64,000 nucleotides of DNA from Spirochaetota bacterium (GTDB lineage Bacteria; Spirochaetota; UBA4802; UBA5550), in contig CAXXHB010000003.1 in NCBI GenBank assembly GCA_963664815.2, positions 1,632,001-1,696,000 of the forward strand. Direction: 5' to 3'. A program made the position numbers and the translations under genes. The notes under the pieces were generated by a model. That model was not told the DNA's origin. It did not search any database and was given only the letters and a program-made list of their open reading frames with translations. Numbering within the stretch: position 1 is the first letter of the stretch; each line of letters opens with the position of its first letter. Of the stretch, positions 1 through 64,000 are shown piece after piece.

Positions 1-2
1 TC

Positions 3-788
3 CAGGTCGGCATTGACGAAAATAATAAATTTAAAATGGAAGGATGCTATATATACTCATCGGAGAATGAGAAACCGGCGGTCAGAAATAATTTTCTTTA
101 TCTGCTGCGTGATGGGATGGCAAGGAGCCTGTCAACACTGAATTCCGGAAAGATCGGGTGGAGTAGTGATTCTGTAAATTTCAGAGAGATAGATCTTAAA
201 ATAGTTCCAGATATTATATTCAGTCCAGGTAAGAGCAGACCGGAGATAGCAGATAAGACTATCGGGTTTTCTGAAAAAACGCCTTTTTTTATAAACGGGA
301 GGGATCCCTCTTCTTATATATACAATAACCGGTTTTTCTTTGATTCATGCACGGGAATAACTCCATGGAATCATTATGAAAACATGCATTCATTTATACA
401 GTATACAGGAACAATGGGTATAGAATATGAAATAGATTACCGGAGTGACAAAGAATTGAGGATAAAAAATGTTATTGAATCCGCAGCACCATTGACTGCA
501 CAGGAAAATGACTACCCCGGGGTCAGGTTAAGAACGGATTGGAGCAGCAGTCTCTATGGTATGATAACAGATATTCTTTGTTCGGACGGGGAATATCTTT
601 ACTGTTCATGCACAAACAGCAGGGATGAAATTGCGCGGATATCATTTAAAGATGGTTCCTTGTCAATGATCCGAATGAGCAAAAAAGACCTTTCTGAAAA
701 AAATTCAAATGCTCTCGGTTCTGCGGAGCCGTTTGGATGGCGTCTGAAGAATAACAGGATATTTTATTTAAAGAGCGGCAGATTATGA
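3..788 (+). CDS. Hypothetical protein, 5'-truncated by the window edge
   Basis: Frame is open from base 3 (QVGIDENNKFK) upstream of the ATG at 36. Its stop overlaps the next ATG (ATGA 785-788). Confidence 0.7.
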   Translation, partial: QVGIDENNKFKMEGCYIYSSENEKPAVRNNFLYLLRDGMARSLSTLNSGKIGWSSDSVNFREIDLKIVPDIIFSPGKSRPEIADKTIGFSEKTPFFINGRDPSSYIYNNRFFFDSCTGITPWNHYENMHSFIQYTGTMGIEYEIDYRSDKELRIKNVIESAAPLTAQENDYPGVRLRTDWSSSLYGMITDILCSDGEYLYCSCTNSRDEIARISFKDGSLSMIRMSKKDLSEKNSNALGSAEPFGWRLKNNRIFYLKSGRL

Positions 789-1753
789 ATGTAAAAGAAA
801 TGGCAGCCTTCTTTATACCATCAATACTCACTATTGCAGTATTGATGTATCTGCATGATACCGGTACGGCATGCTGGATTGTTTTTCTGGTGTCTTCGTT
901 TTTTACTCTTGTTATGCTGAAGATGATATATGATGATGACTCCAGCTTTCTTCGTTTATCGGTCTTTGCCGGTTTTCTTTTTTTTAATCTTTCTTCAGAA
1001 TATTTCGTTATGCTTGATCCTGACAGGATACTTGTTTTTACATCGGTAATATTTTTTATGGTTCAGTTTATCCTTATATCTTTATCAGTTCTCAGACATG
1101 ATTATAAGGAGATGGAGACACATCGTGAAGCGGTCAGGAATATCATTGATAAACCTGTGAAAACTGTTGATCAGGGTTCTATTCCTGAACCTGAACTTTT
1201 TTTTATTCATATCCCCGGTTCTGCGTTGCTGATACTGATATTTCTTGTTATAGGGGGGGTGAGCACAACACCTCTGAGAATTATTGCAGGAAATATTGTT
1301 TACATTTATATATTCCGTTTTACCGGAAAAATGGATGGTTCATCAGAATTCTATACTTACGGGAAAATGATTCCCGCCGCCGGTTTATACCTGATGTTAT
1401 TTCTAGTGTCATATTTTATTTTTTTCACTACAGGCCTGGCAATCTCCGGTTCGGATAATACAATAGTTCATATAATCGTCATTCTTCTATCATCCTTCAT
1501 TTCAGCTCTGACATGCGCATTTGTTAATTATATTTCAGTGCGTTTTTCCGGCGGGGATGGTATGCTAAAGCTTATAATTAATCATGCGATTGCCATTTCA
1601 TTTATTATAGCTATACCGGTTCTAAAGGATTTGTTGTTCTTTGAATTTAAACTGTTATGGATATTGTCATTTATCCCGTTTCTGGTTTTATGCGGTTATA
1701 TTGCAGACCATATTGTAAAATCCAGACAGGAAAAAAAATCTGTATCTGAATAG
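785..1753 (+). CDS. Polytopic membrane protein, unknown function
   Basis: 322 aa with about 8-9 hydrophobic segments; translationally coupled to the upstream ORF. Confidence 0.75.
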   Translation: MNVKEMAAFFIPSILTIAVLMYLHDTGTACWIVFLVSSFFTLVMLKMIYDDDSSFLRLSVFAGFLFFNLSSEYFVMLDPDRILVFTSVIFFMVQFILISLSVLRHDYKEMETHREAVRNIIDKPVKTVDQGSIPEPELFFIHIPGSALLILIFLVIGGVSTTPLRIIAGNIVYIYIFRFTGKMDGSSEFYTYGKMIPAAGLYLMLFLVSYFIFFTTGLAISGSDNTIVHIIVILLSSFISALTCAFVNYISVRFSGGDGMLKLIINHAIAISFIIAIPVLKDLLFFEFKLLWILSFIPFLVLCGYIADHIVKSRQEKKSVSE

Positions 1754-1786
1754 CATATTTGAATTTTAAGATAGGAGGGATATTTA

Positions 1787-2992
1787 GTGGAAGAATTTAT
1801 CGGTGTTATAGTGGGAGGTATAATAATTCTGCTGCTTGCACAACAATTTCTGGCTTGGCTTCTGGCTTTTTCCGCCGCCAGGTTTGTTATTTTTCTGGTT
1901 CTCTCCACTGGTCCTGCAATCGTTTCACTGTGGAATCAGGGAGGGATCAGTAAAATTCCAAGAAAACCATGGTATATGATTGAAATAATAGTTTATGCTT
2001 TACTTGTTGTAAAATGGGTTTCCGGCAGTATTGATTTCAGTAAAAGCTATACGGGGAACCTTATATTTTTTCTTCTTTTCTTTTTACTTTTTCATCTGGT
2101 TATAATAATTATAAGTGATAAAAAAAATAAAGATTATTTACAGTTGTATGCGGCTGTTTCTCCATTTTTTATGACTGGCGTATCTGTAATTTTTTTTGGG
2201 GTAGGTGAGTATAAAGATATATTCAGTAATGAAGTGACCGTTGAAAGAGTTTTATTAATAGTACTGGTACCTCTTGCTATATCACTTGTACTTTTTAGTA
2301 TTTTTCTTGCATTGAAGTTTTTTGTAATGAAGATTATTAAATTTACCAGAATAGTTTTTTCTTTTATTTTTAAAAAGATACCCCTACCGCCTTCAGAACA
2401 ATGGGAATCAGGCATGAATATACCACCAGAGAAGATAGTAAGGATATCACCGCAGTTCATTTTAATCAGTTCAGTTTTTTTCCTTATTTTGTTATCATTT
2501 TTTGTTTTTAATCCGGTATCTTTTCTTTTTAATAAATATATAAACCGCAGCGATGAATGGCTTATATATAACGATTATTCTATTACTCCTGTGACCATGG
2601 CTTCTCTGGGAAATTTTAAAATTCCCCGTACAGTGAAAAATAAGGTTTTGAAGGTTTTACCGCAGAAACAGGCAAAGCCGGATAATTTAAACAGTCTTTC
2701 GGATGACTTCGATATAAAAGATAAAAGGGCCGTTAAACCCCTTAATGAACTGACAAAAAAATATAAAAAAGATAAACATACAGGCCTTAAAGTTGATAAA
2801 AATACAGATTTTTTAAAGATGTTTGATCAGTATGGAAAGAAAAAGAGTTCCGGTATAGATAATAAAAGCCTGGATGACATCCTGAAGATGCGTAATAAAC
2901 TCATAAATCCTGAAGTGAAATGGGAAAATATAAATAAATTAAAATATAATAAACTGAAGATAAGTGAAGATGATCTATCCAAACCGCTATAA
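1787..2992 (+). CDS. Polytopic membrane protein with Lys-rich soluble C-terminal tail
   Basis: GTG start after an AGGAGG RBS; about 7 TM segments, then a hydrophilic tail. Confidence 0.75.
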   Translation: MEEFIGVIVGGIIILLLAQQFLAWLLAFSAARFVIFLVLSTGPAIVSLWNQGGISKIPRKPWYMIEIIVYALLVVKWVSGSIDFSKSYTGNLIFFLLFFLLFHLVIIIISDKKNKDYLQLYAAVSPFFMTGVSVIFFGVGEYKDIFSNEVTVERVLLIVLVPLAISLVLFSIFLALKFFVMKIIKFTRIVFSFIFKKIPLPPSEQWESGMNIPPEKIVRISPQFILISSVFFLILLSFFVFNPVSFLFNKYINRSDEWLIYNDYSITPVTMASLGNFKIPRTVKNKVLKVLPQKQAKPDNLNSLSDDFDIKDKRAVKPLNELTKKYKKDKHTGLKVDKNTDFLKMFDQYGKKKSSGIDNKSLDDILKMRNKLINPEVKWENINKLKYNKLKISEDDLSKPL

Positions 2993-3602
2993 CAGCTTTG
3001 AAAATTCCAGGCTCAATGTGGCGTCTATTATTCACGGCTCTATGTGCAACGGACCCGGACCGCATACTGTGATACATCTCCAGGGGTGCAGGTTCAGATG
3101 TGAAGGCTGCTTTAACGCTGAACTTCAGCGGGAAACCGTGGTAAAACTTATTCATCCCGATGAGATAGTACGGAATTTTCAATCTTATTCCGGGAATTTG
3201 TCCGGGGTTGTGATTAGCGGTGGAGAACCGCTTCTTCAGCCGGTCGGGGTAGGACTTCTTCTTTCAGGTCTGAAGAATGCCGGATTACGGACAGTTCTAT
3301 ATTCCGGTTACAATATAGAAGAGATAATTTTTAACGGCCTGTATGATATGGTAAAAATGGCAGATCTGCTTATATGCGGCAGGTATGTTAAGGGTCTGGA
3401 AATTGAAAGTTTTCCATATACATCGGGCAAGGCTATGATGTTTTTTTCTTCTGCTTATTCTCAGGAAGAGTTTGAGGCAATGGACTGGTCAAAAAAATAT
3501 GAGATACGTATTACGCCTGAAGGAGCAGTGTTTCTCGGATTTCCGCCTGCTGCGGAGATTGAAAATATGCGGAAACTGTTCGGTTCAGGATTGATGGAAT
3601 AG
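2964..3602 (+). CDS. Radical SAM protein, NrdG/activase-like 4Fe-4S single-cluster family
   Basis: NGPG...LQGCRFRCEGCFN (CxxxCxxC), ISGGEPLLQ, YSGY and DLLICGRY motifs. Confidence 0.85.
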   Translation: MKMIYPNRYNSFENSRLNVASIIHGSMCNGPGPHTVIHLQGCRFRCEGCFNAELQRETVVKLIHPDEIVRNFQSYSGNLSGVVISGGEPLLQPVGVGLLLSGLKNAGLRTVLYSGYNIEEIIFNGLYDMVKMADLLICGRYVKGLEIESFPYTSGKAMMFFSSAYSQEEFEAMDWSKKYEIRITPEGAVFLGFPPAAEIENMRKLFGSGLME

Positions 3603-3639
3603 TAAAAGGCAGCATACAGGTACTGATGCTGCCTTTTAC
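3602..3639. terminator. Bidirectional intrinsic terminator
   Basis: Perfect 14-bp inverted repeat GTAAAAGGCAGCAT / ATGCTGCCTTTTAC between convergent genes. Confidence 0.8.
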
Positions 3640-3661
3640 CGGATCCGCATACTTTAACATC

Positions 3662-3976
3662 TTAGCGGATTGAGGGGACAATTCTGACTTCAAGAATAAC
3701 TTTGTACCCGTCTTTTTCAAGAGATACCTGATCTCCGGAAGCCGTGAAATAACCTGAAAGAACTGTACCGTTATATTTATATATCCCGAAACCTGATACA
3801 GGGCGGCAGGACATAAAATTTCCGGTATAACTGGCTCCGTTTGAAAACTCGACTGTCTGTTCACCGTCTTTACAGTTAAGGGCTGCTGATCCGTATGTAA
3901 TGCTTTTATAGCTATCAGCAAAGAGAAGACCGGAACATACCATAACAGATGCCAGAACTAGAAATAATTTTTTCAT
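3662..3976 (-). CDS. Small secreted protein with a MORN-like repeat
   Basis: GGAGG RBS before ATG 3976; signal peptide MKKLFLVLASVMVCSGLLFA; FSNGASYTGNF...GFGIYKY. Confidence 0.75.
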   Translation of the reverse strand: MKKLFLVLASVMVCSGLLFADSYKSITYGSAALNCKDGEQTVEFSNGASYTGNFMSCRPVSGFGIYKYNGTVLSGYFTASGDQVSLEKDGYKVILEVRIVPSIR

Positions 3977-4175
3977 AATATCCTCCAAATTTTTTGTTTA
4001 TACCGGAACAGACGAAATTCATGGAATTTTTTTATAGAATTTTGGAAATTTTTTAAACTGTGTAATTTTTTTTGGGATTACCGGGTTTATTTTGTCTTTT
4101 TCAGTAAAGGGATGCAGCATAAATATATGTTTAACATACGAAGTAAATTTAATAGTTCAAAAGAAGTAGAATATT

Positions 4176-4697
4176 ATGAATAATCCTGGGAAAGGAATTA
4201 TCTATTTAGCGAGACTTGTAATTTTTATACCAGCTACTGTGTCTGTAATAGGGGCTATCTACTCAGGATTCAATTTAATTATGAATTTTATCTTCGGACT
4301 TAATCCGGTATGGACATTTTTTATTGTATTACTTACAGGATCTTTTGTGATGACTCTTTTTAAAAATCTGTCATTTTTAATTACTACTTACACTGCAAAG
4401 ATCAGCCCGTCTCCGCTTTTCGGATCGGCAGTAACCGGGATTGCGGCTGTGGGAGCATGCGGATATACAATCTACCTTATATGGAATATGTTTCCTAAAA
4501 TCGGATTTTTTGAAGTTGCAGGTACAGTGATATACTTAGGGTTTACAAGGGTAATTCCTGCAGGTGTGGTTGTACCTATTTCCTCAGGAGATGATAGGAG
4601 AAACAAAAGTTCTTTTGTTTCTCCTATTACAGCATTAGTGAAAACAGTATTTTTCATCTTGTTACCGGGCCACATCTCGAGTCAGAACATGAGGTAG
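4176..4697 (+). CDS. Membrane protein, 3' end uncertain
   Basis: About 4 hydrophobic segments; the 3' end overlaps the convergent ORFs. Confidence 0.55.
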   Translation: MNNPGKGIIYLARLVIFIPATVSVIGAIYSGFNLIMNFIFGLNPVWTFFIVLLTGSFVMTLFKNLSFLITTYTAKISPSPLFGSAVTGIAAVGACGYTIYLIWNMFPKIGFFEVAGTVIYLGFTRVIPAGVVVPISSGDDRRNKSSFVSPITALVKTVFFILLPGHISSQNMR

Positions 4698-5007
4698 GAG
4701 GAATTTCACCTGCCCTGTAAACACACCGGCATTTTCCTATCGAAGTATCAGGTATTCTGTTATTAATTCTTTCAAATGATTGTTCTGCATCATAACTATT
4801 TTTTAATCCCTGAATTGCTTTAAGCGAGTCATTAAATGATTTGCTATCACTTGATGAGAAATGAAAATTGTTATCGTAAGATTGATCATTTTTTTTCTCT
4901 GAGCAGCCTGATACCAATAATCCTGCAGCACCTGCCATCAGAATAGCAATACCGATTATTCGAAGAAAATTAAGACGTACTTTAAATTGATTAAACGGTT
5001 TTGTCAT
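4654..5007 (-). CDS. Small lipoprotein with Cys-rich C-terminus
   Basis: GGAGG RBS; lipobox-like LLVSG-C; C-terminal CRC...SC...RC. Confidence 0.65.
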   Translation of the reverse strand: MTKPFNQFKVRLNFLRIIGIAILMAGAAGLLVSGCSEKKNDQSYDNNFHFSSSDSKSFNDSLKAIQGLKNSYDAEQSFERINNRIPDTSIGKCRCVYRAGEIPPTSCSDSRCGPVTR

Positions 5008-5144
5008 TTTATATCCTCCATTTATTGTTAATTTTTATTTAATAGACGAAATAATTGTATTTTATTTTAAAATTTTTTTAAAAAAACCTGTAATTGACTT
5101 TTTAAAGGATGTATGCAATTACTGAAGTTAAGTACGAATTATCT

Positions 5145-5185
5145 GTCTAATACATATAACAAATCTGATCAAATATGTATTAGAC
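5145..5185 (-). terminator. Stem-loop at the 3' end of the SPFH paralog
   Basis: Perfect 13-bp inverted repeat GTCTAATACATAT / ATATGTATTAGAC, 8 nt past the TAG at 5194-5196. Confidence 0.6.
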
Positions 5186-5193
5186 GATTTACA

Positions 5194-6228
5194 CTATTTA
5201 TTCCCTGGTTTAATTTTATCCAGTACTGATGAAACTTCAGAACTAATGAATGATACAACAGGCAATATGTTGTTTTTATCATAATCCCCGGCAAATATTG
5301 TTATTTTTGAATTTTGTATAGAATCTGCAATATTTTTTGTAACCTGAGTCAAAGCTTTGATATAGTGATATTCTTTCTCAGAATCATATTGAGAGCGTTT
5401 TTTTTAAAATTCTGAATCAATAATTATTTTTGCTGTTTCTGCTTTATGTATTTCCAGATCTTTATTTTTTTCTTCAAATTTTCTTAATTCTTCATTATGA
5501 CTGATTTCATATTTTATTTTCTGATTTTTTTGGATCTGTTCGTTGCTCATGGTTTTCATAATCAGGTTATGATCAATATCAGTGAGAATTTCATCCTGCC
5601 TTTTTTTCTCCTGTTCTAACTCCAGTGTCTGAGCGAGTAGATTTCTTTCTTTATTTAGATTAGTCAGCCCGATGATCTCTTCCCGTTTAATAATTTCTTT
5701 TTCCTCATTTAGTTTAAGATTCTGTATTTCCTCAGCAGCTTTCATTTTTATAATATCCGGATCTTCCGGGTAAACTTGATCAAGATGAACTTCCAATTTG
5801 AGCCAGAATTCACTATATATTGACGATAAGGATTCGGTGATTTTTAAAGCAATTTCAATTCTTTTCTGATTACAATAATCAAAGCTGAGACGTGAACAAT
5901 GATCTCTTACATTCTCATAAACATCGTTCATGAGCTGTTCTATAATTTTTTCATGAACCAGCGTATTATTCTCAATATAAAGATTAACGGCTTGAATGGG
6001 ATCAATAACGCGGTAAACAACATGCCCTTTGAAACGGGTAGAAATAAAGTCGTAAGTTTCATGCAGAAATTTATAAACTACACCCTGCTGATTAGAGTCG
6101 ACGATTACATAATTCCCAAAATTTAAAAATGCAGATGCACCTCTTCCTTTATTAATAAATTTCATTTTTTTATTATCCCAACACAGCAACCATTGGTTAA
6201 TTTCGGTCTTTATAAAAATATTTTTCAT
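5194..6228 (-). pseudogene. SPFH/flotillin-like protein interrupted by one in-frame TAA (5404-5406)
   Basis: N-terminal band-7-like domain (GHVVYRVIDPIQAV) plus coiled coil. The same frame continues 69 codons past the TAA, and that tail resembles the C-terminus of the 9006-10076 paralog. Confidence 0.7.
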
Positions 6229-6325
6229 GTATACTCCTCTTTTTACAGTTTTAATTATAAATTTTCATTGAGCTCTTTTAATCTCTGGCCGGGTAATTAA
6301 GGGCTGCCGAGATACAACCCGGGTA

Positions 6326-8719
6326 TCATCTTCTCAAAACTTTACAGGCATCACTGTTTCCATTATTACATGACTTTATGGCATATAATCTTGCCTGAGA
6401 AATATTTTTTTCAATGCCGATTCCATTCGCATAATGAATTGCAAGATTCCAGCAGCCGAATGGATCATTTTTACGGCAGGCAATCTTAAAGTTATAAATT
6501 GCCTTCTGAGAATTTAATTTAATCTTTTTGCCGTCCGAATACATTACACCTAATCTATTACACGCTGTTGCATAACCATTGCTACAGGCAATGTTAAATA
6601 GATCCTCTGATTTTTTATAATCTGATTCTGTTCCATTTTCGTCAGAATACGTAATAGCAAGATTGATACAACCCCATGGATCATCATTTTGACATGCTTT
6701 AGTATAATAACTAATCGCCTTTTTTATATCGGCTGGCGCTCCTTCACCGCTCTGATAAATCATTCCTGCACCGTTGCATGCTATACCTGATCCCTTACTG
6801 CAATATGTTTCAAACAAGTTTAATGACTTTGCAGGATCTTTAATAACAATATTTCCTTTTCTGTACATTTCTGCAATATTGATACAACCCGATTCACTGC
6901 CATGACCGCATGTTTCATGAAAAAGACTATAAGCCTGTTGTTTATTACCGACTTCTAAATAAACATTTGCTAAAAAATTCTTAGTCATGTCAGATGAAGA
7001 GTTTATTTTAACTGCTTTTTTAAGATCAGCAATTGCAGATTTATAATTTTTCAGTATTATATAAGCTTTTGCTCTTCCCCGGAGAATGGACTCATCGGTC
7101 AATCCATTATTTATTTGTTTATTAAGCCATTCAATAGCTTTCCCTGCATAAAATTTCTGCGCTTTATTATCATATGCCTGTTCCTCAGCAAGGACTAACA
7201 ATCTGTTGACAATATCATAATGGCAAGAACCCTCCATGTTTTCTCTTACTGAGTTCCATCGCACAGAATACAGCCCACTTTCTTTATAAAAACAGCCCAT
7301 TATTCTATTCTTTAAACGATATAATGACGAATATACGCTGTAAAGTTGAGATGATTCATCTTCCCGTGTTATTCCATTTTCTAACACATAGATCAGTTCG
7401 TACAGTTGTTCACGATATTTTTTTGCTTTTAAAACATCTCCTGTAGCTGTTGAGAAATTCCATAAAAGATATGAGAGATAAAATTTATTATCTCTGTCAA
7501 GAGGCCTTTCTTGTATTTTATTCTCTAATATTGCGAGTGTTGTTTTTATTTCATCTGAATACCGTTTTGATTGATTTATGTATGTGTCCCATAAAATTGT
7601 ATATTTTTTCCGTTTCAGATAATTAACACGGATGTTATTGACACCCGCAACGGAGATGGAATTACTTTTTATAATTTTAAAGAACGAAAGCACTTCACCA
7701 TATTCTATTACTTTTTCTAATACTGGTTCATCTTTTACGTATTCATTGAAGTTTGCCGACATGTGCTGAGTTGCCCTTGCTACGGCTGGCCAGGAATCTT
7801 CAGGATTTCGGGAAGTAAATGTTATGCCCAGTAGTGATTCTTTATTAAAAGTGTTAAAAAATATTTTAATATCATGACTGCCCGGTTTAATGTTGTTCCC
7901 GTTTTTATTTATATTGAAATTGATATCACCAATTTGAAGAAACAGACGGACGTTCTGCATCCTTAATTGACGTTCCACTATGCGTTTTATATCAGGAAAA
8001 GAACCTTCTTTAATTCTAGAGAGATCATATAAAAATGGATTCTCATAGTTTTTTATTTTAGTATTCATAATATTTAAATCGGTTGTATAGCCATAAGCTA
8101 TGGCACCGAGAAGGGTATCAGCCAACGAAAGATTGACCGCTACAATATTATCCGGCTCCAACCCGGAGAAACTATCTTGGCTTGTAGCCCCAAAATGGTC
8201 AAAGCCATCGCCGTTAAATATGGAATCCCAGATAACTGCAATTTCCTCCCTGTTTATTGTTGGTTTATAAATATATTTACCATTGATTAGAAATGAATTA
8301 TGGTCATTATTATAACTTACTGTTTTAATATCATTACTAAATTTTCCAAATCCTGTAAGTAAAATTCCTCCAGGCATTTTCCCGAATTGCTGTTGAGTAT
8401 TATTAATTTGTTTTTTATCAGTTGAAATTTCAGATTTATATTTTCCAGGATCATTTCCAACGGATTCCCTGCGCCGTACCTGGAATTTCATTATATCATC
8501 GGCTAATTGCCGGACATCAGAGGAGTATTCAGGCGTACGATATGCTTTTTCAGATGCCTGTTCAGCGTTTGGATTACTATCTTTATAGTCCCGCGCGTAC
8601 CGGTATGCCTCCCAGTAGCTTGACATCGGTGTTATCTTTTCCTGAGCTATTGCAGGCATTATTGTTGTAATTAATGATAATCCGATTATTAACGTAGTTT
8701 TAAAACTTAATGATTTCAT
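6326..8719 (-). CDS. Secreted protein with unknown N-terminal domain, TPR and Cys-rich Sel1-like repeats
   Basis: Signal peptide ending AIA-Q; TPR-like RAKAYIILKNYKSAIADLKKAVKIN; about five ACxxG/NxxxG/AC Sel1 repeats. Confidence 0.85.
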   Translation of the reverse strand: MKSLSFKTTLIIGLSLITTIMPAIAQEKITPMSSYWEAYRYARDYKDSNPNAEQASEKAYRTPEYSSDVRQLADDIMKFQVRRRESVGNDPGKYKSEISTDKKQINNTQQQFGKMPGGILLTGFGKFSNDIKTVSYNNDHNSFLINGKYIYKPTINREEIAVIWDSIFNGDGFDHFGATSQDSFSGLEPDNIVAVNLSLADTLLGAIAYGYTTDLNIMNTKIKNYENPFLYDLSRIKEGSFPDIKRIVERQLRMQNVRLFLQIGDINFNINKNGNNIKPGSHDIKIFFNTFNKESLLGITFTSRNPEDSWPAVARATQHMSANFNEYVKDEPVLEKVIEYGEVLSFFKIIKSNSISVAGVNNIRVNYLKRKKYTILWDTYINQSKRYSDEIKTTLAILENKIQERPLDRDNKFYLSYLLWNFSTATGDVLKAKKYREQLYELIYVLENGITREDESSQLYSVYSSLYRLKNRIMGCFYKESGLYSVRWNSVRENMEGSCHYDIVNRLLVLAEEQAYDNKAQKFYAGKAIEWLNKQINNGLTDESILRGRAKAYIILKNYKSAIADLKKAVKINSSSDMTKNFLANVYLEVGNKQQAYSLFHETCGHGSESGCINIAEMYRKGNIVIKDPAKSLNLFETYCSKGSGIACNGAGMIYQSGEGAPADIKKAISYYTKACQNDDPWGCINLAITYSDENGTESDYKKSEDLFNIACSNGYATACNRLGVMYSDGKKIKLNSQKAIYNFKIACRKNDPFGCWNLAIHYANGIGIEKNISQARLYAIKSCNNGNSDACKVLRR

Positions 8720-9005
8720 AAATCCTCCAAATGAATATTTTGCACCGGCAAATCATTAACCTGCCTTTTACAATTGATTTAAACCTGCGGATGAACGTGC
8801 CATCTGCAAATAAATGTGGTGTCAAAACAGAATAGACGAAAAATATTTTAAAACTGACTTAAATGATTTATATAAATGAAAAATTTTTTTTATTCTGTGA
8901 AATGATTTAATCTCGTCTGTGATTATAAAGTTCAGCATTAAAAGATTTAACAAGATAATCTAATTAAAAATTATTGTATCAAAATATAGAATTAAGGAGG
9001 AAAAT

Positions 9006-10076
9006 ATGAGTTACATAACAGCCAGAGAGAGAACCTTCGATTCTTTCTTTTTTGTAAGAGCACTGCCTAATGAATACCTGGTTCTGGTGGGGAGAAGGAA
9101 ACTTCAATATTCACTTGGCGGGACAGCATTGCGGACTTTCAGACGGCACCTTAAGGTTCCAGCTTCTGCTGAAATAACATCATTTGAACTTGAATGCAGT
9201 ACTTCTAACTATCTTGGGGTAATTGTATCCGGTTATGTTGCATGGAGAATTGACCCGGTCAATGTAGAGATTGCGATCCGGAGCCTGGATTTTTATAATA
9301 CGGAGAATCCCCTTGACAAGACTTCGGGGCTTATCCGCGATATGGCAAAAGATGCTGTGAGAAGAAGTATTGCTGAAATTAAAATTGACGAAATTCTGAA
9401 ATCAGGGGACAGGTTAAAAGCTTCTATTGAGGGGATACTAAAAGATGTTGAAAAATGGGGTCTGATAGTTGATACGATAGGCGTTAACCGGATTTTTATC
9501 AAAAGCGAAAATGTCTATAATGACCTTCAAATGCATGACAGAGACAAACTTCGATTGATATCTGAAACATCCAACCAGGAGACTACATCCAAAATACGCC
9601 AGAATAAACTGGAGCAGGAGAGGGATATCCGCATAGGGGAGAGCCTTCTTAAGGAGACAGAGATTCGTGAAGGGCTGAAACAAAAAAAGATGTTCGAAGA
9701 GGCGGAAATGGAAAAAATGCGTCTTTTTAAAGAGAAGGAAAAAGAAGAGCTGCGACTTTCACAGGAACTTGAGGAAGCGAGGTATAACTACCAGAAAGAA
9801 CGTATTGAACATGATGATTATCTGCAGGGGATAAGATACGGAATTGAGATGAAAAATCTAGATATAGCTGAAAGAAAACGGCAGGTTGAAGGGGGCCTTA
9901 GCGATAGGGAACTGGCAGAGCTGATGGCGGAAAAACTTGAAAATATTTCCGGGATGTTCAGCAAATCCAATCTCACGGTGTTAGGAAACAGCGCGGAAGC
10001 GATGGGATCAATTCTTGCACCAATACAAATGGCGGGGGAACTGATAAAAGATATGTTGAATAAAAGCAGGGCGTAG
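9006..10076 (+). CDS. SPFH (band 7)/flotillin-like protein with coiled coil
   Basis: AAGGAGG RBS; PNEYLV, GYVAWRIDP, VRRSIAEIKIDEIL, KWGLIVDTIGV, followed by an E/K/R-rich coil. Confidence 0.85.
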   Translation: MSYITARERTFDSFFFVRALPNEYLVLVGRRKLQYSLGGTALRTFRRHLKVPASAEITSFELECSTSNYLGVIVSGYVAWRIDPVNVEIAIRSLDFYNTENPLDKTSGLIRDMAKDAVRRSIAEIKIDEILKSGDRLKASIEGILKDVEKWGLIVDTIGVNRIFIKSENVYNDLQMHDRDKLRLISETSNQETTSKIRQNKLEQERDIRIGESLLKETEIREGLKQKKMFEEAEMEKMRLFKEKEKEELRLSQELEEARYNYQKERIEHDDYLQGIRYGIEMKNLDIAERKRQVEGGLSDRELAELMAEKLENISGMFSKSNLTVLGNSAEAMGSILAPIQMAGELIKDMLNKSRA

Positions 10077-10087
10077 AAAGAAATTTT

Positions 10088-10135
10088 AAATCCTGATTTT
10101 TTTCACAATTCGCAGAAAAAGATTAGGATTTTTTA
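10088..10135 (+). terminator. Probable intrinsic terminator
   Basis: AAATCCTGAT / ATTAGGATTT inverted repeat followed by a T-run, just after the stop codon. Confidence 0.5.
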
Positions 10136-10242
10136 TTATAAAAATATTTTCAGATAAAATTAATCTGTAATCGGAAGCAGCAGTATGGATATTTGTATTT
10201 TCAGTATAACGGAAGTTTTCTTAATATATAAAGTATATCTTT

Positions 10243-10482
10243 CTCCGGAAGAGGCGTGCAATTCAGCTGGGGCTAAAGGGTGACATGCGGAAAGAGTATT
10301 CGAAAGAGGCGATTATTAATATTTATGATATGACACAGTTTGTAAATGACCAGTTTAATAATCTTCAATCTGGAGTTGTTGATGGCCTGATTATTCCTCT
10401 GGAAGAGGAATACATTGAGGGTGATGAAAATATAAAAAGAAGAATCGGATTACAGAATGACATATTTCAAATTCAGAATTAA
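10243..10482 (+). pseudogene. 3' remnant of a DUF4291-family gene
   Basis: RRAIQLGLKGDMRKEYSKEAIINIYDMT...LIIPLEEEY matches the C-terminus of 11596-12243 (KAIQIGL...EYSDAIVRIVDMS...LLPDERPY). There are in-frame stops upstream. Confidence 0.7.
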
Positions 10483-10593
10483 ATCTGAAAATTGATTGAT
10501 TATTCAATTATAAGGAGAATATATTAAAACTTATTTTGTAAATCGTCTATATATAATTAAAATAATTAATTTTAAAAAGATTGGAGAAATCAT

Positions 10594-11559
10594 ATGAAAA
10601 AGGCTATGGCAATAATATGCATTTTATCCTGCGCATGCTGCATCAGCTGCAAAAAAAGCCGGATTGACTGGCATAAGGAATTAAAATTAATTAACCCGGA
10701 AACTGCGCTTCTTCATGGGAGAATAAAATCCCTACACTCTTTTTATTATAAGGCAGATGAAAAATTCGGCAAAGTGATCAAAGTTGAAAGAATACCAGCA
10801 TATAAACTTGATAATGGTATACCTGAACAGCAAGTTTTTGATAAAAACAGAAACATTATAGAATCAATTTGTTTTGAGTCTGACAGCTCGATTCGTACAA
10901 AAATAACATATAAATATAATGAGAATAATCATATAACTGAAAGAAATGTATTTGATAGTTCCGGAACTCTACTAAGAAAGAATTCTTATATATATAATGA
11001 AAACGAATGTCTGGTTGAAGAGTTAACAATTAATAATAAAAATGAAATAGAAGTAAAAAACACATTTATATATGACGCAAGAGGGGATTTTGTTGAAGGA
11101 AATTCTTATAATTCCGATGGGAAAATATCCGGAAAAACAAAATCAAAATATGACGATGATAATAATTCACTAGAGATTATCAAATATAATCCTGATGGGA
11201 AACCGAAAGATAAAAACATTTTTAAATATAATTCCAAAGGGAGTTTCATTGAAGAAGATAGTTTTAATAAAGCTGGAATTCTTCTGGTTAAAACATTTTG
11301 GCAATATGATAAAAATGAAAGAGTAATTGAATCATTTGATTACAAAGGAGAATCTTCAGTAAAACTATCAAGAATGACATCATTATATGATGATAGCGGT
11401 AATATAATTGAAAAATGTGACTATATGGATGATGGCAGTCTTTTCTATAAAGTAGAATTCAAGTATATTTATGATAAAAACAATAACTGGATATCAAAAA
11501 TTCAATACTATAATGGGGTTCCTACTTTATTTGCAGAAAGAGAGATTGAGTATTATTAA
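10594..11559 (+). CDS. Lipoprotein with YD/RHS-like repeats
   Basis: Cys-containing lipoprotein signal; repeated Y(D/N)xxxNxxE...Y/F.SDG units; ends in EREIEYY. Confidence 0.8.
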   Translation: MKKAMAIICILSCACCISCKKSRIDWHKELKLINPETALLHGRIKSLHSFYYKADEKFGKVIKVERIPAYKLDNGIPEQQVFDKNRNIIESICFESDSSIRTKITYKYNENNHITERNVFDSSGTLLRKNSYIYNENECLVEELTINNKNEIEVKNTFIYDARGDFVEGNSYNSDGKISGKTKSKYDDDNNSLEIIKYNPDGKPKDKNIFKYNSKGSFIEEDSFNKAGILLVKTFWQYDKNERVIESFDYKGESSVKLSRMTSLYDDSGNIIEKCDYMDDGSLFYKVEFKYIYDKNNNWISKIQYYNGVPTLFAEREIEYY

Positions 11560-11595
11560 TGATTATTTCAAAGAAACTTAAAAGAAAGTAAAATA

Positions 11596-12243
11596 ATGAA
11601 CGAATCATTCTATAAAAACGAAAGGCCATACCGGGAGATACGGGCTGTGTTTGATGAAACTACAATCCGTGTTTACCAGGCCTTCAGCAGGGAGATAGCA
11701 CTCCCTGCTCTTGAAAAACAGAAATTTGTTGAGCCTTTCAAATTTGATATCAGGACTTCATGGATCAAACCTTCGTTTATATGGACGATGAAAAGAACGG
11801 GGTGGGGAAGGTTCAGTGCCGTTAGTAAAAACAAAGGCTATTCACTAAATGCCGATGATGCCCTTGTGCTGGCAGTTGATATTCCGCGTCCGTTTTTTGA
11901 ACGGATTCTCGCTGATGCATGGGTTAACCATTTTGAAGAGGATTTTGAAGAGAGCAGGAAATCGTGGCAGAGAAAAAGGGAGAGTTCGAATGTTTATGTA
12001 CAGTGGGACCCTGAGAAGTATCTGAGTGGCGGCGTAAGAAGATTCAAGGCCATCCAGATAGGCCTTACACCTGCTGTTCTCCGTGAATACAGCGATGCTA
12101 TTGTAAGGATTGTAGATATGTCTGGAGCGATTGAAAAAATTACAACTGCCGGGAGTGACGGGGAGAAGATTATGCTTCTCCCGGACGAAAGGCCTTATCC
12201 TGTTGATGAAAAATTGAAGTTTACGCTGCATATGCGGAATTAA
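11596..12243 (+). CDS. DUF4291 family protein
   Basis: IRAVFDETTIRVYQAF, RTSWIKPSFIWTMKRTGWG, VQWDPE, AIQIGL. Confidence 0.85.
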   Translation: MNESFYKNERPYREIRAVFDETTIRVYQAFSREIALPALEKQKFVEPFKFDIRTSWIKPSFIWTMKRTGWGRFSAVSKNKGYSLNADDALVLAVDIPRPFFERILADAWVNHFEEDFEESRKSWQRKRESSNVYVQWDPEKYLSGGVRRFKAIQIGLTPAVLREYSDAIVRIVDMSGAIEKITTAGSDGEKIMLLPDERPYPVDEKLKFTLHMRN

Positions 12244-12653
12244 AAATCATAAAAAATCTTTATATTTCAAAACTTTTTGAAGAATGTATCCGTAAAGACA
12301 TCTTTGAAAACTGAAAAATCATACTTTACAAAACTCCTTGATAATTACCCACCTGCTGTTTATGGCGGGCTTTACCAGCTTGCAAGGTACGATAGTGTTA
12401 AATCTAAGGCTTTCTTCGATGATGCCTGCTGCTTTAAAAATGATATCTGGAACTGTAATAAAAACCAGGATTCTTATGACCTATTTATACAAATAGCCGG
12501 AGAAGTGCTATTTTTAAAAATCCGGTAGGGAGTCTAAAAATTTTCACTTGTTAAAAAAATTCATCAGATTAAAACTTTTAAAAGGAATTCATGATATATA
12601 CTAGTGACGTTTATCAATAGCATATGTGAATAAAAATTCTATGGAGAATTAAA

Positions 12654-12908
12654 ATGAAAAAGATACTTATAATATTCTGCATGATAGCCCTTGCAGGATG
12701 CGGCAACTGCAAAAAAAACACAAGCAACACAATCTGGGATAGTTTTAACCTTAAAGGGGAAATAAAAGAACTGCATACTTTTTACTACGAGGCTGAAGAA
12801 AAATTCGGCGAAATTCAGAAGGGAAAAAGATTAAGTGCATATGATAACTTTGAAGATGCAGAATTAATTACTTTTAATAAAAATGACCACGCAATTCAAA
12901 TAATTTAA
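12654..12908 (+). pseudogene. Truncated paralog of the YD-repeat lipoprotein
   Basis: GGAG RBS and LAG-C lipobox. LKGEIKELHTFYYEAEEKFGEIQK aligns with LHGRIKSLHSFYYKADEKFGKVIK, but the ORF stops at 84 aa before the repeats. Confidence 0.7.
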
Positions 12909-13252
12909 AATATATACAATACAGATTTTGACAGTTTATTGAATGAATTTAAAAATAATGCAAAGAAATAGTTTAGTACCCACGCGTTATTGTATTCCGC
13001 AGATTTATTAATTCATAAGCCCGGTATCTGTTCTTATGGGCATGCTGCAAGGGCAGGTTGCAATACGACTATACGCATGATAAATAGGTACTTGTAGATA
13101 TGTCAGTAATAATGATGTAATTTTTCGAAAAAATGCATGATTTTTAAGTAATGTATAATTCTCTTTTTTACTATTATTTTATTAAAAAATACTTGCAAAT
13201 TGAAATTTATTTCTTTTTATTGCATAATCAGTTATATAATCGGGTATGATAA

Positions 13253-14215
13253 ATGAAATTTTTTGCAAAAACAGGAAAAATGGCTTTAGGTAGTCGATTA
13301 CGACTGCTCACTGCAAAAGTAACCGAAGACGCATCCGGAATTTATAAGCTGTACAACATAGAATTTTCTCCAAAATGGTTTCCCGTTTTTTTTATTCTTT
13401 CAGAAGAAGGTGAAAAAACTATTACTGAAATTGCCGATGAAATCGGGCATTCCCAGCCGTCTGTTACTAAAATAGTCAAGGAAATGACGGTAGCCGGATT
13501 AGTTCAGGAAAACCGAAAAGCCCGGGATAAACGCAAGAACGTTGTGGTATTAAGCAAAAAAGGGAAGAATATTTCAGAGAAGCTCAGAATTCAATGTACA
13601 GATGTGGATGCGGCAATTGGTAGTATCATTGATGAGGCCGAACATAACCTATGGGAAGCTATTGAAGAATGGGAGTTTCTGCTGGGACAGAAATCATTAT
13701 TAAAAAGAGTTCAGGAACAAAAAAAAATAAGAGAAAGTAAAGACGTGCAGATTGTGGAATTTGAACCACTATATCAATCGGCTTTTCGATCACTAAATGA
13801 AGAATGGATTTCAACTTATTTTGAGATGGAAGAAATAGATTATTTGGCTTTAGACAATCCAAAAGAATACATTCTGGACAAAGGTGGTAAGATATTTGTA
13901 GCACTTTACAACAATAAACCAGTTGGGGTTTGTTCGCTTATTAAAATGAACAATTTCAGCTATGATTTTGAGCTGGCCAAAATGGCCGTTTCACCTGTGG
14001 CACAAGGGAAAAATATCGGCTGGTTGCTGGGCCAGACTGCCATCAATACCGCTAAAGAAATGGGTGCATCCAAAATATATCTTGAAAGTAATACTATTCT
14101 GAAGCCGGCAATCAGTCTTTACCATAAACTGGGTTTTTGTAAAATTTCAGGAAACACATCACCATATAAACGCTGTAATATTCAGATGGAATTAAATTTA
14201 AGTATTAAAAAATGA
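13253..14215 (+). CDS. Bifunctional MarR-type HTH regulator / GNAT acetyltransferase
   Basis: N-terminal wHTH (TITEIADEIGHSQPSVT, DKRK) and C-terminal GNAT (ELAKMAVSPVAQGKNIG, LYHKLGF). Confidence 0.9.
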   Translation: MKFFAKTGKMALGSRLRLLTAKVTEDASGIYKLYNIEFSPKWFPVFFILSEEGEKTITEIADEIGHSQPSVTKIVKEMTVAGLVQENRKARDKRKNVVVLSKKGKNISEKLRIQCTDVDAAIGSIIDEAEHNLWEAIEEWEFLLGQKSLLKRVQEQKKIRESKDVQIVEFEPLYQSAFRSLNEEWISTYFEMEEIDYLALDNPKEYILDKGGKIFVALYNNKPVGVCSLIKMNNFSYDFELAKMAVSPVAQGKNIGWLLGQTAINTAKEMGASKIYLESNTILKPAISLYHKLGFCKISGNTSPYKRCNIQMELNLSIKK

Positions 14216-14404
14216 TGAATATAGTAAAAATGAATCAGGTGTTCATAAACATCCAGAAGAGCAAAAATAGTTATATTGTTCCAGATATATATTGAAATTT
14301 AAAGAAAAATTTTTCTTAACTTAAGGCGATACCTGTGACGAGTTTACACCAGTAAGACAGGATAATCTTTAGCTTCTTATATACATAATATTAATAGGTA
14401 AAAT

Positions 14405-14806
14405 ATGTTTGAAAGAATAAAACAGAGTTTTGATAAACAGGGCTTTATGCAGACGTTGGATGCACAGTTGCTGGAAGTAAAAAAAGGTCAGGTTAAAATA
14501 TCCTGCGAATTTTCAGATTCACTGACACAACAGCATGGTTTTTTTCATGCAGGAGTAGCAACAAGCATCGTAGACAGCGCCTGCGGTTATGCAGCTCTTA
14601 CAATGATGCCGGTTAATGTTGAAGTCTTAACAGTTGAATTTAAAATCAATTTTTTAAAACCCGCTCAAACGTCCAGACTTATCGCTACTGGAAAAGTTCT
14701 GCAATCAGGTAAAACTTTAATGGTTTGTGAAGGTTTTGTATTTGACAGTGATGAGAAAATTTTAATTGCAAAAATGACAGCAACAATGATTGCAGTAGCT
14801 AAATAG
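14405..14806 (+). CDS. PaaI family thioesterase
   Basis: QQHGFFHAGV...DSACGYAA and TVEFKINFLKPA hot-dog fold motifs. Confidence 0.9.
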   Translation: MFERIKQSFDKQGFMQTLDAQLLEVKKGQVKISCEFSDSLTQQHGFFHAGVATSIVDSACGYAALTMMPVNVEVLTVEFKINFLKPAQTSRLIATGKVLQSGKTLMVCEGFVFDSDEKILIAKMTATMIAVAK

Positions 14807-14954
14807 AAGTTTAATCTGATATCCATGGATTGTCTTAAAGTATAAATAGATGGAAGCTTGATCTGTATAAACTGTAGGAAATAGTCAGAAACCTACTAAA
14901 TGGTTAACTCATGAAAATTCTTTAATACCGGTTAAACACTGGATTTAAAATAAA

Positions 14955-15743
14955 ATGATACAGAAACAATTTATTGAACATGCATCTGTAATTATCAGGG
15001 ATAATCCGGAGGTTTCAGGATTGGCTGTTGGCGGCTCCTGGATATCTGATGAGATTGATGAATATTCCGATTTAGACTTGATTCTTGTGACCCGGGAAAA
15101 AATATCAGGTGATAAGGAAAAGATGTTAGGCATTGCAAAGACTCTTGGTAACCTGCTGAACGCTTTTACCGGTGAGCATGTTGGTGAAGAGAGGTTGCTG
15201 ATCTGCCTGTTTGATAATCCGCTGCTGCATGTGGACATAAAATTTTTAACTTCAGATGAATTTCATAACAGGGTGGAAGATCCATATATATACTGGGAAA
15301 GAGATAGTTGTTTAACAAAGATTATTAACTCAACAGAATCTGAATGGCCGAGGTTAGATTATCAATGGGTTGAAGACCGGTTCTGGACATGGGTGCATTA
15401 TGCGACTTTAAAGCTTGGTCGTGGAGAATATTTTGAAGCATTGGATTTTTTATCATATTTAAGGTCAAATGTTATTGCTCCGTTACTTCAGATTAAAAAC
15501 AGAAATCTGCCGAGAGGACTCAGAAAAGTTGAATTTAACTTTAAACAATCAGATATCGATAGATTAATAGAAACAGTACCGGCTTATTCATCACAGGACA
15601 TTTTCACTTCATTAGAAAAGACATTTATTCTTTATAAACAGCTTCGGGAATATCTATTTCCTGACACTGTTGCTTTACATGATAAAACCGAGATGAAAGT
15701 ACTTGATTATTTTTATGAAACAAAAACGAAAAGTGAAAATTAA
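14955..15743 (+). CDS. Pol-beta superfamily nucleotidyltransferase (aminoglycoside/lincosamide adenylyltransferase-like)
   Basis: GGSW...DEYSDLDL catalytic motif, HVDIKF, helical C-terminal domain. Confidence 0.8.
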   Translation: MIQKQFIEHASVIIRDNPEVSGLAVGGSWISDEIDEYSDLDLILVTREKISGDKEKMLGIAKTLGNLLNAFTGEHVGEERLLICLFDNPLLHVDIKFLTSDEFHNRVEDPYIYWERDSCLTKIINSTESEWPRLDYQWVEDRFWTWVHYATLKLGRGEYFEALDFLSYLRSNVIAPLLQIKNRNLPRGLRKVEFNFKQSDIDRLIETVPAYSSQDIFTSLEKTFILYKQLREYLFPDTVALHDKTEMKVLDYFYETKTKSEN

Positions 15744-15997
15744 CCTGCAATGTAGTTGAACTAAAACGATCCAACTATGCGGCTGCAGATAAAGGAATGA
15801 TTATTAAAACATTAACAGGCGTTATAACGAAGATCAAACTGTTGAATCATTCTATGGTCAGGTTATAACAATTTTCAGGCGTGAAGATTACCGGAGAAGT
15901 TGTTGAAAATGTATGACAGCTGAACAATATGATCATACTTTAATGATTGTAAAAAACTTAACTACCGGTGAAGGAATATTGGAATATAATAATCTGA

Positions 15998-17155
15998 ATG
16001 AATGAACCAATAACAATTATAAATAATATCAGTATTTACCAGGGAATATTCCTTGTAATTGTTCTATTTAACAGAAAAGATAATAAATTTTCAAATAGGT
16101 TACTTGCTGCATTTTTATTTATTTCAACTCTATGCTCAATTGCAATCTCTCTTGCAATAAAAAGTAAGCCTGCACTTGTATATATACTGACATTTTTTAT
16201 CTTTCCACTGATGTTTTTATACGGCCCTATAATTTATTTTTATACAAAATCGATGACAGGTGATATAAACAGGTTAATAAAGAAAAATATATATCATCTT
16301 CTTCCCTCAATATTGATATTTTTAATTTATCTGATTGTTAATAGCTCCAATAAAAATAATTCTTTTGATTATTACTATTTAAAAATATTTATATTAGTGT
16401 TTTCGATACTCATGCCGGTATTTATTATAATTTATATTATTTTTTCATTGAAGGTGTTGGACCAGTATTCAAAAGAAATTGAAAATTTCTTTTCCAACGT
16501 AGAGGGCCTCAGGATTTTATGGATAAAAATTTTTATTGGAATAATACTAGTTTTGTCTCTTTATTACGATGCGATATCTTGGCTCAAAATTTTTAATATA
16601 ATAGATTCGTTGTTTTCACAGATTTTTACTCTTATCAACTCTTGTTTTATAATTATTACAGCGTTTTTTCTGTTGAATAATCCGGATATTTTCAAACATA
16701 CTCATAAGTCACTGATAGAATTAGCTGAATCAAAAAGGAGAATGCAAGAAGTATTTAATAAAGAAGCAAAAATTAAATATGAAAGAAGTAATATTGACAG
16801 TAGCAGAAAAGATGAATATCAAAAAATATTAGTCACTTATATGAAAGAAAAAAAACCTTATCTTGAAGAAAATATAACTTTAAAAGATCTGGCTAATGAG
16901 TTGTCAATGCCACCTTATCATCTATCGCTTGTTATTAATGAGCGGATGAATATGAATTTTTTTAATTTTATTAATTCTTATCGTATAGAAGAGGTAATAA
17001 ATAAATTGTCAGATCCTGATAAATTAAACAAAAATATTCTGAATATTGCATTTGAGTCAGGTTTTAATTCTAAATCATCCTTCAATATAGCTTTCAAAAG
17101 CTTAACCGGCATGACTCCTACTGAATTTAAAAAACAAAAACTGTTAAAAGTCTGA
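15998..17155 (+). CDS. Membrane-anchored AraC family regulator
   Basis: About 7 TM segments, then KPYL...TLKDLA...FINSYR...IAFESGFNSKSSFN...TP. Confidence 0.9.
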   Translation: MNEPITIINNISIYQGIFLVIVLFNRKDNKFSNRLLAAFLFISTLCSIAISLAIKSKPALVYILTFFIFPLMFLYGPIIYFYTKSMTGDINRLIKKNIYHLLPSILIFLIYLIVNSSNKNNSFDYYYLKIFILVFSILMPVFIIIYIIFSLKVLDQYSKEIENFFSNVEGLRILWIKIFIGIILVLSLYYDAISWLKIFNIIDSLFSQIFTLINSCFIIITAFFLLNNPDIFKHTHKSLIELAESKRRMQEVFNKEAKIKYERSNIDSSRKDEYQKILVTYMKEKKPYLEENITLKDLANELSMPPYHLSLVINERMNMNFFNFINSYRIEEVINKLSDPDKLNKNILNIAFESGFNSKSSFNIAFKSLTGMTPTEFKKQKLLKV

Positions 17156-17168
17156 CCTCCATTTTTTT

Positions 17169-17218
17169 CGTTCGACCTTATAATCAAAGACGACTTTCAC
17201 TTCAAAATGGTCAATTCT
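17169..17218 (+). promoter_or_regulatory. Candidate AraC-dependent promoter element
   Basis: CGTTCGACCTTATAATCAAAGACGAC shares 14/26 positions with the element downstream of the second membrane AraC gene. Confidence 0.45.
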
Positions 17219-17346
17219 AAACAGAATCGTATTGCAGTTTAAAATTACAAGTATATTTCACTCTTGCGCAATATAGCCTAGAGTAAATGTCAGAAAGATT
17301 TGATCAATGGCAATACTATTTAATGTTAATTAACTGGAATACTATT

Positions 17347-18369
17347 ATGCGCCTTCAAACAGGTATTTGTCTAACAATTTTCACTATATCATTAAGCTTT
17401 TATAGTAACAATGCATATGCGGTCGGGCCGTCTACATCTTCAAAAGGTTTTAGCGGGAAGATTGTTTTTGGAGGTCAGACAGTTACTTTGAAAAGTAATA
17501 TGATATATGGTCTTTCAGATTATAACAACTATTACGATAAAACAGACAACAATTCATCTGAATCTGCAGAAACTGAAACGATAATCAATCCCATATTTTC
17601 TCCGGGCATAGCCTATACATTTGAAAATAATACAAAAATATTTTTTTTAACAAAAAGCCTTGAACCATACAGTACAAATGACAGCGGTGTTTTTCTCGGC
17701 ATCTCATGTGAGAAAATTAATGGTATTGGAAATATCGGTATTTCGGGGATTTACGGAGTACCTGTAATGACATGGAAAGATCCATATGCTGTAAGCAGGG
17801 AAACGACAGAATCGGGCTGCTTCGGTGTATCAGCAGAGTGGGAAAAATTATTTGGTTCAAATTTCAATTTAAATTATATGTTCAGAAAGCTGACCATTGA
17901 AAATGAAAAGAGTGGAGAGACTGAAGGACTTTTATCGGATGAGATGGATTTACTTAAAAGAGATGGCTACCATCATAGAGCTGGAGCAGAATATATAGTT
18001 TTTATAGGGGGCTATACGAATATTTTAAAATTTGGATTTGATTATGACATCTATGATCTTGAAGGAGATGCTATGAGCTTTAAACGCTATACCGGAAAGA
18101 TGGCTTATACTTATATAAATACTGAATATCAGTTTAATATTAATTTATCAGCTCTGTATGCATATTCACAAAATGAAGAAATAAATCCATTATTTGAGAA
18201 AACTATTAAGACTAAAAAGGGTGGAGGTTCAATAACAGTTATGAAGGAACATTTTATATCTGACCTGGATTTAATAGTTAATATTCAATCTTATTTAAAT
18301 GTCACGAACCAGGATTTCTATGATTCATATTCATTAAGCATCGGCGCAGGATTGATTTATCACATATAA
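17347..18369 (+). CDS. Outer-membrane beta-barrel protein (DUF2860-like)
   Basis: Signal peptide from ATG 17347, WKDPY...RETT motif, amphipathic strands, C-terminal GLIYHI. Confidence 0.7.
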   Translation: MRLQTGICLTIFTISLSFYSNNAYAVGPSTSSKGFSGKIVFGGQTVTLKSNMIYGLSDYNNYYDKTDNNSSESAETETIINPIFSPGIAYTFENNTKIFFLTKSLEPYSTNDSGVFLGISCEKINGIGNIGISGIYGVPVMTWKDPYAVSRETTESGCFGVSAEWEKLFGSNFNLNYMFRKLTIENEKSGETEGLLSDEMDLLKRDGYHHRAGAEYIVFIGGYTNILKFGFDYDIYDLEGDAMSFKRYTGKMAYTYINTEYQFNINLSALYAYSQNEEINPLFEKTIKTKKGGGSITVMKEHFISDLDLIVNIQSYLNVTNQDFYDSYSLSIGAGLIYHI

Positions 18370-18425
18370 ATACTATAAATCGTAAAGTAAAATATTAATA
18401 TTAAATTTTAAAATGTAGATAAAAA

Positions 18426-21400
18426 ATGAATATAGCAAAACTTGCAATCAAACGTCCTGTATTTATCACAAGTATAGTTGCAATAATTGTAATTCTTGGA
18501 GCTTTCTCATATAAAAATATCGGTGTAGAGATGCTTCCTGATATGTCGTTTCCCACATTGAGCATCACTACGGTCTATTCCGGATCATCTCCGGATGAGA
18601 TAGAGCAGCTTATAACAAAACCTCTTGAGGATGAACTCGGGGCTATATCCGGCATCAAGCACATGAGTTCCGAAAGTAAGGAGGGATTGTCTCTGATAAC
18701 AATAGAATTTGGTATGGAGGTAAACCTTGACAGAGCGGCGCAGGATGTGCGGGACAAAATCAGCGTGGCAAAAAATAATCTTCCTGATGATATAGCAGAA
18801 GATCCTGTCGTTTCGAAAATAGATTTTGATGCACAGCCTGTAATACGAGTGGCACTGATATCAGACCTCCCTGCCGGTGATGTGTATGACATTGCCAAGG
18901 AAACCATAAAACCAAAACTTGAGAAGATAAATGATGTTGGGAATGTGCAGATAACAGGTGGCAGCCGGAGGGAGATACAGATCGAAATAGATCAGAACAA
19001 AGTCAATGAATATGTTGTTCCTATGACCAGGATAGTAAACCGTATAAAGAATTCCGGATCAAATGTTCCAATAGGAAAACAGGAGGAAGGGTTTAATGAG
19101 ACTGTATTCAGAGCGATGGGTGAATATACTACCCTTGATCAGATACGTGATACAATGATCTCGTTTTCCGGTGATATGGGAAATTCCATCAGTGTCGGAG
19201 TTTTAGGCTGTGTAAATGATGGGACCAAAGATGTAGAAAGTATAGGATATTTTTATGATTCTCAGAAAATGAACAATATGCGGGTCCAGTCGTGCATATA
19301 CATCGATGTTATTAAACAGTCCGGTAAAAATACTGTCACTGTAGCAGATGCTGTTAAGTCAAAAATTGATGAGATAAATGCAGGTTTAAAGCAGGTTAAA
19401 GGGAATTCATATGTAAGAATAATATCGGATCAGTCAAAGTGGATTAAGACCAATGTTGAAGAGACTGTTAGTGCAATTATAATGGGGATAATCCTTGCCG
19501 TGATTATTGTTTATCTTTTTCTTGGAAATATCCGGTCCACTATTATTACCGGTATAGCCATCCCTAACAGTCTTCTTGGCGCAGTTATACTGATGGATGT
19601 TATGGGATACACTTTTAATATGATGACACTTATGGCGCTTTCACTGGTAGTAGGTCTTCTTGTTGATGACGCAATAGTTGTAAGAGAGAATATCTTCCGG
19701 AAAATTGAAGATGGGCATGATTCGTTTAAAGCAGCTGAGATCGGGACCACAGAGGTTACACTTGCGGTTATAGCTACGACATTAGCCATAGTTTCAGTTT
19801 TTTTTCCTATAGGAATGCTTACCGGTGTAATTGGAAAAGTGTTTAAACAGTTCGGCTTTACAGTAGTTTTTGCCATGATTGTAAGTCTCTTTGATGCGCT
19901 GACTGTTGCGCCATTTTTAAGTGCATACTTTGCCGGCGATGGTAAAAAGTCACAGAATAAAGTCGTGGTACTTTTTGAAAAGTTCCAGGCTAAAATGGAG
20001 GAGTACTATATCTCGATAATGGGATACTGCCTTAGACATCCGCTTATTGTTATAACAGCGGCAATTATGATATTTGCAGTCAGTATCGGGCTGCTATCTT
20101 TCGTTAAGCAGACATTTATAGCCCAGACTGACAACGGGGATTTTGCAGTAAATATTGAAATGCCTGCAGGTACCAGCCTCAAGGGCACCGCTGAAACAAT
20201 TTCAAAAATTGAAGAGAACCTCAGAGAGTTCTGTGATATTGATTATTACGGTGTAACGATAGGGAACTCCAATGGCGAAGTAAGAAAAGGGCAGATCATC
20301 TGTTTTCTACGTAAAGACAGAAAGATCGGTACAGTTGAGGTTAAAGAAAAGATAAGATCATTCCTTACAAAATTTGAGTATGCACATCCTACTGTCGGTA
20401 ATAAAGGGGGCACAGGTACACCCTTTTCACTTATTGTATCAGGAAAAGATCTGGCAACAGTGGAGAAAACAGCATCTATGATTATGAATCAGATTCGTAC
20501 AATATCTGATCTTACAGACATAGACTCATCAGCGAAAAAAGGTGGTAAAGAATTCAGGGTAATTTTTAACAAGTCTAAAATGCGTTCTCTCGGCATATCA
20601 AACAGTGTTGTGGGAATGGAGCTCAGATATAATGTCGCAGGTGCCGTAGTGGGGAAATTACGGGAAAATGGTATCGAATATGACATACGGGCCCGTTTAA
20701 AACCGGAGCAGAGGGATCTTCGTAAAAGATTCTATGAAACCAGGGTTCCGAATGCGGACAACAGGATGATACCTCTCAGCTCTATATCAAGAGGAGAATA
20801 CACAGCCGGATCTGCCCAGATAAGCAGAAGGGATAGAGCTTATGTTGTAAAGATAACAGCCAACCTTGCTAAGAATGGAGCTGTTGGAAGTGCCATGGCA
20901 AAGGCTAAAGATATTATAAAAAACAAAATGCAGCTTCCTCCAGATGTTGCATATTCGTTCAGCGGCGACTCTGAAAATTTTGCTGAGACCGGAGCGAGTG
21001 TAATTTTTGCTCTTGTTCTGGCAATTGTTTTTATATTTCTGGTGTTGTCCAGCCTCTATGAATCTTTTATTACGCCGTTTTCGATATTACTTGCAATACC
21101 TTTTGCTCTGACGGGCGCTTTATTGGCGCTTTTTGTGACAGGGGTAATGCTTGATCTGTTCAGCATGATTGGTATGGTTATGCTGATTGGAATTGTTACG
21201 AAGAACTCAATCCTGTTGGTTGACAATGCCGTACACGGTGTAAATTCCGGACTCGACAGGAAAGAGGCAATATTGCAAGCCGGGAAGAGAAGGCTCAGGC
21301 CAATTCTCATGACAACATTTGCCATGGTTGCCGGGACAATTCCGCTGGCTATGGGGATCGGAGAAGCAGCAAAACTGAGACAGTCAATGGGTATTTCAAT

Positions 21401-21530
21401 AATAGGTGGTCTCATAGTATCGACTCTTGTAACGCTGATTATGGTCCCGGCGGTATACGAATACATAGACAGATTCAGAGAGGCAACCGAAGGCAGAATT
21501 CTTATAAGAAAGGAAGAAAATGAACTTTAA
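18426..21530 (+). CDS. RND efflux transporter permease (AcrB/AcrD/AcrF family)
   Basis: 1034 aa; GLLVDDAIVVRENI, KNSILLVD, RRLRPILMTT. Confidence 0.95.
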   Translation: MNIAKLAIKRPVFITSIVAIIVILGAFSYKNIGVEMLPDMSFPTLSITTVYSGSSPDEIEQLITKPLEDELGAISGIKHMSSESKEGLSLITIEFGMEVNLDRAAQDVRDKISVAKNNLPDDIAEDPVVSKIDFDAQPVIRVALISDLPAGDVYDIAKETIKPKLEKINDVGNVQITGGSRREIQIEIDQNKVNEYVVPMTRIVNRIKNSGSNVPIGKQEEGFNETVFRAMGEYTTLDQIRDTMISFSGDMGNSISVGVLGCVNDGTKDVESIGYFYDSQKMNNMRVQSCIYIDVIKQSGKNTVTVADAVKSKIDEINAGLKQVKGNSYVRIISDQSKWIKTNVEETVSAIIMGIILAVIIVYLFLGNIRSTIITGIAIPNSLLGAVILMDVMGYTFNMMTLMALSLVVGLLVDDAIVVRENIFRKIEDGHDSFKAAEIGTTEVTLAVIATTLAIVSVFFPIGMLTGVIGKVFKQFGFTVVFAMIVSLFDALTVAPFLSAYFAGDGKKSQNKVVVLFEKFQAKMEEYYISIMGYCLRHPLIVITAAIMIFAVSIGLLSFVKQTFIAQTDNGDFAVNIEMPAGTSLKGTAETISKIEENLREFCDIDYYGVTIGNSNGEVRKGQIICFLRKDRKIGTVEVKEKIRSFLTKFEYAHPTVGNKGGTGTPFSLIVSGKDLATVEKTASMIMNQIRTISDLTDIDSSAKKGGKEFRVIFNKSKMRSLGISNSVVGMELRYNVAGAVVGKLRENGIEYDIRARLKPEQRDLRKRFYETRVPNADNRMIPLSSISRGEYTAGSAQISRRDRAYVVKITANLAKNGAVGSAMAKAKDIIKNKMQLPPDVAYSFSGDSENFAETGASVIFALVLAIVFIFLVLSSLYESFITPFSILLAIPFALTGALLALFVTGVMLDLFSMIGMVMLIGIVTKNSILLVDNAVHGVNSGLDRKEAILQAGKRRLRPILMTTFAMVAGTIPLAMGIGEAAKLRQSMGISIIGGLIVSTLVTLIMVPAVYEYIDRFREATEGRILIRKEENEL

Positions 21531-21702
21531 GTGCAATCATTATAAAAGGTATTATGTTTAATCAGATAAATCCCTGCCTTATCCGATTATAATTATTATT
21601 GAATGATCTGATTCCGGGAAATGTAGAATTACAAAATAAATAATTTACATATTGTGGTATGCAGTTCAATAAGACGTTATTTCTTTATTCAAGAGGATTG
21701 TA

Positions 21703-22569
21703 ATGGAACCGCGTATTGAAAAAGTTATATTCAGGCATATGTCTGGAATTAATATGGAGATGGCAATTACCGGAGACAAAGCTCCTGCGGTTGGGCAAAG
21801 TTTCAATCTTCATAGAAAAAAAATGAAAAAGAGGACTATATTTGTATGCTGCTGTCTTTTACTGCAGATGTGTCTGCCGTTCAGCATTATTCATAAGAAC
21901 ATTGCTGCGGAAAGTTTTTCTGTTCAGCCAGACATGTCCCCTGATGAGTGGACATATACCCGCCTTGAAAATTTTGTGACAGGCACAATGGTAAAACGTG
22001 CCGATTGGGCCAATCTGCCACCCAATGATGGCAGTAGAAATGGTTTTTACCATGCTGAAAGAAAACCTGTCAGATTTATCGGCATTCATCACGATGGTTC
22101 ATCGGATTCAACATTAACATCTGTATTGAATTATCATATTAAAAAAAACGGCTGGGGGGATATTGCGTATCATTATATAATAGATAAAAAAGGACGAATC
22201 TACGCGGGGAGAGCTCCAGACAGGGCTTCCGATACCAACGACGTTTTTGAAAGCTATGGGGAAGAGAGACTTTCATGTATTATAAATATACTTCTTCTCG
22301 GGAATTACGATATAGAAAAAATTCAGGCTGATTCACCGCAGATACAGAGTGCAAAACTTCTTGTAAGCTATCTTTACTTGAAATATCCGCTTGTTGATCC
22401 GGATTCAATCCGCGGGCATAGAGATTTTATAACAGATTCAGAAAATGCAAAGAGTCAGATAACCTGCCCGGGAAAAAATATGTACAGCCCTGTAAACATG
22501 ATTGATGAGATTAAAAATTTTGTACAAAGAGTTGCAATTACAAATAAAGCGCAAAGAAAAAAAGGGTAG
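21703..22569 (+). CDS. N-acetylmuramoyl-L-alanine amidase (Amidase_2/PGRP-like); alternative start 21823
   Basis: IGIHH, GWGDIAYHYIID..GRIYAGR, GHRDF and CPG provide the His/His/Cys Zn ligands; signal-like segment from M41. Confidence 0.85.
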   Translation: MEPRIEKVIFRHMSGINMEMAITGDKAPAVGQSFNLHRKKMKKRTIFVCCCLLLQMCLPFSIIHKNIAAESFSVQPDMSPDEWTYTRLENFVTGTMVKRADWANLPPNDGSRNGFYHAERKPVRFIGIHHDGSSDSTLTSVLNYHIKKNGWGDIAYHYIIDKKGRIYAGRAPDRASDTNDVFESYGEERLSCIINILLLGNYDIEKIQADSPQIQSAKLLVSYLYLKYPLVDPDSIRGHRDFITDSENAKSQITCPGKNMYSPVNMIDEIKNFVQRVAITNKAQRKKG

Positions 22570-22654
22570 TGCATGCGATGAGGTTTCTCATTACTATATA
22601 TTTCAGGCTGAGAATCTCCATTAATAATAAAACAAAACAGAGCCGGTTTGTATT

Positions 22655-23587
22655 ATGAAGAAAAGCAGGAAACGCCTTGTATATGAGCAGCGCATATATC
22701 GTGTGCAGGATTACATAAGTACACATTTTGACCAGGAGCTGAATCTCGAAAAACTGGCTCAGATATCCGCTTTTTCGCCATTCCATTTCCACAGAATATT
22801 CAAGGCTATTGCAGGTGAAACACTTTATGATTTTATTCAGAGAATAAGACTGGAAAAATCATGCGCAATGCTATCCTCAGATAACGACATGAGAATCATT
22901 GATATTGCCCTCTGCTGTGGTTTTTCTACACCATCATCATTTTCAAAAGCCTTTAAACAGCGATATAATATAAGTCCATCGGAATGGCGTAATGGCGATT
23001 ACCGGAAAAACAGCAATTCAGGAAAGCAGATAAGCAATAATGGAACATATGAAAGCAAAACAGGCAAAGAAAAACATTCTCCTGCAGGTTATAGTAGAGA
23101 AAACGATTTGGAACAAAACAGGAGAAAAAAAATGAATGTAAAGATTGAAGTGTTTCCGGAGTATCGTATTGCCTATATGCGTCAGATTGGTCCTTACGGG
23201 CCAGATAATGTTCAGTTAATGGAAAAACTGAAGAAATGGGCAGCTGCAAGAGAACTGCTCGCTGAATCTGCAATAATTCTTGGAATTGCTCATGATGACC
23301 CGGATATTACACCTCCGGAAAAATGCCGCTATGATTGCTGCATTGTTATACCGGATGATTATAAACCTGAAAGCAACATCAACGAAAATAAACTCCCTGG
23401 CGGACGATATGCAGTTTATCAGGTTAAGCATACTGCAGCGGATATCGGAAATGCATGGAATGATATTTTTTCAGTCTGGCTGCCGGACAGCGGATATCAG
23501 ATTGATGACAGGCCGATCTTTGAAAGATATGCCGGCACAATGGAGGAGGTTACATGTGAGATTTGTATTCCGGTAAAGGCATTATAG
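22655..23587 (+). CDS. AraC family regulator with GyrI-like effector domain
   Basis: FSPFHFHRIFK, RIRLEK, GFSTPSSFSKAFK; C-terminal DDPDITPPEKCRYDCC and WLPDSGYQIDDRP. Confidence 0.93.
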   Translation: MKKSRKRLVYEQRIYRVQDYISTHFDQELNLEKLAQISAFSPFHFHRIFKAIAGETLYDFIQRIRLEKSCAMLSSDNDMRIIDIALCCGFSTPSSFSKAFKQRYNISPSEWRNGDYRKNSNSGKQISNNGTYESKTGKEKHSPAGYSRENDLEQNRRKKMNVKIEVFPEYRIAYMRQIGPYGPDNVQLMEKLKKWAAARELLAESAIILGIAHDDPDITPPEKCRYDCCIVIPDDYKPESNINENKLPGGRYAVYQVKHTAADIGNAWNDIFSVWLPDSGYQIDDRPIFERYAGTMEEVTCEICIPVKAL

Positions 23588-23597
23588 GTATTATGTG

Positions 23598-23649
23598 ACC
23601 ATAGCGGCGGTGAGCTTTCGTCTATACATGAAGGCTCATCGTTTGTGGT
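23598..23649 (+). terminator. Stem-loop after the AraC/GyrI gene
   Basis: ACCATAGCGGCGGTGAGCTTTC pairs with GAAGGCTCATCGTTTGTGGT using G-U pairs. Confidence 0.5.
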
Positions 23650-23799
23650 GGTATTGATCGTTTATTTCAAATTAAAATACATATTAAGGAATTAACATCG
23701 TATTTATTTATGAAATATTATTCTGTACAAAATTATTTGACATTAACAGCAGAAGTCGTATAAAAGTAATTAAATTAAAATGAAATTCATGGAATCTTT

Positions 23800-24294
23800 A
23801 TGTTACTGAACTCCGGAAATATTAAAAAAAAGTCCCGCATATTAAAAAGTCATTTTTTTGATACAGGGATTCCGGGAGAAATTTCTGATCAGATTTATAA
23901 TGATTACTGTGCAGATCTTGACAATATTCCCGGTATTGAAAATTACAGGCTGATTTCGAAGGATCTTCATGATTCATTAATTTCCATAAGACTGTCAGCA
24001 GATGATGTTATACTGGCTTTGGAGTTATACAATGATTTTGCAGGCAGCTATAAAAAAACACTGATATTTAAAGATGCCCGGATAATATCTTATAATAAAA
24101 TTCTTAAATCCGGTAAAATTTCAAGAATAAACAGGAAGATTGAGCCTTATGAATATTTGTATGATGAACTTTATTATGATGATAATTACTGTTATATAAC
24201 AATAATAGTAACGACAAAAAAAAGAGTTAAAGTTGAAGTTTATTTTCCGATATTGACTATCAGATTTAAAAAGATTGATATAGATAATCTGTAA
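23800..24294 (+). CDS. Hypothetical protein
   Basis: 164-aa ORF with DLHDSLI and YLYDELY motifs; co-directional with its neighbours. Confidence 0.6.
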   Translation: MLLNSGNIKKKSRILKSHFFDTGIPGEISDQIYNDYCADLDNIPGIENYRLISKDLHDSLISIRLSADDVILALELYNDFAGSYKKTLIFKDARIISYNKILKSGKISRINRKIEPYEYLYDELYYDDNYCYITIIVTTKKRVKVEVYFPILTIRFKKIDIDNL

Positions 24295-24410
24295 AAGAAT
24301 ATTCCTACAGCAGATTAAAAGTTAAAAGGGCTGTGTCTGCAAAAAATCCAGTTTGCCCGGTTGTTCGCATTGGCAAAAAATATATTTCCCGTTGATTTAA
24401 AGAGGTGCAT

Positions 24411-25322
24411 ATGAGTAATCTTGAATACCATATGAAGCAGGCAGTCGAAGAGGCGATTCTCAGTCTGAGAGAGGGAAATCATGGTTTCGGTTCCGTTATA
24501 ATAAGAGGTGATGAGGTTATATCGAAGGCGCATGATCTTGAAGAAAGCAATTGTGACCCGACTTCACATGCTGAAATAAATGCCATAAAACTCGCTTCAG
24601 GCAGAATCGGTAAAAATCTTGAGGGATGCATATTGCTGTCAACCCATGAACCATGTCCAATGTGTTCAACGGCGATAGTATGGTCGGGGATAAATCATAT
24701 AGCCTATGGTTATTCAATTGATGAATCTGTAAGGCAGGGTCGCAGAAGAATCAATTTAACATGTGAAGAATTATTTAATCGAGCAGGAAAAGCTGTGAGA
24801 ATTGACAAAAATATCTTATCTGAACAATGCGGTATCTTATATCGCCAGGATGTCAGAAATGAAATTAAAAAACTGAGAAACATAACCTGTGAGAAGCTGG
24901 AATTTTATAATGCCGATTCAATAAAAAGAAGAGTGGAATGGTTTGATGAAAAAAAATCAACTTTCAGGTTCATAAGCGATAACCCGGCTGATTCTGCATA
25001 TAAATTACTGCTTCATCGATTTAATATAGACAGTTCAGAAGCCAGGATTGTCGAACAGTCAGGGAGCCGTATTGTATTTCATTCAAAAAATTTTTGTCCG
25101 ACTCTTGAAGCCTGCAAAATACTCGATTACGATACAAGATATATCTGTAAACAATATAATGAAGGTTCAACGGATGCACTTATAAAAAAAATAGACAGCC
25201 GTTTAAAATTTGACAGGAATTATGAAAAGCTGAGGCCATATACAGATTACTGTGAAGAGATGATTGTTTTTGAACAAAATGAGATCAACAGTATAGTAAC
25301 TGGTAATGATCCTGACTATTAA
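24411..25322 (+). CDS. Zn-dependent nucleoside deaminase fused to a Cys-containing C-terminal domain
   Basis: DPTSHAEINAI and THEPCPMC; about 150 extra C-terminal residues with CPTLEAC, YIC and YCEE; AGAGG RBS before ATG 24411. Confidence 0.85.
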   Translation: MSNLEYHMKQAVEEAILSLREGNHGFGSVIIRGDEVISKAHDLEESNCDPTSHAEINAIKLASGRIGKNLEGCILLSTHEPCPMCSTAIVWSGINHIAYGYSIDESVRQGRRRINLTCEELFNRAGKAVRIDKNILSEQCGILYRQDVRNEIKKLRNITCEKLEFYNADSIKRRVEWFDEKKSTFRFISDNPADSAYKLLLHRFNIDSSEARIVEQSGSRIVFHSKNFCPTLEACKILDYDTRYICKQYNEGSTDALIKKIDSRLKFDRNYEKLRPYTDYCEEMIVFEQNEINSIVTGNDPDY

Positions 25323-25408
25323 GTTGTGAACTAAAGGGGAAGTGGTTTCCCCTGCAGAACTTATAATAATTGATTTTCCCGTATTACGGGCTGGATGGTT
25401 CTATAATA

Positions 25409-26092
25409 ATGAAATCAGAGGATTGTGTTGAAAAAATTCTTTTCAGCTGGAGCGGCGGGAAGGATAGTTCACTGGCATTACATGAAATACTGAAATCAGG
25501 GAAGTATAAAGTCGCGGCACTGATGACAACTGTTACTCAGGATTATGACCGGATAAGTATGCATGGCGTTCGTTCTGAGCTTTTATCGAAGCAGGCAGAG
25601 GCGTTAAATCTTTCACTTGAAAAGATGTTTATATCAAAGAATTCATCAAATATGGATTACGAGGAGATAATGGGCCGGTTGCTGAATCAATATCAAAGTA
25701 ACGGTGTAAATACAGTTGCTTTCGGCGATATCTTTCTTGATGACCTCAGGCGTTACCGGGAGGAGAATCTTGCAAAAGTACAGATGAATGCATTGTTCCC
25801 ATTGTGGAAGAAAGACTCAGTTAACCTTGCAGAGTATTTTATCGATTGCGGATTCAGGGCTATATTGACCTGTGTTGATACAGATTGCCTGGATAAAGGT
25901 TTTTGCGGGCGTGAATATGATTTATCGTTGTTGTCAGATCTGCCGGAGAATGTTGATCCATGTGGAGAGAATGGAGAATTCCATACTTTTGTTTATGCAG
26001 GCCCCATATTTGACAGGGAAATTCTCATCGCAAAAGGCGATATTATTTTAAAAGATGAAAGGTTCTGTTTCTGTGATCTGCTTCCGGTTTAA
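25409..26092 (+). CDS. Diphthine-ammonia ligase (Dph6/MJ0570)-like PP-loop ATPase
   Basis: SWSGGKDS, FGDIFL, DPCGENGEFHTFV. Confidence 0.9.
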   Translation: MKSEDCVEKILFSWSGGKDSSLALHEILKSGKYKVAALMTTVTQDYDRISMHGVRSELLSKQAEALNLSLEKMFISKNSSNMDYEEIMGRLLNQYQSNGVNTVAFGDIFLDDLRRYREENLAKVQMNALFPLWKKDSVNLAEYFIDCGFRAILTCVDTDCLDKGFCGREYDLSLLSDLPENVDPCGENGEFHTFVYAGPIFDREILIAKGDIILKDERFCFCDLLPV

Positions 26093-26388
26093 CATTTTAT
26101 TTTTTTAACAAAACCCTGTATTATAAACCTGTGGAAAATTCCGGAATAGAAACCGCTGCCTTATTATCTTCATCCGAACATAATGTGGATTAAAAAAAAC
26201 TGCAGGTTTATTTAAAACGCGCCTCATAATTGACATCATATCAGGAATGGTTTTAACCCGGTCGGCAGATAATATGTGATATTTTTTAATTGAATATCAG
26301 AGTCTTAAATAATACAATTGGAAACAGAACTGTAACTATTCAGTAAATAAGCTGAAACGAATTTACTGATTGTGGAGAGTAGTAATAA

Positions 26389-26880
26389 ATGAAAAAAGAG
26401 ATAAAAATAGATTCAGAGGATTTAATAAATGCGTTCGAAGATCATAGTGATTCATTTGAATACTTCCTGGATCTGGAAAATGGAAATGTAGTTGTCTTCC
26501 CCAAAGATTCTTCTGAGGATGAATTTGAAGAAGAACCGGCAGAGTCAGAGGGTTATAACCGTGAGATAGTTGAAAATAATCCCGGCAGATTCATTTATGT
26601 TGATCCAATTGAATCCAATGAAAGTTTTGAGATCATGGAAGATTTTACATCAACACTTTCAGATGACGTAATAAAAGATAAATTAATTTCAGCTTTATCA
26701 AAAAGAAAACCGTTCAGACATTTTAAAGATGCATTATATGACTTTCCTGCGGTACAAAAAGAATGGTATAAATTTCATGAAGAAGAAATGGAAAAAATTG
26801 CATATGAGTGGCTTGAAGCTTATAATATAAAGGGTGAATTAATACGGAAATATTATGTTGAAGATAAAGAGAAAGAATAA
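26389..26880 (+). CDS. UPF0158 family protein
   Basis: YFLDLENG, FEIMEDF, KPFRHFKDAL, WYKF. Confidence 0.85.
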   Translation: MKKEIKIDSEDLINAFEDHSDSFEYFLDLENGNVVVFPKDSSEDEFEEEPAESEGYNREIVENNPGRFIYVDPIESNESFEIMEDFTSTLSDDVIKDKLISALSKRKPFRHFKDALYDFPAVQKEWYKFHEEEMEKIAYEWLEAYNIKGELIRKYYVEDKEKE

Positions 26881-27031
26881 ATTATCATTAATATTTTTAG
26901 AAAAAACAGCTTAATATCGGCAACAGCATATACCGGATTTCCTATTCTGTACTGCGGAAAGAATTGCCTGCCTGCATAGTGTTTTGTAAACAGATTGATT
27001 TTTAAGTAATTTATTAATTCAATGGATAATT

Positions 27032-29197
27032 ATGATCAGTGAGCGTGAAATAAGGAATATACTCGGGAAGGTTCCGGGATTGGTGTATCGCTGTCTAAAA
27101 GACCCGGACTGGACAGTTGAATATATAAGCGAAGGATCTTTCCCCTTGACCGGTTATCACCCGGACGAACTTATACTCAACAGAAACATGCCGTACAGAA
27201 GCATTATTCACAGTGACGACAGAAGATATGTCAGTGAAGAGATTCATAAGTCTATAATGAGAAAAGAACAGTGGGAGATAGAATACAGAATCATCACTCG
27301 TGATAATATCGGGAAATGGGTATTTGAGCGCGGCCAGGTTTCAGGTTTAAATCCTGAGGGCATAGAAATACTTGAGGGATTTATTACCGATATTACTGAT
27401 CAGAAGAAATCAGAAAACGACATGAGGGTGAGTGAGGAGCAGTATCGAACCCTTTTTGAAAATACAGGGTCGGGAATAATTGTAATTGAAGAGGATACCA
27501 CTATCAGCCTTGCAAACCAGATCTTTGCAGATAATACAGGCTATACAAGGGAGGAGATACAGAACCGGAAGAAGTGGACCGAAATGGTTTATAAAGATGA
27601 TATTGAGTATGCATTGAAGGAACACCATCTGAGGCGGGAGAATCCGTCACAGGCAAGGTCAAGCTATGAATGCAGGTTTATAAACAGGAATAATGAAATA
27701 GGGTACTACCTACTCTTCGTTTCTGTTATACCGGGTACAAAAAGAAGCATCGCATCACTTGTCGATATAACCGACCGTAAAAAAGCCGAAGCCGCCCTGG
27801 AGGCTGCGGAAGAGAAGTACCGCAACCTTCTTATGAATGCCCCTATAGGCATTTTCAGAACCGAGGTGCATATGGGTCTTTTACTCGAGGCAAATGACTG
27901 CTTTGCGCAGTTGTTCGGATACAGGGACAGGGATGATATGCTGTCTGAACCTGTATATATTGAAAATTTCTATGTTGATAAAAATGCCCGGAAGGAGATG
28001 GTGGATATTCTCAAGGAGCATGGAGAAATAAAGAACTACGAAGCTGAGTTTATTCGCAGGGACGGCTCAACTTTCTGGATACGCTACTCGGTTAATCTTG
28101 TTGCTGATAAGGGATGGATTGAAGGAATAAATGAGGATATTACCGATCTGAAAATTTCAGAAGAGGAGAGAAACATCATATTCAATGAACTGATAGCCAG
28201 CGAGAAGAAGTACAGGCTTATCTTTGAAAACTCGCCGATGGGATTGTTTCATTTCAACAAAAGCGGGATTATAACCGACTGCAATCCTGCATTTGAGAAG
28301 ATTACAGAATCCGGATGGTCAGTTATAATAGGTCAGGATATGCTGAAGCTGTATAACGCAGGGATTGTTTCCGCAGCTGCTGATGCGTTATATGGTTACC
28401 CGGCTAATTACCAGGGTGTTTACCGTATTCTTAAGTCGGGGAAAGATAAGCTTGTAAATATACAGTTTGAACCTGCGTATGATGAACACAAGACCATCAC
28501 CGGCGGGATAGGGATAGTGCAGGACATTACGTATACCCGTGGAGTGGAAAGGGCTATATTCGATGAACTTGAGAAGGAGCGTTCGCGCATAGGGCATATA
28601 CTTCATGACAGCCTTGGTCAGAAGCTGGGGGCGGTTCTTTATCTATCACAGGCATTTCACCGAAAGTATAATAAAATCGGCAAGTTATCAGAACATGATC
28701 TGGGGCAGCTGGTTGAAATCGCTTCGTCTGCACTTGAAGAGACCCGGACACTCAGCAGGGGGCTTGATCTGTCAGTTATTGATACAGGTGGATTTATTGA
28801 GTCTCTTGGAGAGGTCGCAATGAGTACCAGAAGTGTGTATGGAATTGATGTGGATATTGATGTAAAGGATTCAATAAATTGTTTTGAAAAATTAAAACTT
28901 GTAAACCTGTATTATATAATACTTGAGTCGATAAATAATGCAATAAAGCATGGCAGGGCATCCAAAATATTGCTGAGGTATTACATGGAAAGTACAAAAG
29001 GCTTCTTTATAATCGAAAGCAGACAGAGATCTGTTATGAAGAATGAAAATTCAGGTATGGGGCTCAGAATAATGAAATACCGTGCCGAAGTAGCAGGAAT
29101 GGATTTTAGCATAAGTTCTGAAGGGAAAAAAGTTGTGGTAGCTGTTTCACTGGGGGACTGCCATGATGACGTTAATATTGAGAAACAGAGAGTTTAG
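27032..29197 (+). CDS. Multi-PAS sensor histidine kinase (HisKA_3 type)
   Basis: Four PAS/PAC units ending in DIT; ERSRIGHILHDSLGQ H-box; ESINNAIKHG N-box. Confidence 0.9.
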   Translation: MISEREIRNILGKVPGLVYRCLKDPDWTVEYISEGSFPLTGYHPDELILNRNMPYRSIIHSDDRRYVSEEIHKSIMRKEQWEIEYRIITRDNIGKWVFERGQVSGLNPEGIEILEGFITDITDQKKSENDMRVSEEQYRTLFENTGSGIIVIEEDTTISLANQIFADNTGYTREEIQNRKKWTEMVYKDDIEYALKEHHLRRENPSQARSSYECRFINRNNEIGYYLLFVSVIPGTKRSIASLVDITDRKKAEAALEAAEEKYRNLLMNAPIGIFRTEVHMGLLLEANDCFAQLFGYRDRDDMLSEPVYIENFYVDKNARKEMVDILKEHGEIKNYEAEFIRRDGSTFWIRYSVNLVADKGWIEGINEDITDLKISEEERNIIFNELIASEKKYRLIFENSPMGLFHFNKSGIITDCNPAFEKITESGWSVIIGQDMLKLYNAGIVSAAADALYGYPANYQGVYRILKSGKDKLVNIQFEPAYDEHKTITGGIGIVQDITYTRGVERAIFDELEKERSRIGHILHDSLGQKLGAVLYLSQAFHRKYNKIGKLSEHDLGQLVEIASSALEETRTLSRGLDLSVIDTGGFIESLGEVAMSTRSVYGIDVDIDVKDSINCFEKLKLVNLYYIILESINNAIKHGRASKILLRYYMESTKGFFIIESRQRSVMKNENSGMGLRIMKYRAEVAGMDFSISSEGKKVVVAVSLGDCHDDVNIEKQRV

Positions 29198-29209
29198 AGT
29201 GGTAATTAT

Positions 29210-29860
29210 ATGAGCGGATCAAAAATAAGAGTAATGCTTCTTGACGACCATCCTGCAATAAGGCATGGGCTTGCAATGGCTATTGATCTTGAGGATGATA
29301 TGATTGTAACTGCACAGAGTCCTGATGTGAATGGAGCAATGAATATACTAGCAAAGGAAGAGACAGATGTGGTTCTAGTTGATATATCTCTTGAAGGAAC
29401 GGCAGACGGTTTCGATTTCATAAAGGGGGCACATGAGAGGTATCCCGGTGTAAAGACAGTGGTTCTCTCCATGTACGATGAGGCCTTTTATGCTGAAAAG
29501 GCAATTCAGTCCGGCGCAACGGGATATATAACCAAGAGGGAACCTGTTCAGGTGATAATCACAGGGATACGGGATGTAATGAAGGGGAATCTTTATCTTC
29601 CTGGTGATATTTCGGGGAAGCTGATTAAAAAACTGATGAAAATGGATATGCCGGAGAAAGATCATTACAGCGGCCTTACACCCCGCGAGTGTGATGTGCT
29701 TCGTCTTATAGGAGCGGGATATACTCCGCAGGAGATTGCAAGAGAACTAAATCTGAGCGTAAATACAGTTGAAACCCACCGCAGGCATCTGAAGGAGAAG
29801 CTTGGTCTGGAGAGCAGCAGGGAGCTGTTCAAGCATGCCATAAAAGTATCGGAAAAATAA
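29210..29860 (+). CDS. NarL/FixJ family response regulator
   Basis: REC domain (LLDDH, VDIS, YITK) plus LuxR HTH (LTPRE...IARELNLSVNTVETHR). Confidence 0.95.
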   Translation: MSGSKIRVMLLDDHPAIRHGLAMAIDLEDDMIVTAQSPDVNGAMNILAKEETDVVLVDISLEGTADGFDFIKGAHERYPGVKTVVLSMYDEAFYAEKAIQSGATGYITKREPVQVIITGIRDVMKGNLYLPGDISGKLIKKLMKMDMPEKDHYSGLTPRECDVLRLIGAGYTPQEIARELNLSVNTVETHRRHLKEKLGLESSRELFKHAIKVSEK

Positions 29861-30045
29861 AAATTATATATCCTTTCTGTCACAGCCGTATGTTATACAT
29901 AACATTTATCTGTGATGTTGTTATTCTGTCTCCATGTTATTGAATAAAAGCAATTTTATGGTTATGTATACTAGTTTTATTGTTAATGCAGCATTTTAAG
30001 ATTGAAATAGAAAATAGTCTGTCAATCGACAGAATCAATACACCG

Positions 30046-30147
30046 CATTTCGAAGAAGCGATAGCGACTGAGCAGTTCGGCAGACTCACTGACCGTTATA
30101 AATGGCTGCTGAGTTTAGCCGAAGCAATCACATACGTTCGAAATGAC
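30046..30147. repeat. Nested REP/MITE-like palindromic element
   Basis: Outer IR CATTTCGAA / TTCGAAATG and inner IR TTCGGCAGACTCA / TGAGTTTAGCCGAA; GC-richer than its flanks. Confidence 0.5.
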
Positions 30148-30468
30148 AAGGTCTGATTATTTCGTAAAATGCTATAGTTTAAATCGTTTAATTTATTAAT
30201 GTATATTTTTTAAGGTGAGGTTATTCCGATGGGCAAATACTTCGCGGAAACCTTACCGCTATAAATAAACGTAAATGTATTATACCTGTTAAAAACTAAT
30301 TAATTTAATCCCTTATGGCCGTTCATGATGTGGTGCAATGAGCCTGTCGATGGCAGGATTTGTATCAGGTACCATTTTGAGCGGCATATGAAGTTTTTAC
30401 TGTTTTAAAAAGCTGTGACTGCGAAATCTTAAAGACTTGCAGGTTAATATATATACGGATTTAATGAA

Positions 30469-33400
30469 GTGAATTTCTATAATAAGACAATTCTTCTTGT
30501 TGAAGATGAAGCAATAAATGCCAGGTTGAGCAAAAGAGCTCTTGAAAAATACGGGTACCGGGTGATACATGCAACTTCCGGCGAGGAAGCAGTGACTATC
30601 ATTAAGTCCACGCCGGAAATTGACCTGGCACTTATGGATATAGACCTGGGTGACGGCATTGACGGAACCGAGGCCGCAGAGATAATCCTTGAGAATCGTG
30701 ATATACCGCTTGTTTTCCTTTCCTCACATACAGAACCGGAAATAGTAAAAAAAACTGAAGAGATAACCTCCTATGGCTATATAGTCAAGAATTCCGGAGA
30801 TACTATTCTTATGGCCTCCATGAAGATGGCCTTCAGGCTTTTTGAGGCCAGGAAAAAGGAGGAGGAGAACGAGAGAAGGTTAACCGAAAGTGAGATGTAT
30901 TACCGCTCGATCTTTGAATATACCGGGACATCCATGTTTATTGTGGAGAATGATATGACAATCGTCATGGTCAATGACGAGTTTATCCATCGCTTCGGTT
31001 ACTCCAGGGAGGAGGTTGTCGGGATTATGAAATGGCCGGAGATTATACACCCTGACAGCTTAGAGTTTATGAAAGAACAGCACCGCCTGAGGCGTGTAAA
31101 TGAAAAAGAGGCATGGCAGGGATATGAACTAAAATACATAACCAGAACGGGGGAAACGCGCTTTGCATTCATTACAGTCGGGATGATACCCGGCACAGAA
31201 AGAAGCATTGCCTCGATAACAGATCTGAATGATCAGAAGAATGCAGAGATGGTTATAATTAATAAAAACGAAGAGCTGGCCGCCATGAATGAGGAGTTTG
31301 AAGCCGCAAACGAGGAACTTATTCAGATCATAAGCCAGCTTGAAGAGAGAGAGGATGAGTATCGTGTTCTCCTTGAAACATCATCTTCGGGAGTCTATAT
31401 AGTTTCAGAGGGGAAATTGAGTATTTTCAATCACTCGGTTGTAGATATTACAGGGTATCCCGAGGATGAACTGCTGAGTAAACCGCTTATATCTTTTATT
31501 CATCCCGATGATGTTGAGATGGTAATAGAACATTACAACAGTATAATCAGAAACAAAGATATTGAGATAAATACTCCCATGAGGATTTTATCACCGGATA
31601 ATAAGATCAGGTGGATTGGTTTAAAATCCAGGTTTATAAAATGGGGGGGGAAAAAGGCAACATTAAATTTTATCAGCGATATAACCGCACGAAAGGAGGC
31701 GGAGGAGTCTCTGATTATAGCGGAGGAAACATACAGGGATCTTTTTATGAATTCCCAGGTCGGAATTTTCAGGACAGAAACAGATACAGGGATGGTTGTG
31801 GAAGCGAATGATTATTTTGCACAGTTGTTGGGGTACAGAAACCGTGATGATATGCTGGCTGAACCGGTCTGTGTTAAAGGGTGGTACGCAGATTCCGGAG
31901 AGCGTGAAAAAATTATTGATATACTGAAAGAGAAGGGTGAACTGAAAAACTATGATGCCCGTTTCAGAAGGGATAATGGTCCTGTTATCTGGCTCAGATA
32001 TTCCGCCAGGCTTCTGCCTGAAACAGGCTGGATGCAGGGCGTTCTTGTCGACATTACAGAGCTTAAAAATACACAGGATGCCCTCCGTATAAGTGAGAAC
32101 AAGTACAGAAGAATATTTGAAAATGTACAGGATGTGGTCTATCAGGTTGATCTTTCGGGAACTATTATCGAAGTCAGCCCCTCAATAGAGACTTTCTCCG
32201 GTTATAAGCGTTCTGAACTGATTGGAACGTCCGTTCTGGATATTTACCATAATCCGCTGGAAAGGGAACGGTTTTTAAAAATGATTTCCGTTAACAGCAG
32301 TGTTATTGATTACGAATTAGAGATGAAATTAAATAGTAACAGCCTGATTACAGTTGCTGCAAATTCTCATTTAATATATGATCAGGATGGGAGACCGGCG
32401 GGAATTGAAGGTTCACTTCATGATATTACACTGCGCAAAAAGGTGGAGGAAGCTCTTATCAATGAAAAGGAGCGTCTTGACGGTGTGATCAGGGGTACCA
32501 ATGCAGGCTCCTGGGAATGGAATATCCAGACTGGCGAGGCTGTTCTTAATGACCGGTGGGCTGAAATTATCGGTTACAGGCTGGAAGAACTTTTCCCGAT
32601 ATCTATTGAGACATGGATTGCACATCTGCACCCTGATGATCTGTATAAAGCCCGGGATCTTCTTCGTAAGCATTTTAACGGCACACTCGATTATTTTGAT
32701 GCAGAACTCAGGATGAGGCACAAAAACGGAGGCTGGGTCTGGGTGCTTGACCGCGGCAGGGTTTCAAAATGGTCTCCCGGAGGGAAACCTCTTCTTATGA
32801 TGGGGACTCATATGGATATATCCGGACGTAAGGAGTCTGAAGAGAAGATATACCAGATAAACAGAGCTAAGTCGATGTACCTTGCAAGGCTGGGTCATGA
32901 AATAAGAACGCCTTTGAGTGCAGTAACTGGAATGATAGAACTGGCGCTCGGCACCGATCTTGAAAGCGAGAGACTTGAGTATCTTAATACTGCAAAACAG
33001 TCATCTTCTCACCTTATAAGCCTTATCAACGATGTCCTTGACTATTCAAAAATTGAGGCCGGGGCTCTTGTACTAGAGTCTGTTCCCTTTAATCCACTTG
33101 AAGAGATACGGAATGTAATATCAATTTTTAAATATATCTGTTCAGAAAAAAACATATACCTGAACCTCAATGCGGATAATAATACATTGAATTACTGTTT
33201 TTCAGGTGATCCGACGCGTTTCAGGCAGGTTATTATCAACATTATAGGTAATGCCGTGAAGTTTACTGAAACCGGCGGCATTAATGTAATCATGGAATAT
33301 TCGGACGTCGGTTTTACTGACGGTATCGTTAATCTCAATATCAGGATTAAGGATACCGGTACTGGTATTCCGGCAGAGAAAATTGATATTATTTTCGATA

Positions 33401-34026
33401 ATTTCTCACAGGCAGAACCCGGCATATCGGGGAAGTATGGCGGATCTGGCCTTGGACTTGCAATTACCAGGGAACTTGTTGAAATGATGGGTGGGCGGGT
33501 AATGGTTGAAAGTTCCCCAGGCAAAGGGAGCCTTTTTATTATTGATATACCGTTGAAAACAGCATGTATGCGTGAAGGAGCTGCCACTGAAGCGATTGAA
33601 GAAAGAATGCATGAATGCCGGATTAACTGCAATACGGGCTACTCGGTTCTTGTTGCAGAAGATAACCCGGTTATAATGAAGCTGGTCTCTGTATTGCTGG
33701 GGAAAAACGGTTTCATGGTAACCGGAGCTGTTAATGGAGCAGAAGTAATTGAAACCCTGTCTGAAAAAAGGTTTGATGTCGTTCTTATGGACCTGGAAAT
33801 GCCTGTTTTTGACGGGCTTGAAACAGCCGGGAGAATAAGGAGTGGCATAGCGGGGGGAGAAAATATAGATATACCGATTATTGCGCTTACAGCTCATAAA
33901 TCGGATGAAATTAACAGCAAATGCATTGAAGCTGGTATGGATGGTATACTGCTAAAACCTATGAAGATTGATCTCTTTATATCGATGGTTAAAAGCCTTA
34001 TTGAGACAAAAGGCAGGAATTGTTAA
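30469..34026 (+). CDS. Hybrid sensor kinase REC-PAS(x5)-HisKA-HATPase-REC
   Basis: N-terminal REC, PAS repeats, GHEIRTPL, NAVKFT, DTGTGI, GGSGLGL, C-terminal REC. Confidence 0.93.
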   Translation: MNFYNKTILLVEDEAINARLSKRALEKYGYRVIHATSGEEAVTIIKSTPEIDLALMDIDLGDGIDGTEAAEIILENRDIPLVFLSSHTEPEIVKKTEEITSYGYIVKNSGDTILMASMKMAFRLFEARKKEEENERRLTESEMYYRSIFEYTGTSMFIVENDMTIVMVNDEFIHRFGYSREEVVGIMKWPEIIHPDSLEFMKEQHRLRRVNEKEAWQGYELKYITRTGETRFAFITVGMIPGTERSIASITDLNDQKNAEMVIINKNEELAAMNEEFEAANEELIQIISQLEEREDEYRVLLETSSSGVYIVSEGKLSIFNHSVVDITGYPEDELLSKPLISFIHPDDVEMVIEHYNSIIRNKDIEINTPMRILSPDNKIRWIGLKSRFIKWGGKKATLNFISDITARKEAEESLIIAEETYRDLFMNSQVGIFRTETDTGMVVEANDYFAQLLGYRNRDDMLAEPVCVKGWYADSGEREKIIDILKEKGELKNYDARFRRDNGPVIWLRYSARLLPETGWMQGVLVDITELKNTQDALRISENKYRRIFENVQDVVYQVDLSGTIIEVSPSIETFSGYKRSELIGTSVLDIYHNPLERERFLKMISVNSSVIDYELEMKLNSNSLITVAANSHLIYDQDGRPAGIEGSLHDITLRKKVEEALINEKERLDGVIRGTNAGSWEWNIQTGEAVLNDRWAEIIGYRLEELFPISIETWIAHLHPDDLYKARDLLRKHFNGTLDYFDAELRMRHKNGGWVWVLDRGRVSKWSPGGKPLLMMGTHMDISGRKESEEKIYQINRAKSMYLARLGHEIRTPLSAVTGMIELALGTDLESERLEYLNTAKQSSSHLISLINDVLDYSKIEAGALVLESVPFNPLEEIRNVISIFKYICSEKNIYLNLNADNNTLNYCFSGDPTRFRQVIINIIGNAVKFTETGGINVIMEYSDVGFTDGIVNLNIRIKDTGTGIPAEKIDIIFDNFSQAEPGISGKYGGSGLGLAITRELVEMMGGRVMVESSPGKGSLFIIDIPLKTACMREGAATEAIEERMHECRINCNTGYSVLVAEDNPVIMKLVSVLLGKNGFMVTGAVNGAEVIETLSEKRFDVVLMDLEMPVFDGLETAGRIRSGIAGGENIDIPIIALTAHKSDEINSKCIEAGMDGILLKPMKIDLFISMVKSLIETKGRNC

Positions 34027-34266
34027 CCTCAATCTGTTTGAGATCCTGCCAAAATACGTCACAGTCCCGTATATTATAAAAACAAATACCATGATATCGT
34101 ATAAGATAGACGTTAAGGCTGTTTCTCTGATTTTATAATTCCTATGTTTTAATTGCGACTCCGGTGTTATTTCTGTCAATATTGACATAGTATTAAATTA
34201 TTCACCGGAGCCGCAATCACAACCGGGTATTTTTAGAGGAATAGCTTTTTTAATGATATATAATTG

Positions 34267-36423
34267 TTACATAAATTTTCTTGAATCATTTTTTATTGCT
34301 TCAAAGACCAGCTCTGCTATATCCATAACCTTAATTGTTTCATAACCGAGTTCAGTTACACCGTCTGAAAGCATAGTCATGCAAAACGGACAGGCAGTGC
34401 AGATGCTGCCGGCGCCTGACCTTTTGGCATTCTCTGCTCTGAAACGGTTAATACGGCTCCCCAGGTGTTCTTCAATAAACATCCGGCTGCCCCCTGCGCC
34501 GCAGCAGAAGCTTGTATCATGATTTCTGCTCATCTCAACATATTCAGTACCGGGAACAGCCTTGATAACATCCCTTGGCTGTGAATAGATATCATTATAT
34601 CTGCCGAGAAAGCATGAATCATGATATGTAATTTTCTCTTTATAAGCCTGTTTCAGCTTAATTTTTCCGCTCCTGACAAGATCGGAAATAACTTCTGTAT
34701 GGTGGAATACTTCAATATTATATTCAAGAGGTTTCCCGTCGGAACCGATACCTATTTCAGCAAAAGAAGCATATTCTTTCTTAAAAATATTATATCCATG
34801 AGGACATGTTGTAATAATCTTTTTAACACCGTAGGATTTGAATGTTTCAAGATTCTGTGTCGCAAGAGAATGGAACAGGTATTCATTCCCGCCTCTCATC
34901 GCTGCATCTCCACAGCATGCCTCTTCTGCGCCAAGAATACCGACTTTGAGACCGGCTTTTTTCATAATGTTAAGAAGGGCTATTGCAACTTTCTGGTTTC
35001 TTTTGTCATATGAAGCGGCGCATCCAACGAAATAAACATAGTCAACCTCGGGATCTTCCGCAAGCGTTTTTACTCCAAGATCAGCCGGGAGCCATGCACC
35101 TCTTTCACCGAATGCAAAACCATACGGATTAAAGTTTGTTTCCATATTCATGAAAGTTGTCTGCAGTTCGGGTGCCATATCCCCTTCCATGAGAACCTTG
35201 TATCTTCTCATATCGATTATTTTAGGGACATGCTCAATATTTACCGGGCAGGCATTCATACATGCTGCACAGTTTGTACATGACCAGAATTCATCAGGCT
35301 GTACTGATCCGGAACCATCAGTATTGTTTCCGATAAGAGGAAAAGTTTCCGGAATCGCCATGTTCTCAGCAGCAATAAGCTGAGGTATACGGATATCCAT
35401 ATTATCTTTTACATCATTGATCAGTTTTTTAGGGGAGAGAGGTTTTTCTGTGAGGTAAGCCGGGCAGTTATCCTGGCATCTTCCGCATCTTGTGCATGCG
35501 TCTCCATCCATCAGCTGTTTCCATGTAAACTCCTCTACTTTGTTTACTCCGAAACTTTCTGATGTTTCAAAGACTTCCGGATTGATTACAGGAACTGAAT
35601 ATCTGGTCTTTGGCGATTCATTTTTAAGATTTCCATAATATATATTCAGAAATGAAATAGCAATATGACCCAACTTATCTGTTGCAAGAAGTCCTATAAA
35701 ACTCCACGCTGCAACTGCATGTATCCACCAGTTGATATAGTGAGTAGTCCTGAGAACACCTTCTCCTGCCAAAGAGAAAGGCATAGCAAGAACATAACCG
35801 AAAGGTGATGCAACTTTTTCAAACACAGGAAAATCTGTAAGAGCAATTCTTATTGCTTCATTGACAAAGCCGCTGATAATAATCAGTGTAAGAAAAACCA
35901 GAGCAAAAGTATCAACTCCCTTTGTGTCGAGTCTTGAAGGCTTTAGTACATATCTTCTGTATATTGCCATACAAAGACCAATAAGAACAATCAATCCGAA
36001 TATATCGCCAGTCAGAGACCAGATTATATAAAAATTACCATGTATGAAATGATAATTAAAAAACAGCCCGGTGAAATCTTCCTGTATAATGATTGTTATT
36101 GTAACAAAAAAAAGAACAACAAAACCGAAAAAAATAGTGGCATGCATTATACCTGCGTATTTTTCTTTGATAACTTTTACCTGCAGAAAGCCATATTTGA
36201 TAACAGCCAGAATCCGTTTTTCGGGGAAATCTGTCCTGAGCTCCTTTACCCCATGTCTCCATATCTGCACTTTCTTAATAATAGTGTAGATCATATAAAA
36301 AAGAGCGGTAAACCCGAAAAGGTAAATTCCCCATCTCATAAATCCATGCGGTCCTCCGACATTAAAATAAAACTCGCGTGTAATGTCGGTATTTGCTATA
36401 CCAAAAGAATCGGCAATACTCAT
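34267..36423 (-). CDS. Membrane-bound Fe-S oxidoreductase (HdrD/FadF-like; NarI-like TM, 2x4Fe-4S, CCG domains)
   Basis: CTRCGRCQDNCP, CTNCAACMNACP, ACCGD, YHDSCFLGR, FCCGAGG; GGAGG RBS before ATG 36423. Confidence 0.9.
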   Translation of the reverse strand: MSIADSFGIANTDITREFYFNVGGPHGFMRWGIYLFGFTALFYMIYTIIKKVQIWRHGVKELRTDFPEKRILAVIKYGFLQVKVIKEKYAGIMHATIFFGFVVLFFVTITIIIQEDFTGLFFNYHFIHGNFYIIWSLTGDIFGLIVLIGLCMAIYRRYVLKPSRLDTKGVDTFALVFLTLIIISGFVNEAIRIALTDFPVFEKVASPFGYVLAMPFSLAGEGVLRTTHYINWWIHAVAAWSFIGLLATDKLGHIAISFLNIYYGNLKNESPKTRYSVPVINPEVFETSESFGVNKVEEFTWKQLMDGDACTRCGRCQDNCPAYLTEKPLSPKKLINDVKDNMDIRIPQLIAAENMAIPETFPLIGNNTDGSGSVQPDEFWSCTNCAACMNACPVNIEHVPKIIDMRRYKVLMEGDMAPELQTTFMNMETNFNPYGFAFGERGAWLPADLGVKTLAEDPEVDYVYFVGCAASYDKRNQKVAIALLNIMKKAGLKVGILGAEEACCGDAAMRGGNEYLFHSLATQNLETFKSYGVKKIITTCPHGYNIFKKEYASFAEIGIGSDGKPLEYNIEVFHHTEVISDLVRSGKIKLKQAYKEKITYHDSCFLGRYNDIYSQPRDVIKAVPGTEYVEMSRNHDTSFCCGAGGSRMFIEEHLGSRINRFRAENAKRSGAGSICTACPFCMTMLSDGVTELGYETIKVMDIAELVFEAIKNDSRKFM

Positions 36424-36545
36424 ATTATTTATCCTCCGGAGATATCGTACATGTAAATTATTAGATATCTGAATGCTGATTTTAATAAAAAACAGCATTC
36501 CTTTAACATCTGCATTTCATCCCGATTTATTTTTAAATTCAGTTT

Positions 36546-36595
36546 TTAATAGACTATTAATTACCAACTGTCGCCCGGGTTACTAAACCCGCACC
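36546..36595 (-). promoter_or_regulatory. Candidate AraC-dependent promoter element
   Basis: Minus-strand GGTGCGGGTTTAGTAACCCGGGCGAC has the same architecture as 17169-17194. Confidence 0.45.
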
Positions 36596-36765
36596 ATTTT
36601 CTTAATAATGCCGAGAATTGTCTGATAATTTTAAATAGCTGTTAATTAAAAAAAGAACAGGTTAAAAATTTGGATTAAGGTGCAGCCAGGATTCCTCATC
36701 CAGCTTCATATTTGTACATCTGTTACTGCAGTTACTGCAATGCCCGGCAGGCTGATATTCAGTTT

Positions 36766-37893
36766 TTAATCGGATAGATTTGTGCGGTATTCTTTTGGTG
36801 TTTTTCCGGTAAATTTTTTAAACATGGTGTTGAATGTTGACTTGGAATTGAACCCAGAGTTGTAGGCGATTGTCAGAATGTTCTGGTCGTTGTAGTCCGC
36901 GTTAATCAGTTTCTGTTTTACTTCATCAACACGGTAGCTGTTTATAAAGTTATAAAAATTCTGTTTAAAGTGAATGTTCAATATCATGGAAAGATGGTGC
37001 GTGGATAGAGAGAGTTCGTCAGACAGATCCTGGAGTGTCAGTTCCTCACGAAGGTAGGGCTTTTCTTTGATCATGAATTCCTGCAGTTTTTTCACATAAT
37101 ATTCTTCTTTAAATGCCGGCAGCCGGAGTTTTTCATATTTTGGCTGTGATACCATTCGATCATTGGGTATGGTATTTTCAATTATATGTATCCGGTTGAA
37201 TATTTCAGGCTGTAATATTGCAATAAAAGCAATTCCAAAAAGAAGACCAAGACCGCTGAGGATTGCAATAACATCATATAATTCAAGATTCTGTCTAATA
37301 TGATTTTCCCGTGTGTAAGGCAGAAATATTAAAATAACAGTCAGAATCAGAACAACCAGGACTACACGAAAAAGTGACAGCTTCATTGTGTCTATATCGG
37401 AAAAATAATCTTTCAGCCGCCCGATATATTTCTGAAGTATTACAAGGGAGAGAATATAGAGTATGGCTTCAAAAAACAGTCCACCTCCATTAATTAATAT
37501 ATTTGCATATATTATAATTTCCGGTATTTGTGGTGTGTTGAATGTGTAAAACAGGATGATATTGACTCCAAGAGCAGTTATGAATGGCACATAAAGCAGC
37601 AGGTATTTCTTTGAAGAAATATTTATCCGTGCAGTCAAAAGAGCAATGTATAAAAACATTGACGGGCCGAAGATAAATGAATATGGAATTATACTCAGCT
37701 GGTATGGGCGTGCCGGGCCGATGAGTCCCCTGGAGCCAAGATATAGTTCGAGCATATCTAAAGCTGTAAAAAACATAATAAGCGCAAGATACCTGTTGGC
37801 TATACGGTTGTTTTTTTTGACTAGCAATACAAAAAATAAAAATAAGGCCTGGATTGTGCCGAACAGACAGATTGTTTCAAATATTCCCCTCAT
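36766..37893 (-). CDS. Membrane-anchored AraC family regulator
   Basis: TM N-terminus; KPYLREELTLQDLS...FINSYR...GFNSKSTFN...TP. Confidence 0.9.
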   Translation of the reverse strand: MRGIFETICLFGTIQALFLFFVLLVKKNNRIANRYLALIMFFTALDMLELYLGSRGLIGPARPYQLSIIPYSFIFGPSMFLYIALLTARINISSKKYLLLYVPFITALGVNIILFYTFNTPQIPEIIIYANILINGGGLFFEAILYILSLVILQKYIGRLKDYFSDIDTMKLSLFRVVLVVLILTVILIFLPYTRENHIRQNLELYDVIAILSGLGLLFGIAFIAILQPEIFNRIHIIENTIPNDRMVSQPKYEKLRLPAFKEEYYVKKLQEFMIKEKPYLREELTLQDLSDELSLSTHHLSMILNIHFKQNFYNFINSYRVDEVKQKLINADYNDQNILTIAYNSGFNSKSTFNTMFKKFTGKTPKEYRTNLSD

Positions 37894-38046
37894 ATTGTTT
37901 TTGACCTTTTTTTAAATAATTGTTTGCAGATTATGATTACGTGTCAAGAAATATGCTATTTTACAGTCCATCTGACCTTAAAACATAAACTAAAGAAAAC
38001 CGACATTATCAGCATTACAAATGATAGTGGTAAACAGAAAATATAT

Positions 38047-38074
38047 TTGCAAGTTATACAATATTTAATATAAT
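38047..38074 (+). promoter_or_regulatory. Sigma70-type promoter for dapA
   Basis: TTGCAA-N16-TATAAT. Confidence 0.5.
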
Positions 38075-38252
38075 GTAATATCTGATGAACAGTACTGATT
38101 GAGTGATTTAATGGGTAAATACAATTTTTCATGTTGTATCAAGTCTTTATAATAAAGGGATTGAATTATTACATGTTAACGTCGGGGAATGTTCAAAGAG
38201 ACCTGTAATTGACGATTATGATTTCAGAGCAATCTGAGAAAAGGAGAATATT

Positions 38253-39113
38253 ATGGAACTAAAAGGAGTATGGCTTCCGGTTATCACCCCGTTTATTAAT
38301 AACGAAGTAGATTATATATCCTACAGAAAGCTTATTGATTACTACATAGATAAAAAGATTTCAGGAATAATTCCTCTTGGCACAACAGGTGAAAGCTCTG
38401 CCATCGAAGAGGATGAATTTATACAAATTGTGGAAACAACTATCGAAACTGTAAATAAGAGGGTACCTGTCTTTTTCGGTGTTGGCGGGAATTATACGGA
38501 TAAAGTTGTCCGTCAGATTAATAAAATAGAAAAGTATGATTTTGACGGGATACTCTCTGTTTCCCCTTACTTCATCAGGCCGGGGCAGACGGGAATTTTT
38601 GAGCATTTCAGAAGAATTTCAGATAATACCGCTAAAAATATAATCGTATATAATATACCTTACCGCACAGGCCGCAATATAGAGAATGAAACGATATATA
38701 AACTGGCTTCGCTTGAAAATATTAAAGGAATCAAGGATTCATGCGGCGATATTAAACAGACCATGGAACTGCTGCTTAATAAACCTGATAATTTTTCAGT
38801 TTTTACTGGTGATGACCTGATGTTTTATTTGACACTTACCCTGGGAGGTGACGGCGGTATACTTGCCGCTGCTCATATTGATACGGAGAAATATATTAAA
38901 ATATATGAACTTGTAAAATCAAATGATCATTTTAGTGCAGTGGAATACTGGAGGTCGCTGGCCGGTCTGATTCCGCATCTTTTCAATGAGCCCAACCCTT
39001 CACCTGTAAAGTACATGCTAAGGCGCATGGGTCTCATATCCAGCAGTGAAACAAGGCTTCCTCTTATCGATATCAGTGAAAATCTTAAAGCACAGCTGGA
39101 CATGTTTATTTAA
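38253..39113 (+). CDS. dapA: 4-hydroxy-tetrahydrodipicolinate synthase
   Basis: ITPF, LGTTGES, VYNIPYRTG, GIKDS (Schiff-base Lys), EPNPSPVK. Confidence 0.9.
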   Translation: MELKGVWLPVITPFINNEVDYISYRKLIDYYIDKKISGIIPLGTTGESSAIEEDEFIQIVETTIETVNKRVPVFFGVGGNYTDKVVRQINKIEKYDFDGILSVSPYFIRPGQTGIFEHFRRISDNTAKNIIVYNIPYRTGRNIENETIYKLASLENIKGIKDSCGDIKQTMELLLNKPDNFSVFTGDDLMFYLTLTLGGDGGILAAAHIDTEKYIKIYELVKSNDHFSAVEYWRSLAGLIPHLFNEPNPSPVKYMLRRMGLISSSETRLPLIDISENLKAQLDMFI

Positions 39114-39256
39114 AAATTTTTTAAAATCATACTTTACATTGTATATGCTTTAAGATAAAATATAACAGATAACTTTATCTTATCTATTAATTATCCGGAT
39201 TTCATAATTGTGTCTCTATTCTGATAATATAATTTATTTTTAAGGAGTTTTAATTT

Positions 39257-40264
39257 ATGAAAAAAGTATTATTCTCATTAGTCTCTTTTGTACTTGGTCT
39301 ATCTCTTGTTCTGGGAACAACTGCTTTTGCACAATCAGCGGCTGATTCAAAAGATAAGGCAACAGTTCAGGATAAAAAGGCTGTAGACGACAAGAAAGCA
39401 GCTGAAGAAAAGAAGGCTGCAGATGCAAAGAAAGCAGCTGAAGACAAGAAGGCCGCAGATGCAAAGAAAGCAGCTGAAGACAAGAAGGCCGCAGATGCAA
39501 AGAAAGCAGCTGAAGACAAGAAGGCCGCAGATGCAAAGAAAGCAGCTGAAGACAAGAAGGCTGCAGATGCAAAGAAAGCAGCTGAAGACAAGAAGGCCGC
39601 AGATGCAAAAAAAGCAGCTGAAGACAAGAAGGCCGCAGATGCAAAGAAAGCAGCTGAAGACAAGAAGGCCGCAGATGCAAAGAAAGCAGCTGAAGACAAG
39701 AAGGCCGCAGATGCAAAGAAAGCAGCTGAAGACAAGAAGGCTGCAGATGCAAAGAAAGCAGCTGAAGACAAGAAGGCCGCAGATGCAAAGAAAGCAGCTG
39801 AAGACAAGAAGGCTGCAGATGCAAAGAAAGCAGCTGAAGACAAGAAGGCCGCAGATGCAAAGAAAGCAGCTGAAGACAAGAAGGCTGCAGATGCAAAGAA
39901 AGCAGCTGAAGACAAGAAGGCCGCAGATGCAAAGAAAGCAGCTGAAGACAAGAAAGCCGCAGATGCAAAGAAAGCAGCTGAAGACAAGAAGGCCGCAGAT
40001 GCAAAGAAAGCAGCTGAAGACAAGAAGGCCGCAGATGCAAAGAAAGCAGCTGAAGACAAGAAGGCTGCAGATGCAAAGAAAGCAGCTGAAGACAAGAAAG
40101 CCGCAGATGCTAAAAAAGCAGCTGAAGACAAGAAGGCTGCAGATGCAAAGAAAGCAGCTGAAGACAAGAAAGCCGCAGATGCTAAAAAAGCAGCTGAAGA
40201 CAAGAAGGCTGCAGATGCAAAGAAAGCAGCTGAAGACAAGAAGGCCGCAGATACAAAGAAATGA
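39257..40264 (+). CDS. Secreted Lys/Ala/Asp-rich tandem-repeat protein
   Basis: AAGGAG RBS; signal peptide ending AFA-Q; the remainder is (DAKKAAEDKKAA)n. Confidence 0.85.
   Translation: MKKVLFSLVSFVLGLSLVLGTTAFAQSAADSKDKATVQDKKAVDDKKAAEEKKAADAKKAAEDKKAADAKKAAEDKKAADAKKAAEDKKAADAKKAAEDKKAADAKKAAEDKKAADAKKAAEDKKAADAKKAAEDKKAADAKKAAEDKKAADAKKAAEDKKAADAKKAAEDKKAADAKKAAEDKKAADAKKAAEDKKAADAKKAAEDKKAADAKKAAEDKKAADAKKAAEDKKAADAKKAAEDKKAADAKKAAEDKKAADAKKAAEDKKAADAKKAAEDKKAADAKKAAEDKKAADAKKAAEDKKAADAKKAAEDKKAADAKKAAEDKKAADTKK
39386..40261 (+). repeat. 36-bp coding tandem repeat, 23 full units plus degenerate end units
   Basis: Unit GATGCAAAGAAAGCAGCTGAAGACAAGAAGGCYGCA from 39422 to 40249 (828 bp = 23 x 36); variation is at synonymous sites. 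Confidence 0.95.
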
Positions 40265-40370
40265 AATACATCAATGTTATATTCTTTTCAGAAATTTAAA
40301 CCTTGGCCTAAAGCAGACCATCTGGAAAATTGATTATTAATTATTATTGCATAAACGTTTCGTATTTTTA

Positions 40371-40412
40371 AAAGACAGCAGGGAGATCATAGAAAACTCT
40401 CTGCTGTCCTTT
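40371..40412 (+). terminator. Intrinsic terminator
   Basis: GACAGCAGGGAG / CTCTCTGCTGTC stem. Confidence 0.6.
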
Positions 40413-40730
40413 AATGGATTTTCATATTTGGTTAACACTTCGACAAGAACAGATTGCAGCTTTTTGAATTAAAAAATGAAAGGCCGATCTGCCATGATTT
40501 ATAATTCTCTGTTATTTTAATTTAGAAATAATTACCGCATAATTTTCTCTATCCAAATGGATCGGTGGTTCAGAATTTTTTTACATTATCAAAAATAGCT
40601 GTTTTACCGGGTAGGCTTTTATTTTCTTATAAATTCTCCATGAAAAATCAACTCTGTAAATTTTAATTCAGTAAAAAATGAGAAGTGTTTAAGTTGTAAT
40701 GATTTATAATAAACAGTATATTAAAAGGGT

Positions 40731-42104
40731 ATGGGTTCGACGTATAAAATAAACTTACTGAATAAAAATCATGAATTTTTAGCATTTCGTGAACGGAATT
40801 CAAGATTATATTCTCATTTAATGGTTATACTTTGTATTATCATGATTATGGGGTTTTATATCCTTGATATTATTTTAAAACAGAACAATCTTCGTGAACT
40901 TTTGCTTGTCAGATCTGTTACAAGTATTATTTTAGTAATTTTATCAATTATTATCGCATTCTCAAGGCCAAGCCGTATACTCAACAAAATTCATATATAT
41001 GCCGGTTATTATATTGTTGTTATATATTCAGGCATTTTAACACACTTTTCTGGCGGCATACATAGCTCATATTGGGGTGGAATGAATTTTGTGCTGCTAT
41101 TCTGGTTAACGCTTGTCCCTTTTTCATACAAAGAGACTATTGCTAATTCATTCATTTTTATTACTGTTTATGATTCTATAGTATTAATGTTAAATACAGG
41201 TACTATCTCATGGGATAAGTTTACTGAGTATCACTTCTTTTTTTTCGGGACATTGATGCTCTGTTCACTGGTTTCATATGTTTCAAACAGAAATGAAGCT
41301 ATTATTTATACAAAACAACAGGAGCTAGAAAATGAAAGGAATAAACTTAAATTAAAAAATGATATTTTAGAAAGAGACATTTCTCTTGCCAAAAAAATAC
41401 ATTTTCAGCTGATACCAAAACCTGATCCTACTGAATATATCTACTCTCTTTACAAACCGATGCAGGAAGTTGGCGGCGATTTATATGAATTTGTAAGATT
41501 CAGGGATTCGAAGAAAATCGGAATATTTATCAGCGATGTTTCCGGGCATGGAGTTCCGGCAGCTCTTATATCATCAATGATAAAAACGACGATACTTCAA
41601 TCAGGAATGAGAAAGGAAAATCCTGCAGAGTTGATGAATTATATTAATGAGGTTTTACAGGATCAGACTGCCGGAAATTTTATTACAGCTTTTTACGGGA
41701 TTTATGAACATGAAAAGAGTTCATTGCTTTATGCGAATGCAGGTCACCCGCGACCTTATTTAATTACTGATAGTGGAATAACTCAGATTCCAAAAGGACG
41801 AAGTACTCCATTGGCAATGTTTCATAACAATATAATGGCCGGGAAAAATAAATCTTATCAGAATTTCGAAATAAATCTTCCTTCCAATTCAAAATTATTA
41901 TTTTATACTGACGGGCTGACTGAAACGCGTCCGATTAATGATAATATATTTTTCGAGGATAGTATAATGACTCGTATTTTTATGAAGCACAGGAATAATC
42001 CTTCCAGATTGTTTATTTACAAATTATTTCAGAGTTTAGTAGCTTTCAGGGGTAAAGATTTTTTTGAGGATGACATCTGTCTGGTTTGCCTGGATGTTGA
42101 ATGA
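40731..42104 (+). CDS. Membrane PP2C/SpoIIE-family protein phosphatase
   Basis: TM N-terminus; VGGDLY, SDVSGHGVPAAL, ANAGHP, YTDGLTE, EDDI. Confidence 0.92.
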   Translation: MGSTYKINLLNKNHEFLAFRERNSRLYSHLMVILCIIMIMGFYILDIILKQNNLRELLLVRSVTSIILVILSIIIAFSRPSRILNKIHIYAGYYIVVIYSGILTHFSGGIHSSYWGGMNFVLLFWLTLVPFSYKETIANSFIFITVYDSIVLMLNTGTISWDKFTEYHFFFFGTLMLCSLVSYVSNRNEAIIYTKQQELENERNKLKLKNDILERDISLAKKIHFQLIPKPDPTEYIYSLYKPMQEVGGDLYEFVRFRDSKKIGIFISDVSGHGVPAALISSMIKTTILQSGMRKENPAELMNYINEVLQDQTAGNFITAFYGIYEHEKSSLLYANAGHPRPYLITDSGITQIPKGRSTPLAMFHNNIMAGKNKSYQNFEINLPSNSKLLFYTDGLTETRPINDNIFFEDSIMTRIFMKHRNNPSRLFIYKLFQSLVAFRGKDFFEDDICLVCLDVE

Positions 42105-42207
42105 ATTAGACAAGGAACGTCACCTGGTTTATACAATAGAAATGTCACCATTCTGCCTGTAGCGGAATGATAAAAGCGCTCATCAAATTTGAGTATTTGT
42201 GTTGACT

Positions 42208-42227
42208 ATATTTGATGTATCAAATAT
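42208..42227. promoter_or_regulatory. Palindromic operator, probably bound by the downstream MarR protein
   Basis: ATATTTGAT-GT-ATCAAATAT directly after a TTGACT -35-like hexamer. A second palindrome, CTGACAATA-T-TATTGTCAG, lies at 42303-42321. Confidence 0.55.
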
Positions 42228-42434
42228 TGATTTAACAAGTTTATTCTATACAGAAGTAGATTATATATAATTATCTGTTAATAGAGGTGTACCTCAATAT
42301 TACTGACAATATTATTGTCAGGAAATGGGAAAATGTATATGGCAGGGAAAGGATAGAAAACTGGATAAGGACGCCTTAAAACAGTAGCGGTGAACTAGAT
42401 TTTACAGAGAAGATATAGCTTGAAGGAGCATAGT

Positions 42435-42857
42435 GTGGATAACCGGATATTTTTTCTCATTTCAAAAACAGAAAATGCGATGAACTCATATATAAAACAG
42501 CAGTTTGCTAAAGCCGGACTTAAAGTCACTCCGGGACAGCTCGCTATCCTTTTTCTGCTTAAAGGAAAAAACAGGCAGAGTATGACTGATCTGAGCCAGG
42601 GGCTTGAAATAGACAATTCGGCGATGACAAGACTGATAGACAGGCTTGAAAAAAACGGTCTTGTAGAGAGAAATAACAGCACGAATGACAGAAGAGAATA
42701 TCATATAATAATAACTGAAGCAGGAATTCTTGAAACAGAAAGGGTCAAAAAGGTTATCGTTGCTATAAATAAAAAAATTGAAGATGAATTTTCACTAAAA
42801 GAGCTGGATGAATTTAAAAGGACATTAATGAGAATGAACTCATTATTTATGAATTAA
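42435..42857 (+). CDS. MarR family regulator
   Basis: AAGGAG RBS before GTG 42435; MTRLIDRLEKNGLVER...DRR. Confidence 0.9.
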   Translation: MDNRIFFLISKTENAMNSYIKQQFAKAGLKVTPGQLAILFLLKGKNRQSMTDLSQGLEIDNSAMTRLIDRLEKNGLVERNNSTNDRREYHIIITEAGILETERVKKVIVAINKKIEDEFSLKELDEFKRTLMRMNSLFMN

Positions 42858-42982
42858 ATATTCTATCCGGAATTACTGTTCTGTGCGTTCCGGATGAATA
42901 GAAGATCTGTAGTGGATTCACATGTTATGTATTTCCGCAGTTTCAAGGTATTGATAAAAGTCTTTTCATAAAGGGGGAGAAG

Positions 42983-44005
42983 ATGAACAGTAAAAACCTG
43001 AGTGGTCTTATTGAAGAGAGAAACGGCATATATATTATCCGCCAGCAGATGCCCTATCCATTGAAGGAGAATAACGCATATCTTGCTGAATCGTCCGACG
43101 GTTGGACTGTTATTGATCTTGGCATTGATATTCCTCAAACGAGGGAGTTGTGGAGTGAGGCGATAAAAACAGCAGGTATTAAATTTTCCCATATAAACAA
43201 AATTATTGTTACACATTGTCACCCCGATCACCTGGGAGCTGCGGCGTGGATGCAGCGCGTTACCGGAGCGCCTGTTTACATGTCGCAGATTGACATGGAT
43301 ATTGCAAATACCTATGTTTTCCTGAAAGGGGATAAGTATAAAACATATGAAAAAGCCATAAGAGAAGCAGCCGAAAAAAATGATTTTGGTGAAGATAAAA
43401 TAAGACGTCTTGTGGTTGACTGGTGCGATAATGTTATACCGCTTTTCCCCGAACCGGATGTTATTGAAGTTCTGAATGAGGATGAAGAGATTATACTTTC
43501 AGGTTTTCCTTATCATGTAAAAATCCTTCCGGGGCACAGCGACGGACAGATAGTTCTATGGTGCAGGGATAACAGAACTCTTTTCTCAGGGGATATCTTC
43601 ACAGAAAATGGATATCTGCATTTTGCCGATTGGCCTCATACAAATAATAATAATCCTCTGAAAGATTTCCTGAATTCAGTCAGTATAATTGAAGAGATGA
43701 ACCCGGAAATCATTTACCCTGGTCATGGAAGACCGGTTACATCCTGTAAAGAAATTTTTTCCAGGCTTCGTTACAGGCATAACAAACTTCTGGAAACATT
43801 CGCGAATTTAATTACAGAACCGGTTACAGTGGGGAAACTATACGAAAATGTATTTCCGGTACCGCAGGAAGGGGAATATGCCGACTATATTCATCATCAC
43901 AGAATTCTTATGGGAGAGACTGAAGGTTACCTTAATTACCTGGCCTGCAGCGGCAGGATCTCTGTAAGGACAGAAAGGGGTAGAGTTGTTTACTATCCCC
44001 TATAG
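42983..44005 (+). CDS. MBL-fold metallo-hydrolase
   Basis: THCHPDHLG, PGHS, SGD, PGHG. Confidence 0.9.
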   Translation: MNSKNLSGLIEERNGIYIIRQQMPYPLKENNAYLAESSDGWTVIDLGIDIPQTRELWSEAIKTAGIKFSHINKIIVTHCHPDHLGAAAWMQRVTGAPVYMSQIDMDIANTYVFLKGDKYKTYEKAIREAAEKNDFGEDKIRRLVVDWCDNVIPLFPEPDVIEVLNEDEEIILSGFPYHVKILPGHSDGQIVLWCRDNRTLFSGDIFTENGYLHFADWPHTNNNNPLKDFLNSVSIIEEMNPEIIYPGHGRPVTSCKEIFSRLRYRHNKLLETFANLITEPVTVGKLYENVFPVPQEGEYADYIHHHRILMGETEGYLNYLACSGRISVRTERGRVVYYPL

Positions 44006-44077
44006 AACAGATAAAATTATTATATAAGAAAAGAGTTTGTTTGATATGCCTCGTCTACTGATAATTTAGGAGATCTA

Positions 44078-44761
44078 ATGATGGAAACAGACATTGTATC
44101 AGCCAGATTTAACCAGATTGCTTCAAAGTATGATGAACAGCGACGATATTTTATTCCCGGTTTTGATGATTTTTATAAAACGGGTATTTCGCTTGTTTTA
44201 AAAATCAGGAGAGAGATTAAATCAATACTGGATCTGGGAGCAGGTACCGGTCTGCTTACAAAATATCTCTTTGATAATTATCCGGATGCGCGCTTCACCC
44301 TGGTCGATGTTTCAGATAAAATGCTTGATATTGCCCGTCAAAGGTTTTCCGGCATGGAAAATTTTAAATATGTTGTTTCCGATTATTCTGAGAGACTGCC
44401 TGGTAATAATTTTGATCTGATAGCTTCTGCCCTCTCTATTCATCATTTAACTGACGAGAGCAAATTGAATCTGTATTATAATGTCTACGACAGACTTGAT
44501 GAAAAAGGTCTGTTTCTTAATCTGGACCAGTTCAACGCTGAAACGGAATTGATTAATAAATGTTATAATGAATTGTGGTATGATTATCTACTCAGAAGTA
44601 ATCTTGCAGCGGATGAACTCGAATCCTGGCGGCAAAGGCGTGAACTGGATAGGGAGAATTCAATATCGGATACACTGAATTTGTTGAATAAAGCAAGATT
44701 TAAAACTGTAGAGTGTATCTACAGCAATATGAAATTCGGAGTTATCCTGGCAATGAAATAA
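44078..44761 (+). CDS. Class I SAM-dependent methyltransferase (CmoA-like)
   Basis: ILDLGAGTG, SALSIHHL. Confidence 0.9.
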   Translation: MMETDIVSARFNQIASKYDEQRRYFIPGFDDFYKTGISLVLKIRREIKSILDLGAGTGLLTKYLFDNYPDARFTLVDVSDKMLDIARQRFSGMENFKYVVSDYSERLPGNNFDLIASALSIHHLTDESKLNLYYNVYDRLDEKGLFLNLDQFNAETELINKCYNELWYDYLLRSNLAADELESWRQRRELDRENSISDTLNLLNKARFKTVECIYSNMKFGVILAMK

Positions 44762-44841
44762 ATCAGTTCTTCGGATATGCAAACTGTGATTAATCTGTTC
44801 AGCAATGTGGATTAAATATAAAGGATTATGACACAGAATTT

Positions 44842-45579
44842 TTAAGGCATAATGTGTATTTCAGTACTGCGTCGATTCATGCTTTGTTTTCGCCATTTGT
44901 TGAATTCTTTTTCCAGGATGGCTACTGCCGAATTACCATGTTTGTCAAGTCCGTAGACGACAATATCAAGGTATGGATTTTTTTTATTATTTCCTTTTTT
45001 ATAAACTGTAACAAATGCTGAACTGGCTCTCTGTTTACCGCAGCGTTTATCACCACCGGTATAAGCTCCTGTTGATAATGCAGCTACAAGACGTTCAGCA
45101 AGCTTTTTCTTTCTCCCTTTATAGAATGCTGAGTATGCCTTATCGATCATATCTTTGTTTGCAAGGCAGTTTCCAAGAACAGCAACTTCTTTTCCTGTTT
45201 TAACTTCTTTACAGTTGGAGATCTGATCACCGGAGTAAGTTGCTGCCGGTTCACCGTCATTCAGTAATACAATGCCATACTGCTGGTTTTCCGGATCAAA
45301 GCGTTTGTCGCGCAATGCTTCAATGATCTCCGAGGATGTGGCTCCTTCATCTATCAGCCTGGCTCCATGCTCACGCGCATCTTTGTTACTGCACGCCTGG
45401 ACTACAATAACACCTTTACCGGGAATAACATCCCCGATGCCATGTACATTATATGTGCATGAGGCTCCGGCAATGCCAACTTCACCGGTTTTACGGTCTA
45501 CAGCTATTATAGACCACGTAGCATGCGCGTACGTGGCAGCGTAAAGTGATATGATTATAGTAAGATATAATTTGCGCAT
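44842..45579 (-). CDS. DUF1028 family Ntn-hydrolase-like secreted protein
   Basis: Signal peptide, then TWSIIAVD..TGEVGIAGASC, QYGIV, GGDKRC. Confidence 0.85.
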   Translation of the reverse strand: MRKLYLTIIISLYAATYAHATWSIIAVDRKTGEVGIAGASCTYNVHGIGDVIPGKGVIVVQACSNKDAREHGARLIDEGATSSEIIEALRDKRFDPENQQYGIVLLNDGEPAATYSGDQISNCKEVKTGKEVAVLGNCLANKDMIDKAYSAFYKGRKKKLAERLVAALSTGAYTGGDKRCGKQRASSAFVTVYKKGNNKKNPYLDIVVYGLDKHGNSAVAILEKEFNKWRKQSMNRRSTEIHIMP

Positions 45580-45825
45580 TGTTTGTATTTTTATGCTTCC
45601 CATGTGATGATTGCCTTTATATTTTAAACAGCTTTTTTATTAATATCGGTAAGTTGCAGGAATAATAGATATAATAACCGGAATATTTTTTCGGAATAAT
45701 GCTTATTATATGCTACCAGCAACCCGGTTATTCTGTGCTGTAAGTATAAAATCAGGTTGAAATATTTTCATTTGATTTTTTATTTTATTATTTATCATAT
45801 AATCATAAAGGAAAATGGTTACGGT

Positions 45826-46398
45826 TTGAATGGTAAAACTATTATTATAATACATGAAATATATGGCGTTACAGGTAATCTTTTAAAGCTTAAAAGCAGA
45901 CTTATAAAAAAAGGATTCTCCGTAATTTTACCGTCACTATACGATGACAACTATTGCGGGTTTGATGAACAGAAATCATACAAAAAATTTTATGATGAAG
46001 TCGGAGTTGATAAGGGATTTAAATTAATTGATAAGGTAATCACAGGGAATGCCGACTCTGAAATAATTCTTGTTGGATTCAGTGTCGGTGCAACTATAGC
46101 ATGGCTGCATTCAGCGGATAAAAGAATAAGCACTGTAATAGGAATTTACGGGTCGAGGATAAGAGAATATCCTGACATTACACCTTCAGCTCAGTCATAT
46201 CTATTTTTCTGCAGGGAAAAATCATTTGATATTATTCCTTTAATTGATGAACTGAATAAGAAAAATAATGTAACAGCATGCATTATAAATGGGGAGCATG
46301 GATTTTACAGCTTTTCAGGAGAAAATAATAAAAGTTTAATAACAAAAATTGATAAAAAGATATTCAGAATACTCGGGTTTAATGAAATCCTGTTTTAA
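45826..46398 (+). CDS. Dienelactone hydrolase-like alpha/beta hydrolase
   Basis: HEIYGV, GFSVGATIAW, YGSRIR, HGF; start codon uncertain. Confidence 0.8.
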   Translation: MNGKTIIIIHEIYGVTGNLLKLKSRLIKKGFSVILPSLYDDNYCGFDEQKSYKKFYDEVGVDKGFKLIDKVITGNADSEIILVGFSVGATIAWLHSADKRISTVIGIYGSRIREYPDITPSAQSYLFFCREKSFDIIPLIDELNKKNNVTACIINGEHGFYSFSGENNKSLITKIDKKIFRILGFNEILF

Positions 46399-46507
46399 GC
46401 AGTATGGACCTGGTTTAAACATCAATTGTTGTATATCCCAAGATAAAAAAATGCACCAATATCAAAAATTAATGTCGATAAAAGAGTAAATGGAGTTGTA
46501 ATATTAC

Positions 46508-46999
46508 ATGAATGAATATCTTAAACTTATAGGGTTTTTCAACGATTTTTCAGACGATGATCTGAATGTCGTGAGTCGCATAATCGAGGTGATCTCAACC
46601 AGAGACATGGAAATGATTATCAGGGAAAATGATGATCCAACAGGTCTTTATTTCATCGTAAAAGGGGACTTCGATGTAGTGAAACAGATAAGTGGTAATA
46701 AATATAAGCGCCTTAATCAACTTGAACGCGGAGATTTTTTCGGAGAGATGTCTATCCTTAATAATGAAAAGTATTCAGCCTCAGTTGTGTGTCGGAGCAG
46801 TGGAATTCTGTTATTTATTTCGAAAGGAGCCTTTGACGATATGAGTAAGAATGACTCGCGATTTTCACTGAAAATAATGAAAGAGCTGGCAACAGTTCTG
46901 GCACAGAGATTGAGACGTATGAATATGAAATACGGCATGTCTGTGGCTCAACTGGATTCAAAATCCGTTAACCGGGATTTTAAATCAATTTATCAGTAA
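46508..46999 (+). CDS. Stand-alone cyclic nucleotide-binding domain protein
   Basis: LYFIVKG, GDFFGEMSIL, SASV; no HTH. Confidence 0.85.
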   Translation: MNEYLKLIGFFNDFSDDDLNVVSRIIEVISTRDMEMIIRENDDPTGLYFIVKGDFDVVKQISGNKYKRLNQLERGDFFGEMSILNNEKYSASVVCRSSGILLFISKGAFDDMSKNDSRFSLKIMKELATVLAQRLRRMNMKYGMSVAQLDSKSVNRDFKSIYQ

Positions 47000-47020
47000 A
47001 AAAATATTCGTGAGCAGATA

Positions 47021-47419
47021 ATGAAAAGAATACAAACAATAATTACATACATTTTAATATTTGAATCGCTATTATCATTCTCCTGCATCAGTGAGGTCAG
47101 GGTAAAAGGACAGGCTGTTAATCCGGAAAAAGAGGGAATGATCACGATACAGGTAACCGTCCTTGAATATCTTCCATTTGCATTTCATTCGGAGATTGAG
47201 GGTTGGCCGGACCAATGGTTGGACGGCTCACGGGTAAAAATTACACAGCCGGCAGTAGAGGCAGCGGAGATAATTATATATCACAATGAACCTGTACCGC
47301 AGAAATCACTTTGGAGAAAAAATGGTGCAGTGGTGACAGTTAAATTGCCCGAGACGTATCTGCATACAGAACCGGGTAAAACTGTACAGATTTTTATTGA
47401 TAAAACAAATATTCCATAG
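47021..47419 (+). CDS. Hypothetical exported protein or lipoprotein
   Basis: Hydrophobic N-terminus ending FS-C. Confidence 0.6.
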   Translation: MKRIQTIITYILIFESLLSFSCISEVRVKGQAVNPEKEGMITIQVTVLEYLPFAFHSEIEGWPDQWLDGSRVKITQPAVEAAEIIIYHNEPVPQKSLWRKNGAVVTVKLPETYLHTEPGKTVQIFIDKTNIP

Positions 47420-47751
47420 ATGTGAATGCTTATAATTTATTCATCAGGAAAAGCTCTCTGTCGCAGCAGAGGGGAAATAACAAAATCATATCAATCCTTT
47501 TAACATGTAATCGTATTCATTTAACTGTTAAAATCCGACATTAACTAAATTTCAGATTAAAATATTTCTGTTGAAAATTAAACAAAATTTATTATATTAT
47601 ATAGTAATAATGATTCATGAACTTTCTATAATGGAAAATACTTTTTCCTTCAATATGCCGCAGGCAGATTGGAAGTATAACATTTTATTTTAAATAAAAT
47701 ATAACCGGGAAGTTAGATAAATGATTTAAAATATAATAAGGAGTGAAATAA

Positions 47752-48384
47752 ATGAATATACTTGATGCAATTAAAGAGAGAAGGTCTATTAATTTTTTTG
47801 ATCCGGAAAGAAAAGTAACAGATGAGCAGATAAATGAGCTTATCTCGCTTGCAAACCTTTCACCATCTACTCTCAATCTTCAACCGTGGGAGGTAATTGT
47901 AGTAAATGATCCTGAACAAAAAGTAATTCTCCGTAAATGTGCCTATGATCAGCCGAAGGTAACTGAAGCATCTGCCACATTGATTATAATAGCTAATCCC
48001 AATGCTATAGAAGAAAACGTAGACAACATGGTAAAAAGCTGGATTGATCTCGGATATATCAAACCGGAAGCGGCTGCGGCAACAAGACAGATGCCTTTCG
48101 GCGCACATGGTGATAAGGATAGTATGCAGAGGAAATTCTTTGCAATAAAGAATACAGCCTTCTTTGCAATGAGCCTGATGATTGCAGCAAAAGGGCTGGG
48201 TCTTGAGACCCACCCCATGGACGGGTTCTCTTCCGATATGGTAAAGTCCGAATTTAAAATACCTGAGGACAGATTAATACCGCTTCTGATATCTGTGGGG
48301 TATCTTAAACCGGGAATAAAACTTCTTCCTCGTGCATGGAGAAGAGAGTTAAAATCATTTGTCAGGTTCAACAGTTATAAGTGA
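47752..48384 (+). CDS. Nitroreductase family protein
   Basis: RRSIN, SPSTLNLQPW, GLETHPMDGF. Confidence 0.92.
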   Translation: MNILDAIKERRSINFFDPERKVTDEQINELISLANLSPSTLNLQPWEVIVVNDPEQKVILRKCAYDQPKVTEASATLIIIANPNAIEENVDNMVKSWIDLGYIKPEAAAATRQMPFGAHGDKDSMQRKFFAIKNTAFFAMSLMIAAKGLGLETHPMDGFSSDMVKSEFKIPEDRLIPLLISVGYLKPGIKLLPRAWRRELKSFVRFNSYK

Positions 48385-48443
48385 TTGAGCGGGCGGTTGT
48401 CTTGTATAAATTTTCTGCGATGTAAAATGATGTAAAATAAGGA

Positions 48444-48486
48444 ACCCGGTTTTATAAATGTTTATTGATGCTTGATAAAACCGGGT
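48444..48486. terminator. Bidirectional stem-loop terminator
   Basis: 12-bp perfect IR ACCCGGTTTTAT / ATAAAACCGGGT between convergent genes. Confidence 0.6.
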
Positions 48487-48492
48487 AAAATT

Positions 48493-48939
48493 CTATTTCT
48501 GTTTATTCTCCCCGAAAGTTGAAATAAGTCCTTTTATAAACTCCTCTTTTTCGGCTGGTGTCAGTTTGGCTTCAGGATGTGCCGGTAAATAAAAAAACGG
48601 GGGCATTTCACCATCTCTTAGTTCACTGGCAGTTTCATTTCCCTTGTTCTTCGAGTTTCTTCCCCATTCTGAAACATTAAGATTTTCACGGCCCTCATTA
48701 ACATCAGACTGTATTAACCATGAAGCAGGGGCAATTCTGCTGTACCAGGGCCATGTTGTTTTGTTGCTGTGACAATTACCACACACACGATAAAAAAGTC
48801 CCTGAGTGCGGGGTGAATCCCATTTCGGTTCAGCTACAATCGGGGGATTTGTGTGATTTTTACCATACGGTATTAATTGAATAAAGGCGAACAGAAGAAC
48901 GAGAATAATCAGAATTTTAAAAATTTTTTTAATATCCAT
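48493..48939 (-). CDS. Haem-binding domain protein (monohaem cytochrome c)
   Basis: [21 protein letters not shown]; GGAG RBS before ATG 48939. Confidence 0.88.
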
Positions 48940-49052
48940 TTTTAACTCCGTCGTTTTAATATATTTAATCAAACTGAAATTACTTATTAATATAGGCAAT
49001 TATAAACTAATTGTCAAGTAATGAATAATGTTAAATTTTATTGCAGATTGAA

Positions 49053-49123
49053 CATCAGGTTAAGACATTAAAAAGGCCGCCTTGAATAGCAGCCTTTTTA
49101 ATGTCTTAAATATCAACCTGATG
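49053..49123 (-). terminator. Long stem-loop after the cold-shock gene
   Basis: 18-bp perfect IR 49060-49077 / 49092-49109 plus outer CATCAGGTT / AACCTGATG. Confidence 0.7.
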
Positions 49124-49124
49124 G

Positions 49125-49331
49125 TTAGATTACAGTTACGTTTATTGCTCTGGGACCTTTGTCACCCCTTTCAGATTCGAAAGTAACTTCGGCTCCTTCG
49201 GCAAGTGTTTTGAAACCCTGTGAATTTATACCTGAATGATGAACGAATATATCTTCGCCTTTCTCGGATGTGATAAACCCGAAACCTTTCTGATCATTAA
49301 ACCATTTTACTGTGCCTTGTTGTTGTGCCAT
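49125..49331 (-). CDS. Cold-shock protein (CspA family)
   Basis: [30 protein letters not shown]. Confidence 0.97.
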
Positions 49332-49547
49332 TTGCGGACTCCTGTGATAAAATATAGGGATTACCCCTTCGAAGTACTCTATTAAAAACTGCTATGATAT
49401 TTGCCCGGGAAAAAACGAGGAAAGTGATAGTAGAGAAAAAATATGTAATCGATAAAACCATTATTAGAAGATGTATATAATTGTCAATGTAAAAAAATAA
49501 AAAAATGAGCATAATTTAAAAAAATCACAAAAGATCAGAATATCAGG

Positions 49548-49615
49548 ATATCCCGTAATGACTCCCTTTATCTCTTCGCCATGAAAGTGAAATAAAGGGA
49601 GTTATTACGGGATAT
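49548..49615 (-). terminator. Long stem-loop after the acyl-CoA ligase gene
   Basis: 24-bp arms with one mismatch, ATATCCCGTAATGACTCCCTTTAT / ATAAAGGGAGTTATTACGGGATAT. Confidence 0.7.
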
Positions 49616-49622
49616 TAAAAAT

Positions 49623-51335
49623 TTATTTCTTTATCTCCTGCAGAGCTTTTTCGCGCAGAGCTTTTCTGTCGGCTTTTCCAACGGCTGTGCGGGGTAGTTC
49701 TTCAACAAACTCTATAAAACGGGGGACTTTATAACCTGAAAGCGATTCCCTGCAGTATGTTGCAAGTTCCTCGGCTGTGGCGGTTTCACCGGGGTTAAGT
49801 GCTACATATGATTTAACAGACTCACCCTGTTTTTCGTCTGGTATACCGATTGTACATGCCTCTCTTACCTTGGGATGTTTAAACAGAACCTCATCTACAT
49901 CACGTGGATAAACATTCAACCCGTTTACAATTATCATATCCTTTTTACGGTCTAATATGAAGAGAAACCCCTCCTCATCTATTGTTACAATATCACCGGT
50001 ATAAAGCCATCCGTCAATAATTGTCTTTGCCGTCTCTTCAGGGTTTTTCCAGTATTCAGTGATAAACTGCGGTCCGCGGCATATAAGCTCGCCTGGTTCG
50101 TTCCTCGGCATAACCTTTCTTCCCGTTTCAACATCTACAACCACAAGATCTGTATCGGGCCATATAATTCCGCAGCTTCCGAATTTGCGTTTTGTCCTTA
50201 CCGGATTTACCGTGTAGATATTAATTGTTTCTGACATTCCTGCTCCCTCTACAATTCTTCCGCCAGAAAGTTCTTCAAACTTCTGAAGTGTTCCGACTGC
50301 AAGAGGAGCTGACCCGCAGAATATCCCTTTTATAGCTTTAACCTTGGATGTTCCGATCTCCGGATGATTAATCAGACCGATAATCATTGCAGGTATTGAT
50401 GCCCATATATTCGGTTCATGCTTATTAATAGCTTCAATAAGGTTATCAGGTGTGGGTTGGGCAACAAGTGTAATGGAACCACCTGTATGCAGGTTGCTGT
50501 TTACACATCCGTTATAACCGTAAATGTGGTTAAGGGGGATAGCGCAGAGGGTGTTCATGATCTCTCCGGGAATAGCTTCGGAAAGCCAGTCTCCAGTCCG
50601 CACAGCCTGTGTCATGTTCATGGCATTGGTGTGGACGCAGCCCTTGGGGACACCGGTAGTTCCCCCTGTATACTGTAGTTTTGAAATATCTGAGGGATAT
50701 ACGGCTATATCGGGCTCCCTGTCGGATGCAGCCCCGGCTATTGCATTAAAATCAAAGATATCCGGAGCCTTTTCAACTTCGACCGGCGCCGCAGGTGATT
50801 GTACTACAATAACACGCTTAACCGGTGTGGCAGGGTTTCGCATTATAGTAATAGCCTTCTGGGCAAAGGGAGCAAAGACGATAATTGTTTCAGCACCGCT
50901 GTCGGTTAATTGAAATGTAAGCTCTGGCACCGTATAAAGAACATTTGTAGGGACTTCAATTCCCCCGAACTTGAAAAGAGCCTGCAGACTGATTATGTAC
51001 TGAGGAATATTCGGAAGCATAACTGAAACCCGGTCACCTTTTTTTACACTGAGATCAATGAGCGCATTGGCAAGCTTCTTTGCGAACGTATTGACTGTGG
51101 CATAGTTAAGTTTGACATCATTAAAAATCAGGTAACTTCTTTCGGGATTCTTTTCGGTCCATTTGTTAAAAAGATCCTTAAGCGGTACATCTGGATAAAC
51201 AGGATTGGCAAACTCTTTTCTGTCGTAGAATTGTATCCATTTGTCGCGCCATTTTAATATATCATCATCAAAGTCTTTGAGCCATGGTTTTTCGGCATAC
51301 ATCAGTGAACTTTTTTTTATTCTTTCCCTATACAT
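49623..51335 (-). CDS. Long-chain fatty acid-CoA ligase family protein
   Basis: QYTGGTTGVPKG, GMSET, GWLYTGD, DRKKDMI, LPRTAVGK. Confidence 0.92.
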   Translation of the reverse strand: MYRERIKKSSLMYAEKPWLKDFDDDILKWRDKWIQFYDRKEFANPVYPDVPLKDLFNKWTEKNPERSYLIFNDVKLNYATVNTFAKKLANALIDLSVKKGDRVSVMLPNIPQYIISLQALFKFGGIEVPTNVLYTVPELTFQLTDSGAETIIVFAPFAQKAITIMRNPATPVKRVIVVQSPAAPVEVEKAPDIFDFNAIAGAASDREPDIAVYPSDISKLQYTGGTTGVPKGCVHTNAMNMTQAVRTGDWLSEAIPGEIMNTLCAIPLNHIYGYNGCVNSNLHTGGSITLVAQPTPDNLIEAINKHEPNIWASIPAMIIGLINHPEIGTSKVKAIKGIFCGSAPLAVGTLQKFEELSGGRIVEGAGMSETINIYTVNPVRTKRKFGSCGIIWPDTDLVVVDVETGRKVMPRNEPGELICRGPQFITEYWKNPEETAKTIIDGWLYTGDIVTIDEEGFLFILDRKKDMIIVNGLNVYPRDVDEVLFKHPKVREACTIGIPDEKQGESVKSYVALNPGETATAEELATYCRESLSGYKVPRFIEFVEELPRTAVGKADRKALREKALQEIKK

Positions 51336-51673
51336 TTAAACCTCCTGACAGTTAAATAAGTTCTGAAACAGAGTTTTAAAACGTGCTGTTTCATAGTGCA
51401 TCGAAATAAAAATAGAACTACAGACTGGAATTATGCATAAAAAAATAAGTAAGTCAATATATAAAATAAAAATATATTACAATATATAATTATTGAGAGT
51501 TAAAATATAATAGATGCTTCTATATAATGAGTAAAAACAAACCAGATGTTATAAAATCTGTTTTCAATTGTATACCGGATATAAATAATCTTCAGGATTT
51601 TCAATGGGAATATTGAGAGATATTGATTGACAATTAATAATATATTATCTAAAAAGTCTAAAATTTTAATACC

Positions 51674-51702
51674 TTGCATTTTGTCTAAGGGGGGGTTATG
51701 CT
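51674..51702 (+). promoter_or_regulatory. Sigma70-type promoter for the RNHCP-rsgA operon
   Basis: TTGCAT-N17-TATGCT. Confidence 0.5.
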
Positions 51703-51958
51703 GGATTTTGTTAGAGGGATGTTCCTGCCCAGGGATTGACTTCGGACATAATTTTATTCTTAAAAAATTTTTCCGCAAATAATTCATTTTAAGTCTTTCC
51801 TTCTTTTTACCCTGTGTAAACAGGGCAGGTCATCGTTATCTTTTTAAATTACATGTCATTGTCTTGAACCCAAACAGGTTTACAACAACTATGTTCATAT
51901 TGTCAGGGGGCAAGCTTTGCAGCATAATTATCTATAAAAAATGATTCAGGGGAAAACA

Positions 51959-52357
51959 ATGTCGAGAACAGAAAACAAAGTTAAAAATAAAACGGAAGCT
52001 TTTATATGTAAAAAATGCGGGAAAGGAGTGCTTGAGCCGGAAGCGGGGACCATGTACAGGAATCATTGCCCGGACTGTTTGTGGAGCATGCATGTTGATC
52101 TTTGTACCGGAGACAGGATGTCTGTATGCAGGGGTATGATGGAGCCTGTCGGTGTGTGGGTGAAAGACAGTAACGAATGGTCTCTTATTCATAGATGTGT
52201 GAAATGCGGTTTTATAAGGGCTAACAGGATAGCGGGGGATGACAGTCAAACAATGTTAATGAAAATCGCGCTTAAGCCTGCAATAAAGTTTCCATTCCCG
52301 CAAGATATTTCAGATGAAGAAAAACAGAAGTCCGAGAATTACGGAGGATTAAAATGA
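51959..52357 (+). CDS. RNHCP domain protein
   Basis: FICKKCG, RNHCPDCLWSMHVD, HRCVKCG, NRIAGDD; the start could be 51941. Confidence 0.92.
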   Translation: MSRTENKVKNKTEAFICKKCGKGVLEPEAGTMYRNHCPDCLWSMHVDLCTGDRMSVCRGMMEPVGVWVKDSNEWSLIHRCVKCGFIRANRIAGDDSQTMLMKIALKPAIKFPFPQDISDEEKQKSENYGGLK

Positions 52358-53433
52358 AATCTGGAGTTTTTGGATGGAACAGCTTCTTCGAAGAGCAGTA
52401 CCTGCGCCGGAGCGGGGCCGGGCTTGTACCTGGCAGGATAACCGGAGAATCGGGGTATATATATGATGTTGAGACTGATAATGTAAGGTTAGAAGCTCAG
52501 GTTTCGGGGCATTTTAAGTATACTGCCGCCGGTCGGGCCGATTACCCTGTTGTGGGGGACTGGGTTCTGATGAGAGGTGATTCGAATCCTCTTATGATAG
52601 AAACAGTTTTTGAAAGAAAGAGTTTTTTCTCCAGACGTGCGTCGGGTAACAGGTGCGATGAACAGGTTATTGCCGCCAATATTGACGTGATGTTTATTGT
52701 AGCATCTCTTGAAGGGGGAAGGAACTTTAATCAACGCGGTATTGAAAGGTATATTGTAATGGTGAGTGACGGCGGATCGGAGCCGGTGATAATACTTAAC
52801 AAGTGCGATTTATGTTCGGATACAGAAAAAAAAGATTTTCTGAAGCTGGCAGAGGCAGTCTCAGGGGATATCCCTGTTATTATGGTGAGTGCAGTTACAG
52901 GGGATGGTATGGATCGGTTGAAGTATTATTTAGCTCCTGGTGTAACGGCGGCGTTCACAGGTCCTTCAGGTGCTGGAAAATCGGCTCTTATCAATAATCT
53001 GCTTGGAAGGAATGTGCAGAAAACCGGAACATTAAGGGAGGATGATCTGCGCGGGAGGCATACTACAACGAACAGAGAGCTCTTTGTTCTGGATAACGGT
53101 GCGATGGTTATAGACACTCCGGGGCTTAGGGAACTGAGCCCGTACGGTGATACAGAATCTCTTGATGTTGCTTTCCCTGAAATTGCCGATGCTGCCGACG
53201 GATGCAGGTTTGGCGACTGTACTCATATTGATGAACCGGGGTGTGCGGTGGTGGATCTTGTTTCCCGAGGAGGTATTGAATATGCAAGGTATCAGAACTA
53301 TATCACAATAAGGGATGAGATGGTATCACTCGACTCACTTAAAAGTGAAAAGGGAAGAATGGAGAGAAAAGCGCGTGACAAAGCCCTTTCAAAACTTGTG
53401 AAGAATTATCGCAGGGATTTCGGGAAACAATAG
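52354..53433 (+). CDS. rsgA: Ribosome small subunit-dependent GTPase A
   Basis: PVVGDWV, AANID, NKCD, GPSGAGKS, RGRHTTT, DTPG, CRFGDCTHIDEPGC. Confidence 0.95.
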   Translation: MKSGVFGWNSFFEEQYLRRSGAGLVPGRITGESGYIYDVETDNVRLEAQVSGHFKYTAAGRADYPVVGDWVLMRGDSNPLMIETVFERKSFFSRRASGNRCDEQVIAANIDVMFIVASLEGGRNFNQRGIERYIVMVSDGGSEPVIILNKCDLCSDTEKKDFLKLAEAVSGDIPVIMVSAVTGDGMDRLKYYLAPGVTAAFTGPSGAGKSALINNLLGRNVQKTGTLREDDLRGRHTTTNRELFVLDNGAMVIDTPGLRELSPYGDTESLDVAFPEIADAADGCRFGDCTHIDEPGCAVVDLVSRGGIEYARYQNYITIRDEMVSLDSLKSEKGRMERKARDKALSKLVKNYRRDFGKQ

Positions 53434-53813
53434 TTGCGGCCGGGAACCTTCCATAAAGAAAAATTCCAGCCATTGATATGGTGAGGCCGGGATGGTGATA
53501 TCGGGGTCTATATTATAAGGTTTTGCATTGCTCCTGTAACCACTCGGCCTCACTCAATTTAAACCGGACTTGTTTCTTTGACTACAGACCGGTTTTTTAT
53601 ACGTGTGTCCTGTTATACTTCAGATTGTTTTTGGATGTTGATTAAAATTCTCTATAAAAGTTATGTAAAGGTCTTTTTAATAGTTAAATACGATCAGGAA
53701 ATAAAAAAAAGTTTACAGATAAATATTTATATGTATTGTTTACATCATGAAAAGATAAGATATATTCAAAAAACATTGCTTCTTAAAATCAACGCAATAG
53801 GAGTAAAAATTAA

Positions 53814-54659
53814 ATGAAAAGGTTTATTGTGGTTTCAATGATTATTGGTGCATCGGTTGTGTTCATGTCTATACCGCAGAAGTCTCATGCCGCAGATCAT
53901 ACCATAGGAATTTATACCTTCGAGGCATGGTGGGAACCGTCATTCAGAAACCAGTATACAGATTTTAACACAAAACCTGTTTTTCTTGCAGGTCCAATCT
54001 ATTCTGTCGCGCTTGAAAACGGGATTACAATTACCGGACTTGTACTTTTACCGCTTAGCGACGGGAATACAAGTTATAATGTTGAGGGGAGCAGCTCCGG
54101 CACTCCATATAATCTTCATTTTGATACGTCGATGACAAGGGCGGACTTTGATTTAACTGTATCATATAAATTTATTCAAAATTTAAGCGGATTCTTGGGT
54201 TTTAAAGCAATACTGAATTGTTTAAACGATAGTGATGACACTGAACTAACAGTCAAAGATACATTGGGTAATTATTCTGTGAGCAGCGGCAGTGAGTGGG
54301 ACGATAAGATAAGTTTCGGGTATGGTCCCGCGGTGGGTGCAACCTACACTATACCGCTGAATGATTTTCTTTTTATCAGCGCCGGAACATCTCTGTTGTA
54401 TTCAAGGTTTTATGTTGAAGACCTTGAAATTGCAGTTACAGGAACAGCTATTGCGGAGGGGAAGGAGGTAAAATATAACTATAACGCATTTGGTAACAAT
54501 TCAACTCTCAACTTTACATGCTATATTGATTCACTGAGCACTTCAATTATCCTCGGTGGAAGGTTTCAGGTGTTAAAGTATATAGCAGCTGATAATGGTC
54601 CTGATCTTGCAAATGATTACTTTTATGGCTTCACTATAAGTGCATTGTATCATATATGA
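53814..54659 (+). CDS. Probable outer-membrane beta-barrel protein
   Basis: Signal peptide ending SHA-A, amphipathic strands, C-terminal YGFTISALYHI. Confidence 0.7.
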   Translation: MKRFIVVSMIIGASVVFMSIPQKSHAADHTIGIYTFEAWWEPSFRNQYTDFNTKPVFLAGPIYSVALENGITITGLVLLPLSDGNTSYNVEGSSSGTPYNLHFDTSMTRADFDLTVSYKFIQNLSGFLGFKAILNCLNDSDDTELTVKDTLGNYSVSSGSEWDDKISFGYGPAVGATYTIPLNDFLFISAGTSLLYSRFYVEDLEIAVTGTAIAEGKEVKYNYNAFGNNSTLNFTCYIDSLSTSIILGGRFQVLKYIAADNGPDLANDYFYGFTISALYHI

Positions 54660-54892
54660 GTATATCAGAATCTGTCTGATAAACGGAGAATTAAAAAAAT
54701 AATTATTCAGGTTTAAACTGGAAGAGGTCAACCCCGGATGTTATTTTTTTTAACTGCCGGCGGAAGACCTTTTAATAAAATCTACGGGAAGATGCAGTTA
54801 ATCTGTTATTATGCATCAGGCATTTGTACGGTTATCAGCATCTGCTTCAGCCAATCAATATTGACATTGTTGTACTTTTTAATTTCGTTCCT

Positions 54893-56563
54893 CTATTTAT
54901 TCAGTTCTTCTCTCAGTATTTTACGCATGATTTTCCCTGTTGCACTTTTCGGAAGAACGTCTCGAAATTCAATCTGACGCGGATACTTGTAAACCGACAT
55001 CTGGTCTTTAGCCCAGTCTATAATCTCCTGAGCGGTAATTTTACCCTTCCACTCCTCTTTCAGTATTATGTAGGCTTTCACATCCTCTCCGCGGTATTCA
55101 TCCGGTACCCCTATTACACAACATTCACCTATCGCCTCGTGCTGGTAGAGGTACTTTTCCACTTCGGCCGGGAATACACTGTACCCGGAAGCCTTTATCA
55201 TCTCCTTGGTTCTTCCAACAATAAAGATGTATCCGTCTTCATCCATTATGATAACATCCCCCGTGGCGAGCCAACCCTCATCCCTGAAACTTTCTGCCTG
55301 AGCCTCTGGTCCCTGCTTCCAGTATTCGCGTGCAATTGAAGGTCCTCTCATCCACATTTCACCTTCCTGACCGCGGGGAACATTCTTTGTCGGCTCAACT
55401 AGGTCGGCTACGCGGACATCAAAGCCGCGGACAACAATTCCGCAGCTTCCGGCTTTTACATGGCCTGTGGGGCTTACTAATGGGGCTGATGCGGTTTCAC
55501 TCATTCCCCATCCGTCTATCAGGTCAAGTCCAAAAACATCCTTATAACGTTTAATTAATTCGGCCGGTACCGGCGCTCCCCCTGTTCCTATTGCTTCATA
55601 TGATGAGAGATCGTATTTTTTAAGATTCGGGTGGTTGATTACTGCTATATTCATTGTTGTAATTGCTACCCAGCATGTTATCCTGTAGAGTTCAGATCCT
55701 TTCAGAAAAACTTCTGTGTCAAATCGTGTAAAAAGCACTATAGTCGCACCCAGGAAGACAGGGCCGTTCATGTTGTTCTGCATGCCGGTAATGTGAAAGA
55801 TCGGCACAACCGCTCCATATACACTTTCTGAATGACCTCCAAGGAGTATTGGGAGCTGTATGGCGTTAACAAGTATATTGCGGTGTGTGAGCATCGCTCC
55901 CTTGGGTACTCCGGTTGTTCCTGATGTGTACTGAAGGCAGGCAAGATCTTTATCGAGATCAATTGTTTCGTACTTTTCTATCGGTTCATTTTTTATGAAA
56001 TCCTTCCAGTTTATGGACCCTGTATAGTCGAGTCCTTCAACCGTCATTCCTGCAGGGACTGGAATCTCCGGCGAGGAAGGGAGGTATTCCGCAAGTGATG
56101 TGACCACTACAGATTCAACTTTAACCTGGTTGCGGATTTCATTGAAAATCGGGTAGTTATCCTCTTCAATTATTGCAACTTTTGCTCCGCAGTCATTGAG
56201 GATATAACTCATCTCACCTTTCTTGAACATAGGGCTTCCGCCGATGATTACACCACCAACTGCCATGGACGCATAATATGATATTATAAACTGTGGGCTG
56301 TTCTGCATCCCCAGGTATACTCTGTCCCCTTTATGTACCCCGAGTTTCTTTAAACCCCCGGCAGCGTGAAGTACAAGATTCTCCAGTTCCCTATAGCTGA
56401 TCCTTGTCCCGTAAAAGATGATGGCCGTTTTATCCGGATGACGAAGAGCATTTGAATGGAGATGCCATACTATCGGCATGCTGCCATGCTCAAAATATTT
56501 CGGCCATGATTCCGGCCATACTCCTTCTTTTTCCCAGTTTCTTGTTTCCGGCTGGTATTTCAT
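54893..56563 (-). CDS. Long-chain fatty acid-CoA ligase family protein
   Basis: QYTSGTTGVPKG, GWGMSET, GWLATGD, GRTKEMIK, LPKSATGK. Confidence 0.92.
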   Translation of the reverse strand: MKYQPETRNWEKEGVWPESWPKYFEHGSMPIVWHLHSNALRHPDKTAIIFYGTRISYRELENLVLHAAGGLKKLGVHKGDRVYLGMQNSPQFIISYYASMAVGGVIIGGSPMFKKGEMSYILNDCGAKVAIIEEDNYPIFNEIRNQVKVESVVVTSLAEYLPSSPEIPVPAGMTVEGLDYTGSINWKDFIKNEPIEKYETIDLDKDLACLQYTSGTTGVPKGAMLTHRNILVNAIQLPILLGGHSESVYGAVVPIFHITGMQNNMNGPVFLGATIVLFTRFDTEVFLKGSELYRITCWVAITTMNIAVINHPNLKKYDLSSYEAIGTGGAPVPAELIKRYKDVFGLDLIDGWGMSETASAPLVSPTGHVKAGSCGIVVRGFDVRVADLVEPTKNVPRGQEGEMWMRGPSIAREYWKQGPEAQAESFRDEGWLATGDVIIMDEDGYIFIVGRTKEMIKASGYSVFPAEVEKYLYQHEAIGECCVIGVPDEYRGEDVKAYIILKEEWKGKITAQEIIDWAKDQMSVYKYPRQIEFRDVLPKSATGKIMRKILREELNK

Positions 56564-57068
56564 TTCACTACCCCCTCACATTATATCTTTTGTCTTAAAA
56601 AAACTTTAGAAAAGGGCTGCGGTCAACTGTGAAAAGGAAGATGCAATATGCATTTTGGGTAATAACAGGCTTCACAGAGAACGAGCACAGCTGAATTAAG
56701 CAATTAATTTATATAAAGTACGGTGTTGTTATATGCCGGTTATTGATTTCAACAAAAAAGTCCTGAATGAATATGGTTTGCAGTAAGAACAATGATAATA
56801 ATAAAGTTATTATAAAAATAATCAATGAATAATCAAGTAGTAATTTAAAAATAGTATTTAAAAAATAGATAACCTAATAAAATAAAAACAGAATAATATT
56901 AAATGTGTTGAATCATAATATAAAGAATAGCGTCGGTATAAAAATTAAATATACCGTGAATTTAATAATAAACAGAATAACAGGATATTATTATGTAATG
57001 TATATGCAAAAGGATTTAAAACAATTTTTTGCTTGCACTTCCAGTGTGCAAAAATATATACTTGTCAT

Positions 57069-58214
57069 ATGATTAGTATTCATAAAAAACCTGATACAAT
57101 TGAAAAACTTGAGATTCTATCACAGGATTCCCAATATGACCTTGCATGCGCCTGCGGCACCAGGAATCCCGATGAACATAGAAAACGTTCAATTGACAAC
57201 AAGTGGATATACCCTGTTGCTCTGCCAGATGGAAGGCGGACTTTCCTGTTTAAGACGCTTGTTTCGAACAGCTGTATAAATGATTGCAGGTATTGCCCGC
57301 TGCGTGCAGGTGCTGACAGCCGCAGGTGTACTCTTACTAATGAGGAAATTGTAAATGCTTTTCTTCACTATTACAGGACGGGTATAGTATCCGGTCTTTT
57401 TCTTACAAGCGGTGTAACAGGGAATCCGGACAGAACAATGGAAAAAATCAACAGCGTTGCTGCCATTCTTCGTAAAAGAGAGGAGTTTAAGGGATATATG
57501 CACCTGAAGGTAATACCCGGTGCCTCGGATGCGGCAATAGAGGAGACTATTTCGTTTGCCAGTGCAGTCTCGGTAAACATAGAGACCCCCGGTGAAAAAA
57601 ATTTTAAATTACTGACTAAGGGCAAGGATTATATGAAAGATATAATCAGGCCAATCAAACTGATAAGCAAACTCACTGCAAGGGGTGAGCGGTATGGTCG
57701 GGTGAAGCAGACAACCCAGTTTGTTGTCGGTGCGTCAGGTGAATCTGACAGTGAGATTGTGAAATACACATGGGGTCTTTACCGTCGGCTTAATCTGTCA
57801 CGTATATATTTCAGCGCGTACCAGCGCGGGTCAGGTGACAGAGATCTTCCTGGTGAGCAATCAAGTGTGACAAATGACGAGATGCTTGTGCGTGAGCATC
57901 GACTTTACCAGACTGACTGGCTTTTTCGTAAATACGGTTTTAATGAGGATGAAATCCTGTTTGATGATAAGGGTAATCTCAGTCTTAAGAGCGATCCGAA
58001 AGAGGTATGGGCAAATAATCACCCGGAGTTCTTTCCTCTTAATATCAATAAGGCCGACTTGATGGAACTGCTCCGTGTGCCGGGATTAGGTCATGTGACT
58101 GTTGATATTATTGCGAAAGCAAGGAGGGAGGGGAGGATAAGATCTCTCGATGATCTTGGAAAAGTCGGCAGACGTCTTGGCAAGGCTGGTAAATATATTG
58201 AATTCGGTTTATGA
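57069..58214 (+). CDS. Putative DNA modification/repair radical SAM protein with HhH domain (TIGR03916-like)
   Basis: CINDCRYC, GLFLTSG, YMHLKVIPG, REHRLYQTDWL, LLRVPGLG. Confidence 0.9.
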   Translation: MISIHKKPDTIEKLEILSQDSQYDLACACGTRNPDEHRKRSIDNKWIYPVALPDGRRTFLFKTLVSNSCINDCRYCPLRAGADSRRCTLTNEEIVNAFLHYYRTGIVSGLFLTSGVTGNPDRTMEKINSVAAILRKREEFKGYMHLKVIPGASDAAIEETISFASAVSVNIETPGEKNFKLLTKGKDYMKDIIRPIKLISKLTARGERYGRVKQTTQFVVGASGESDSEIVKYTWGLYRRLNLSRIYFSAYQRGSGDRDLPGEQSSVTNDEMLVREHRLYQTDWLFRKYGFNEDEILFDDKGNLSLKSDPKEVWANNHPEFFPLNINKADLMELLRVPGLGHVTVDIIAKARREGRIRSLDDLGKVGRRLGKAGKYIEFGL

Positions 58215-58255
58215 AATCCGGTTCATATTACTATTTTTTTCAGGAGAATTTTTTC

Positions 58256-58753
58256 ATGAATGATTATACATTCTGTCCAGTATGCGGTAATAAGCTTGAG
58301 AATGGAGCAGTTGAAGGTAAGGAGCGTTTGCAATGTTCGTCTGACAGATGTGAATATGTTTACTGGGACAATCCGGTTCCGGTGGTTGCCGGAATTGTTG
58401 AGTATGAAGGGAGAATATTACTGTCCAGAAATAGAAACTGGCCTGAAAAAAGGTTTGCACTGACAACGGGATTCCTTGAAAAAGATGAAACTCCCGAGGA
58501 AGGTATTATACGTGAAATAAAGGAGGAGCTGGATCTTGATGCTGAGATAATAGATTTTATAGGATTGTATTCTTTTTCTATGATGAATCAGCTTCTGATT
58601 GTATATTTTGTGAGTGCAAAAGGGAGTATTACACTGAACGATGAAATTGCTGAAGTAAAACATGTTCCATTTGAGGAAGTGAAGGCGTGGCCCATTGGAA
58701 CCGGCCCGGCAGTGAGTGACTGGATAGATAAATATGTAAAGAGAGAGGAATAA
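58256..58753 (+). CDS. NUDIX hydrolase with N-terminal Zn ribbon
   Basis: CPVCG...CSSDRC, NPVPVV, Nudix box GFLEKDETPEEGIIREIKEELDL. Confidence 0.9.
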   Translation: MNDYTFCPVCGNKLENGAVEGKERLQCSSDRCEYVYWDNPVPVVAGIVEYEGRILLSRNRNWPEKRFALTTGFLEKDETPEEGIIREIKEELDLDAEIIDFIGLYSFSMMNQLLIVYFVSAKGSITLNDEIAEVKHVPFEEVKAWPIGTGPAVSDWIDKYVKREE

Positions 58754-58863
58754 ATTAATTTTAGACAATAAACATACAGTCGGAAATAATATTGTTTTAT
58801 TTGACATTTTCCCCGCATTATTAAATCATTAATATATCATAATTGTACACGGCAGGTCGAAGC

Positions 58864-61419
58864 ATGAAGAAACGTTTACTAAAACTGGCCGGCCCTGCAG
58901 CTGGATTAGCAGTTTTAATAATAGCGCTTGTATTTCTTTTCAGAGAGCTGAAAAGCTATCATATTAATGAAATAATCTCAAGGTTGAAGGTATTTCCTGC
59001 CGGAAAAATAACAGCCGGTTTTTCTCTGACAATTCTTTCATACTTTATCATGACATTTTATGACCGGCTTGCGCTGGTATACATAAAGCGAAAACTGCCT
59101 GGATTGAAGGTGACATTTACTTCGCTTGTTGCGTATATTTTCAGTAATAATATCGGTCTGTCAGTTCTGAGCAGCGGTGCAGTCCGTTTCAGATTTTATG
59201 GTATGCTTGGATTATCTTCACTTGAAATTGTGAAGATAATTGCTTTCAATGCTTTCACATTCTGGATCGGAATAATTACTGCATCCGGAATAATGTTTAT
59301 TTCAGAACCTGTCAGTCTCCCTTCAATTCTAAAATTCCCTTTTGAATCTGTAAAGCCGGTCGGTTTTATAATGATTTCAATAGTTGCAGCTTATCTGGTT
59401 GCCGCATTTTTATATAAGAAGAGCATAACATTTAAAGATATTGAGATTGAGTCTCCCGGTAAATGTATTGCCATTGGGCAGGTTCTCATTTCAACAGCGG
59501 ACTGGATGGCTGCCGGTACGGTGTTTTATATCCTGCTTCCGCCAGGTAACGGAATCAGTTATCCTTTTGTTATCAGCATATTCATGCTCGCTCAGACTGC
59601 CGGTCTGATAAGCCATGTCCCCGGCGGTATCGGTGTATTTGAAACTGTTGTACTGATGATGCTTTCCGGGGTCGTGCCAGCTGCTGATATTTTCACGTCT
59701 CTCCTTTTTTACAGGATTGTTTATTATATAATTCCATTTGTTGCCGGAATTCTTCTTTTTATTGCAGGGGAGATGTGGATCCGAAGACCCGCCGCAGGGG
59801 GAGCTGTAATTTCTTTTGGCAGATGGTTGCCGCGAGTATTCCCCAGTCTGATGGCTATTCTGATTTTTATAAATGGGGTTCTGCTGCTTGTTTCCGCCGC
59901 GCTTCCTAACATCGAATCGAGGATGCACAGGCTTGGTATGATTCTGCCGATAAATGTAATTGAGGCATCTCACTTCCTTTCGGCACTGGCAGGTACCGCA
60001 TTACTTTTTCTGGCTGACAGAATACAGAAAAGGGTTGATGCTGCATATTATATAACATTGATTCTTCTTGTATCCGGCGCGGCATTTATGTTTCTGGGTG
60101 GACTAAATTATGAAGAGGCGCTTTTTCTGCTTCTTTCAATTGCTGCTTTTATACCATCCAGAAAATCTTTCAAGAGGAAGACACCGCTCTTATCGATTGG
60201 ATATTCACAGGTATGGGGCTTTGCAGTTTTAATGGTGCTTGCACTGTTTACATGGACAGGTTTATTCGCTTACAAGCATATTGAATACACTCACAGCCTC
60301 TGGTTAAAATTTGAACTGCTTAATGATGCATCAAGATTTATGCGTGCAGGAATTGGTATTGCATCATCTGGAATTCTTCTTGCAGTGTATATTCTCACAA
60401 GGCCTGTGCGGGAGGGCATAATGCCTCCTTCAGCAGAAGAACTCGAAAATGCAAAAAGAATAACCATGGCCTCTGAAAATCCAGACGGGAACATGGTATT
60501 GCTTGGCGACAAGTATATTCTTTTCAGCAGAGACAGTGATGCTTTTATAATGTATGGTGTGCAGGGTAGCAGCAGGATTGTGCTGGGCGATCCGGTAGGA
60601 GCTGTAGATGGATCAACGGAACTGATATGGAACTTTTGCGAGCAATGCGGGGAGGATGGGGCTAATCCGGTATTTTTCGATGTCAGCACGAGATTTCTTC
60701 CCGTTTATATTGAACTTGGAATGAGCATACTTAAAATTGGAGAAAAAGCCAGAGTGAAACTCTGCGAATTTTCAATTGACGGGTATGATAACAGGGGTCT
60801 CCGTCATGCATATAACAGGACTAAAAAAGAAGGGTATGAATTCGAAATAATTCCTGCCGATTCCCTTTCATCTGTGATTGATGAGATCCATGAAGTCTCG
60901 GATTCATGGCTTTCACTGAAAAAGACGAGGGAGAAGAGCTTTTCAATAGGATTCTTTAATAAAAGTTATCTGTCTAATTTTCCCTGTGCAGTTGTAAAGC
61001 AAGAGGGGAAAATAGTTGCTTTTTCAAATCTGATGTTCACTTCGTTAAAAAAAGAATTTACAATTGACCTGATGCGGCATGACGCGAAAACCCCGAACGG
61101 GATAATGGATTTCATGTTTACAAATATAATGCTCTGGGGAAAAAACGAAGGTTATGAGTATTTTAATCTTGGAGTTGCGCCGCTTTCAGGGATAAAGAAG
61201 AGTCCGGCAGCGCCGTTATGGAACAGGGTTGCATCACTGGTTTTTGGTCATGGTGAGATGTTCTATAATTTCAAGGGTCTCGCCGCATATAAAAGAAAAT
61301 TTCATCCTGAATGGGAGCCTGTACACATTGTGTATTCGAAGCCGCTTTCACTGCCGGGTATTCTTGCTGATATCGCAAAAGTATCAAGTGGAGGTATCAG
61401 GGGAATAATCAGCAAATGA
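58864..61419 (+). CDS. mprF: Bifunctional aminoacyl-phosphatidylglycerol flippase/synthetase
   Basis: About 14 TM segments, SHVPGGIGVFE, LGDK, LGDPVG, DLMRH, LGVAPLSG, FYNFKGL..YK.KF.PEW. Confidence 0.93.
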   Translation: MKKRLLKLAGPAAGLAVLIIALVFLFRELKSYHINEIISRLKVFPAGKITAGFSLTILSYFIMTFYDRLALVYIKRKLPGLKVTFTSLVAYIFSNNIGLSVLSSGAVRFRFYGMLGLSSLEIVKIIAFNAFTFWIGIITASGIMFISEPVSLPSILKFPFESVKPVGFIMISIVAAYLVAAFLYKKSITFKDIEIESPGKCIAIGQVLISTADWMAAGTVFYILLPPGNGISYPFVISIFMLAQTAGLISHVPGGIGVFETVVLMMLSGVVPAADIFTSLLFYRIVYYIIPFVAGILLFIAGEMWIRRPAAGGAVISFGRWLPRVFPSLMAILIFINGVLLLVSAALPNIESRMHRLGMILPINVIEASHFLSALAGTALLFLADRIQKRVDAAYYITLILLVSGAAFMFLGGLNYEEALFLLLSIAAFIPSRKSFKRKTPLLSIGYSQVWGFAVLMVLALFTWTGLFAYKHIEYTHSLWLKFELLNDASRFMRAGIGIASSGILLAVYILTRPVREGIMPPSAEELENAKRITMASENPDGNMVLLGDKYILFSRDSDAFIMYGVQGSSRIVLGDPVGAVDGSTELIWNFCEQCGEDGANPVFFDVSTRFLPVYIELGMSILKIGEKARVKLCEFSIDGYDNRGLRHAYNRTKKEGYEFEIIPADSLSSVIDEIHEVSDSWLSLKKTREKSFSIGFFNKSYLSNFPCAVVKQEGKIVAFSNLMFTSLKKEFTIDLMRHDAKTPNGIMDFMFTNIMLWGKNEGYEYFNLGVAPLSGIKKSPAAPLWNRVASLVFGHGEMFYNFKGLAAYKRKFHPEWEPVHIVYSKPLSLPGILADIAKVSSGGIRGIISK

Positions 61420-61478
61420 AGCTCTATGAAACTTCCGGTAAAAAGTTTTATGTTTATAAGATGAAAAATAATTATTGT

Positions 61479-62480
61479 TCAGAAATGCAGACCACTATAT
61501 AATTCTGTTGTATATGTATTTGTAAGTATCCTGATACCTGAATAATTCGCTATACTGTCAAACACGAATGTTAATCCATAGAAAAAACTGCTTCCATTAT
61601 AACCGATTGAACTTTTAGCATTAATTCTGTAAAATCCGTCATTATCTGTTTTAGTGCCATCAAAAGTCTGATATGTGCGGAGCATATAACCGCTTCCGAA
61701 ATATGAAACAGCTGTGAAAAGATAATCTTTATAAGGATATGTTATTCCGAATCCGGCTCCTGCGGCAATACCTTTAAAGACACCGCTTTTTAAACCGGCG
61801 TTACTGCCGAAAGCAGTTTCATCTTGTTCAGGTATTAATGAAAAATCACTATTGAGTGATTGATATACCGATGATAGAATTGCTATTATAGTCCAGTCCC
61901 ATTCATTCTGCCTTTCGTTCTGCATGAAAGCAGCTCTTAGAGAAAAATCATCTGAAAACAAATAAAAAATAGAAGCGGAATATGTCCGTAAATGTATATC
62001 TGATCTTTTTATTTTTGAATCGTTGTCGGAATAACCATGTTCATTGCTGTTAGTTAGAGAGAACCCTTTGTAATTCATATAAACCAGATCTGCTCCGAAT
62101 TTCCTGCTGTATTCATTAAGTCTGATATCGGTATAATCTGTAATGGATTGCCCGTTGGCCGTGGGAATGTCAGTGATTTTGCTGACATATGAAAAGCCGT
62201 AATTATTATAATAAAGGCCTATACCGCCACTCAGCCTTAAATCAGGCATATATGTGATATGCGCATCCTCCTTTGCTTTTTCTTCACTCTTTGTTTCATT
62301 TCCTCCAGTGAATGGTTTGATGCTCACTAAAAAAACCGGGATCTGAAATGCAAATCTTACAGTTACCGGATCTTTAAAAGGGCTTACAATTATATTATCA
62401 TTACCTGCTGCATAGACCGGTATTGTAATCAAAGTGCAAACGAGGAAAACTATTGTTATTGCAAAGATTCTGATATTCAT
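61479..62480 (-). CDS. Outer-membrane protein (DUF4421-like)
   Basis: Signal peptide, FSLRAAFMQNERQ, IGYNGSSFFYG, C-terminal Phe. Confidence 0.75.
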   Translation of the reverse strand: MNIRIFAITIVFLVCTLITIPVYAAGNDNIIVSPFKDPVTVRFAFQIPVFLVSIKPFTGGNETKSEEKAKEDAHITYMPDLRLSGGIGLYYNNYGFSYVSKITDIPTANGQSITDYTDIRLNEYSRKFGADLVYMNYKGFSLTNSNEHGYSDNDSKIKRSDIHLRTYSASIFYLFSDDFSLRAAFMQNERQNEWDWTIIAILSSVYQSLNSDFSLIPEQDETAFGSNAGLKSGVFKGIAAGAGFGITYPYKDYLFTAVSYFGSGYMLRTYQTFDGTKTDNDGFYRINAKSSIGYNGSSFFYGLTFVFDSIANYSGIRILTNTYTTELYSGLHF

Positions 62481-62560
62481 AAAAGATTCAGGAGTTATAC
62501 TGCTGATTAAGATTCAGTTTCATTTTAATTTAATCCGTCTGATGAGGCAGGCCTTGGAGT

Positions 62561-62707
62561 TTATTCTCCCTGCAGTTGCTTCTTGATCTCTTTCAGTTTT
62601 TCAATGTCATCAGGCGAAAGAGTCTTGTCTCCAGTGATAGCTTTTGATATTAGTCCAATCAGCAAACCCTTGCCGTAGTTGTCGAGATTCAAGCTGCTTT
62701 TTTTCAT
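62561..62707 (-). CDS. Small 48-aa protein not in the ORF track
   Basis: MKKSSLNLDNYGKGLLIGLISKAITGDKTLSPDDIEKLKEIKKQLQGE; GC-richer than its flanks with a purine-rich RBS-like sequence upstream. Confidence 0.55.
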   Translation of the reverse strand: MKKSSLNLDNYGKGLLIGLISKAITGDKTLSPDDIEKLKEIKKQLQGE

Positions 62708-63332
62708 TAAATACTTTCCATGTTTAATAATATATAAGGTTAATGTTTTATGTACAATTATTCGGGATTATTTATTAACTTTTAAATTATGTTTATATAA
62801 TCCTTTTTTTCATGGTTGAATGATAATATAATTTTTCATTAATAAAATTTAAGCAATTAATGCCGAGATATTATATTTAACCTGAGTTTTGATAAAAATA
62901 AAAAATACATTAAATTGTCAACTTCAAATTATCAGTCTGTTTTGAATATTGTAAGATAATAGCTCTGAGTTCTTTTACTTGACATTTGTATTGAAATAGA
63001 GTTAATTAATAAAAGGTCAGGTTATTGATAGAAAATTTCTTATGTTATATTAAAAAGTTCGTTTAAAAAGATGTGTCGGCTTCAAAGTTTACTGTAATAC
63101 TGTTTACAGCGGGTTACTAACAGATTAGAACTTTGTCATTGCGAATATAGAGAAGGATTTTATTTTAGAAATATGTCTTTCATTGTATTAAGCAGGTGTT
63201 CAACAAAAAGACTTTCATGGTATTTAATGTCTTTCAGTGACATTGTTTGTAGTTATTAAATCTCTTACTGATATAATCTGATTAATTCTTTAAAATTACA
63301 CTTTGCGATGAAATAAAAACAGGAGATCAGAA

Positions 63333-64000
63333 ATGACGGAAATACTATCCCAGAATGAAATTGATGGTTTGCTCCTGGCGATATCTTCCGGAGATGTTGA
63401 GTCTGACGGTTGTTCCGGTGTCAGAGAGAAGAAAAAGTTAAAAATATATGATTTCCGCAGACCGGATAAGTTCACCAAAGAACAGTTCCGGATGCTGCAG
63501 ATGATGCATGAAACATTTGCCCGATTGACAGCCTCAATGCTTGCAAATCGTCTTCGTATAATGACGACAGTTACAGTTGTATCGGTTGACCAGCTTACAT
63601 ATGAGGAGTTTACCCGCTCAATACCTGATCCGGCAGTTCTTGCAGTGTTGAGTATGGAACCATTGCCAAATCATGCTGTGATTGAAATAGATCCCGGTGT
63701 AGCTTTTGCAATTATTGAGTGTCTTCATGGCGGTGGTAATACAGAATATGCGTCAATATCACGTGAACTTACAGATATTGAACTCCTTCAGATGGAACGG
63801 ATTATTACTGCCATGATATCAAACCTGAGTTATACATGGGCCAGTGTTCTTGATTTGAAAACCGGATTATCCAGTCTGGAAACTAAACCTCATTTTGCAC
63901 AGATAGTTCCACCCGAAGATTTAACAGCACTTATTACTCTTGAGATCAATATCGGGTCAATCGCAGGTTTGATGAACATATGTTTACCATACATAACAAT
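63333..64000 (+). CDS. fliM: Flagellar motor switch protein FliM (3'-truncated by the window edge)
   Basis: AGGAG RBS; MTEILSQNEIDGLL, KIYDFRRPDKFTKEQ, MHETFARL, SVDQLTYEEF, RELTDIE, MNICLPY. Confidence 0.92.
   Translation, partial: MTEILSQNEIDGLLLAISSGDVESDGCSGVREKKKLKIYDFRRPDKFTKEQFRMLQMMHETFARLTASMLANRLRIMTTVTVVSVDQLTYEEFTRSIPDPAVLAVLSMEPLPNHAVIEIDPGVAFAIIECLHGGGNTEYASISRELTDIELLQMERIITAMISNLSYTWASVLDLKTGLSSLETKPHFAQIVPPEDLTALITLEINIGSIAGLMNICLPYIT

Follow-up and report, generated by a model that had tools for sequence, protein, structure and literature searches.

The island and its transcription units

Do the SPFH, Sel1/TPR, lipoprotein, membrane-protein and radical SAM genes found together in a Spirochaetota member belong to one system, as an earlier note on a 64,000-nt stretch of its genome (the window) had proposed, or are they an accidental assembly? 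The flagged genes make up the rightmost third of an accessory island of ~34 kb (G000:C3:1609229 to ~1644243), whose left flank carries a split transposase (DDE) that we count toward its accessory nature. The open reading frames on which the note relied were confirmed (Table 1), and they fall into six transcription units, each with the same promoter-proximal motif. The first, an operon of 17 genes and 26 kb, closes with the radical SAM gene; the second and third comprise the small exported protein gene and the shorter lipoprotein gene; the fourth contains the secreted Sel1/TPR gene followed by a stop-interrupted SPFH paralogue (SPFH-A); the fifth is the intact SPFH gene (SPFH-B); and the sixth consists of the repeat lipoprotein gene followed by a DUF4291 gene.

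Table 1. Features of the island's right-hand part, in window coordinates
Position	Strand	Feature
3-788	+	C-terminal 261 codons of 1791-aa protein (L002:13413-18788), gene 14 of 17
785-1753	+	322-aa polytopic membrane protein, ~8 hydrophobic segments; start overlaps preceding stop
1787-2992	+	401-aa membrane protein, ~6 hydrophobic segments, Lys-rich soluble tail
2964-3602	+	212-aa NrdG/PflA-like radical SAM protein, final operon gene; 29-nt overlap with preceding gene
3662-3988	-	Small exported protein with signal peptide; start probably at ATG 3976
4008-4015	-	Motif copy TCGTCTGT, 20 nt before 3988 start
4176-4697	+	173-aa membrane protein with 4 hydrophobic segments; lacks its own motif
4654-5007	-	117-aa predicted lipoprotein, LVSGC lipobox
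5042-5049	-	Motif copy TCGTCTAT, 35 nt before 5007 start
5194-6228	-	SPFH-like paralogue A, in-frame TAA at 5404-5406
6326-8719	-	Secreted protein of 797 aa with signal peptide; N-terminal region conserved but uncharacterised, TPR/Sel1 repeats at the C-terminus
7607-8458	-	Core of its N-terminal domain, residues 88-371 (284 aa)
8832-8839	-	Motif copy TCGTCTAT, 113 nt before Sel1 start (8719)
8913-8920	+	Motif copy TCGTCTGT, 86 nt before SPFH-B start (9006)
9006-10076	+	SPFH/Band_7 protein B of 356 aa; has a coiled coil and a conserved C-terminal tail
10285-10482	+	65-codon ORF without signal peptide, family or motif
10543-10550	+	Motif copy TCGTCTAT, 44 nt before 10594 start
10594-11559	+	321-aa predicted lipoprotein, short beta-hairpin-like repeats
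11596-12243	+	DUF4291 protein, 37 nt after lipoprotein gene; beyond the range of the earlier note
12654-12908	+	84-aa truncated paralogue of the 10594 lipoprotein

A motif shared by six transcription units

The earlier note had ascribed one upstream motif, which it did not name, to five genes. This motif is an exact TCGTCTRT, which in the range of that note precedes, and points toward, exactly five genes. A sixth copy lies 54 nt ahead of the gene that opens the 17-gene operon and thus ties together both halves of the finding, the operon and the five genes. Two of the copies are divergent, 73 nt apart, within a 286-nt control region common to the Sel1 and intact SPFH genes. Whereas 1.89 matches are expected in the window, it holds six; genome-wide there are 143, of which 35 are intergenic, and six of these 35 fall within 33.3 kb, all facing a start 20-113 nt away. 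Of the genome's 2927 upstream regions, 26 contain the hexamer TCGTCT, among them five of eight consecutive ones here, a cluster that ranks first among all hexamers in the genome's upstream regions (p 3e-9). A fixed -35 element common to the six sites was not found, and neither a sigma-70-type scan (48 found vs 44.2 expected) nor one-mismatch variants of the motif (65 vs 65.8) gave any enrichment. This 8-bp motif before five genes and an operon supports the contention that the genes are not a random or unlinked mix in this genome, and the arrangement of the sites suggests that all six units are probably under joint control and switched on together.

The same sites could, however, represent the scattered regulon of some chromosomal ECF sigma or transcription factor, to which horizontally acquired genes had been recruited independently, so that the island would be a patchwork of unrelated accessory genes, co-regulated without a common function. 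We regard this as possible, though clearly short of probable. In its favor, most of the 35 intergenic copies (29) are found elsewhere in the genome, before genes as heterogeneous as an ABC transporter/ECF sigma operon, an acyl-CoA dehydrogenase and a hybrid kinase; the window copy at 23618, accompanied by two one-mismatch copies ~20 nt apart, precedes an unrelated gene; and the genome encodes ~9 ECF-size sigmas. What speaks against it is the extreme density of the sites (6 in 33 kb, the top-ranked cluster of the genome) and the position of one of them at the head of the long operon. Moreover, just one ECF sigma, on contig C1, has a clear CGTCT promoter, and this is of the form GCAAT-N16-CGTCT, a composite with 12 copies genome-wide and none in the island.

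The putative reader of the motif

We infer that the motif is most likely read by an alternative sigma factor with CGTC as its -10 element, for which the 317-aa product of the first operon gene would be the best candidate. Its nearest Atlas clusters carrying a Pfam family are Sigma70_r2 (0.94) and Sigma70_r4_2 (0.92). In hhalign, residues 91-136 align with region 2 of the genome's ECF sigmas when a 3-sequence profile is used (E 0.006), and residues 236-281 align with region 4 from the single sequence (E 0.06). The hhalign probabilities are low and the putative assignment as a sigma factor is weak; this protein has no Pfam match, even at E<=1, and a sequence search of the PDB gave none either. 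Were it indeed a sigma factor, the presence of the motif before its own operon would make the circuit self-activating.

ECF sigma regulons with autoregulated promoters typically have AAC-type -35 and CGT-type -10 elements. The island resembles them in the invariant CGTC(T) core at a short distance from the starts, in the motif copy that heads the candidate regulator's own operon, and in having envelope proteins as targets. It differs in that its sites share no -35 element, the candidate is not recognised by Pfam, and an anti-sigma factor could not be identified; the partner of 522 aa encoded next to the candidate has no membrane segment, while its homologue in another genome (G093) contains an OmpA domain as well as hydrophobic stretches.

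A 17-gene operon ending in a radical SAM gene

The membrane-protein operon of the earlier note is real, but it is merely the tail of a much longer one, of which only the last 3.6 kb lie inside the window. Inspection to the left, as the note had advised, located the head 22.7 kb beyond the window edge, together with AAA+ ATPases, a MoxR-class ATPase and the sixth motif copy. The 17 genes lie on the same strand; several of them overlap, and no gap between them exceeds 74 nt. After the candidate sigma gene and its partner comes a gene whose 1241-aa product combines a CHAT-like His/Cys pair with an AAA+ domain at the C-terminus. It is followed by genes for two classical CDC48/Ycf46-type AAA+ ATPases, a MoxR-class AAA+ protein with the P-loop GKPGVAKS, several large uncharacterised proteins (one of 591 aa with 4 TM, another of 1791 aa), two polytopic membrane proteins and finally the NrdG-like radical SAM enzyme.

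The classical ATPases are matched by Pfam AAA (E 2.4e-28 and 1.4e-34) and the MoxR-class protein by PF20030/AAA_5 (E 1.1e-35 and 1.1e-14), although PF20030 is unspecific in the phylum, matching 372 of 401 genomes and also a conserved, housekeeping-like MoxR of this genome (E 3e-30). PADLOC relates the operon ATPases to IetA-like and TRIP13-like proteins, the PDB gives VCP-like matches for the AAA+ proteins at 1.5e-55, and their homologues bear Ycf46/SpoVK-type names. The 1241-aa protein has a weak CHAT match (E 0.025) and contains HLICHG and LSVCGGG. A vWA domain was not detected in any operon protein, and PADLOC matched no system for the island genes. No Pfam family covers the 1791-aa protein, which has an N-terminal hydrophobic segment (residues 16-52), and Pfam, NCBIfam, PADLOC and PHROGs all leave the 322-aa and 401-aa membrane proteins without a family.

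The radical SAM protein is, as the note had it, an NrdG-like orphan. It matches Pfam Fer4_12 (E 1.1e-18) and Radical_SAM, and carries the cluster motif CRFRCEGC. Its best families, TIGR02491 NrdG and PflA, are glycyl-radical activases, whose N-terminal CX3CX2C cluster region and small size it shares, and it matches the PFL-AE structure 3c8f (E 1.8e-4). Unlike these activases, it stays below the cut-off of every NCBIfam activase model (TIGR02491: 69 bits vs 126.1, E 4.2e-19) and has no glycyl-radical partner nearby; a search of the island proteins found no glycyl-radical motif, and the NrdD of the genome is accompanied by a separate activase next to it.

Exported, lipoprotein and SPFH genes

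The small exported proteins noted next to the SPFH genes are present as a signal-peptide protein with a hydrophobic N-terminus and no Pfam family (3662-3988) and a predicted lipoprotein (4654-5007). The 10594 lipoprotein shows just weak YD/RHS repeat matches; its truncated paralogue is 40% identical over 95 columns (BLASTP, E 4e-15), and it probably shares a transcript with the DUF4291 gene (PF14124, E 3.6e-45), whose family has been predicted to be ART-like (PMC12522546). The ORF at 10285-10482 may not be a gene.

Of the two divergent SPFH paralogues claimed, the paralogy stood but SPFH-A as one open frame did not, its stop dividing the frame into 274 and 69 codons. The sequence beyond this stop still aligns with the C-terminal tail conserved in the family, which the stop thus removes; contigs from four runs contained no variant in the region (cover over the stop was thin in two of the runs, which are possibly not the source). 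SPFH-B is a clear Band_7 protein (Pfam E 2.7e-10, 41 bits vs a cut-off of 23.6); for SPFH-A, Pfam makes no Band_7 call, and BLASTP between the two gives no match. One homologue in another genome (G017) is matched by both (1.5e-10 and 4.5e-12), and a profile-profile comparison (hhalign) joins them with 94.4% probability (E 8.9e-8, 145 columns) at ~16% identity, so that "divergent paralogues" holds. SPFH-A, which has no motif of its own, is probably co-transcribed with the Sel1 gene, from which a gap of 97 nt separates it.

The secreted protein is as the note described it, with a signal peptide and, at residues ~520-797, Sel1 (98.7 bits) and TPR repeats in Pfam. Structure prediction of its N-terminal domain, which the note had proposed, yielded a confident model of the core (pLDDT 95.4, pTM 0.92) that has no match among solved structures: the best Foldseek E against the PDB was only 0.1, VIA gave a best Z of 3.5 with 0 of 48,161 chains at Z>=5, and the best E in BFVD was 0.067.

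Could these genes constitute an envelope-stress module, in which a heteromeric SPFH pair organises the secreted Sel1 protein and the radical SAM operon is accessory? The Sel1 gene is flanked by both SPFH genes, these are true, if distant, paralogues, and Sel1 and SPFH-B have their divergent control region in common. As in HflK/HflC and FloA/FloT, the locus holds two SPFH-type paralogues, each with a coiled coil and a C-terminal tail. Unlike in those systems, the members of the pair are only ~16% identical and not adjacent in one operon, neither has a predicted membrane segment, one copy is interrupted, neither an FtsH protease nor an NfeD partner could be identified here, and the homologues elsewhere are single. 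An HflK/HflC-like pair is therefore unlikely, given the premature stop, the lack of predicted anchors and the separate transcription units; the envelope-stress function is not supported, and we consider this module very improbable.

Distribution of the island genes

The neighborhoods of homologues also weigh against a recurring module, an outcome that the note itself had named as refuting its reading. Other island genes accompany SPFH-B homologues in 0 of 32 loci, where no neighbor family recurs save for synteny among three related MAGs, and a second paralogue or Sel1 N-terminal-domain relative is nearby in 0 of 32 (one locus, L033, has an unrelated Sel1-repeat protein). The closest homologue, at 56% identity (L026), stands amid unrelated genes. 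Among 40 relatives, an SPFH-B homologue occurs in only 4 (27-33% identity), a Sel1 N-terminal-domain homologue in only 1 (22%) and a radical SAM homologue that spans most of the protein in only 2 (29-31%), while MoxR yields only generic AAA-domain matches; the contexts of the radical SAM, MoxR and Sel1 N-terminal-domain homologues in relatives are unrelated. No island gene pair recurs elsewhere, and the genes flanking the island are likewise missing from four same-genus genomes, both of which would also suit a patchwork. We infer that the island is strain-specific and its gene combination local to this genome rather than a conserved module. Because the combination recurs nowhere else, the functional unity of the island rests on the motif alone.

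Its genes might also be cargo of a mobile element, conjugative or of another kind, that has decayed and no longer forms a working system. The split transposase at the left edge is consistent with this, as are the occurrence of the Sel1 N-terminal domain inside TrwC-type relaxases in 4 of 40 aligned homologues, the match of one AAA+ protein to the phage family phrog_8638 over nearly its full length (E 8.9e-86), the stop in one gene and the truncation of one lipoprotein paralogue. Relaxase, integrase, type IV secretion and phage structural genes were, however, not found among the 26 island proteins scanned, and 17 tightly packed intact genes with six conserved motif copies point to selection on function, making such decay improbable.

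Resemblance to NTP-dependent conflict systems

The best explanation, to which we give about an even chance, is a single, locally wired regulon on an accessory island that resembles NTP-dependent conflict systems. Functionally, the closest resemblance would be to the multi-ATPase systems of this kind (Kaur et al. 2020). In the part of the published account used here (PMC7159879), FtsH- and beta-propeller-type systems have a GXXXTAKS P-loop variant, to which the island's GKPGVAKS is close; FtsH-type systems include a radical SAM effector; Band7, TPR and coiled coils serve as scaffolding domains; and Sel1 is a cell-wall-associating domain. With the MoxR-vWA ternary systems of that account the island shares a MoxR-class AAA+ protein with an unusual ...AKS P-loop beside more classical AAA+ proteins in the operon, large uncharacterised alpha-helical and membrane proteins, a radical SAM gene standing by itself at the effector end, a CHAT domain of caspase-like type, accessory Band7, TPR, coiled-coil and Sel1 domains, and a sporadic, island-like distribution. 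Set against the same portion of the account, it differs in the missing vWA domain, in matching only the unspecific PF20030 among the Pfam families built for these systems, in classical AAA+ proteins that are Ycf46/CDC48-like with one recognisable AAA domain, and in SPFH and Sel1 proteins that come from separate genes and transcripts instead of vWA-protein fusions; a shared promoter motif and a possible sigma factor of its own are not described there.

If the island indeed works like such a system, the AAA+/MoxR chaperones would assemble or release a membrane-embedded effector set, the radical SAM enzyme would modify a protein or peptide belonging to that set, and the SPFH, Sel1/TPR and lipoproteins would act as scaffolds on the envelope side. 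With TCGTCTRT as the shared control element, this strain-specific island may be induced as a whole, and by analogy its function may be that of an NTP-dependent conflict system.

Results

A common upstream element connects the SPFH/Sel1 genes with the operon that ends in the radical SAM gene

The earlier note on this DNA had observed that five genes share an upstream motif, which it left unnamed, and had inferred a single co-regulated envelope-stress or conflict module. The element can be written T-CGTCT-R-T; it is found ahead of exactly five genes of the window, with each copy oriented toward its gene. Six exact copies occur in the window where 1.89 are expected, and the genome (5.2 Mb, three contigs, ~38% G+C) contains 143; a crude ORF map places 35 of these between genes. 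When all hexamers were scanned across all runs of eight consecutive upstream regions, TCGTCT, present in 5/8 upstream regions here and in 26/2927 genome-wide, formed the top-ranked cluster of the genome (p 3e-9). Conservation at the sites is limited to the 8-bp core and A/T-rich flanks: no fixed -35 element is common to them, a sigma-70-type scan and one-mismatch variants gave no enrichment, and no long repeats were found between the upstream regions. The sixth island transcription unit to carry the element is a 17-gene operon that begins to the left of the window, and its copy lies 54 nt upstream of the first gene. Since the same element precedes both, the operon, which ends in the radical SAM gene, can be tied to the SPFH/Sel1 genes, and this putative tie is the strongest backing for the proposed co-regulation. 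Upstream of those homologues that were checked in other genomes the motif was absent.

One motif-preceded gene, that of the 10594 repeat lipoprotein, is followed after 37 nt by a DUF4291 gene; this family was predicted to have an atypical ADP-ribosyltransferase-like fold in a 2025 survey (PMC12522546). Further downstream, a truncated protein of 84 aa is paralogous to the lipoprotein (40% identity, E 4e-15); only a degenerate form of the motif, ACGTTTAT, precedes its gene.

Coordinates of the features discussed (G000, source genome; C1 and C3, its contigs; L-numbers, extracted loci; plain numbers, window positions)
Feature	Position	Strand	Remark
317-aa and 522-aa genes	L011:12290-14811 = G000:C3:1609290-1611811	+	operon genes 1 and 2
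1241-aa protein	L011:14814-18539 = G000:C3:1611814-1615539	+	operon gene 3
611-aa AAA+ protein	L002:1553-3388 = G000:C3:1615553-1617388	+	operon gene 4
End of 1791-aa protein	3-788	+	operon gene 14
Radical SAM gene	2964-3602	+	operon gene 17
SPFH-A	5194-6228	-	in-frame TAA at 5404-5406
Sel1 protein	6326-8719	-	797 aa, secreted
Sel1 core domain	7607-8458	-	284 aa, inside 6326-8719; AlphaFold2 model
SPFH-B	9006-10076	+
10594 lipoprotein gene	10594-11559	+
DUF4291 gene	11596-12243	+
Truncated lipoprotein paralogue	12654-12908	+	84 aa
AraC/GyrI-like regulator gene	22655-23587
Motif copies, one exact and two one-mismatch	23618-23665	+
164-aa gene	23800-24294
NrdD gene	C3:4068459-4070270
Activase-like gene beside NrdD	C3:4068059-4068421
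Gly_radical domain protein	C3:3871192
ABC transporter/ECF sigma operon	G000:C1:48544-51007	-	plasmid-size contig
317-aa homologues downstream of flagellin genes	L094:16312-19151; L096:1042-1986

The 17-gene operon carries several ATPases

Inspection of the sequence to the left of the window, which the earlier note had called for, identified the first open frame of the window as the end of a 1791-aa protein. From there plus-strand genes separated by gaps of no more than 74 nt extend back to C3:1609290, giving 17 genes in 26.3 kb; the first fourteen products measure 317, 522, 1241, 611, 279, 172, 565, 101, 413, 479, 675, 84, 591 and 1791 aa, and the series closes with two membrane proteins, then the radical SAM enzyme. 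The 1241-aa protein combines a weak CHAT match with a C-terminal AAA+ domain (residues 1008-1140), and near residues 220-290 it has His and Cys in a CHAT/caspase-like pair (HLICHG, LSVCGGG); no description of such a fusion was found. Two further products, of 611 and 565 aa, are AAA+ ATPases of the classical type; in each, the C-terminal half shows one active AAA domain of this type, and the N-terminal half measures ~320 aa. Over nearly its full length the 611-aa protein matches the phage family phrog_8638 (E 8.9e-86), and its family, of the Ycf46/SpoVK type, is very large, with 7849 matches at E<=1e-20. The 413-aa protein is of the MoxR class and RavA-like, with the P-loop GKPGVAKS, an AAA_5 match (E 1.1e-14) and a match to PF20030 (E 1.1e-35), a profile that is unspecific in this phylum, where 372/401 genomes match it at E<=1e-10. 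The 591-aa protein has four hydrophobic segments.

A split DDE transposase lies immediately upstream of the operon. A prophage reading was rejected, there being no structural PHROGs in the island. Against PADLOC-DB v2, two AAA+ proteins gave single-protein IetA/TRIP13-like matches and the radical SAM protein matched pVip weakly (22.9 bits); no complete described anti-phage system was matched.

A candidate reader of the element

Elements of the CGTC type at -10 are typical for ECF sigma factors, and the genome has 14 sigma-70-family genes. One of them, an ECF sigma gene on C1, is part of an operon with an ABC transporter and a small membrane protein; GCAAT-N16-CGTCT stands both ahead of the operon and immediately ahead of the sigma gene, a layout reminiscent of an autoregulated pair of ECF promoters. 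This sigma factor was rejected as the island regulator because its promoter type, with 12 copies genome-wide, has none in the island.

The 317-aa product of the first operon gene would be a better candidate, although the following are leads and not proof. Its nearest family-carrying Atlas clusters are Sigma70_r2 and Sigma70_r4_2 (scores 0.92-0.94), on 147 shared features, which is under the 170 typical of same-family matches. In hhalign, residues 91-136 (three-sequence profile) resembled region 2 (E 0.006) and residues 236-281 (single sequence) region 4 (E 0.06) of the genome's own ECF sigmas, both at low probability and in the correct order. Pfam gave no match to the protein at E<=1, and a PDB sequence search was empty. 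Homologues occur in 2/300 other genomes of the phylum (E 7e-25 and 3e-23), beside one fragmentary match (E 4e-4), and in both clear cases, from Spirochaetota genomes, the gene immediately before the homologue encodes a flagellin. In G093 the homologue is followed by a protein resembling the 522-aa product, with hydrophobic stretches and an OmpA domain at its end.

The motif may instead be a transcription-factor site. Between the AraC/GyrI-like regulator gene and the unassigned 164-aa gene, one exact copy of it is followed by two one-mismatch copies at ~20 nt spacing, an arrangement that looks like a direct-repeat binding site.

The radical SAM protein is an orphan, and one SPFH gene is interrupted

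The radical SAM gene encodes a small NrdG/PflA-like protein with the cluster motif CRFRCEGC (CX3CX2C), and its scores for PF04055 (34.5 against a cut-off of 29.5) and PF13353 (68.3 against 22) place it in the Radical SAM superfamily. It falls under every curated activase cut-off (TIGR02491, 69 against 126.1; TIGR02493, 55.6 against 231.75; TIGR02495, 51.2 against 131.15), and with no glycyl-radical enzyme adjacent we rejected assignment as an NrdG or PflA equivalog. The R[IVT]xG[YFW] motif is absent from the island proteins. "Orphan", the term chosen in the earlier note for an NrdG-like activase, is a fair label, because NrdD, with its own activase-like neighbour, and the lone PFL-type enzyme, the single Gly_radical domain protein of the genome, are megabases away. 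Elsewhere on C3, two short ORFs of 91 and 66 aa (C3:1787351-1787437 and 3971130-3971216 (-)) match only the C-terminal, glycyl-radical end of the NrdD profile, positions 533-560, and may be stand-alone glycyl-radical "spare part" proteins.

SPFH-B has a Band_7 domain (PF01145, 41 bits against a cut-off of 23.6, E 2.7e-10, profile positions 6-170/176). SPFH-A is split by an in-frame TAA and forms no single open frame; it has no Pfam match even at E<=1, and BLASTP between the two proteins found nothing. A 337-aa protein of the related genome G017, however, is an intermediate matched by both, a six-sequence alignment shows every member to be built of N-terminal domain, coiled coil and C-terminal tail, and hhalign joins the two sub-alignments over 145 columns with 94.4% probability (E 8.9e-8). 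On this account the two are true, if very distant, paralogues by sequence, as the earlier note had held, but SPFH-A is nonsense-interrupted, its C-terminal tail falling downstream of the stop. No variant appeared at the stop in contigs of four DNA runs, two of which (X1, X2) may derive from the source, and these contigs offered no informative joints. A heteromeric pair of the HflK/HflC or flotillin type is unlikely on three counts: SPFH-A is broken by the stop, neither protein has a hydrophobic segment in a simple hydropathy scan, and a second separate paralogue occurs at 0/32 SPFH-B homologue loci within the flanks examined. A literature search on SPFH proteins in anti-phage defence turned up nothing relevant among the papers listed.

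The secreted Sel1 protein has a core of unmatched fold

The Sel1 protein was rightly described as a secreted TPR/Sel1 protein of 797 aa, with Sel1 matches (98.7 bits against 30.7, in three stretches) and TPR_1 (31.1 against 27.8) over their Pfam cut-offs; these repeats are confined to the final 280 residues. For the N-terminal domain, Atlas and word-indexed searches were both empty, and relatives surfaced only when 1.84 billion representatives were scanned in full with HMMER, which yielded 106, 45 of them at E<=1e-10. Among 40 aligned members, 11 carry Sel1 repeats, one carries MORN_2 repeats and four are TrwC relaxase/helicase proteins, in which the domain lies near residue 1100-1400; the three top matches examined (P0003, P0004, P0006) have signal peptides. 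Structure prediction of this domain, which had been suggested earlier, was carried out with AlphaFold2 on the alignment and gave a pLDDT of 84.3 for a 494-aa fragment and a confident 284-aa core (pLDDT 95.4, pTM 0.92) that resembles no solved structure. Fold searches with the 494-aa model matched nothing but its helical tail, and the core had no match in the PDB with Foldseek (best E 0.1), among 48,161 chains with VIA-align (best Z 3.5, none Z>=5) or in BFVD (best E 0.067). Near-invariant residues include PGG 116-118, Glu159 and Asp201 (protein position = fragment position + 87).

The gene combination is not conserved in other genomes

Within 40 relatives, SPFH-B has homologues in four (27-33% identity), the radical SAM protein over most of its length in two (29-31%) and the Sel1 N-terminal domain in one (22%), there on a contig other than that of the SPFH gene; a close MoxR orthologue was found in 0/40, and a metagenome scan found nothing for the MoxR protein. 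Closer relatives are known of the radical SAM protein (88%) and the 611-aa AAA+ protein (93% and 55%). GTDB species genomes provided 32 loci with SPFH-B relatives, the best 56% identical and from a Salinispira MAG. No other island gene was found at these loci in flanks of up to 10 kb, and tblastn with 31 island queries returned, apart from the SPFH gene, no more than a single generic match to Sel1. Neighbour clustering of 26/32 loci, the six shortest (2.2-5.2 kb) being omitted, revealed no recurring family beyond three syntenic Bacteroidales MAGs. The radical SAM homologues in G017 and a second relative, G002, sit in unrelated contexts, next to genes for a thiazole kinase and for a zinc-ribbon protein. 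In a search for the island borders by synteny, the flank genes were not found in four same-genus genomes.

The neighbourhood search thus went against the earlier proposal: because homologues lie in unrelated neighbourhoods, the very outcome that its author had set against it, the idea of a conserved module fails. The earlier observations hold for the most part, and linkage through the common motif stands in this genome, but a conserved SPFH-centred module, seen at 0/32 loci, does not. What remains, judged from sequence, is local wiring in this genome. Such wiring could also join a co-regulated patchwork of genes without common function, a reading that we consider rather unlikely, yet one to be taken seriously.

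Discussion

Several features of the island recall the MoxR-vWA-centred conflict systems described by Kaur et al. (2020; PMC7159879). In that account, a radical SAM enzyme that is suggested to act on a peptide is among the stand-alone effectors of the FtsH-type systems, and beta-propeller-type systems have an ...AKS variant of the P-loop in common; the scaffolding domains are Band7, TPR and coiled coils, and Sel1 serves to bind the wall. The island likewise holds a MoxR-clade AAA+ protein (413 aa), though PF20030 is unspecific, together with a radical SAM protein, an ...AKS P-loop, Band7, TPR, coiled coil and Sel1. Sequence searches found no vWA domain in the island: at E<=1 Pfam recognised a vWA family in none of the 479-, 675-, 591- and 1791-aa proteins, and PDB sequence searches with the 479- and 675-aa proteins were empty. 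The vWA domains of MoxR-vWA systems can, however, be highly divergent (PMC7159879). The third component of the FtsH type has two FtsH-type AAA+ domains, the first inactive; in the 611- and 565-aa proteins one AAA domain is recognised, in the C-terminal half. The island has themes in common with these systems and is at most a candidate member: no vWA domain was found, the PF20030 match is unspecific and no PADLOC system was matched.

We put at about even the chances that the region is a single accessory island wired by the motif, with a multi-ATPase core that resembles a conflict system. What the patchwork reading leaves over falls jointly to the readings as an SPFH pair, which has to contend with the interrupted SPFH-A, and as a mobile-element remnant, for which the neighbouring transposase and the missing structural PHROGs are to be weighed.

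A bolder version of the motif-wired reading, which we regard as improbable but worth stating, is that the island activates itself and forms a self-contained system of a new kind, for conflict or for remodelling the envelope, with the sigma-like head gene driving all of it. A highly divergent sigma-like protein, heading the 17-gene multi-AAA+/CHAT/radical-SAM operon, would recognise the CGTCT-type element and drive its own operon together with five satellite units. From these would come the SPFH scaffolds, the lipoproteins, the enzyme predicted to be ART-like and the secreted protein with its 284-aa core, the fold of which is so far absent from solved structures.

Whatever the island does, the Sel1 protein offers a structural target in its N-terminal domain, which has a confident model and no solved look-alike; the family that it defines has ~100 representative clusters and spans secreted Sel1/TPR/MORN proteins and TrwC-type relaxases. 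Provided that the motif truly acts as a common control element, a large and otherwise unclassifiable island has been delimited and its parts placed in one regulon from sequence alone; conflict islands are often without conserved neighbourhoods, and a motif-based approach could help there. The island would then widen the repertoire of multi-ATPase conflict systems, with the radical SAM enzyme, the SPFH scaffolds and the periplasmic repeat proteins encoded as separate but co-regulated genes.
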